Shown here piece after piece: positions 1 to 64,000 of a stretch of 64,000 nt of DNA. A model generated the notes under the pieces. The model was not told where the DNA came from. It was given only the letters and a program-made list of their open reading frames with translations, and did no database searches. Position 1 is the stretch's first letter, and each line of letters starts with the position of its first letter. The translations under genes were made by a program, and so were the position numbers. This stretch comes from Botryllus schlosseri. Lineage: Eukaryota. The stretch spans positions 6,758,001 to 6,822,000 of the forward strand of contig CM119382.1 of assembly GCA_051294905.1 (NCBI GenBank), read 5' to 3'.

Positions 1-13350: not shown

Positions 13351-14477
13351 CAGTGCTGCCACTCCTAGTGTTTTAACACTAGATGTAGTGTTTTTTCGGT
13401 CGTCTTAGTGTTCTAGTGTTTTTTTTCGCACAATTTTGCTAATCTAGTGTGTTTCTGCAATTGTGCGAACAAGGAATATTCTAACATTAGACTACTAAAT
13501 TTTACGCCAAATGTATCGCTCATAAGCCGATTTGGTGTCTCTGGCTGTGTTTGTTTTCAACAATTCTATGTGGTGGTGCAGTAGCAAGCAATCATTACGT
13601 AACAGGGTGCGCTCTGAATCCGTACTTATGAGCGAAAGTCTCGGAAAAAATGAGCGATTTCGCTCTAATGCTCTGTCGTTTCTTGTTGAACTCACTCTGC
13701 AGATTCGAGCAAGATTTTCATTTGCCGAGGACAGCATACTTTCGTACTTGGGTGTATTGAATCCGTTAACAGCCTTGTCAACACAAAGAAAAATAAAATC
13801 AATTGTTCCTCTAGCTGCGCAATTTCCCTCTGTGATATAATTTGATGATTTGTCGGAAGAATGGGCTGCTTTGGCAAGTTCGCAAAATGAGCTGCAGTCA
13901 GTGCCCTCCAACAGAATTTTGGCAAAAATTGAAATATGTGCGCAATGGATTCGGTGAATCAAAATTCCCTTTAGGCTACTGGGGAAGCTCATGACGAATC
14001 TCTTGGCATTGCCACATTCCGCTGCATGCATGGAAATGAAGTATGCTGCACGAGGACACCTCCCCGTTGTTTGGTTGAAGATATATGGTAGTGAGCAAGA
14101 TGCCACACATAAGATACTTATGTTTGATCAAAGGTGTACAATCGAAAGATAATTTTTATGATGCCGTACAATTCGAAAGCGACAATATTTGATTTTTTCT
14201 TACTCTGTTGAATTCGTTCCATTAATTTTCGTTGCAGTATAGCAATTCGTTTCATCAATTTTCGTTGAATAATCATGCAGTAGGCCTATATCATGCATAT
14301 GTATCGAATCCACGTGTGGGACACTTCTTATCTATGGATTTGTACCTTGGTCATCATGATTACTTGACAACGGCAAAGTTTTCCTGCAATTTACTAATCT
14401 AGTGTTTTTTTTGCCAATCTAGTGTTTTTTCGCGACACAATCTTGTGTTTTTCCAGTAACCTAGAGTGGCAACATTG
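13351..14477 (+). mobile_element. Internally deleted hAT transposon with transposase remnant
   Basis: TIR CAGTGCTGCCACTC/GAGTGGCAACATTG; TSD GCTATAAT (13343-13350, 14478-14485). The + strand carries ...QIRARFSF..SILSYLGVLNP...LAAQFP...LSEEW...LLALPHSAACME (hAT C-terminal dimerisation motif) with stops. Confidence 0.85.
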
Positions 14478-15858
14478 GCTATAATGTTAGGTCGGTGCAC
14501 TTGCGTGGCTATGTGTTGTAACCAGGATCGAAACAACATTTTTCAGGCCCAACCTGTCCAAATAAACACTGATCTTGATCTCACCATGGGGTAATCGATG
14601 CAACTTCTGGTACCTTACTATATACATCTGGTTTCTGTATGCACCTGGTCGGTAAATTTTGTGAATGAAATCGATTTATAATATTTAATAATTTATTTAA
14701 ATAATTTTGATCCTAATTTCTCCGCCCACATGATCATAGATAGCGGTAGAGCTGGTGGATGATGATGACTTCGAAAATACAGGGAACGGAATTATACATC
14801 GTTAAGTCACGTCATGTCACACGGATAAGACTATTCATGAGCCTAAATGCAGATCCGCACCAGCAGGTTGCACATCCGGTGGTTTTCAACTTTTTATGGT
14901 CGCGAGCTCGCGACTCCATTTCTATTTTGAAAATGCGTTTTGTAACCCAGCTCAGAATTTGATAAGCTTATTACTGAAAAACGACAAGCAACTTTTCCTA
15001 GACTTACTCACGGCCTATTTTGGAAGCTGATTACGTATTATAAATTCTCATATAATTGTGATTACAACAAGAGTTATTTCAGTAAATGATGGTTATTTTT
15101 AATAATTTTTGATTGTATGTTTTGCGAGGGTGATGGACCAGTGAATGTGACACTAAATCGCACAGAGCACGAAGAAACATTTCAAGTGACATAAATCTGC
15201 CCCAAAGTAATGTCGTTTCTGTTGAATTCAGATTATTGATAACTTTATCATTTCAAGATTTCGATTTTAAAAAACTACCTCAGGTGGTCATATGGACAGT
15301 ACAACCAACCACCCACCATATAGTTGTAGGAGTCAAGTTGTCTACTTTCTCAGGTGATGCGAGAGATCAACAAAGGTTGATGACGTCTCGCCGCAAACTT
15401 CAAAACCACTAGTTTGGCTTGTGTTTTGCACGTTACATCGCCACAGCGAAGAGCGGCGGGTGCGTTTTTCGGGAGCCTCACTCCATTGAAGTCAGATTTA
15501 CAAACATGAATAAAGTTAGCCTATTCTTTTGGGATCTGGTTTCGTATCACTATCGATAGTATCACATTAATAGCGGATTTTAGCACTCTTTGCACGCAGG
15601 CGACGAAAGAATAAGGTGCTGCATATCCATTATTGGTGGTAGGCAATATAGGTATTGACAAGAAACAACATTACAACGACATCAGCTAAAAATGTATGTA
15701 CTATGTGCAATATGTGCATGTGTTGTACAATTGTGCATTGCACTACCTAAACATATTGAGCGTTGCAACAAACAATTCATGCAAATCTGGGGTTTTCAAA
15801 TAGGAGTCCATTTGTTTAGTAATAAGATTCCCGAACAGGTCGCGAGTAACGTCTGGGC

Positions 15859-17390
15859 CAGTGGTTCTTAACCTTGCCCCCAGCGCCCCCCAGGGGGCGC
15901 TGGCGATGTTGAAGGGGGGCGGAAACGCTCAGGGGGCGATATGGGGGGCGCTGGGCTCAGGGGGGCGGTATGGGGGGCGCTGGAGAAAAATGGCTTCGCA
16001 GTAGATGATGTGGTGAAAGGACATATCCTTAATGAGTATTCAGAGCAAATTAACACCGAAAACTTCGTTACATATAGCCTTCAAAATACATATAGGTTTA
16101 ATTGTCCATGGGCGCCTAAATGACTGACACCGAATGTTCCTGTGTTGGAAATCTGAACCCCAGAAGACGAATTCCATCTGGCAGGGAAAAATTATATGTC
16201 AGTGAAGAAATACCAATCTGAAATCGTGTGCGTCTTTTAGTTTAGTACGATTGGGCGACAGGGATATTCCTGTTGGGCGATATCACCGTTGAGCGATTCT
16301 ATATTTTTTGATATTGCAGACAGGGGGTCACGAAATAACATCATGCAACGAGGTCATACCAATGGGTTCGCCTGCCCGAATATGTTTAATTATTGGTAAC
16401 GGGCCCTACAGTTTCCAAGAAACCTTACAATGTTCGCTTTAAGTTTTGATGAGTCTGCGCACACTCAACAACTCACTGCGCTGACCCTTGGACAACAGTG
16501 CGTAACGACTAAGAAAAGGTAATAACTCCGGATTTGTTGTGCGCAACGTAGATTTTCTGTGCGCAGAGACCGTGTCAGCACTGCGCACGTGCGCAGCTTA
16601 AAGGGAACATTGCACCTAACTCAGCTCTACCGGTAAATGTGTTTACGTGAGCAGAGAGAGGATAAAAATTGATCTCAATTTACATGCAATTCCCGATGAT
16701 ATTGACCAATTCAATCATTAATTAGTGAAATTTTTCGCACTTCGCGCGACTAGGCGAGAATAGCTGCCTCAGTAAATGTACACCCAATGTAGATACCTAA
16801 TAGGCTATCAGCAAATAGCGGACAGCCTAATGGGGGTCTGGGAGCGAAGTCCCCCGGAAGTTTGGTTTATCACCCGATGGGGGCCCAGGACCAACGTTTT
16901 ATGTTTAGGGAGGGGGGCTGACGAAGTGCTGTTACGGCCCTGGTAACGAATAATTGTACCTGCGGGAACGCCCGAATATGTTTAATTATTAATTACGTGC
17001 CCCTTATTTTCCTATACAACAGCTCACTCAGTGCTACTGGTAAATCTGATTACGTGGGCTGAGAGGATAAAAAGTTTATAGCGACTTATAAATGTAATTA
17101 CCATGCATTATAGCAAATTTTGGTACCTAGGGCGACCAGGCCACACAAACTTTGCTGACCATCAAAATCACGATATGGGGTTCGTGGGGGCGAAGCCCTC
17201 AGAAGTTCGGTTTATCACGCTATGGGTGCGCAAGGCAATCGTTTTTAGGGGGGTTGACGAAGTGCTGTTACGGCCCTCCCACTTACTCATTGTCTTTATT
17301 ACATTCCTTACAATATGAAGTTGAGGGGGGCGCTGGAGCACGATAATTTTTGAAAGGGGGCGCTGGACGAAAAAAGGTTAAGAACCACTG
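15859..17390. mobile_element. Non-autonomous hAT/Charlie element
   Basis: TIR CAGTGGTTCTTAACCT; TSD GTCTGGGC (15851-15858, 17391-17398); inverted relative at 40138-41955. Confidence 0.9.
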
Positions 17391-17885
17391 GTCTGGGCGA
17401 AGGCGCTGAGTTTTTTAAGAAACCAGCTTCCCTACCCTAATATAGGTCGTAAGTGAGTAGCTCAGAACGAAGGCACTTAACTTTTCTGCAGTAATCAGCT
17501 TGCCAAATTTAGAGGTGGGCCACGGAATATCTTCAAACCGGAAATTGAGCCACGACTATAATAATATAAGTTGAAACCACGTACCACACCGTCAGTGTAT
17601 GAATTCGATAACGCACCGTTTCCTTGCAACGAGAATATGCATGACTCAAAGTCCTTCACTGAGCAGACATTGTACAGTACATAGCAACGCGGATTTCATA
17701 TTAATTGGAGTTTTTGAGGGGATTCCGGTGCTTCGCCTATATAGCCTAATATACCGATTGCATTTAATTGTTACCAGCTATATATTGACACTGCGAACAA
17801 ACAGGTGCTATCTTCGTACACCTCATCAATGTAATTGTACCTACAATGTAGCCTACATACCACAAGTTGGCCCGTTTCCTATACC

Positions 17886-18194
17886 CAGTGGTGGCTTTTG
17901 GGGTGGGCGAGGTGGGCAGTCGCCCGGGGCTCCCTATTTGGATTTTGCGATTTTTTCAAGGAGAATGACGAATAAACATGGAAATCCGTGCACCAAGCAA
18001 GAATATGATTCCGTACAGATGTGTCAATCATCATCAAATCACTGCATTTGTTAGAAAAGTCCCGTATTCCGATAATCATCACGTCTCTGCATGCGGTAGA
18101 ATTAATTAGTTTTGATGTAGTCTATCCTTGCACACATGCAAAATGTTACGGATAGATACTTATAGGGGACCCCCCGTTCGCAGGGCCACCACTG
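17886..18194. mobile_element. hAT MITE
   Basis: TIR CAGTGGTGGC/GCCACCACTG; TSD CCTATACC (17878-17885, 18195-18202). Confidence 0.85.
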
Positions 18195-19727
18195 CCTATA
18201 CCTCCTTCTTTCGCCCTATTTGTGAACAATAATATGTAAATTGCGTAATTTTAAATAGGAATATGTTCTCTAAGATCATTCATTAGGCTAGTCATAAATA
18301 ATCACAATCACAAGGTTTTCGCTATTTTCTTTTATGCCTCCGCTGACCACAAGTCCCTGAATCGTTGTTTGCGGTACTCCTGGTGTTCGTCGACTACTGT
18401 TGGTCATTTACACCGCGCCAATTTCCTTCGTTTTTCTTCTGTAGTTGCCGACCTGTAACACGGCCACTTCTAGGCTTTATAAGACACCGCTTACACGGAT
18501 GAGGTGGCGAGGAGCCGAGATGAACCTCCAACACGCAGGCAGGAATTATGGAGTCGACCTCGGTCGGAGTCGAACGCGCGCAATCCATTGGTGTCGCACC
18601 TGTGGATTATACCACCACACCATATCGCCCCCTGCTCCCTGGATCGTAAGGATTCAACTTTGTACCATGTCAGTTGTAAAAAACATAACACAGCTCCGAC
18701 TACTGGAGGCATCTCTCCGGCACCAATGGCATAAGTACATATAGAATATTGAAGAAAACTCTGCTAGTATTTCTCTCTACTTGGCACTATTTCACGAAAG
18801 AATTGACACCGAAAGCCACCAGTATCGACGCCGCAATAAATTTGATGTTTTTAATTGAAAGGTATCAAAATTTTGATGTAAAAAAATTGCTCACTGCTCA
18901 GGCAAACGCATGCATCCACAATTTTCAACTGTGAAGCATCGGTCTGGTTAATTATTATTGCTATTGGCACGCAAGATTATGCTGAATAGAAATCTATATA
19001 AAATTGTAGGCAAGAATATATAAAATAAGATTACGAATTTAAAATCTATAAGAACTGAGGATCAAATTGCAGTCTAAGAAATTTACAAACATACTGTGTA
19101 AGAAACAGGAACTTTTCCGCATCTTAGGACGATAGTTGACGTACTACGCATTACACAATACTGAAGAAGCGAAAAATCAGATCAGGCAAATTCAAAATCT
19201 AGGCACTAGGTAACTGCGACTAAAAATGATGACGAGAGGCATTCAGATTTGGTTCGATTCACAATCAGTCACTTGTGGGTCAGAGTTCTGTCAAACAGCC
19301 AGGCCTAGAATGCCATAATGAGCGCCAAGATTAAAGACAAGAAATATAGTTGGTCCGCTATGAATTGTGAAATATAACTAAAAGGAAGCGGAGAACAGGT
19401 TAGAATCTAGGTTAAAATCATATTAGCTAATAGGAAACAACGAACTTTCAAGATTAATATCAGAAATGACATCGAGCCACATCATACGTACACCTCGTAG
19501 ATAACCAGCAGCCAACTCCAATTATATAAGTGTGAAAGAAGGCAGCACATCCGAGAAGCATTACTATGACAGGTTGCTATACTACCCATATCAGTAAAAA
19601 TAAGAAAGTTCAAGAAAATCAAGAACTGTGCTGCGATTTATCAACAAAACTGGTTAGTAATAGGATGGATGGCATGTTGCACATGCACACGCATCACTCC
19701 AGCGACAAGCTTGCATACCTCATGTAG

Positions 19728-22700
19728 TTACGGCGCGTGCCGTTCAATATGGACATTATATTGGTTAGTAGAATACGATTCAAAACCGCAATAAGGACAC
19801 GTCAAGTTTGTAACATATCCTCTGAAACCGTGGCGAGAAGTGGTCGGAGTGTCGGCGGATTCCAGGTCTTCATCGGAGTCGGATAAAACCACTGCATCGC
19901 TCGACTCGGTGGGTGAACTTTTCAGCTCTGGTCGTATTGAAACAAATCTGAGCGCATTGTTGTTAATACGAGCTATATTGGGATGAACTTAGAAATCATC
20001 CAAATCTAGCATACTGTAACTTAGCATATACATTACAATATAGTAACAATCGCGTTCAAATAGACAATTACAAAAGTTGTTTGGCGCCACACGGTATTAT
20101 ACTGGCCTTAAAGCTCATTTATTTTCATGGCTAATTATATTAGCCATTATATTACCGTCGAAAAATACGGCGAGACTTTCAACAATTTGGGCAGCACACC
20201 AGTATCTCCCACAAAATGAGAAAACACCTATTGACAGAAAGGACTTGTCATTGAAAGATAAGTGCTAGTTGAGAATTGTAAAGTTTAGTCATATCCGATA
20301 TACGAAGACTTCGACCTTGCCAAAGACCTTACCTGTTTTTCGACATTTTAAATCCGCTTCTAGCTCGGGAACTGCCAACTTCAGGTTTTTCACAATCTGT
20401 TGGTACATACAGTACAGTTACAGCTTAAGTTCAAGAAATCGAAAGGCTGTTTCAAGACTACAAGATTGACAATTAGAAATAATGTGGTGCGTTTTCAAAA
20501 CTACTGTTTGATTGAAACCGAAAGTATTAGTTTCTTACTCAGTTGCAGTTTGATCGTACATAAATGAAGGTTGTACGGGATACATTTTCAAATCACTGCC
20601 ACTAATTAGAAGTTCGGGATGAACAATTGAGAAAGATCTGATGAGACCTTATGAAAATTCGCGAGATGACCGTCCAAAGACTCCAAATCGTCGCAGGTGT
20701 AATCGCAAAACTTGCACGATAATTGCGGCGTCGACAACTCCTTTTTGATGTGGAGCAAGATGTCGTCCGTGCTATCGTCCAACGACCTACAACACAAAGC
20801 AAGGTAACACGCCTCAAATCGAACATCAGGCTTCAGAGAGATAACTCAAGCAGAACAGACTTCAAATTAAAGTGAAGCCTACTGCATGCACCAGTAAAGA
20901 AATACCTGTAACATGTCAAATAATTATCATATTACTAATTGTGTCTATAGATAAAACCATGTTAGAGAATTAGAGATACCCGTTTATAGTTTTAGTCCTG
21001 ACAATGTATATTGCACTGGTACTTAACCTTTACTAACCTGGGGAACGCTTATATGCTAATTGGCAAATTTTCACCCAGCCATAAAAACAAAAATCCACCC
21101 TAATACACACAGTCTAATGCATTAGGCTACTATAGTTTACAGATGCACAAAATGATCTGTGCATCAACATAGTGTTAAAAGCCTTTTAAAATTTACTTTT
21201 TGTGCAGAACGAAAACATTAGAATGAACAATTTAACATTTATGGCAAATCAGTGTTGTTGGGAGAACAAAATAACCCACTTCGCCATGTACACGCACGAC
21301 TGCGCGTTCACTACGTAAGTCGATTGTATAAATATAAATATTATCATGAACGTTACACATGTCAACTCGATAACCGCGTATCGACAATATTGAAACATGG
21401 GTTCACTTTTCAGGGGGCTTCTTCCTATTTGTGTCAATGTCACAAATGCCGAATAGTTAATATCTCTGTTACTAACTGTAATGAAGGACTCATCCCACGA
21501 AAATAGGGATAGAAGTAGATCAAACTTACGGTGGAGAATATTTGGTTTCCGAGCAGCTGGAGCCGTGAAGAGATGGACGAGGACTTGCTTGATTAGGTAT
21601 CAAGCGGTTTCCACTGCGAATAGTTTTTCGAGCGCTCAGAGCGGGTCCTTTCACACGGACCCACTCAAAATCCCCGGTATCCTAAATAGAAGCGTCAAAA
21701 ACGTTCGCGCTACGAACAGACATCAATTCAATGCAAACTGTTCATAACGAGAAGAAATGGTCACTTACCGCAACATCAGATTCAAATTCGTGCGAGCCAG
21801 CGCTGCAAGATACACCGTATGGTTAGATCAGGCAAGAAAAACAACCCTTTAAATGAGGATTTTCGTATAATAAAGTATGGTTTTGAAGTTGAGTATTATA
21901 CACAACCGACGCAGCATAAGAATCGGGGTTGCAGATTGCAATGAATTGAGTCATGACCAGACTCGAGCCATATTATTGAAGACGGAAAACGACTCATTTT
22001 GAGTCACGTTGTGAATTGACTCGACTTGTCATTTCGCATGACTCATAACAAATCGGGCAGGATACTGTCTTTAATCTGTTTGAATAATCCCGTTAGGAGT
22101 GAAGGTCAAGGTTGTCATCGTTTGCACCCAAGTAGCGGTAACGGCTCCCATTAAGTAGAAAGAATTATTCTAGGCTTAGTGTGGCAAAATAAAACTGAAA
22201 CTCTGAAGGAAAAGTAGTCCAAAGTTTTTAAATGATTGAGGAAGTAGTGCAACTGGGCAAAATCTACCGAGTAGGCTACTTTGACAAAGTAGAAGTACTT
22301 ATTTACTGATGATCTCCGGATAAGGATAAGACAAATGACTATGTCATGCATGTGGGGGATTTGTTTCACGTCAGCAGAGTTACAAAACATGAGTTGAACA
22401 GGACTTACACTCGAGACTCAACAGTAATAAACACTAAACAGCATGAATTGGTCTCGGTCTCCATTCTCAACACTTGATGGCGAATTGAAAATGACTAGAC
22501 TTGACTCGATTTGAAACTATCAAAGTAAGATTGACTTGTGACTTGGTTACAACCATGATAAGAATTAGTCTTGACAGTTGAATCCAGGGTTGTATTGACT
22601 CGACTCCAGTCATGACTTTTTGGTGACTTTACTCGAGTCAATTTTTGTATTGGCTCATTGTGCAATGTGCATGACTCATACTAAGTCATATGACTCGAGA

Positions 22701-23458
22701 GTGGCACGGACAAGACAGACTTCGAAGAATAGTAAAGTATCCACATCATTGGTATTTCGTCTATCAGTCCTGATACTTGGAAAATAGGGCCAGAAACTGT
22801 TAGGACCAAGGAAAAGTACTATATTATGAATGCGAGCCATTCTATATCACTAGAGCAGAGTTGAGAAAGTGGATTGAGCCGGAATGAACAGAAAACTGAA
22901 CAGTGAACATAATGACTTGGACTAAGACTCCAGTAAAAACACTATGACTCGGACCCGACTCTCTACTAGCTGACTTGGACTTGACTCGAGTCAAAACTAT
23001 AAAAGTGATTCGATTGACTTGTGACTCGAAACCTTATGACTTGGTTACAACCCTGGTTGAATCAGACACCTTAGTTAGTTTGACCAGATCAGAAAGCCGT
23101 GGTCGTATCCACATTCCATGAAAACGCACAACAGAGAACTGATAAATGCCAGCAATATTCCGGCTAGAAGCAAAAATCGGTAGATAAATTCACACCTGTC
23201 CGCAAAGCTAGAGTGCACGTCCACGTGATCGACAATTTCTTCCTCTACCATCGTGAAGAAGTCACAATGCTTGCATAGCAGCATCTGAACGGGCAATATT
23301 GTTTGTATAATTCACAAAGTCGCAGGACCCAATACGTTCGGTTTGTGTCATACTCTACTTCCAGGATGTTTTTCAAGAGAATGTTGGTGCAAATCTTCAA
23401 GAGAATTGAAGGCGTCGACGCATTGACAGCAGCACCAGTGGTGTTTGTGGAATATGCT
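19728..23458 (-). CDS. Putative downstream exons of the zinc-finger gene
   Basis: Phase-compatible exons 23458-23354 (CCQCVDAFNSLEDLHQHSLEKH), 23284-23196 (CKHCDFFTMVEEEIVDHVDVH), 21802-21769, 21681-21530 and one starting at 20786 (CKFCDYTCDDLESLDGHLANFH). A terminal exon encodes CPYCGFESYSTNQYNVHIERH with TAA at 19730-19728. Some junctions (24.3-23.5 kb and 20.6-20.0 kb) are unresolved. Confidence 0.6.
21924..22557. mobile_element. GACTC-rich hAT MITE (intronic)
   Basis: TIR CGGGGTTGCA/TTACAACCATG; TSD ATAAGAAT on both sides. Confidence 0.8.
22585..23055. mobile_element. GACTC-rich hAT MITE (intronic)
   Basis: TIR CAGGGTTGTA/TACAACCCTG; TSD GTTGAATC (22577-22584, 23056-23063). Confidence 0.9.
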
Positions 23459-24719
23459 CTGAAGAAACGTAAAGAGTACATCCACACGCTACTTTGTTCA
23501 AAGTTTCAAATTCTCCGATACATAACCACAAATATTACAATATCCCGTCATATATTGCAAGATACGAACAACAAAATTGAGCACCCTTGCTGTTTGAGGC
23601 TATGTATACATTCTACAAGCAAGGGATTAAATTACCTCTAGCATTGTTTACATTTGGCCACACCATACAAATGGCAATTAAGCACAGTCGGTGACATTGT
23701 TAGCAAACACAAGATTTGAACTCTTTCTATTAATACCACCTGAAAAGGTGACAAGTCAGCATCGTAGAGTATTGCCACTGGGGAAACGTGGGAAATAATT
23801 TACAACTGGAACGGAGATAAGCTATCAAGCACCAGCAGTTTTATATGAATGTGCTCACACAGCTATCGGAGTATGACGAGGTAGATAAGCAAATGTGGAT
23901 CAAACTAAATCAATAAAAGTATTGGCTTGCTGCAATGGAAGCCGTTAAATAAGAAACCCAAAAGTTCGCACAAGCAGAGAAAACCTACTAGTACTTCTCA
24001 TGCTGCGTGAAAGCTGAAAATTAGTGCCTGCCCCAACATATTGGCGATCCAGGCCAGTGCAAATGATATCGACTATCAAAGGATAACATTTATCGGCCAG
24101 TCCAAGGATGTCATCACTCCTCTAACTGTTTCAAATGAGAGAGTCATCAGCAATGTCTGAGTGGTGGGCCTATTGGAGTACGGTAGTTCAGTTTTCGGCA
24201 GAGAAGCTGTTTCCGGAACTACAACATACGCCTGCTTGAATGGAAGCACTAGTTCCTTGCCCTGTCAAGTTTGACACTCATATACACATCAAACCGACAT
24301 ATTAAAAGTAGCTACTAGCCCAGCGGTTCTACATCTGGGGTCCATGGACCCCTAGGGGGTTCGCGGACTACTTACAAGGGCCATGAAAGGCTTATGTTGA
24401 AACTACATCTATGCAACTAAATTGTCCATACTTATAAGATCCGTCTAACCTACATCCTTATTTTGTCTTATTTTCGGCGCTAACCACACGTCATACAATA
24501 GTCGCACTACCGATACCAACACTAATAATTGCACTCCAATTGGTAACCAGGCAGTGACAGTGGGCTGGACAAAATTGACGGCATTTTTACAGTCATCACA
24601 AAAGACTTAGGGGTCCGCGGTAAGTACTCCTGTACTAATAGAAAAATGACACATTTATACCAGCATAATATATTGGCTCAAAATTCTGACTTCGATCAGT
24701 GTCCAGCTATCAAACATAC

Positions 24720-27700
24720 CTTGGGATTATTCCTATCCTTCAAGCCAGAAAAGCTTTCTCTAGCCGTACTCATGCCAGATGTCCCGCACAACTGCAGAAC
24801 GCGATTCGACACACGCCGCACTGCGCCCAAATCCTCGTGCCGTGCCTGACAGTGACTCAGGAAAGCGGCGGGGCATGAAAACCCAGCCTTGCACAGCGAA
24901 CACAGGTACGGGCGTTGCGCGCCACAATCCCGAATCACGCATGGCTCAGTTCCGCAACCGCACTCTCGCGACTGGACGAAAGAAATTTCGGGAGATGCTT
25001 CAGATTTTTCTAAATCTCTATAACACGATTTCGCAGTGAATTCGAGATCGTTGTCAGAAGAATCCGAGCTGTACGCGTTCGGAACTGCTTGTGTGCGACT
25101 CCTCAACGATGGGCTAGATATCAAATTCTGTCTATCTGACTCCATACCACGAGTACGCATGGTCACTCCAGACTCCGTATGAGCATGCACCTTCGCTCTA
25201 GACTCGATATATGCACGCTTCATCGCTCTAGACTGGACATGAGCACGCTTTGACGCTCCAAACTTGATATGAGAACCATTCTCAAACTGGCTGTTTTCAG
25301 TCGCGGACATAACATGCTTTACATTGAGATGATTCAATACCATTAACTTTGTCGAACTCATAAACCCACACCACAAGCAGACATAATTCCCGTCTTCGCC
25401 ACGACCGATATCCTCCAGCAAAAAATTGAGAACTGTCCCCACGTCCAACTCGACACCGTGGATGTGCTTGTGATGCCACACGCAGCGGGACCGGTCCGCA
25501 AAAGTAGCGTCACATCCAAAGCATCTGACGCCTAGCGAGACGCCGTGATCGCGGGCGATATGTCTTTCAAATTCTTCACGTTGGACCGAGCCTTCCAAGC
25601 AGAACTTGCAAATGACGAAGCACTTTCCGGGTTCCTCCTGTACTTCCGCCGGTTCGGTCTTTACACTTTCAACGCCATTGCTCGAGGACAGCACTTTTAA
25701 ATCCATATTTACCCGAAGAGAATCAGTTGCGCAGTCATCAGGAGATAACGTCAACACAGTAGAGTCATTTTCCAACTTCAGTTTGCGAACTTTGAGAAAA
25801 CAACCTTCACCAGGCTTGCTTGGTGTCACCGGCTCGCCCTTGCAAACGTTCACAGATTCGATATCCTCTCCGGTATTAAAATGATTGAAACCGGTAACAC
25901 GAGGTGCATTCCCCGCCTCGGAATCTACACCTGCACGTGAGCACCTGTTTTGGCTTGAAATATTCACTCCGTTACTCACATGCTTGTAGATCTTCTTATT
26001 CAAAGCGTTATCGTTCTTCAGATCGTAAAGAGCGACGACAGGACTTCGCTTTTTCGCGTCCTCGTTCGAAGACGAGTCTGCGGAAGCACCTCTTACATTT
26101 TTTATCGTTATTTTTTCCTCCGCGCTATCACAACGATAAGATTCTTCGGACGAGGCATAGTTTTGATTTTCAGAACTCTGTGAATCAGGAGAATAATTGA
26201 GCTCATCAGTGGAAGCGGGCAAATTTGGAATTACAAAATTTGTATCACCGACATCCCAAAATCCGTACCGCAACGTGTGCGGTTCCAAATCATACACATT
26301 GAAGGGAATAGTGTTACCACAATGATGCTGTACCACATGCCGCCAGATAGTGCTGTCGGGTGTACGCCTTTTGAAAACTTGCGAGCAATCCACGCAGGTG
26401 GAATATCGTACTCTCTTTTCGTTTGATTCCGGCTTCGCGCTCAAGCAACGATCACAATGACTTGTAATTTCACGCAGAGATACCATTTCCGAGCAGCAAA
26501 GCAAACACGAGTAGAGGTTATCGGCGGATGAGTAGGTAAAAGTAGTTGATTCAGCCGCATGCCGCTTTTGATAATGTGCGATCAAGTCCATGTCGTCAGA
26601 AGGGGTGTATTTGCAGATACAGCATCTCATATCCTCGTACTTTATTTGGGCAGCTTCGATTAAACTGGACCAATCTATTTTACCAATGTTATGCTTGTCG
26701 AGGTAGTGCCACTGCAACGCGTCTAGATTCCCGACAAAATCGCAATGATCACAAGTTTTCATCTCCTCCATACTGATAAGGACCATTTCGGATTGATAAC
26801 TGTGCTGACTGTGTACTTCTCTGTAGTGCATGGCCATTGCTACTCCAGTGAAAACAACTCGGTAACATATAGAGCATTGAAGAAAGGAAGAATAGGTAGA
26901 GTCCGACGGAGATGCACGACTCCTTTGGACGTTATGTAAAGAGAATTGCGTATGACTGTGTTCGACTTTATGATGTGCCAACATCTGCGCGAGCCAATCA
27001 CATTTAAATCCACAAATTCTACATCTGTATTGGTGGCACTGTAAAATCCCATGGTTGTCAATCAACCACCCCCCGTCTTCGGCCTCAATGTATTTGGCGG
27101 TGGACGGCGATACAAGAATAGTTTTGACGTGGATCTGAAACTTCCCCAACAAAAACAACGCAAACTTTTTAGGATAGCAGCCGTCGTGATATTGTTTATA
27201 ATGATTCAATAACGATAACAGATTCACCGAGGAGAAATCACACGCAACACATGGAATGTGATATGTACTAATGTGACATTCGGACGCGTTGCCGAAATAA
27301 TTCAACACGGATAGAAGCGATGCATCAACTTTGTCCAGGTAATCGTGCAACGAGTCGCGGTCGTCGGTTTTGGTACGTTTGCGTCTTTTGATACGGAGCA
27401 CGGAAGGTGAATCGGGCGTGTGCGAGGAATCATCTAAATCTGTGAGATGAGATTCAGTGTAATGCTCATGTAATCCTAGTTGAGTGGGGCACGTCCAATC
27501 GCACATCTGACACTTGAAGTTCTCGGCGACATCATCTATTCCCGTCCCATCTCGCGGATGCTGCGATTCGTAATGTTCCACCAAAGAACGGCTGTCCAAA
27601 AACAGCTTTTTACACACCACACACGACATTTTTTGCATCTGTAAAACAGCCGAGCTAGGATGATATACTGACAGCAGCCTGCGGGCCTTGACTTTACTTT

Positions 27701-28400
27701 TCGTCGGTTCTTCTTTAGCAAGACAGAGAGCTTCTAAATACTTCCTGTTAGCGCCGGTCGTGACAGACGAACCTTGTTTGCTCGGGTTTGCTTTACGTTT
27801 CGCGTGGAACTTTCTGCTGTGCAATATATAACGAGTCCTATTCAAAGTGATGTAGTTGCAGTATTGGCAGAAATACAGAAACGGCACTTTTCTGACTCGT
27901 CTACGCTTACACACCATCCTGTAGTGTTGAGGCAGCTCTCCATATACCGTGATGCCAGGATGCACGTACTCGAAATGACACGTTATGTTGGAATAACTCA
28001 TCGTCGCATAGTCACAATGTTTGCATAGGTATTTGATTTCAGACGGTTGAACCTGTGTTTGTTGACTGTTTGTTTGTCGACTGTAATCAATCAGTTTATG
28101 AGATTGCGGTTTAGAGTGAAAATATTCGCCGGCTTCCGAGTCCGAGTCGGAAGATAATGTGCGATCATGTTCCGAAATGGATGCCACTTCCACTCCATCA
28201 GAAATCACATCGAATTCCTGTGAATCTGACCTATCCACTTGATCTGACGACATGAGATCAGGTAGTTCACAAACAGGATAGCGATATTTTTCACTCAATG
28301 ACTGCTGTGCCCCACCATCATTTCCGCCATCCATGATTCGCACTCCGCTCAACGCATGTTGCCTATTCTCCCAAACCACCAAATCAAATTTGTCAGAAAG
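24720..28400 (-). CDS. Large exon of a multi-C2H2 zinc-finger protein (dispersed HX4H fingers, ZNF462-like HYxxxH pattern)
   Basis: 1227 open codons between acceptor TTTTTCCAG (28401) and donor AAG|GTATGT (24719). About 15 CxxC..H....H motifs, no TGEKP linkers. Confidence 0.85.
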
Positions 28401-28527
28401 CTGGAAAAACAGTTTTCAATTTGAAAATTATCATCCAGATACTCGAACATGTGCGGCCACGCATAACACAATTCACTACAATATGCAAGCAAAAAATGAC
28501 CAAAAGAGAACGTGTTGTACTCTCAAA

Positions 28528-28600
28528 TCACAAAAAGCATCTCGCCCCTGCACTACAGCACATTTACCGTTTCAGATACAGGTATTCATAAACTTTGTGA
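28528..28600 (-). promoter_or_regulatory. Form-2 SECIS element in the SPS2 3'UTR
   Basis: Minus strand: UCACAAAG (helix I), AUGAA core, helix II UACCUGUAUCUG, unpaired AAA, mini-stem CGGUA/UGCUG, return strand UAGUGCAGGGG, CGAG core, and UUUUGUGA closing helix I. Confidence 0.85.
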
Positions 28601-28904
28601 TCAAAAGCAACGACAAATGCTTTCAAATCAGCTACGGCAGGCTGCTCACACCCGCATAGTGATTCGTAAAGCAAGGAGTGCAAAGCAAACTTGAAGGTAA
28701 AATACTAGCAAGTATTTGTCAGCTCTACTTGAAATACCAAAAAACCAATAACCGTGCTTCCATATCACCGAAATAATAATCAATACGAAGGAACCCATTT
28801 ACGCATTAAAATCTCACAAAAAGTAACCTAAAATATGACATTTTCAACCAGGATTGTGAACCATTCGGAAAACACTGCGTCCGGACACCCTTTCTCTTCA
28901 TTTT

Positions 28905-30338
28905 TTACTGATTATTATAATGCAATTGTTGATACCCTTGATTTTGACCGTCATGCGGTTGCATAATACAATTATTCGGAACCAATCCGGCTGTTGTGTT
29001 CACCGGCATCATACCCTGTTGAGTAGTCGTCATAATGGGAATCGTGTTATTCTGATTCGGTAACGCCGACGCTTGAGGCTGCGTGCCGATGTTATCCATC
29101 ATTTCGTGAGTACGTTTTCTAGATGATTGCGGCAAGCTGTTCGGGTCAACGGGCTGTGGTATGTGCGGGTCTGGAGCCTGCGTTTTTGGTTGCAACGCGT
29201 TTTCCGGTTTCGTGTGAGAGACTTCTATAATTCTCGGCCTGCCGATAATTCGGGCAGACCTGTCTCCTTTTTCAACGACCCCGATAATCCACGCCTGGTG
29301 TCCTTCGGTGGCGATCATTTGCTGGCAGTACTTGGTAGCTTGCTCTCGGGAGAGTACGATTAGCAGACCGCCAGATGTCTCGGCGGAAGTTCCTTTCAGC
29401 AATCCGAAATTGACGATGCTAGCTCGGCTCACGGCCGCCATTTTCGATATCACCGGCAAATTGTGAATGGCGAAAGTCACTTCGTTACGTTGCTGTTTCG
29501 CTAAATTCTCAGCGTGTCCCAATATGCCGAAACCTGTTACATCGGTAGCCGCGTGGGCTTGAAATACGTGCATCAGTCTCGCCGCGTGACGGTTTAGTCT
29601 CGACATATGTAAGATAGCGTCGCTGTACGCTTTGATCGTATCTTCCGCCGAAATAACGTGCTTAATTCTATTCCAATGTTGATTCTTTTGATTCATCCAT
29701 TGAAACGCGTTGACAGCCGGTTGTGTTCCTAAAGGTTTAGTCAGCACAAGTACATCGCCGACGACGGCTTGATCTGGCATGATGAACTCGTTTTGTTGAC
29801 AAACAGATGTCGCCACACCTCCAATTAGACACCAAGGGTTAATAACCGTTTGACCCCCGGTTACATTCGTACCAGCTTCTACAGCGAGGTCTCGGAATCC
29901 TTGGATCATCATAGGCACTACAACGTCGCGTTCTTCTTCCGTAAACTTTGAACTCAATCCAAGTAGCATCAACATGTTATCGCATTCCGTAACGCCCATA
30001 GCGTAAAGATCGCTAAGCACGTTGGCGCAAGCGATTTTACCCATAGCGTACGGGTCGTTGACAAGTGGGTAAAAAAAGTCAGTAGTTTGAAGTAAAGAAA
30101 GACCCCCAAATCGTAGAGGTATTACACATGAATCTAGACCTATGCCAATGGTAGGTAGCGTCTGCGGAAAGCCTTCACGTTGTGAAGGCTGTCCGTCGTT
30201 GGTAAGACCCTCAAGAAGTTTGAGCAGAACTTTTTGAGGGACTTTACAACCTCATCCTTTCAGTCCGGTATAGTCGGTCAGGCGGAACTTCTTTTCTAGC
30301 CCGTGTTCTTCGGGATCCCAGAGTTTTTCAGAAGCCAT
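28905..30338 (-). CDS. SEPHS2: Selenophosphate synthetase 2 (selenoprotein), intronless, 477 aa, Sec at residue 29
   Basis: [31 protein letters not shown](30254-30252)[16 protein letters not shown]...[32 protein letters not shown] runs in frame into the ORF-track ORF ([17 protein letters not shown]...[13 protein letters not shown]...AETSGGLLI). A SECIS lies downstream. Confidence 0.95.
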
Positions 30339-30659
30339 CGCGACCAATTTCGACGGAGTGTAGCTTACAGACGATATATAAAAATTAAACAACCAAATAT
30401 CTGTTGACAAGTAAGATAATATACAAGCGCGATATTCAATTGTTAGTGTGGGATTGGATGGCTTTAGGAAGTGTGCTTAACCCTCGCTACGCGGTAGACT
30501 CATGCATGAGCCCGGATTGTATTTTCACGAACACGCTTCACTTAATCCCCAATATCTTGCGTTGTACTGGTCGTAGAAAGTTACATCTATTTCAGATGGA
30601 TAGCTAGTATCAATACGCATACGTCGAGCCATAAATAACCTATCAGACTATGAAATAAC

Positions 30660-30842
30660 CTCATCAAAATGCCGATTGAATACACAAAAACGTTTTGCGC
30701 AAAATACAACTTGCGGCGGCGCTCGCGTGAATGTGCGCGCGCGAGATAAACCAGCGCCCGTGACCAGCACATCTCCGTTACAGACGTCAAATTCATATGC
30801 AGCTCTTTTCTCCAAACAGCGGTGGACTGTGTCATCGCCCAT
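30660..30842 (-). other. Possible upstream exon or uORF (MGDDTVHR...FNRHFDE|GT) 5' of SPS2
   Basis: GC-richer open stretch ending in phase 0 at GAG|GTTATT, frame-compatible with the zinc-finger acceptor at 28401. The donor is weak and I recognise no homology. Confidence 0.3.
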
Positions 30843-30949
30843 CTATTGGAATGCTTATATCTAACATTGGGCGCAGGACAGATTATTTCTAATTGAAAGT
30901 AAACATATTTTACGAAATATTATGCGTGGGTTTTAGTAATACATTCCAC

Positions 30950-32075
30950 GTTGTGATTAGCGCGGATTTGCTGTTGCAGATTACGCATATGGATTATTCG
31001 TGCTTTTCATACCAATACACCAACACTACCATCTTCAGTGAGATACATGATCTCCGCTATTGATATGACAGCAAATTTACGACATTTTCTGGTGAAAATG
31101 TTGCGCATCTTTGCCGTGGTAGCGTACGAAACGCACCGCTCCATAATATGTGACAAACTGATTTGAAACGCCCATAAAATATCAGTGAAGCACTGTAATC
31201 ATATTGCACGTATGACTCTGTCAATTCAACCAATTCAGTCCTAGTTGTTTTACATCGGCAAAGTTCGTTTCAACACATAGTACTATCTCGTACAAAGGAT
31301 GGATTAGCGATTACATATACCGGCGCGTTGTGAAATGATTCATTTCGGGGATACTATGTTATTACCAAAACAATAACATGCCGCAATATCTTTGCTGTTG
31401 TAATTAGCGCAGATTTCAAGTTTCAGATTACGCAAAACAAGATATATCTTTGCAATAAGTTGAGTCGCCAATATATACTATATAATACATCATCTACATT
31501 GTTTCATACGAAGCCATCATTGTACCCATGACATGGTTTTCCATTTGTTGGTGCTAGATTTGGTTTGTTACCATTTCAATTTGCTGTTGTATTCCACGCG
31601 TGATGCATTATTTCATATGTTGTATCATGCAATATACTATATTCTTTTGCCATAATATGGCTGAATGTCGACTGTCAAGTTAGCGTATAGATGTATTGTA
31701 TAGATATGTAGAGTCTGCTGTCGCGAAAGCACTTCGAAACTGATTGCTGCGATGCGCGTATGGTACAGAAACCACTATATCTTCTGCGATAGCTGACGTG
31801 GTTGTGGATGCCAATTATCTGTTCAATAGATAGGCCTTGTCTCAAAGCGTTTGTCTACACCACCACCGTCGATGGCTTGCATATTATTTGATAAACTGAT
31901 TTGAAATGCCAACTAAAATATCAGTGAGACAGTGTATTCATATTGCATGTATGACTACTTGTCAATTCATCCAATTCAGTTATAGTTGTTTTACAACGGC
32001 AAAGTTCGTTTCAACACATAACACTATCTCGTACAGAGAATAAGCGATTACCATAGAACGGCGTTGTGAAATGAA
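30950..32075. repeat. Local imperfect direct duplications
   Basis: About 31155-31345 is repeated at about 31890-32075; about 30950-31060 is repeated at about 31400-31510. Confidence 0.7.
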
Positions 32076-32404
32076 TAATTTCAACGTCCGCCATACTACG
32101 TCATATTCGATCAATAACACGCGACGCGTGTATGTGCGCGGAATGCGAGACGCCTGGCGTCGAACACACTGTAGCCAACTGTAGCCATCGGTATATCAGC
32201 ACTCGTTACAATCGACTATATTATCGTAAGAACCTCACTCAGGTCGTTTTGGAATCCTGATATTGCTGTGAAATCAGTCAGGCGATGATTCTATCCCGAG
32301 CAGCTCCGTGTATGACGTAGTCACAAATTCAAAAATCAAATTCTCTTTTATTTTCAAAAAGTTGAGAACACTTCAATATATAGGGGCATCACCTCTGATT
32401 CTCT

Positions 32405-32495
32405 CGCTCTCAGAGTAGCTCAGTTGGTTGGGCGCCTGTTTCCTGATTACAGCGATATATTGGGTGTCGGTTCAAGTCCCGTGGTTCGGATTTTA
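32405..32495 (+). pseudogene. tRNA-like remnant or SINE head
   Basis: A-box TAGCTCAGTTGG and B-box GGTTCAAGTCC, but no acceptor stem or valid anticodon arm. Confidence 0.5.
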
Positions 32496-33212
32496 TGAAT
32501 CTTTTTCTAAATGCATTAAAATTCGGTCCTGAGGCCGACCGCGGAAGGAGGGTTAAAACTGAACACTGAGGGAATTCAGCTCTCAACCCTATTCAAGAAC
32601 ATATTATACAGCCTATATATCAGCCCAAGAGTTTGATGTAAAAGCGGAGGAACAGCCTCATGTTACCTGACGGAACATGAATTGTCAGCATCAGCAAACA
32701 TGATACCATAGCCCAGTATATTTGGAAATTTCAAGAACGCAGCGGCCATTTGCGTGCATGGAATCTTGTCTTATGCTCCCCTAACATCTTGCGAAATGCC
32801 TTGCTGACTGCTCCTGGTCACCCAAAATCTGATTCTCTGTGAGGCTAAAAACAGCCTAATTAAGCGTGTTGATTAATGAAAGTAATCGGAGCAAGAAGTG
32901 TATAATAGAACGAGTGTAGAATAAGGCTGACTATTTAGCTGATAAAGTCCAAGTTTGGGAAATGCTATCTATATACTGTGAAAATAGTGGTAGCCTAATT
33001 TAGTGGTTCCTAAAGACTAGAGAAATTATAAAACGGTTGCGGCACACTTGCAAACGAAAAGTTGATTGAAAAAAAATAATTTCGACATGCTAACGCAACG
33101 GATGTGCTTGTTTACATGTACATATATATACCGTACTTCTGAAACGAGGTTGCATGGTTGACAAATATACTTGCATTTCGTCGTCAATTCCAAGCTATTA
33201 AAGCGTTTAGAG

Positions 33213-33602
33213 CAGGGGTGTCAAACATCCGGCTCGCCAGGGGATTTCATCTGGCCCGCTAAGCAATTCAGAGTAGGTTGAAAAATACTTGAGATTTTTG
33301 TTGGGAAATACTTCTATTAATTGATCGCTCAAGAAAGCAAATGTCGAGCATGTTCAATTGTTCATATGCCAAATTATAACCATCTGACTGCGGTGTGGCG
33401 GTTTCACTCTAGTTACCTTGAGGAAGTCGTTGACATTGACATCTTAATTTTGAGAAAACCGAAAAATGCCCACTGGGTTCGAGGCTTTATGGAAAATCAA
33501 CCATTTGGAACCAACATTTTGGAATCAGTTAACTGGTCTGACCCGCGAGCGATTTGAAGGTTTGAATCCGGCGCGTGACGCAATTTGAGTTCGACACTCC
33601 AG
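33213..33602. mobile_element. Charlie-like MITE
   Basis: TIR CAGGGGTGTC/GACACTCCAG; TSD GTTTAGAG/GTTTGGAG. Confidence 0.75.
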
Positions 33603-33645
33603 GTTTGGAGCTATTAATTTCAGTCAATACCGAAAAGTCTTGTTC

Positions 33646-33780
33646 CTATATCAACAGAGATGGAAATCGTAATATAATTTTGATTGCTTTTGAACTGATC
33701 ATAGAATAGATTTCAGAGCGGACAGTGAAAAACACATCCATCCGTATTCTGTGGAAAGAACATTTTTTAAAACAGGTCGT
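33646..33780 (-). pseudogene. Charlie/hAT transposase C-terminal remnant
   Basis: MDVFFTVRSEIYSMISSKAIKIILRFPS resembles the Charlie FW...EYP.L...A.K.LLPF.S motif. Confidence 0.45.
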
Positions 33781-34859
33781 TTCGCGAATCAATGAGCTAT
33801 GATTTTTCTTCTGCAGAAAGATTGCCGAGTTCGTTGTTTCCAAATTTTAAATTAAACTATAAAACCAAATAAAGTTCTCAACAGCAGTGAAAGTTATAAT
33901 CAAAGCAAACACAATCTTTGAGACCTTGATTTTCCACAGCATCAACTTTTCGTCTAATTATTAGGATAGTATTGAATTGATGGTGTCATGCATAGATATC
34001 AGCTACATTGTAACAGTTAGAGTAGTCTAGTGCTACATCACAGGTTGCACGGGTCTATGCTTGGCTTCATGCCATAATTTAAAGGAGCACTATATGTTTT
34101 GTACATGTGCTCTCAAGTTCAAGTTGAGGGTGTAGCAGGAGCAGCAGCAGTCATTTAACTCAGCAAGTCATCATATTCTAACTGCAGACTGCATCTCACG
34201 ATTTTCACAAAACGTACCCCTAATACAGTGACAATCCACTCATCCCTGTGGAGTCTGTGGTAAGAGTCAAACGTCATCGTTTCTTGGCGATTTGCAACAT
34301 TTCTGGCACACATTTTTTCTCAATTTTTAAAGTAGCCACCTTCAATTAACTCTTAAAATAAATGTATGGACATGCTTCAGCCTCGACAAAGTATTTTGAA
34401 CACTTCTGGTTATTCTTCAATATAACAAAGAGACAATTACTAAGCAGCACTGATCAGGTTGCATGCTAATTCAATGCAAATCAACTCTCCATGAAAAGCA
34501 TATGCCCTTGGCTTGGCCATTATTTCGGTACGATATAGGCTGCACCGGCTGCGGATTCTCAGATTTCACAATCCTATCCCTATCGAACCTACCGCAAATG
34601 ACATTTGGACTACGTAAAGCATGTTGTAAATATCAGGTCACGAACTTGAAGTGGAAGCATATTATCCTGCTTCTTGCATAAAACATCCTGCAAAGTTTCA
34701 ACGTCTCAACCCCTATTCCGGTTCGGCGTCTGCTAGTGCTGAAGACAAGAAATACTGACTCAATGACTCATGTTACGCCGCTTCAGCCCGGTCCGGATTC
34801 GGGACCCGGCAGCCGGCACTCAATCGGATCTGGATCGTTATTATTCGAGCTCGCCGGAG

Positions 34860-35000
34860 CAAACATAGAAGAGATGAGGAAGCTAGAAATTGCCAAGTTT
34901 ATGTATCAGTTCCATTGCGGTCACTGTCCCTCAAATTTCAACGACTAATGTACCTCAGAGTCAATAGCGTCCGGCACAGAACGGCACACCCGCGTCAACG
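34860..35000 (+). mobile_element. Older LINE ORF2 fragment, inverted relative to the adjacent LINE
   Basis: NIEEMRKLEIAKFMYQFHCGHCP versus NIEDMRKLEIAKFMYQFHCGRCP, with many nucleotide substitutions. Confidence 0.75.
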
Positions 35001-35010
35001 AAGAATAACT

Positions 35011-35820
35011 ATCATCATCATCATCATTGGTTTATTAGCAATTTTATCAGTTCAATACACCACAAAAAATGCGATACAATGAATAGACAGGAAGATGTCG
35101 AAGCGACTTGGATTTGTCAATGGAATCGGACACCCACCTTGGCCTAGGCGTAGTAAAGAGGAGGCATGCACACTGAATGAAAGTAAAGAATACAGTATAG
35201 AAAAAGAAAGCGACAAGAAATAGGGCGGCATGTCATGGGAAGCGAGATCGATAGGTCAGTCGTGGTCCGGTAATCTTGAGGATGGACTGTATTTATTTAG
35301 TAGTAATTGCTTGTATCTCGACTTGAATGTGGACATGCTCGTCGACTGTCGGATGGCCGGCGGGATACTGTTCCACACATCAGGTCCGGCATATTTGATG
35401 GAGCGATGATCTTTTCGGTCGATCATATGATATTTGGACGACGTGGACGCGCGTGTGTTGTACTTGTGCGCTTTTGATTCAGAGTTAAAGAAGTCATTGA
35501 AATATTCGGGGCAACGACCGCAGTGAAACTGATACATAAACTTGGCGATTTCTAGTTTCCGCATATCTTCTATGTTTAGGACGCCGAATCTCTTCAGCAG
35601 CGACTTATTGGATGGGCAGCCAGGCCCCTTTGGGGCCCTAGCTATGATTCGGAGCACTTTATGCTGTAGTTTCTGCAGTGGCTTGAGTGCAGTTTTACTG
35701 GCAGCCCCCCAACAGAGGATGCCATAATGTAACTTCGATTGGATTAAGGATTTAAAGAGTATCAGGAGAACCCATGCTGGCATGAAGCGCCCAAGGCTGT
35801 AGAACAGGCCGCACTTCGGT
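35011..35820 (-). mobile_element. 5'-truncated CR1/L2-group LINE (ORF2 C-terminus, 3'UTR, (ATG)n tail)
   Basis: FKSLIQSKLHYGILCWG...LQKLQHKVLRII...KYNTR...SIKYAGPDVWNSIP..IRQSTSMSTFK is the typical post-RT C-terminus; trinucleotide tail at 35011. Confidence 0.9.
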
Positions 35821-37036
35821 GATAATTTAGTTTCTACTACCATTTTATATGTTCAGGACGGAATACAAGAAAACACATTGCTTTATCACAGGGGTGAGCA
35901 AACTACGGGCCGCGGGCCGCATGCGGCCCTCGAAAGGCTCGAGAATAGCATTCAAAATATTGAAAAATGCGCAGTAAAAATCTAATTTCTACTGGGTCTC
36001 GATCAAAAAGGTGGTCAGTAACGAAGTACGTCTACTTTTTGGAAGTAATCAAGTAGTTTTCCTCTGCTTCTGGTACTTACTCAAGTAGATCTGATTTTTT
36101 CTACTTCTACCTCATAATACTTTGCGATCTACTTACTTACTTTTCGCTATTTTCAGTTTGTCAAGTAGAAGTAGTTTAATCCCCCAATACGAAAGATAGC
36201 CTGAGGAATTTTGGGGCTGTTTTCACGGAGCACCAGCATTTAATATTCATAAAAGTCAAGTAAAGCCCAGAAAGTTTGCTGCGCTTCACGCCCAGTATAG
36301 TTACGGAGCGACAAATATGTCTTCACGAAAGTATCAGTGAATATAATTTAGGTACCGGTTCCGCTCACACCGCATTTTCACCCATATCAAATATTTCATC
36401 ACAGTAATTGTGGTTCACCATAACGTTTGAAACTATACCGTTTCGCAATCTAGCAATTACCTATCATATCGTAATCTAGCAACCCATTACGTGTCTTGCT
36501 AATCTGGAAAATCCAGCTCTTTTCAACGTTACACCTGTTTTAGCAGATCACATTTGAAGCTTTATGGACAAAAGACATGAAATGTATTTTCCGCTTTTTA
36601 GAAGTGGTATTTGTATTTCTGCTTCAATTGCGAGTATCATACTTTGAGTTCTAATTAATTTCAGTTCTTTTGTCTGCAGAACAGGCATGTTGGAGCATAA
36701 AAGCAAGCTAGTGTAGTAATGCCTCTATTTTCCGAAAATAAAGCTACACTAATTATAACTTTTACGATCCACAATATTTGTTATTAACGTATACTAATCG
36801 CGCAAACAGATTAAACCGTATCCGATACAATTTCTACGCATTGCTCTTCGTCTAAACCTGGGACCTTATCATATGGCGTAGGCCGCCATGTCATGATATT
36901 CTCTTAAACGGGGTCTTCTAGTAAACAAAGGGTTATAGTATCGCATTTTCATATTAATACTATCATTTGCATCCCATGATGAGAAAGAATGCTTCTTCCG
37001 TCGAAAATAGATACCTCCTGGGATGCATCAATACGA

Positions 37037-37986
37037 CAGTGTTGGGATCAAGTCACTACCTTCGAGTCACGAGTCATCTCGAGTCATTGCAGATTTTGAC
37101 TCGAGTCAAGTCAAGTCAATCGATTTTCAAAGGTGACTCGAGTCAAGTCAAGTCACTCGTTTTTTGGAGGTGACTCGAGTCAAGTCGAGTCAAGTCAAGT
37201 CAAGTCACGAGTCAAGTCACAATTCAAGTCAAATTGAATTTTCGAAGTATGAGTGATGATTCAAAGTCATTACATTTTGCTATAGCTGTGTGAAAGACAG
37301 ATTAATTAATCATTTATCTTAATCAAATAACGAATATATCTAGTTAAATATACATGCAAAAAGACGGTGTATCCCTCACACACACACGTAGAACTGCTAA
37401 TAAAGTACGTGAGTAACTGTACAGCTACATCCTACAGTCAGTTTTTATCAGTCAAAATATAGGAACTAATACGAAGCTTCGAGAAGTTGAAACAAATTGA
37501 TATGGTACAATAGCCTACACTACCCATCTATACATCAGTGAGAATACAAACGCACACAATATATTTGTTCGATTTAAATCATACAAGAGGATTGGTGAAT
37601 GTGAACACTGGCAACGTAAGCATTGAGCCGTCTAAGAAAGAGAGACACATTGCTATTTAGATTAATTTTCTACTTTGCGGTCAATGTATTTGTGATCTAA
37701 CAATTGAGGAACCTTGTACCGTACAATAAGTGAATGACTGGTTGTTCTCACAAGTGACACCGGCGTATCTCGAACAATCCGAACATTTACAAGATACAGT
37801 GGCACCGCTTACTTAATGACTTGAAATTGACTCGTAAATTTTGCGAGTCAATGCACATTTTTAAAGCTCCGAGTCAAGTCAAGTCAAGTCATTTATCCAA
37901 AGTGACTCGAGTCAAGTCAAGTCATACGAAAAATTTGACTCGAGTCTGACTCGAATCAAGTCATGACTCGAGTCATCCCAACACTG
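37037..37986. mobile_element. hAT MITE, inverted sister of 3250-4176
   Basis: TIR CAGTGTTGGGAT; TSD CAATACGA (37029-37036, 37987-37994). Confidence 0.9.
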
Positions 37987-38879
37987 CAATACGAATCAAG
38001 CTCCCTGCACCTTCCGCATAGCTCAATTCGCAGCTTTTGACAGTCCATGCGAACGAATTAAGACTGTTTTCAAAACTACTTACTTACTTGAGTAGATTTA
38101 AAGTCAGTCAATTCTACTTCTACTTCAAGTAGTTTTAGGTGGCTTATTGAAGAAGTATGTGTTACAATAGACTATTGAGTTTTGTATGGATAGCAACAGT
38201 ATAAAAATTAAAAAATTCGTTCGAAATTCACAGTTATATCTCTACCAACAGCTCACCGAAGTCCAGGCCCAAAGTCAGCTATGGAGCAGCGAAAATTTGG
38301 AAATCAGTGATAAAGCAGAATATAATGAAACAAGTTGAGCATGGTCTCAAACTTAATAATTATAGAAGATGCTGAACAACACTGACGTGACGCTAGCCGA
38401 GTCTAGAGTCAAAACATGTCTTTTGTACATTTGATTCAATTTTGATCCGCCGTTGACGTCCAGTTTTCCAGCTCCAGTTTTCCAAGCCCCTTGCAAATAC
38501 TTCGTTATCGTGTGTCATAAATTTATAAACTTGAACTTACATAAAGGCATAATGCACATTTTACCTCATTTTTACGTGTCACAAGCAATAAAGCACGAGT
38601 ATGTTTTGGAATGTAATCAAATGTATTGCAAACAAGAATATTCATGAACGCTAGCTAGAAAAAAATCTCTAGATCATGCGTTGTCGTGCAGATTTCTCTG
38701 TAGGAGTCGATACCGTGCGAGTGCGTTCAACGATTCCAGTTGCAGTATGTCATCAAATTCAGCTCCATCCGCCTTGTCTGCATTGCTATGATTGAAGGCA
38801 GAGGCAGGCTATTGTCATAACGAAATTCTGAGGTTCTTCCAGGAATATAGCCAATGCGCGAGATATTTTCTTCAACACA

Positions 38880-39140
38880 GAAAGCATTGCGCACTGCCAG
38901 AGGGTATAACATTATGTATGAACACAATAGTGACTTTTTTCGGTCAAAGTTCTTGGGCATAACAGTGGTGTGAGTAAGTGGGCATAACAGTGGCGTGAGT
39001 AAGTAAGTCCTCAGTGGATATTCAGCATCTCCAAGGGCATAATCTTCATCATTTCATATATGCCAAAATGCTGGGCAGTTGTGTCTTCAAAAATCTGAAT
39101 CACAGCCACACTATTTCTTCGAATACTTTGCGATAACGTG
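38880..39140 (-). pseudogene. PIF/Harbinger transposase remnant
   Basis: DYALGDAEYPLRTYLLTPL matches the Harbinger/HARBI1 LGD.GYPL..WLLTP motif; frameshifted flanks. Confidence 0.55.
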
Positions 39141-39274
39141 CTGAACATCTGCCGAATTTACGAGGGCAGAATTCAATCGGTAAATTCGGCCCTCTGAGAA
39201 TTTTGTGTAAAAATGTATTACCAACTATTAATGTGAATTAATTACATAATTATATTATTATCAAGTGATTTGGA

Positions 39275-39395
39275 GGTTAGGGGTTAGGGTTAGGATTAGG
39301 GTTATGTAATGTAGGGGTTAGTGTTACGGTTAGGGTTAGGATTAGTATTAGGGTTTGGATTGGGGTTAGGACTAGGATTAGGGTTAAAGTTAGGT
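39275..39395 (+). repeat. Degenerate interstitial (TTAGGG)n-like repeat inside an element with GCCGAATTTAC arrays
   Basis: GGTTAGGGTTAGGGTTAGGATTAGGG...; GCCGAATTTAC repeats at about 39145-39190 and 39432-39520. Confidence 0.75.
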
Positions 39396-39845
39396 AATGT
39401 TATTGTAACTGTTATTGTTACCCACGACCCTGGCCGAATTTACCGCGGGCCGAATTTACCGAGGGCCGAAGTGACCTGTGGCCGAATTTACGGGCCGGAT
39501 TTACCGGTGGCCGAATTTACTGGAAACCTGCTCAACGACATCAGCGAACAAGGAGCAACTCAAAACAATAACAATCTGGCCTCGGTTCCGTGTTGAACTC
39601 GCTACAGCGACGAAGTAGACAGTAATTACTCGCAACTAACGGACTTGGCCGAGCCCAGCACCAAATTTACATTTGAATCCGATGTAAGACCGCCTACGCC
39701 TGGCGACTTGGGCAAGTCATTCACTGGCTATAAGCCAGATCTAAATTAAGACTACTTTTTGAAACCCACCCTCTCGTATCATTTGATTCGGATATTAACC
39801 CCCTGGAATCTCAAGTTATTCGTAGTCATAGGAATGATAACTGTC

Positions 39846-39943
39846 TAATTGAATTTTTATGTTTTGACGTCTTGCAATTGCTCTGATTATAGTACAGCCA
39901 CGGCCGAGCAATTGCAAGACGTCAAAACGTAAAAATTCAATTA
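39846..39943. repeat. 38-bp inverted repeat with a 22-nt spacer
   Basis: Arms 39846-39883 and 39906-39943 differ at a single position, which forms a G-U pair on the + strand. Confidence 0.9.
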
Positions 39944-40137
39944 TAATATAGTTTATTGCGTTTTACTCAGTCGCGCAATCAATGAAAGGATAGTAGTATT
40001 CGAAAATACATTCGACGAACGTTTCGAAAGTCGATCGTTTCCACGAGTGCAATTCTTATATCTAGATATCAATAACCAGCTCTGCAAATCTGGAGCTTGG
40101 ATAACTGAGACTCTTGTATGCCATTAACATTATAGAC

Positions 40138-41955
40138 CAGTGGTTCTTAACCTTTTTTCCTCCAGTGCCCCCTTTCAAAAATTAATGTGCCCCAGCGCCC
40201 CCCAACCTCATATTGTAAGGAATGTAATAAAGACAATGAGTAAGAGGGAGGGCCGTAACAGCACTTAGTCAACCCCCTAAAACGATTGCCTTGCGCACCC
40301 ATAGCGTGATAAACCAAACTTCTGAAGGATTTGCCCCCAAGAACCCCGTAGCGTGATTTCGATGGTCAGCAAAGTTTGTGTGTCCTGGTCGCCCTAGGTA
40401 CCAAAATTTTCTATGATGCATGAATGAATAGGTGGTAATTAGCCTACATATATAAGTCACTATAAACGTTTTATCCTCTCAGCCCACGTAATCAGATTTA
40501 CCAGTATCGCTGAATGAGCTGTTGTATGGGAAAATGAAGGGCACGTAATTAATAATTAAACATATTTGGGCGTGTCCTTAGGTACAATTAATTCGTTACC
40601 AGGGCCGTAACAGCACTTCGTCAGCCTCCCCCAAAACAACCGTTGGTCTTGGGCCACCCATCGAGTGATAACCCAAACTTCCGGGGGTTTCGCCCCCAGA
40701 CCCCCCTTTGGCTCTCCGCCATTTGCTGAAACTAGTCATCTACATTGGGTGTCCATTTACTGAGGCAGCTATTCTCGCCTAGACGCGCGAAGCGCGATAA
40801 ATGTCACTAATTAATGATTGAATTGGTCAATATGATCGGGAATTGCATGTATATTGAGATCAATTTTTATCCTCTCTCTGCTCGCGTAAACAGATTTATC
40901 GGTAAAGCTGAGTGATGTGTGATTGAAAAATTAGGACCTCTCAATAATAATTATACATCTTCGAGCGTATACCCGTTGTCACGAACGAAACGGCACTTCG
41001 CCAGGCCCCCGAAAAAACTTGGGTCTTGGGATCCCATAGAGTGATAAACCGACCGCCCCCCATCCCGTCGTTCGCTTTTGCCAGGAATCAGCTGTAGCCT
41101 ACTGTTTAGCGAGTCAGTGCGAAGCGCGAAAACGTTCGATAATTCATAATAAAATCGGTCAGTAAGATCGGGAATTGCATATATATTGCTATCAATTTCT
41201 TGTCCTCTCTGCTCACGTTACCAGATTTACCGGTGGAGCTGAGTGAGGTGCAATGTTCCCTCTAAGCTGCGCACGTGGGCAGTGCTCAGACGGTCTCTGC
41301 GCACAAAAAATCTACGTTGCGCACAATAAATCCGAGGTTATGACCTTTTTTAGTCGTTATGCACTGTTGTCCAAGGGTCAGCGCAGACTGTGTGCAGACT
41401 CATCAAAACTTAGAGCGAACATTGTGAGGTGTCTTGGAAACTGTAGGGCCCGTAACTGATAATTCAACATATTCGGGCGGGCGAGCCCGTTGGTATCACT
41501 TCGTTGCATGATGTTATTTCGTGAGCTCCCCTCTGGTATATCAAAAATATAGAATCGCCCAACAGGGATATCGCCCAACAGGAATATCTAGTTTTAGATA
41601 TCCCTGTCGCCCAATCGTACTAAACTAAACGACGCACACGATTTCAGAGTGGTATTTCTTCACTTGCATATACTTTTTCCCTGCCAGATGGAATTCGTCT
41701 TCTGGGGTTCAGATTGCCGAGACAGGAACATTCGGTGCCAGTCATTTAGGCGCCCATGGACAATTAAACCTATATGTCTTTTGTATAGGCTATATATAAC
41801 GAAGTTTTCGGTGTTAATTTACTCTGAATTTTCATTAGGGATATGTCCTACCACCACATCATCTACTGCAAAGCCATTTTTCTCCAGCGCCCCCCATATC
41901 GCCCCCTAAGCGTTTCCGCCCCCTTCAAAATCGCAGGCAAGGTTAAGAACCACTG
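40138..41955. mobile_element. Non-autonomous hAT/Charlie element (inverted relative of 15859-17390)
   Basis: TIR CAGTGGTTCTTAACCT; TSD TTATAGAC (40130-40137, 41956-41963). Confidence 0.9.
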
Positions 41956-42385
41956 TTATAGACAATCATTCCACAATATTCAACTATGCCATTGATGCTT
42001 TCGATGCAGTGCAATATGAATAGCGGCACGCTGATCAATTCACATTCAACAATAGGACCCGCGCACAATTATGTAACCGGATTTTCGTTGAATATTGACA
42101 ACACACACAAACCGAAAGATCTCTTCTCCCTCCACATCTATGATACCGTTATCATTCCTATGACTACGAATAATTTGAGATTTCACGGGGTTAATATCCG
42201 AATCAAATGATACGAGAGTATATGTCTTTTCCAGCTTTCAGAATTTGCACTGACGCGTCTGGCCTATGTCGCAACACTACAATATGTGGCCATACAAAAC
42301 GATGTATAGTTGTTTTTCGTAGTACGATCCCTGCGACTCATTTTCAGCTCTCAGTGCAACGAAATAGGGATTAATACCCTTAGAG

Positions 42386-44980
42386 CAGTGCTTTTCAACC
42401 TGTGTGACGGTTCGCACTTGTGCGAATGAAAAAAATTGCAGCGCGCATGACGAAGGTGGTGCGAATGAGGCGAATGAAAATCCGGATCAAGTGCGAACGA
42501 AATTCGTGAATAATTGTTAAATTTTCTGACGTGGATTAATTCAGTTAAACCTAATTAGGAAATTTAAGGTCAGTGTAACTTTTATAGTTGCGACACAATT
42601 GCAAAAACTGAATACGACACACCACTAACCGAAGCTCTCACAAGCCGTAGTTCATTATTATTTTCGCACTATGATTATTACGTATATAAAGCCTGGTTTG
42701 GAAGCTGGTGCAGTGGCAGACAGTCACTAGGCTCCAAGTAACAAGTCAATCTCACTTTTATAGTTTTGACTCGAGTCAGGTCGAGTCATTTTCAATTCAC
42801 CACCGAGTCAAGTCCGAGTCCAAATCAACGATCGGAGGTTCAAGTCCGAGTCATGGTATTATGTTTCGAGTCAGAGTCCAAGTCATTGTGTTGGCTTCTC
42901 AGTTTTCAGTTAAAGTCTTGTTAAGCCCACATTTTATAACTCTGTTCCGTGATATCGAATGGTTCGCATTCATAATATACTAATTTCCCTCGCTTTTAGC
43001 AGTTTCTGGTCGCATTTTCAAGTACCAGTACCAATAGACGAAATCCCAATAGTGTGGTCACTATACTATTCTTCGAAATTACAATGAAATGTCGGTATTC
43101 GCCGTCTGAGTCTCGAGTCATATGACTTGGTTCGAGTCATGCGCAGTGACTCGAGTCCAAGTCTAGTCAATGCACAGAATGACTCGAGTCGAGTCATTTT
43201 TGTATTTTGAAAAAATGACTTGAGTCAAGTCGAGTCATCAGAAAATCGTAACTCGATTCAGACTCGAGTCATTACAACCCCGGTGGCAGACTATGACATA
43301 TCAGCCCGTTTGAGCCTGCGACAGTCTGGAAAAAATACGTCAAATTGACTTTCTGCTGTCTTTCGCTAAACAATCATTGTATTTTCATCATAACTGTTCG
43401 ATCAGCGCGAGGCACGAGGGTAGTAGTAAATACCATCATTACAGACTCACACTTGCAAGTTTCTGTAACGCAAATTTTTACCCCTTAGGGTTAATAAAGT
43501 ATGGACCGCAAAGGGTATAATTTTAATTCGACGCAGTGCCAGAGCTATCTGTTAATATGCATGTAATATTTAATTTATTGCAAAAAATCCTGCGACGGTT
43601 TATATATCTGAGATCACTGTGTTGGGTACTGTAACCAATACGCGAGACACGCAGAAAATATATGGCTATATCATGAGAATTCATGGTAAGATTTGTCCGA
43701 CTGTTTTTTATTTCTGGAAAACATGGTCGAAGACCGTTGGGATGAACTAGTGTAGGGATGTGCAACGAGCGAGTTCGGGTCTGAGACTCATTCATTTCGA
43801 GGCCAATTCCTGCGTCGGGGCACATGAAAACGTAAAGTTTTGGCGAACAAACCGCTGATAAAATGCGGTGAAAAAACCATAAGCGGCGACAAAACCTATG
43901 ATCTAAAAATCACCGATGCTGGGTGGCCAAACCTTTCGAGATGGATTGGATATGTTCCGTTGTAGGCACGGAACAGACGCGTTCTCGCAATCTGAGAAGA
44001 CAATAGTACAACTGCGACAAGAAGAGGAATTTAATTCGCCCTAATTTGAAATCGCGTGCGTCAGACATGTTTTGAAGAGCAGTGTTGGGTAGAGTTGTGG
44101 TGTGCGCGTTCCGTATGTCATACATGCCCGTAAAATCGTAGCATACAGCTGTAAAATAAATTCCTTTTCATGGGTTAGACTCGGGTCGCGGGATGCCACG
44201 AAATCTCAGATTTTGGTGATAGTCTAAAAGCTGCTTTCCGTTATGAAACTGTTACGAATACTCAAGTTGGATTGAGCTAAAGAGTAGAACACACAGTATC
44301 GTGAGTTTAATTGCTCTTTTCATACACTCGCGAGGCAGAAGTTATATAAATCGACTTTTCAATTAGATAAAATAAAAAGGGCAAAAGAAAACAGGAAACA
44401 AAAGAACATCGAGATAATCAGTTTTGGGCTCGTGTTAAGCGTCTCCAACGTAGGCGGTCGTGGGCGTGGGCAGAAGTTGGAACAATGTATCATAAGGTAG
44501 CGAGCTCTAATGTGCCAATACTCTCCTTGATCGTGTTGCACCTTATGTTCCAAGACATAAGGCAAAAAGCCTCAAAACAAACATTGGGCTTTTTATCCTT
44601 TCGACAAATTGGAGCCTCCGGGACCTTTGTGTCAGCAAGCATTTTCTCTCGCGAAAAATACGCTGTTTTTTGGATAGGAGTGCAGAAGAGATTTTACAAA
44701 CCTGGCCATCCAAGCACTAGTAGACGTTCATGTACAAATGCCAACAACATTGTTCAGCCGAGAACGGTTTTAGTGAAATAGTTGAAAGCAAAACGAGCGA
44801 GAAAAGTTGCCTTTTTAATGAGACACTTGATAGATTAAACTACATGGTAGCCAATTTGAACAAGATGTCGTTAAGCATCTTCATCTTCTGTTTGTATAAC
44901 AAGTTTCGATTAGTTTGTGCGAAACAAATTTATTTTACGAAAGAAGTGCGAACGGAGCTCAAAAAGGTTGAAAAGCACTG
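42386..44980. mobile_element. Non-autonomous hAT/Charlie element with a nested MITE
   Basis: TIR CAGTGCTTTTCAACCT; TSD CCTTAGAG (42378-42385, 44981-44988); inverted relative from 62685 to the window end. Confidence 0.85.
42721..43282. mobile_element. Nested GACTC-rich hAT MITE
   Basis: TSD GTGGCAGA (42713-42720, 43283-43290); left TIR partly deleted; body similar to 48557-49127. Confidence 0.8.
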
Positions 44981-45465
44981 CCTTAGAGCATGAAAATGGG
45001 CGTGACAATTCGGATGACGTGACTTTCGCTGATTGGTGCGTACCAAAATGGCTTCATATGTCTACTTCCATGCCACCAGACAAACCGTTTGAACTGCCTG
45101 CATTCTGGTTGCAGTTTGTGATATAACGATAAGGGGGCACGACATTTTTCATTATGATCAAGGGGGGTGTGTCTAAAAAAGTAAACGCAGTAAACGCGCC
45201 ATATCCGATGCTGACATGACTCCACCGAACGTCATTGTAGGACAATTCGTCACCCTGTAAAATGTTTACAACACAAAATTTCTCTCAACTCCACACACTA
45301 TGAAATGACATTGCTCTGAATTCCTGTCAACGTGCAATGATTTGAAATGAATCACACTGTCCTTCCTCCTACTGTGTATACAGCCTACTCCTGGATGCAA
45401 TTCACAAAGTCATAGACTACATCACGTACTTCGCAATAACGGTTTACTGGTTACGTGATCGAGGG

Positions 45466-46545
45466 ATGGCCAATCTGTCTGCAATAAAGCGCAATCTCAC
45501 GGAAGAAGTTCTCTCAAGACGTGATGTCACTGAACAACCAAAATTTCTTTCGCTTGGACACTCCAGTGCGCTCTATGTTTTCCAAGCTCTGAATATATTC
45601 ATGATGATGACAGTATTATGGATTATTACCAATATGATTGTGTTTGGAAAACGAACGGGGGTGTGGAGCTCAGTGTCGGATAAAAGAAAAGTAGATCGAG
45701 GACCCATCTTCATCTTGTGCATAATCGCAGTGGGATCGACCATACCAAGACTGGTTCTGAGTCACCTTCTTTTCTACAAAAGTTCAATTCGATATTGTGA
45801 ACAGATATTGGATGCTGGTATGGTTGCCTATGGATTGTCGACGTGGTGCATTTATTATTTCCTGTGGTTCCGTCACCGTGTGATCTACGCTCATCCGATG
45901 ATGAAAAGTGCAATTTCAAAGCGTTGGAGCGGTTGTAGCTGGTTTGTTGTCGTGTTTGGTTCAATCTCCGGTTTTGTCTGTATGTTGTTCTGGGTCTACC
46001 CAAAAGACTTTACCGACGACGGAGACCAGTGTGTTCGGATTCCTACTTCCGTTTCTGCAAGCTGGTCAACTTACCTTGACTATTATGGAGTTGCCTTTTT
46101 ACTGATCTTCAATCAAATTATGGTCTTGCTACTTTTTGTCCATCCAACGATCGTAACCGTGAGGCGTAAATGGAAGTATGAAGCCGAGTATACAAATCAT
46201 TCCTTGGAAACACGTACTATGTGTCAAACTGAAATGGAATCCAACCCAAACCGACAAGATCTCAAAATAGAATTGAGATCCCTACTGCCAATCATGCGCC
46301 GATCCGTCATCAGCTGTGTGCTATCTGTGTTGACCGATCTAGCAGTCGGTATCCTGGTTTCTACGGCATTTTCAGGCTCTGTATCCAGAGCAATTACGTT
46401 TGGAATATACGACATTGGCATGATCATTAACACTTTCTGCATGTTAACGACTTTCAACGAGCATAGTAAGATTATCTTTGCGGTATTGCGAATCTATAAT
46501 TTGTTTTGCATCAATTTAATCCGACGCCGCCGTGGTCAATGTTAA
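45466..46545 (+). CDS. Intronless orphan 7-transmembrane (GPCR-like) protein, 359 aa
   Basis: Seven hydrophobic segments; N-terminal NLS/NLT sequons; Cys before TM3 (YCEQ) and in ECL2 (DQCVR); no DRY or NPxxY; AATAAA at 46563-46568. Confidence 0.8.
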   Translation: MANLSAIKRNLTEEVLSRRDVTEQPKFLSLGHSSALYVFQALNIFMMMTVLWIITNMIVFGKRTGVWSSVSDKRKVDRGPIFILCIIAVGSTIPRLVLSHLLFYKSSIRYCEQILDAGMVAYGLSTWCIYYFLWFRHRVIYAHPMMKSAISKRWSGCSWFVVVFGSISGFVCMLFWVYPKDFTDDGDQCVRIPTSVSASWSTYLDYYGVAFLLIFNQIMVLLLFVHPTIVTVRRKWKYEAEYTNHSLETRTMCQTEMESNPNRQDLKIELRSLLPIMRRSVISCVLSVLTDLAVGILVSTAFSGSVSRAITFGIYDIGMIINTFCMLTTFNEHSKIIFAVLRIYNLFCINLIRRRRGQC

Positions 46546-47461
46546 ATGGTCATATCGTGGGGAATAAAGGCTAATAACTGATTCCTGCAACCAGGTCGAG
46601 GTCTCACAGACACCCTCGTGCAGAGAGCGTTGATGATCTGTTCGGCTAACAAACTGAATTCAGTTAGAACCTGAGACCACCCGCAGAGTGACTGTGGCTA
46701 CGTGGGAACTGGGAAGAACGAGACAACGTTTACAGGACCGCATAGAAGAGAATGTATCTACATTTATTAGAACTTCACGCGCATCTTGCTCGGAGAAAAG
46801 CTCGCCCTTGACAGGCAACTCTAAACGGCGGAACGAGCGGACTGCGGAACTAGCGGAACTTGCGATACTAAACGGCGGACCAAGCGGAACTGCGGACCGT
46901 AACAAAATAGCTCAATACTAAACGGCGGACCGCGGAACAGCGGAACATGTAATACTAAACAGCGGACCGAGCGGAACTGCGGACCGGGTGGACCATAAGA
47001 AAATAGCTCAATACTAAACGGCGGACCGCGGAACAGCGGAACATGTAATACTAAACAGCGGACGGAGCGGTACTGCGGACCGGCGGACTATCACAAAATT
47101 TGCAATGTAAACGGCGGACTACGGATCAGGCGCATCCCGTAATTTTCTCAAGTTATCTTTTCCTGGACTTTGTTGAAGCTTATATTTTGCTGAAAATTTT
47201 GTCAAGTAGTTTTATTTTGTCAAGTAATGTAATTCTTCAACGTCTAGTTATGAGTTACGACACAATTTTACTTTATTCCATGTCGTTTTGTACTTTATAT
47301 GTTTTGTATTTCTAAAATGTAGTAAACTTTTAATGGTCATGACATTGTATGACACCGGACCACAGTGTCAGTTCTATAATAGAACTTCTATTAGCAATTT
47401 CATCATTTCAAAAGACTGCAACACTGCGATACAATGAAAAGATAGGAAGTTGTCGAATGGA

Positions 47462-47830
47462 CGGTGGAGATAGCGCAGTGGAGCGCTCACCAATCTGGCG
47501 GACCTGGTTCGATTCCGGTGGTCGGAGGTTCATCTGGGCTCCTCTCCCCCCGCCGTTGCCGTTCTTACGACAACAATAAAAAGCCCAGTAAAAGACCCAA
47601 CGAAAGAAAGCACTCACAAGGAATGGAAAGAACCAGAAGTATAAAGGGCCTCAACAAGTTCAAGATCGAAAAGAACTGCGTGACATCGGACACTAGGCCC
47701 AGGTGGATGTCAGATTAAAAGGATCGCAACTGTATGCGTTTCGTTTGACATCGTCCTATCTGTTCATCACTTGGCATTGTGTCTTATCGCATTGTACATT
47801 GTGTGTAACTATAGATGATAAATATAACCC
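47462..47830 (+). mobile_element. tRNA-derived SINE, possibly with a LINE-like tail (cargo of the foldback element)
   Basis: A-box TAGCGCAGTGG and B-box GGTTCGATTCC. The 3' extent is approximate. Confidence 0.55.
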
Positions 47831-48556
47831 AACTATATTATCCTCTTATTGTCCTGGACTGTGGTAATCAGTTTACACCAGAATACACAGATCAAAGGTA
47901 CTTCATCTGATGTCCCCGTGGGAAAATTAAGTCATTTTCAACTAAGACTGTGAGAACCATAAAAGAAGTTGACCAGCGTAGTAGCTGTGACATCCATAAT
48001 CTGACATACCTTCAAGCACTGATTTAATGAGCCGTTCGCAGTTTCACATTACGTTCACTTCGTACTTACACCTGCATGGCTTAATCTTTGAGACAAGCAT
48101 ATTCATCTTTGTCTGTTATTACATTTGTTCAGTCAGTCCACGATTTGCGTTTGGGTAATCTGTCGTCTGACCCGTCGTTTTCATTGAAAAATCCTTCTGG
48201 GGTTTGTATACGAAGTTGTTATAAGTTTCCCTTGCCAAATTATCGTGTTCGAGCAACAAAACTACTTTTTACATGTATAGTAAGTAAACAGTAAACAGTT
48301 CGTATTTCAACTTTAAATTAAACGGTTATTTTTGATATAGTCCAGAAACGTAACCACTGGAAGAGTGAGCAGATGAAAACCTACTGGCATGTCCCAAAAT
48401 ACAAAGTGCTTTCCTTATTTAGCTATATAGACTAAGAGCACCATCACCGACGTGATGGAAACATCCATCGAAAAGAGAGCATCAGAGTTAGCTAGTTACA
48501 TTTCATTATAATTACTACTCAAGTAGAAACAATTGAATAGTATATTCATATTGAAA

Positions 48557-49127
48557 CAGGGTTGTAACCAAGTCACAAGGCTCCGAGTCACAAGTCAATC
48601 TCACTTTTATAGTCTTGTCTCGAGTCAAGTCGAGTCATTTTCAATTCACCACCGAGTCAAGTCCGAGTCCAAGTCAGCGAGCAGAGGGTCGAGTCCGAGT
48701 CATGATATTATGACTCGAGTCCGAGTCCAAGTCATTGTGTTGACTGCTAAGTTTCCAGTTGAAGTCTTGTTAAACCTACTTTTTACAACTCTACTTGGTG
48801 ATATCGAATGGTTCGCATTAATAATATAAAAATTTTGCTCACTTTTAGCAATTTCTGGTCGCATTTTCAAGTACTCGTACCAATAGACGAAATCCCAATA
48901 GGGTGATTATACTTTACTATTCTTCAAAATTACAATGAATTGTCGGTCTTGGCCGTCTGAGTCTCGAGACATATGACTTGGTTCGAGTCATGCGTAATGA
49001 CTCGAGTCCAAGTCGAGTCAATACACAAATTGACTCGAGTCGAGTCGAGTCATTTCCGTATTTTCATAAAATGACTCGAGTCAAGTCGAGTCATCAGATT
49101 ATCGGGACTCGAGTCATTACAACTCTG
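48557..49127. mobile_element. GACTC-rich hAT MITE inserted in the PLE pLTR
   Basis: TIR CAGGGTTGTAA/TTACAACTCTG; TSD TATTGAAA (48549-48556, 49128-49135). Confidence 0.9.
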
Positions 49128-49138
49128 TATTGAAATGA

Positions 49139-49182
49139 ACCCGAATATTTTCGGCTGACACTCGTCAGGGGTAATCGTCAGC
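49139..49182 (-). ncRNA. Minimal hammerhead ribozyme motif (second complete copy)
   Basis: Reverse complement GCTGACGATTACCCCTGACGAGTGTCAGCCGAAAATATTCGGGT is identical to 7374-7417. Confidence 0.7.
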
Positions 49183-49813
49183 AACTAGTAGAGAATTCAA
49201 AAGAACAGCGTATATCAACAATCATAACACAAAATATGACGTTACCAGCACCCTAAGCACGTCCCTAAATCAGCATGTTCCTAGATTCATTAGAACACGC
49301 TCGGCGAAAAGCTCACCCTTAACTCATCCGCTCAAGATCAAAGGCCATAAATTCTGCAATTGGCAAACACTTGTTGGATAATCCCGCCTGTGCAAAAAAT
49401 TAGCGAGACGACAGATTTCGCATACTCGGAAAGGGTCGCTCACACTTTTATTTGTGTGCCTTTGGAGTCGACTTTTATCAAAATGCACCAGCCAAGGCTG
49501 TGTCAACAAAAAGAGTTCGTGTATCATCTAAAAATAGTACATTGAACGCTCTCGTATTCGACATTTCTTGCAGGTGACGTCATATTCTGTGTCACGATTG
49601 TTGATATACGCTGTTCTTTTGAATTCGCTACTAGTTGCTGACGATTACCCCTGACGAGTGTCAGCCGAAAATATTCAATTGTATATTGAAGTTCTGTACC
49701 TCCAAGAAGCTATTCAAGTAGAAACATACATAGAAATTTCCCCTCGATCAGAGATAGTCGATAGGGCCTATATACCATGTCTGTGGTGTGTTAGTAGAGT
49801 ACTGCAATGCAAT

Positions 49814-50030
49814 CAGGACATCATGTTTGGGGTATGTTTGGAGTGTGTTGGTACTGTGTTGCAACACGGACATCATGTCTGGGGTATGTTTGGGGTGTGT
49901 TCGTACTGTGTTACAACTCGGACATCATGTCTGAGGTATGTTTGAGGTGTGTTCGTACTGCAGTGCAACCTGGACATCAAGTCTGGGGTATGTTTGGGGT
50001 GTGTTGGTACTACATTGCCACACTTGAAGA
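49814..50030. repeat. About 52-bp minisatellite, 4 copies
   Basis: GGACATCATGTCTGGGGTATGTTTGGGGTGTGTTGGTACTG... repeated in tandem. Confidence 0.85.
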
Positions 50031-51606
50031 CACCCCATAGTTACCCTAGACAAGATGTCCTTATGTTCGGTATGCTCCTTATTGCCAAAATGAAAGGCAC
50101 CCTTTCAGAAATTAGGAGTATGGCGACATTTGCGAGTTGCGTCTGATCCGTGGTCCGGGTCTTTGTAGTAGTCCGCTCGGTCCGCAGTTCCGCTCGGTCC
50201 GCCGTTTAGTATTGCAAGTTCCGCTAGTTCCGCCGTTTAGTATTGAGCTATTTTGTTATGGTCCGCTCGATCCGCAGTTCCGCTTGGTCCGCCGTTTAGT
50301 ATTGCAAGTTCCGCTAGTTCCGCGGTCCGCTCGTTCCGCCGTTTAGTATTGAGCTATTTTCTTATGGTCCGCTCGGTCCGCAGTTCCGCTTGGTCCCCGT
50401 TTAGTATTACATGTTCCGCTGTTCCGCGGTCCGCCGTTTAGAGTTGCCCGCCCTTGACTCATCCGCTGCGGCTTGATTCAGAACAGGCAGAGGCGATGAA
50501 TTCTGCCATTGGCCATTGCAAAAAGTTATTGAGACGACTGATTCCGAATCGTGTCGTCGGCGGACAGCGTTCACACTTTCATTTGTCAGCCTGGGAGTCC
50601 ACTTATATCAAAAGACGGCAACCAAGCCAGTACCAACATAAGTAGTACACTGAGCTTAAGCGATCTCTTCGCCCCGATTATCCTAAATTTCATGTCGGCA
50701 ACGTGGTATATGGTGATACGGTTGTTGAATGATGATACACCATGATCCTTCCAATTCTCCACTAGTTACTGACAATTATCCCCCACGAGTTTAAGCCGAC
50801 AATGTTTGGGTTCATTTCGAATGTAATATATTATTCAATTGTATCATCAGGTCATACGTTACTTTGGGAGCCATAACGAATGTGGTACTATACCGGTGTT
50901 TCAGAGAAGTGACTGATAACGAACTATGCATATTGTATATAGGCTGGGTAATGTGGGTATGCTTTCATTAGTAGGGGGTCTCTGTCTACAGCAGGGGTTC
51001 TTTAAGTATCGGCCGCTTGTCAAACATGATACTTTACTGTAGGGTTATGCAGCGAGCGGATGAAAAAAAAGAAGCTATTTCGACTTTCGAGGCCGACCCT
51101 TTCAACGACGGGACACATGAACTCCAGAAGATTTGACCAACACGTGTATAATGGACTACGTGCGCTGCCAAATAGATTGGCGCAGACAAAACCTTGGCCC
51201 AAAATAATCGTCTCTGGTTAGTCAAAACCTTCGATATTGATGTATCCGGTCATGGCTACAACACACAACCACATATCTGCAACGACCTAGCAGTATAGCA
51301 GGGATGACAAACACACAGCCGGCGGGCCAGACAATTTCATCCGGCCCGTATAGAAGTCTTTTGCAGATCAGATGTGAATACCGACTCTAAATAACCACAA
51401 GAGCTCAAATTCGAGATGGCCAAATAGTCTAGAAAATTATAGTTCATTCACGGCCTATGTTAATCACTAAAGCTCGCAACTTTTTTATACAATCGATAGG
51501 CAAAGCATTGCCAGTGCGACGTCATATGTGTTCATACCTCATTTTAAAACCCGCTAGAAGGAGCTGAAGAGGGTCCGGAATTTGACCACGAAAATATGGT
51601 AACTAG

Positions 51607-52599
51607 GAGGGATGGTGAACGTGAGGTTCACGTCCGCGTTCTGTGTGTGAACCTCAGAAATTTAGAGGTTCACGTTCACAAACGAACCTTGGTAGGTTCT
51701 GGACTGTGAACCTTGATCATCTATTAAATATTTCACTTCATAGCATCTTTGGTTGAAATTTATTGCATTTCAAATGCGGACCACTCTATGCATGGCGATG
51801 GCAGCATAAAAAATCAACACTAAACGAGCATGTACCTTGACAATCTCAAATATTTTACTTGCTTCGTTACAAAACTTTGCTCGAAATACCCAGATTTCCG
51901 TTTGTGAATATTTTTAGTGACTCTCTGCCGTGAGCTTGACCCGCAATCACACAACATCAAGAGCGAAATACACTACATTGTAGACAGCGAATGATACTTA
52001 TTCAACTAACCAATGGAATTGATATCGTTGTCTGATTAAAAAAATCTAGCAGGCATACGGGGCCAAGGTCAATATTGATGACGTCATATGTTTATTGTAT
52101 TATAAAAACCAAATTCGTGCAATTGGGGTGTTGGCTACTGCTGTATAACTTGTCCATGGGGTAGCCTATTATAGGTAGCAAGTATAGAAACCAGTTTTAC
52201 ACTCTGCTCAATTTCAACGTAGCAACGACGCCGAATGCATTGTCCGGTCTGGCCTAGACCGTTAAGGCGTAAGCTTATATCCCCTTGCAAGTCCTCGTCG
52301 AAATTTTTGGCGGAGCGACCGAAGATATGGAATTTATGGGATTATTATATCATTTGATTGCCCCAGTTGATACATTTGGCGACGTTTAAAACATAAGAAT
52401 TGTAGCATTATGTGGCCCGACTCGTCTCTAGGCATCGTGCACATCATTATAAGCTATCACTTCACTGCAATGTAGGGTTGGAATTAGCAATATGAGGTCA
52501 CGTGACGTCATGAGGTTCACGTTCGCGTTCACACAGAATCTTTCAAAAAGGTTCACGTTCACACGAACCTGAACCTTTCAGGGGTTCACACCATCCCTA
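51607..52599. mobile_element. hAT MITE with GTTCAC-rich subtermini
   Basis: TIR (G)AGGGATGGTGAAC / GTTCACACCATCCCTA; TSD GTAACTAG/GTAACTGG. Confidence 0.7.
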
Positions 52600-52868
52600 G
52601 TAACTGGGCAATAGAGCAGGGCTCTTCAACCAGGTGTATCGTACCCCCTAGTGTGTAGAAAAATTTTAAAAGGGTGTATCATTCAGATGGGGAGTACAGG
52701 GGTCTACCAGATCCGAATTAAAATGGACCGATGACTAGCTATCACAATAAACATGCGAGTTTATGCTTCAGAACATGTTGTCTGGGTCTGCAATATCGTA
52801 CAATATGTGCATTGAGCTATACGTAGCTCGCAAATTACATTTATTTTGTGATACCGTAGGCATATTCG

Positions 52869-53125
52869 AGATAGTGCAATGGTTATGCGTCCGTCTTCTC
52901 GAGCAGTAGGTCGTGGGTTCGATCCCCGGCCGGGTCATACCAACGACTCGAAAATTGGTATCCGCAGCAATCCTGCTAGGCACTCAGCAATCACGGATAC
53001 GGCATGGAGGAGGAAAAAAACGGGGGCGCAGACTAGATGACCTCATGGGGCCGTATCGCAACTCCGTAGTCAAAGCATCTCGATGGTTCAGGCGAAAAAG
53101 AATACCATATCTCTCTCTCTTCTCG
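52869..53125 (+). mobile_element. tRNA-derived SINE
   Basis: A-box TAGTGCAATGG, B-box GGTTCGATCCC, core shared with the 735-880 copy, (CT)n tail. Confidence 0.65.
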
Positions 53126-55565
53126 TCATTTAAACATTGGTAATGAAGTTATTAGCTCATTTTGGAGTAGAAGATGATGGAGTTGACATCTGTTCCTCCT
53201 GCGATATCTGTCTATAATGAAATGATTCTTGAGGAAACCATTGCGAGAGCTCAGAATTATTGGATTGGCTCTTTATGCGATATGCTTATAAATAGCGCAG
53301 TATTCGCAGTGCACATCATTGCGTGGGTGTAGACGGGGTGTCACCGGGAGAGGGGGTCGCGTTTGAGAACCACTGTGCTAGTTGGTGGTCAGGTAACCTC
53401 GAGCTCTGATTAGTAGCCTATTTAACATTTCAAATTCGCTGCATCCTTGTTCATCCATATTTCAACAGGCCAGAGGTCACCGAATTGCTTATGTACGGTC
53501 GCATGCAGCCGTTAAACAATAATTATGCAGCCCTCATCACATAGTTAAATTAGCGTGTCTTGGCGACCGTCAATATGCAACTTGAATTAACGGATTTGGT
53601 CCAAAATCTTTTAGAGATTATAAACTTGAAAATTTTATGCATGCTTGGCGCGATTCGGGGTGACTTCAATTGTTTTCAAGTGTAATCTGAGTCGCAAAAT
53701 CGCAGAGGAAAATGATGCACCCCATAAAGAAATACCAAGTCAGAATTACATGCCTCTCACAAATGAAGGTTTTTCTCATACGTTTAGCCAATTCCAATAT
53801 ATATTTCGACTATGCCTAAAATCCTGATGGGATGTCAAAAAATAACAACATGCAGCAAAGGGATTTATAAAAACCGCAAGATGAATCATCCTCAATTTGG
53901 TGCCCAAATGTTTCGAAGACCCCCCCCCCCCCGTCTGCTCTATCGTTTAATCTGATCACATGGGCTAAGAATGGATAAATATTTGACAGTAATATTTGAA
54001 ATAACCAATATTATCGACGTATTAAATTTTCAAGATGTAAACATTTTTCGCGCTCCGCGGGACGAGAACGGGAACCAGATAAATGTTTTCTAACATACTC
54101 ATGATTTTGGTGCATAGATAGTAAGCTTGCGGGGGTGCTCGACTGATACAATTAAATACTTTTATACGCAAGGTATATCTGAAAAAATCAGTGTTTGCAC
54201 AGAACACCACAAGTGCTCTCCACGGTGCAAAGTTCCCAGTAACCAATTTAACATGAGTCTATGACATTCAGAGTGACGAGTCTCCGCCGGAATACGGCTG
54301 TATGCTATATATGGAATCGAAGCACGGCGCGAATAACAAGGAGGTTGAGTACCCCTGGATTAGGCTTACTATACGGAATCAGTGAGTTATATGGTCAGAG
54401 TTGTACGAGTTTCGAGTAGCTAAGTGTTAAAAGGGTGGCCACAACGAAAAAGGTTGATGAGCACTGCAATAGAGTATGGTCTCTACAATTTTGGTAAACC
54501 ACTAAAAAATGGTTCGCATCTTTGCTCAGACATACTCATGGTCAATGTTGGAAGCTGATTAAGTTCAGAATCTTCGCGATCCCCTGAAACGGGCGAACGA
54601 CACCAAGTTGGAGAACCACTATACATTTTACTAAGCAGTGGTCGGGAACCTTTTTCGTCTGAAGAGCCCTGCTAGTCCTATATTTTCCATTTTAACTGCC
54701 GAAGAGCCATACTTGTCAATCAATTGTTACGTCACAATCTGAGGCCAGTAAGTGGCCACGGGAAAGCTGAGACTCCTACTGGAATTCAGTGGTACTTAAT
54801 ATGGCGCTATATTCAATTCTGACTTCACAAGGGCCACTTATTGTGAGATGTCGGTGCGCATGCGCCATTTGAATCGATATCTCGACTCATTTCTCAGACA
54901 TTCCGCAGCTCGATTCCGCCGAACACTGAGGTTTTATCTTTCTCGAACGTCGGGAGCATAAAAGTTTACGAGCTTGTGAAATTACTTATAATTACACAAT
55001 TACTCTAATTTTTTAAGAGAATCGTATACCATAACATTTAAGTATCGAGGAAATATGACTTTCCATAAGAAAAGCAACATATCGTTTGCTTTTTTCACCG
55101 CGTACGACGGCTCCATGATGGGCTGTGATTTCGAGCTCTGAATTGAATTGATTGACACGATGTTTGCGTTACGCGTACCTGTAGTAATGACTGCTTTCGA
55201 CCCCCCCCCCAAATCTGTTCCATGAAAAGTAACAATCGAGTTCCTTCGAGGCTTTCTTAAACGTGTTCTGATATTGATGTCTGTCTACCGATATTTTCGA
55301 GCACTCTTTGAACGCAATCATTCATTTTTATTAGTGATCAAATATAGAATTGTTGATAACGTACACGCGTCAGAAATAGTAACGGATTTTATAAGCTGGT
55401 CATCTTAAATCCACAAATTCCAAAATTAAGAATGAAAGTCGGTTGTGCCGATGTTGCAAACATGATAGAATTTGGAATCTGTAAGCAGAGGTGGTCAGTA
55501 GCGAAGTGCTTCTACTTTTTCGAATTACTCAAGTAGTTTTCATCTACTTGCAGTAATCATTCAAG

Positions 55566-57622
55566 CAGGGTTGTAATGACTCGAGTCATGACTCGACTCG
55601 AGTCAGACTCGAGTCACGATTTTTTTATGACTCGACTTGACTCGAGTCATTTTCTTGAAATGGGAAAATGACTCGACTCGACTCGAGTCAATATTTGGAT
55701 TGACTCGACTTGTACTCGAGTCATTACGCATGACTCGACCCAAGTCATTGACTCGGCTTATTTTATATGACTTGAAGATGAAGAAATTTGCGAATCATAA
55801 TGGCTAGATCAACGCATCCGACGAATTCTGCCGACATCGCTATTTGTCACCACTGCTTTCGTTGCACTTGTCTGATATCAGATATGCCGCCGTAAAAACA
55901 ACAGAAAATGATACATAGTAGCAATGCATTGTACAAAATCGTCCAGTGATGAAGAGGTAATAGATCCTCCGCAATTAAAGTACTCAAGACTTTTCAATTA
56001 TACAAGAAAACAATTGAATCAAAGTTCAATTAGAGCCAATGAAATGACTCAGATGGCGAAGAGACTGATAAGCTCATGTGTAGATTTGAAGGCGATGATT
56101 CTTTGCATTTTTGGGCGACTAGAAAGAATGAGTATTCAATGCTCTTCAGTGTGGTTCCAAAATGCTTGTCAATTCCTGCATCTAGTGCACTTGTGGAACG
56201 TGTATTCAGTAGATGTGGATTCATTCTACGGCCATGCCGCTTTAACATATTTGAGGATCTCCTTTCCACATTAGTATTTTTGAGGTGTAACTCATTGATT
56301 TGATCTGCTGTCTGTGAAAACACACAATGCCCCTCTTCCATTTGACGTTTTGTTAGGTATGTGCATTGTGCACGTGAGTAATAATGAATGGCTAATGCTG
56401 TGTGATGTTTGTACAATATGGCTGTTCTAAAATAACTTCTTTTTTATTTTACTGGGTGGTTATACATGATAAAATTGTTATGTTGCATAAAAGGAACACT
56501 GAATCTGGCTTAATTTGAAAAAAGTGGAATCAATGATCTGAGAGGAGAATATTTTTGATTTGAAAATAAATGGAGTATTTTAATTAGTGAGAAATTCTTT
56601 CATATAATATAATTACATAGTAGTAAGCCGACTATTTTTTCATATCCAAAACATTCTACTTTAATAACTTCACCTTTTCTAGTTGGAATTGAGTCAAATT
56701 TGCTATGAATCATATTTTTACACAATGTAACAATATCATGAGATAGCCGGTAAAATTCGAAAATCTCTATTTGTAATTAGTCTAAAATTTTCTTTAATAC
56801 CATTGCTTTCTACTGGTTGGAATTGAGCCAAATTTGATTTTTAGGCAATCTAGCAATTTTAAGAAGTAGCCGGAAAATTTGAAAAAATGTTTTTGAACAG
56901 CCCCATTGTACAATTATTTCTCCAATGCTGTAACTGCGATGTAGTCGGTAATGCAATTGGGAAAACCTTTAGTATAATCAAAAGGTATCTGTTCTGTTGT
57001 CACTGCACAATGCACATAGTTGCATGCACGCTTTTACAGCATGCTGGCCTGTTGTAAATACCTCTACATAAACATGCATCTATTGATTCTCTATCAACTA
57101 GTATCTTGACGTGAATTTGTTGGTTCTCTATCAGATAGTATGTAGACGTGAATTCGTTGGTTCTCTATCAGCTATTCGTGAGCTATCGTCGATGTGTTCA
57201 TAATAAAAACTGAATGCTTGTATTGGTGATGTATCAGACTGACAAGAGAGATATTTGATTTTAAGTTCTAAGATTAGTAAAGTTATCTTTAGCATCGGTA
57301 AATGAGGCCAGGACCTGTCCGTTATCTGCCTAAATAAACACGTGCCAAGACTCTGATAGGGACAAAATGAGCATGCTTTGCAAACAGGGAATTCGATATC
57401 ACCCAAGCAGGATTGAAAACATGAGTTGAACATGACTTCAATACTGCGACTTGGACTCGACTCGAGTCATAACACCATGACTCGGACTTGACCCTTTAAA
57501 CGGTGACTTGGACTCGGACTCGAGTCTGTGATGAATTGAAAATGACTCGACTCGACTCTAGTCAAACCACAAAAGTATGATTGACTCGTGACTTGTAACC
57601 ATGTGACTTGGTTACAACCCTG
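55566..57622 (+). mobile_element. 2-kb hAT deletion derivative (GACTC family) with transposase dimerisation domain
   Basis: TIR CAGGGTTGTAA/TTACAACCCTG; TSD CATTCAAG (55558-55565, 57623-57630). 56076-56303 encodes DSLHFW...EYSMLF...CLSIPASSALVERVFSRCGFILRP...LVFLRCN. It is nested in a CTACTT-rich MITE whose uninterrupted relative is at about 36005-36180. Confidence 0.9.
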
Positions 57623-57729
57623 CATTCAAGTCAATCTGATTTTACGCTACTTCTACTTCGTAATATTTAGTGATTTACTTACTTACTTTTCGTTATTTAG
57701 AGTTTTTCAAGTAGAAGTATTATATTTTT

Positions 57730-60700
57730 TCAATGAGGGCGAGAGAGAGGGACCGAGAAATTTGATGGAGGTTTCCTCGGAATAACAACAACAATAATAA
57801 TAATTGAATTTTCACAAAACTTGAGTATAGTCGATAATTTTGGTCGTGATTCGCGCAAAATCGAGATGTAGTGAAAATATGTTTTCACGAAAGTCGCCTC
57901 TATTTTCTGGAAGTAAAATTCGTGCGAAGTCTCTCTGAGGGGAGAATTAGGGGCCCCAGGTATGATGAGATGATTCCTCGGGCTCTGGGTGCGCGAGGTT
58001 CCACCCTCGATCGTTGGGCACCGCGTAGATCTGAACGAGGTCGTTGTGAGAATTAGTCGAACAAAAATCGCTAGCAAACCTCTCCCAAACAGCGAGTCGT
58101 TCGCGTCCCCTCGGGTTGAGCCCGCGTTACTCCCAAGCAGCTTGGAAATCCTATCCACTCGAAACTTCTCAACGTCGTGTTGAGATGATCTGAATGACAT
58201 AGATTATTTCAAGTATTTCAACCTAAAACGGAAATAGCACGAACCTGGCTGACGTGGCAAGGTCGTCTCTCTGTTTGTTCGGAATATCGAGCAATTTCCC
58301 GATCATAAAATTGGGTGGCAGGCCTTCGACTCCATTACCCTGGAGATTATGGTGAGCACGACATTCGGGACAGCAGACACTGAATGGAGTTTTTTTCTCA
58401 AAATCGGCAGTCGGGTTGATAATAAAAATTAGCCATGGTTACGATATAGTATAGGCCTACCATATACTATCTGTGGAGAGTAATCCATCAAAATTCCGGA
58501 ACATTCCAAGGCTAATACAGCAAACAACAAAGATACACCGTGTACAGAACGTTTATACAATTTTATACAACAGTTTAACGACATACAATTGAATACTGTA
58601 TTTGAAGTAGCGGGATATTAAAATAATATTTAAATAAACCCGAATATTTCCGGCTAACTTTTTTCAATGGCAAATAATTTTTCTCTGTTGGGTGGCATTT
58701 TTCATGTGGGGTTCAGATTTCCAGGACAGAAACATTCGGCACCAGCCATTTAGGTGCCTTTGGACAATTAAACTTATATGTGTGCGTGTGTGTGTGTGAC
58801 GGTCGACGTTTTCGGTCAGCATGAGGACATTCCTCTTCTGCCAAGGTACTCCATAAGTTATGTTCATTCACGGAATAATTTCTGGCCCCTCCGAGTTCCC
58901 CCTGCCAATTAATGTGTGTGCAATGTCTCAAAATCATCATTCCAACAATAATCATGCGAGAGTGCGGTGTGGTTGTTGACCGTGTCGGTGCTGCACGAAG
59001 TTACTATACGGAGTATTTCCCCTTAGTCATATCCTTTATCATCCCGAGATTTTATTTTTCTGTTCAGTTTGTTATTCTTGCTTTTCAGCACCCCTTTACA
59101 TTCAAGTAAGGGAAGTTAATTTATCATTGTACTAATAGTGCTTTCCTATCCATGGTGTTTTGACATCAGTTGTCATTTTACACCAGGACGATATTCTTTA
59201 TGTGATTCGTGACTCATCGTAGAATGACCCCATTGTTCCAGAATTTGATAACACAAAGCTTACCCGGATCGGATGGCGACGAGAAGCCTATAGAATATAG
59301 CTAAAGCTTCAACACATATAGATAGAGAATGTGAGGTCGACATCGGTCGGTCTCGAAGCCTCAATTTGAAGCAGTGGATCATTTACAACTATACACTGCT
59401 CGCCACCAACATATTGCAATAAGAGTGAGGCCGGTCAATACTGTGCCGTGGCCATATGGCTAAAACCTTATATGGCATGGTGTAATATGCAGATTAATCA
59501 GTTCTAATTCGCACCTTTGATATGACATGAAAGAAGATCGTCTTCCTTACCGTGTTATAATCTATTCTTTTAACCTTAGTGCGGTAAATCAGCTACATTC
59601 AATGAGAAATAAGCCTTCAAACATGGACAGGCAACGTTACGGCGAAGTCGTGATGCCAAAATCGATGCGACAATCTAAATATTCGTGCTAATATTCATCC
59701 AGCAGCACAAAAAGGACATTTGGCTGTCCGGAGATCTAAGATGCGCATCCGACCAGGCATGGAGCGGTTATACTGTGTCCAATGTCCATGCAATCGATTA
59801 CGATTATATGGAAAATGTTGTCTCGATTATTGGCGATTGCATTTAGTTTGCTGGCACTGGCAGAAATTAAAAATTCAATATAACCATAATAATGATTGAG
59901 ATGAGAGAATATGTTTTTGACCATTGTTCGTTCTAGCTATACGACGTATGCGCTACTGAGATGACCGGGTGACTGTTGGCAGATTCAAATTCAATTCAAT
60001 TCAGACACCGGATAACCCCAACAACCGTTTTATTCGGTCCAAATGCTCAAGAACACAAGAAAAGTAAAATGGAACGTAAAAACCTCTTTTAATTAGAGAA
60101 TTCGCCGCTTAATGCAATTCCTATCGTTACGTTATGCATGTTTTAGAACAGAAAAGTTAATTTGCTCCCTAAAGTAAACGAAAGAAACCATACACGCCTC
60201 AATGACAGTTCGGCAGCTGGTTGCGTTGATGGGGATATCAAAAAGCACTATTTGAATCATATATATGCGTGTTATATAGTAGTACAGTATACCATATTTT
60301 TTGAATGGTTTGCTGTTGAAAATACTGTACAATATAATGATAATCCAAAGGTATATATGACTAATGTGCGTTTTATGCGATCTGTGGTAGGGTTGTGTTT
60401 AGAACAAAAATCAATTTAAAACAAACATATTTAAAACAAGGCCCTTGTTTAAAACATGTTTTTATTGCTTTTTTCTAAGCCATGACGTTACGAACATTCA
60501 ATTGTGACGTCATAGTGCAGGGGCGGGCAACTTCTCCAGTCGGCTGGCCGGATTAGGAAAATGAAATACTTGGCGGGCCGGGTTGCTGAATCGATGCATT
60601 ATTCGCTCATTCATCCACATATACAAGGGATAAATCATATTTGATGAATGTATTTGAACCACAGCAATATAACTTCAAAGCCATTTCTCGCCAATAATGA

Positions 60701-62430
60701 CAAAGTCAATGTGGATTTGAGAACAGCATTGTCATACAGGCACCACCATGTCTGCTTCTCTCTGATAAATCAACACACGGTGCAATCCCTAATTAAGATT
60801 TCAAGGCGTTCGATAAACCCGGTACCCCAAATTTGCCAAGATATCAATTCATTAGGGTTTAGTAGGTGACGAGATATAGCGTGGTTGTTCAACTGTGTGG
60901 CCTATTTTATCTCGATATTGAATTTATGCGGCCCGCGGCCTCTACGAAATTTTTAGTGACCCGCGACCCGTTTCGAGTTGGCGACCCCTGGCATAAGCCG
61001 TGTCTTACAAAAGCCGAGAAGTATGCCGTGCTACAAGTCGACAGTTACGGAATCAAAAATGAGAAATATCGGCTTAGTGTAAATTTCCATTGTAGTCGAC
61101 AAACACCATGATTACCACAAATGACATAAGGGTTGAGTGCATCGCAAATGCCGATAATGCAAGTCTTCTCGCTTCGACTAACTTACGCGTATGCACCACC
61201 CTCGCTCGTTGCGCTTGCATGTGTATAATAACATACAGTCACTAAAATTTGACGTATGTAAGCCATTAGTAGGGAATTTCGGAACAGGGGCCGCGGGCTA
61301 CATTATCATGTAAGACGGAAAACTGTCCGCGGGCCGGACAAAATCCCTTCGCGGGCCGGATCCGGCCCGCCCCTGTCATAGTGGATCGATATTCACATTG
61401 CTGCTTTGACGAAATAGGCTTACAACCCCTGTCATATACGGACCTAAAATATCTTTAACCAGTTGGCTACTACATGGTCTTGCAGCATTTTTACGGTCAT
61501 TCATTCCGTACCAATGATCTATATCTACTTACTATAGCAGTTGAACCGACTATTTCAAGGGTTCCAACCATCCCATATCGGCTATACCGGGTGGTGATCG
61601 TCGTCTGTAGGCTCATACAACATGTTTTCGGTAAGTATTCACACAATCATGGCATAATTATAAAACTTGAAAAAACACAATTATGTTTTTTTTGTTGAAG
61701 GGCCTTCTGTTTTAACCATTTGTATTAAATGCAACCCTAATCTGTGGCAATTACAGCAGTATAGCGCAGCTGAAATTTATTACTCAACACTACCGTATTT
61801 CGAATGCGTTGTATGCTTTTACGCACGACCATGATGCAAACAATTGATTTGCTGCTAAACTTGGGTAAAGACGTTTCTACGCTTAATTCAGCCAAAAGTG
61901 AGCGCAGCCAAACCGTCTAAATTAGGCGGAGTACACTGTATTGAGTAAAGAATGATTTTCAGATAGATTCTTTTTCTATACTATCTTCTTTACTTTCATT
62001 CAGTGTGCATGCCTCCTCTTTACATCGCCTAGGCCAAGGTGGGTGTCAGATTCCATAGACTACTCCTTGTCGCTTCGACATCTTCCTGTTTTTTCATTGT
62101 ATCGCATTTTTGTGGTGTATTGAACTGATAAAATTGCTAATAAACCAATGATGATGATGATGATGATTCTACTATGCATAGGCCTACTTGAATCATTGCA
62201 ATCAATAGGCTACTCAACTCGAATTTGAGAACTTTAATCGTTGCACCTCGGTTATGTAGTGTGTATACTGATGCTGCTACCAATAAAAAGAAGAGCCACC
62301 TGTTATCTTTGACGATATTCTGCAGGCATGGTCTCAAACAGAATGTGTGTTGACAAGGTAACATTTTTGGTTCCTTGAAACGATCCAAACACACCGGACA
62401 ATCGAGAAGTTCTTCAACTCGATCCATCAC
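57730..62430 (-). CDS. RING-HC finger protein (NHL-1/TRIM-like RING), three exons identified
   Basis: Exons 62430-62300, 58379-58245 and 58189-57730 join in phase: CPVCLDRFKEPKMLPCQHTFCLRPCLQNIVKDN|SVCCPECRAHHNLQGNGVEGLPPNFMIGKLLD. The 3' end is uncertain. Confidence 0.8.
60518..61375. mobile_element. Charlie-like MITE (intronic)
   Basis: TIR CAGGGGCGGGC/GCCCGCCCCTG; TSD TCATAGTG (60510-60517, 61376-61383). Confidence 0.85.
61968..62166 (+). mobile_element. LINE 3'UTR-only copy with (ATG)n tail
   Basis: Reverse complement of the 3' ends at 35011 and 11705. Confidence 0.85.
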
Positions 62431-62684
62431 TGATCATCGAGTCAAAATCGCGATCCTACTCTGCCCTCGCGAACAATGCTATACGATGAAGCTATCGTGA
62501 CTGATATCCATGTCACGTACTTTTGACAATCATCCACACAAGGGGTGTTCAACCTTTTTGCTACTCACGACAGCAATGCGAAAACTTCATCAGCGTGTGA
62601 TCGCAAGCTAGCGGACCGCCGTAAAAGTATCACTTGAGAGCCACCAAAGTATCAATCAGAAAGTCCCATATCAATACTATATGC

Positions 62685-64000
62685 CAGTGCTTTTCAACCT
62701 TTTTGAGCTTCATTCGCACTTTTTTTGGAAAATAAATTTCATTCGCACAAGCCTACCGAATATTGTTATACAAAAAGAAGATGAAGTTCCATAAGAATAT
62801 TCTGTTCAGATGTGCAGCAAATTGGCTACCATAGCTGTTAGGCCATGAAGTGTCTCATTAAAAAGGCAACTCTTTTCCCTCGTTTTGATTTCAACTATTT
62901 CACTAAAACGCTTGTCGGCAGATTTTTTACAATAACGCCCACCATAGTGCTTGGATGGCCAGGTCTTAAGAACTGTTCTGCACTCCTATCCAAAATACAG
63001 CGTATTTTCCGCGGGTGAAAATCGCTTGCTGGCAGAAATCGTTTTTGAGAGATGACACAAAGGTCACGGAGGCTCCAGTTTGTCGAAAGGGTGAAAAATA
63101 CACATGCTTGTGTTGAGGCTTGTGCCTGATCTCTTGGAAAATAAGCTCCAATACCGTTAAGGAGGGTATAGGCATATTAGAACTCGTTACCTTATGATAC
63201 GTTACTTCAACTTGAGTTTTTTTTTTCGATATCCCATTTTCTGTCTCGTGAGTATATGAGAAGATCAAACAAAGTCACAATACTGTTTGATCGACTCTTT
63301 AGTTCAATCTAACTTGAATATTTATAACAGTTTAATAACCTTTAAGCAGATTTTTTGACTACCACCAAAATCTGAATTTTTGTGGCATCTCGCAACCCGA
63401 GTCTCACCCATGAAAAGGAATTATTTTTTAGTATTAGAGTAGTACGCTACGATTTTACGAGCATGTATGACATACAGAACGCGCACACCACAATTCTACC
63501 CAACACAGTTCTATAAAATATGTCTGACGCACGCAATTTCAAATTAGGGTGAAGTAAATTCCTCTGTGTGTCGCATTTGTACTACTGTCTGCTCATATTG
63601 CAAGAACGGGACTATTCCGTGCCGACAACGGATCATATCCATATCGAAAGGCTTGGCCATTCAGCGATGGTGATTGTAGGCCAAGTTTTTGTCGCCGCTG
63701 ATGTTTTTGGCACCGTATTGTAACAGCAGCTCCGGATTTTATCAGCGGTATGTTGGCCAAAACTTCAGGCATTCATGTGATCCGACGCAGAAGGTGTTGG
63801 GGTTGGCCTCGAAATGAATGAATATCATAGGCCTGAACTCGCTTGTTGCACAATGCATACCCCTACACTAGTTCATCCCAACGGTCTTGGTCCATGTTTT
63901 CCATAAAAAAAAACATTCGGACAAATCTTATCATGAATTCAAACCAAAGGTCGGCTGATTCTCATGATCAAGCCATTTTTGTGCGTGTCTCGCTTATTGC
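62685..64000. mobile_element. hAT/Charlie element, inverted relative of 42386-44980, running off the window
   Basis: TIR CAGTGCTTTTCAACCT; internal blocks match about 44400-44950 and 43640-44260 in reverse. Confidence 0.75.

What the first reader, a model, noticed from the sequence alone, without database searches (positions are those of the whole stretch)
28401..30660. SPS2 retrogene sits in an intron of, or in an operon with, a giant zinc-finger gene
Seen: SPS2 is intronless and on the same strand as the zinc-finger gene. Its SECIS ends only about 127 nt before the strong zinc-finger acceptor (TTTTTCCAG at 28401), and I see no AATAAA in that gap. SPS2 has its own acceptor-like AG at 30365-30364, 25 nt before the ATG. 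A candidate exon at 30842-30660 would splice in frame to the zinc-finger exon. Established: ascidians use SL trans-splicing and have operons with little or no intercistronic DNA, and SPS2 arose by retrotransposition in stolidobranch ascidians. Inference: either one promoter feeds two proteins via alternative acceptors, or this is an SPS2-ZnF bicistron whose resolution also forms the 3' end of a selenoprotein mRNA.
Basis: partly seen in the sequence, partly recalled or inferred. Interest (0 to 1): 0.72.

Follow-up and report, generated by a model that had tools for sequence, protein, structure and literature searches.

The report
SPS2 retrogene heads an ascidian operon
The intronless selenocysteine gene SPS2 gets a spliced leader at its front, and its poly(A) tail is added exactly at the splice acceptor of the next gene, a ZNF462-like zinc-finger gene. 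This is the hallmark of a Ciona-type operon, here headed by a dated retrogene that still carries a fossil of the spliced leader.

Summary
All genes are on the minus strand.

- **SPS2:** it is intronless (ATG 30338, Sec-UGA 30254-30252, stop 28905). It has a conserved type-II SECIS at 28602-28526.
- **5' end of SPS2:** RNA reads show the published 25-nt chordate spliced leader joined at acceptor 30402/30401.
- **3' end of SPS2:** poly(A) is added directly after the AG at 28402/28401, which is the ZnF 3' splice site.
- **Poly(A) signal:** there is no AATAAA or ATTAAA on this strand anywhere between 32346 and 26647.
- **Precedent:** Ciona operons without intercistronic DNA show exactly this picture.
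- **Relatives:** two related species have the same SPS2-then-ZnF order. One contig there is cDNA-like and dicistronic.
it has no RNA support. Transcription there starts on the opposite strand.
- **Not shown:** the leader on the ZnF exon, and a shared promoter.
- **Extra:** the SPS2 5' UTR begins with a 15/16 fossil of the leader. This marks the retrogene as a copy of a trans-spliced mRNA.

This is a new member of a known kind, with moderate interest. The same stretch is listed once more in the scan's index (s1-229064); no other DNA with this arrangement was found there.

The parts
30401..30402 (-). AG of the SPS2 trans-splice acceptor (caacAG); the exon starts at 30400
   Evidence: 18 X24 reads carry a loose leader behind 30402. 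Its reverse complement is the template-switch oligo end plus GATTGGAGTATTTGGTTGTATTA, with the final AG shared with the genome. X1 and X2 contigs also end at 30402. The leader equals the published 25-nt 'Chordata 1' SL.
30385..30399 (-). Fossil of the spliced leader (TATTTGGTTGT-TTAA, 15/16 to SL positions 9-24) at the very start of the SPS2 5' UTR
   Evidence: local alignment score 25. Among 3118 windows of 82 nt in the 64-kb window, only this site and an SL-RNA-like copy at 3179-3199 reach it. Weaker remnants sit in the same aligned columns in L009 and L010.
28905..30338 (-). SPS2 (selenophosphate synthetase 2) coding sequence, intronless, 477 codons plus stop, with a Q/P-rich C-terminal tail
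   Evidence: AIRS 49 bits, AIRS_C 64 bits; 100% continuous match here, against a multi-exon paralog on contig C6; it groups with other intronless SPS2 at 100/100 support.
30252..30254 (-). In-frame TGA read as selenocysteine (codon 29, GLKG-U-GCKVP)
   Evidence: The same TGA is in L009, L010 and L018. The paralog on C6 has Gly there.
28526..28602 (-). Type-II SECIS element (AUGA 28589-28586, apical AAA, GA on the 3' side)
   Evidence: fold; the consensus structure is kept in L009 and L010, with 28 pairs, 3 of them with compensatory changes. Rfam found nothing.
28401..28402 (-). AG that is both the last templated dinucleotide of SPS2 mRNA (poly(A) follows) and the 3' splice site of the ZnF first exon
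   Evidence: in X22 (single-cell 3' library) 15 reads have poly-T loose ends before 28401. Depth is 252x in 28401-28600 against 0.25x in 28201-28400. The genomic bases that follow are CTTTCTG, so this is not internal priming. The X2 ZnF contig ends at 28402 plus one letter.
24720..28400 (-). First (giant) exon of a ZNF462-like C2H2 zinc-finger gene; start ATG 28334-28332, donor AAG|GTATGT after 24720
   Evidence: The start Met (MDG/MDD) is conserved in P0001 and P0003. A two-codon uORF lies at 28357-28349.
20615..23461 (-). Further ZnF exons (about 23461-23195 and about 20785-20615) separated by introns
   Evidence: tblastn of P0001 residues 1165-1230 and 1309-1350; acceptor and donor contexts.
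30660..30842 (-).
   Evidence: no joint from 30660 to 28400 in four runs. Template-switch-tagged 5' ends of a plus-strand RNA map to 30696 and 30710. Stranded X22 reads in 30801-31800 are mostly plus-strand RNA.
30696..31600 (+). Divergent plus-strand transcript that starts about 300 nt upstream of the SPS2 acceptor. It suggests a bidirectional promoter in about 30403-30710.
   Evidence: loose ends with the template-switch oligo at 30696 and 30710 (4 reads each), and an X22 3' pile of 15.5x in 31401-31600. The promoter itself is inferred.

Best explanation
SPS2 and the ZNF462-like gene form a Ciona-type operon resolved by the spliced leader (SL), with no intercistronic DNA.

Proposed mechanism:
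1. A promoter just upstream of 30402 makes a precursor RNA that runs through both genes. The promoter is probably bidirectional and lies in about 30403-30710.
2. The 25-nt SL is trans-spliced to the acceptor at 30402/30401 and gives SPS2 mRNA its capped 5' end.
3. The same precursor is cut at the ZnF acceptor AG (28402/28401). The upstream product ends in that AG and is polyadenylated without any AAUAAA signal. It carries the Sec-UGA and the SECIS, which lies 125 nt before the tail.
4. The downstream product, starting at 28400, is expected to receive the SL and to encode the zinc-finger protein from ATG 28334.

Shown here: the SL on SPS2, the poly(A) at the acceptor AG, the absence of a poly(A) signal, the conserved gene order, and a dicistronic cDNA-like contig in a relative.

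Inferred: the SL on the ZnF exon, the single promoter, and whether trans-splicing itself or a separate cleavage makes the SPS2 3' end.

SPS2 is the known stolidobranch retrogene. A fossil SL at the start of its 5' UTR shows it was copied from a trans-spliced mRNA. The AG now used as acceptor sits where the internal AG of the fossil leader would be.
For: -: 18 reads plus contigs from two other studies join the SL at 30402/30401.
- 15 poly(A) reads start right after 28401, and 3'-end depth falls from 252x to 0.25x across that base.
- the ZnF contig breaks at 28402 plus one letter, in the same way as the SPS2 contig breaks at its SL junction.
- no joints into 28400 or 30400 were seen.
- the leader equals the published 25-nt chordate SL.
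- 393 perfect copies of the leader in the genome, none for the reversed control.
- no AATAAA or ATTAAA on this strand from 32346 to 26647.
- (PMC1488885): in 19 of 19 mapped Ciona operons the upstream poly(A) site abuts the downstream acceptor AG, and 16 of 18 lack AAUAAA.
- SPS2 directly upstream of the ZnF ortholog in L009 and L010. L009 runs from the SPS2 5' UTR to the ZnF 3' UTR and lacks three introns that L010 has at the same places, so it is a cDNA-like dicistronic contig.
- L009 also has no AATAAA or ATTAAA between the SPS2 stop and the ZnF ATG.
- the fossil SL.
- two loci in this genome carry an SL followed by a second copy that starts at TATTTGG. So the SL's internal AG has served as an acceptor elsewhere.
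Against: - No read or contig shown carries the SL on the ZnF exon. ZnF depth was only about 1-2x in raw reads and 5-12 in contigs.
- No RNA spanning 28401 was seen in this organism. The spanning contig comes from a relative and is a de Bruijn assembly that can join molecules.
- SPS2 is about 10-20 times more abundant than ZnF in contig depth. This fits an operon only if the two mRNAs differ in stability or if processing is mutually exclusive.
- A ZnF promoter inside the SPS2 3' UTR is not excluded.
- In a second clade of intronless SPS2 (L018) the neighbours differ, and no ZnF lies within 3.4 kb. The linkage is therefore not universal.
- The Styela clava ZnF homolog has no SPS2 within 10 kb upstream.
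Confidence: 0.75

Rival explanations
1. Two adjacent but independently transcribed genes. The ZnF has its own promoter inside the SPS2 3' UTR, with a short outron that is trans-spliced at 28401. SPS2 transcripts end at the same AG because read-through RNA is cut there, or by coincidence. This would be a 'hybrid' arrangement.
For: The two mRNAs differ 10-20 fold in depth. No spanning RNA was seen in this organism. Nothing tested excludes an internal promoter.
Against: A match at single-base precision between a poly(A) site without a signal and a splice acceptor is not expected by chance, and it is the rule in Ciona operons. No template-switch-tagged 5' end reading into the ZnF was seen in 28905-28401. 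The two tagged ends at 28561 and 28589 belong to short cDNAs that end in the SPS2 tail, at the SECIS stem. A dicistronic cDNA-like contig exists in a relative. Even under this reading SPS2 3'-end formation depends on the ZnF acceptor.
Confidence: 0.13
2. SPS2 is nested in the first intron of the ZnF gene. A non-coding ZnF leader exon upstream of 30402 is cis-spliced to 28400, and SPS2 is a separate gene inside that intron.
For: Same strand, a strong acceptor at 28401, and the frame stays open across the acceptor. A leader exon beyond 33400 was not covered by the reads laid.
Against: No joint into 28400 in four runs, and the ZnF contig carries only one extra letter beyond 28402. The SPS2 acceptor takes the SL, which by the rule cited in PMC1488885 implies no upstream donor on the same precursor. 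The ZnF start Met is conserved in this exon. A poly(A) tail placed exactly at an intron's last base has no explanation under nesting. L009 is colinear from SPS2 into the ZnF.
Confidence: 0.07
3. One promoter feeds two proteins through alternative acceptors, and a coding exon at 30842-30660 splices in frame to the ZnF exon.
For: The frame arithmetic and a GT after 30660 are correct.
Against: No joint from 30660 to 28400. RNA over 30660-30842 comes from the plus strand, with capped starts at 30696 and 30710. The ORF has no homolog support, and the ZnF orthologs start at the Met inside the big exon.
Confidence: 0.03

Closest known systems
Ciona intestinalis SL-resolved operons without intercistronic DNA (Satou et al. 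2006, PMC1488885; Satou et al. 2008, PMC2760879)
   Same: Same-strand neighbours. The upstream mRNA's poly(A) is added right after the AG of the downstream acceptor. There is no AAUAAA. One SL serves both monocistronic and operon genes. The 5'-most gene has a single exon, as in 60% of Ciona operons.
   Different: The species is a different ascidian with a 25-nt SL rather than Ciona's 16-nt one. The SL on the downstream gene and the dicistronic precursor are not yet shown here. The upstream gene is a dated retrogene encoding a selenoprotein, so the processing site also defines the SECIS-bearing 3' UTR.
Intronless SPS2-Sec retrogene of Styelidae and Pyuridae (Mariotti et al. 2015, PMC4561486)
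   Same: Intronless, with a Sec-UGA at the active site and a SECIS in the 3' UTR. A separate multi-exon SPS1-Gly paralog exists elsewhere in the genome. It is monophyletic with other intronless SPS2.
   Different: In the passages I searched, that paper did not mention the genomic context, the trans-splicing, the fossil SL or the operon partner.
Retrogenes tagged by a relict spliced leader in dinoflagellates (e.g. PMC6050394, PMC5585692; seen as abstracts)
   Same: A DNA-encoded remnant of the SL lies at the 5' end of the gene. A new SL is added just upstream of it, at an AG that corresponds to one inside the old leader. Tandem SL-plus-relict copies exist elsewhere in this genome.
   Different: This is a chordate. 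There is one relict, 15/16 preserved. My literature searches found no report of this for ascidians, but the searches were limited.
Hydra RFC140-flp operon (PMC3273482)
   Same: An intronless newcomer gene is expressed by sharing a resident gene's transcription unit through SL trans-splicing.
   Different: There the newcomer is the downstream gene, and an intergenic spacer with a poly(A) signal exists. Here the newcomer is upstream and there is no spacer.

Membership tests
Ciona-type SL-resolved operon without intercistronic DNA | Two or more genes on the same strand, directly adjacent | tested here: met
   the SPS2 mRNA ends at 28401 and the ZnF exon starts at 28400, both on the minus strand.
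Ciona-type SL-resolved operon without intercistronic DNA | The poly(A) of the upstream mRNA is added immediately after the AG of the downstream trans-splice acceptor | tested here: met
   15 poly(A)-containing reads start at 28401. 3'-end depth falls from 252x to 0.25x across it.
Ciona-type SL-resolved operon without intercistronic DNA | The downstream cistron carries the SL at that acceptor | tested here: inconclusive
   the ZnF contig of X2 stops at 28402 plus one letter, as the SPS2 contig does at its proven SL junction. No SL-bearing read was listed, and ZnF depth is very low.
Ciona-type SL-resolved operon without intercistronic DNA | No canonical AAUAAA within 40 nt of the upstream poly(A) site (typical but not absolute) | tested here: met
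   none on the minus strand between 26647 and 32346. The same holds in L009.
Ciona-type SL-resolved operon without intercistronic DNA | An unresolved dicistronic precursor RNA exists | tested here: inconclusive
   L009 from a related species is a spliced, cDNA-like contig that covers both genes. No spanning RNA was seen in this organism.
Ciona-type SL-resolved operon without intercistronic DNA | A single promoter upstream of the first gene and none between the genes | not testable with these tools
   The only related evidence is a divergent plus-strand start at 30696/30710, which hints at a promoter upstream of SPS2.
Stolidobranch SPS2-Sec retrogene | Intronless ORF with an in-frame UGA at the catalytic position | tested here: met
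Stolidobranch SPS2-Sec retrogene | [quoted passage not shown] | tested here: met
   Rfam gave no hit.
Stolidobranch SPS2-Sec retrogene | A separate multi-exon SPS1 paralog with Gly in place of Sec | tested here: met
   at least 6 exons on contig C6, with the motif LHGGGCKVP.
Stolidobranch SPS2-Sec retrogene | Groups with other intronless SPS2, apart from SPS1-Gly | tested here: met
   100/100 support for the intronless clade. Long branches are a caveat.
Retrogene tagged by a relict SL | DNA-encoded SL remnant at the 5' end of the gene, beyond what chance gives | tested here: met
   a 15/16 match. No unrelated window among 3118 reaches its score.
Retrogene tagged by a relict SL | Poly(A) remnant or target-site duplication that delimits the insertion | not tested
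   Neither was searched for. The retrogene is old, and only the SECIS region of the 3' UTR aligns with relatives.
Gene nested in a host-gene intron | A host exon upstream is spliced across the nested gene | tested here: not met
   no joint into 28400 within 27401-33400 in four runs. Power is low for the ZnF.

The most novel reading that the evidence does not exclude
The retrocopy of an SL-bearing SPS-Sec mRNA became a working gene because it lay in, or came to lie in, the outron of a trans-spliced ZNF462-like gene. The host promoter drives it. The AG inside its fossil leader became its own trans-splice acceptor. The host's acceptor became its 3'-end site, so no poly(A) signal was needed. If this route is general, it would explain an observation that Satou et al. 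2008 left unexplained: most 5'-most genes of ascidian operons have a single exon. SL fossils could then be used to find retrogenes across ascidian genomes, as is done in dinoflagellates.
Probability: 0.3. Interest if true: 0.75.

Novelty: new member of a known kind. Interest (0 to 1): 0.5.

Why it matters
Operons of this kind are common in ascidians, so the arrangement itself is ordinary. Three points add value.

1. A selenoprotein mRNA has its 3' end set by a neighbour's splice acceptor rather than by a poly(A) signal. The SECIS-bearing 3' UTR is therefore tied to the expression of another gene.
2. The upstream gene is a retrogene with a known parent and a known age. This gives a concrete, datable case of a single-exon 5'-most operon gene, a class whose prevalence in Ciona was called unexplained.
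3. The fossil leader, and two tandem leader-plus-fossil loci elsewhere in this genome, suggest that ascidian retrogenes can be recognised by leader remnants.

Tried and rejected
- **Rfam:** a permissive scan of 24000-34000 found no SECIS, so the element rests on folding and conservation.
- **ZnF N-terminus:** a protein search with the first 200 residues found nothing, so transcript fragments carrying the ZnF 5' end could not be fetched.
- **P0002 contig:** no DNA could be obtained. It has a cut 70-residue gene about 550 nt upstream of its ZnF; I could not check what that gene is.
- **Styela clava:** the SPS hit P0010 is the Gly form and is not on record for context. The S. clava ZnF homolog (31% identity, possibly not the ortholog) has no SPS2 within 10 kb upstream.
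- **L018 (second clade of intronless SPS2):** it shares no flanking genes with the window. I therefore do not claim that the operon dates from the retroposition itself.
- **Conservation:** no nucleotide conservation with L010 was found upstream of SPS2 or at the junction. Only the SECIS and a short element before it align.
- **L012:** this ZnF-like cDNA from another sample shows no recognisable leader at its 5' end.
- **Loose ends at 30479 in X1 and X2:** they continue into different sequences and have no splice signals. I read them as a repeat boundary, not an exon.
- **Loose end at 27407:** this is only reads running over the end of the stretch.
- **Not used:** structure and complex prediction, because they do not bear on the question.
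- **Organism:** it is coded in the tools and I did not try to name it.
Full report
**What is in the sequence**

All features lie on the minus strand.

- An uninterrupted frame runs from ATG 30338 to TAA 28905. It has one in-frame TGA at 30254-30252, inside GLKG-U-GCKVP, the catalytic motif of selenophosphate synthetase 2.
- The part after the TGA hits AIRS and AIRS_C well above threshold.
- A hairpin with AUGA (28589-28586), an apical AAA and a 3' GA spans 28602-28526. The same structure and core are kept in two relatives, with three compensatory pairs. Rfam did not report it.
- 125 nt further on comes tttttccAG, whose G is at 28401. It is followed by an open frame of 1234 codons that ends at a donor after 24720.
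- This protein is ZNF462-like: PF23225 at 27.3 bits, just at the cut-off. It has homologs of 38-40% identity in assembled public runs. Further exons lie near 23461-23195 and 20785-20615.
- The window's own genome also holds a multi-exon paralog on another contig, with Gly in place of Sec.
- In a tree, the intronless forms group together at 100/100 support, apart from the Gly forms.
- All this matches the SPS2-Sec retrogene described for Styelidae and Pyuridae (PMC4561486).

**What the reads show**

I laid one bulk RNA run (raw reads, template-switch library), one single-cell 3' run (raw reads) and contigs of two older runs from different studies on 27401-33400.

*1. The SPS2 5' end.*
- 18 bulk reads stop matching at 30402 and continue with a leader. 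Read on the minus strand, this is the end of the template-switch oligo followed by GATTGGAGTATTTGGTTGTATTA. The final AG is shared with the genome.
- Contigs of both older runs end at the same base.
- The full 25-nt sequence is listed as the chordate spliced leader in PMC3795323.
- It occurs 393 times in this genome, against none for the reversed control.
- SPS2 is therefore SL trans-spliced at caacAG (30402/30401) and its exon starts at 30400.

*2. The SPS2 3' end.*
- In the 3' library, depth is 252x in 28401-28600 and 0.25x in 28201-28400.
- 15 reads carry a poly-T loose end immediately before 28401, which is poly(A) on the RNA strand.
- The next genomic bases are CTTTCTG, so this is not internal priming.
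- The tail therefore starts right after the AG of the ZnF acceptor.

*3. The ZnF 5' end.*
- The ZnF exon is covered at low depth (5-12 in contigs, against 75-180 for SPS2).
- Its contig in X2 ends at 28402 plus one letter. This is the same kind of break as at the proven SPS2 leader junction.

*4. Joints and the candidate exon.*
- No joint links any upstream position to 28400 or 30400.
Its template-switch-tagged 5' ends map to 30696 and 30710, and its 3' pile lies near 31400-31600.

**Poly(A) signal**

There is no AATAAA or ATTAAA on the minus strand anywhere between 26647 and 32346.

**Comparison with what is published**

- Satou et al. 2006 mapped 19 Ciona operons precisely. In every one, the upstream poly(A) site directly abutted the downstream trans-splice acceptor, written as ...AG followed by the tail. 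16 of 18 lacked AAUAAA (PMC1488885).
- The junction at 28402/28401 has exactly these properties.
- The same paper states that trans-splicing uses acceptors without an upstream donor. This argues against a ZnF leader exon upstream of SPS2, because the SPS2 acceptor takes the leader.

**Relatives**

- Two contigs from other species carry an SPS2 ortholog (82% and 78% identity) directly upstream of the ZnF ortholog on the same strand.
- L010 has introns in the ZnF at three places where L009 is continuous.
- L009 begins 47 nt before the SPS2 ATG and ends about 250 nt after the ZnF stop.
- L009 is therefore best read as an assembled RNA that spans both cistrons, with the ZnF introns removed. It also has no poly(A) signal between the genes.
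- Because it is a de Bruijn contig, it shows that spanning RNA exists in that sample, not that one molecule has all these features.
- The ZnF proteins of both relatives begin with MDG or MDD, as does the window's ORF at ATG 28334. No upstream coding exon is needed.
- The linkage is not universal. A second clade of intronless SPS2 (L018, 66% identity) has different neighbours and no ZnF within 3.4 kb.
- The Styela clava ZnF homolog has no SPS2 within 10 kb upstream.
- I therefore cannot say whether the retrocopy landed next to the ZnF gene or was joined to it later.

**The fossil leader**

- Right after the acceptor, the 5' UTR reads TATTTGGTTGT-TTAA. This is 15 of 16 identical to positions 9-24 of the leader.
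- Among 3118 windows of the same size in the 64-kb window, only this site and an SL-RNA-like copy at 3179-3199 reach that alignment score.
- Weaker remnants sit in the same aligned columns in the two relatives.
- The leader has an internal AG just before TATTTGG, and the acceptor now used lies one base before that motif.
- Two loci elsewhere in the genome carry a leader followed directly by a second copy that starts at TATTTGG. This is the signature of re-splicing at that internal AG followed by retroposition, as known from dinoflagellates (abstracts).
- SPS2 was therefore very probably copied from a trans-spliced mRNA, and its acceptor may derive from the fossil. The second point is inference.

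**Most likely mechanism**

- A promoter just upstream of 30402 makes a precursor that covers both genes. The divergent plus-strand starts at 30696 and 30710 suggest a bidirectional promoter.
- The leader is added at 30402/30401.
- The precursor is cut at the ZnF acceptor. The upstream piece, ending in AG, is polyadenylated and serves as SPS2 mRNA. Its SECIS lies 125 nt from the tail.
- The downstream piece is expected to receive the leader.
- The cut could be made by the trans-splicing reaction itself, leaving a branched upstream product that must be debranched. It could instead be a separate cleavage that excludes trans-splicing of the same molecule. This is unresolved in Ciona and here.
- The 10-20 fold excess of SPS2 fits either mutually exclusive processing or unequal mRNA stability.

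**Novelty**

- The retrogene (PMC4561486) and the operon type (PMC1488885, PMC2760879) are both known.
- What is new is that this retrogene is the single-exon 5'-most gene of such an operon, that a selenoprotein mRNA takes its 3' end from a neighbour's acceptor, and that it keeps a fossil leader.
- Satou et al. 2008 found single-exon genes in the first position of 60% of Ciona operons and called the significance unclear. This locus is a dated example that suggests one route.
- My literature searches found no report of leader fossils or of retrogene-headed operons in ascidians, but they were limited to open-access text.

No N stretches were filled. Read laying was given 6000 letters.

Noticed in passing
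own genome; L001-L008, L020, L021: The 24-nt core of the spliced leader occurs 393 times, dispersed over the genome. In 8 loci inspected, the sequences that follow differ: 5 continue with GT, two (L002 and L008) are copies of one repeat with a 263-codon ORF, and L007 has a 330-codon ORF 92 nt downstream. Two further loci carry a leader followed by a second copy that starts at TATTTGG. This suggests many retrocopies of trans-spliced RNAs, mixed with leader-RNA genes.
   Followed up: partly
window 3150-3199 (-): A leader-like sequence (2 mismatches in the first bases) is followed by GTAAG and a perfect 8-bp hairpin (GCTATGGA...TCCATAGC). It looks like a leader-RNA gene or a variant of one.
   Followed up: no
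window 28639-28652 (-): A short element, GTGTGAGCAGCCT, about 40 nt upstream of the SECIS is identical in the two relatives, while the rest of the 3' UTR does not align. It may be an extension of the SECIS or a separate regulatory site.
   Followed up: no
window 30696-31600 (+): A plus-strand transcript without an obvious ORF has capped 5' ends at 30696 and 30710 and a 3' pile near 31400-31600. It diverges from SPS2. The surrounding region 30479-32500 matches many variant contigs and looks repeat-rich.
   Followed up: partly
window 28561 and 28589 (-): In the single-cell 3' library, 12 and 8 reads have the template-switch oligo joined at these two bases, inside the SECIS hairpin. They are probably reverse-transcriptase stops at the structure rather than RNA starts.
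   Followed up: no
window 28349-28357 (-): A two-codon upstream ORF (ATG CGT TGA) lies in the ZnF 5' UTR, out of frame with the main ATG at 28334.
   Followed up: no
window 35256-35843 (-): A 195-codon ORF, with a similar fragment on the plus strand at 34736-34948 sharing the motif EDMRKLEIAKFMYQFHCG. I took it for the C-terminal end of a retrotransposon protein but did not test this.
   Followed up: no
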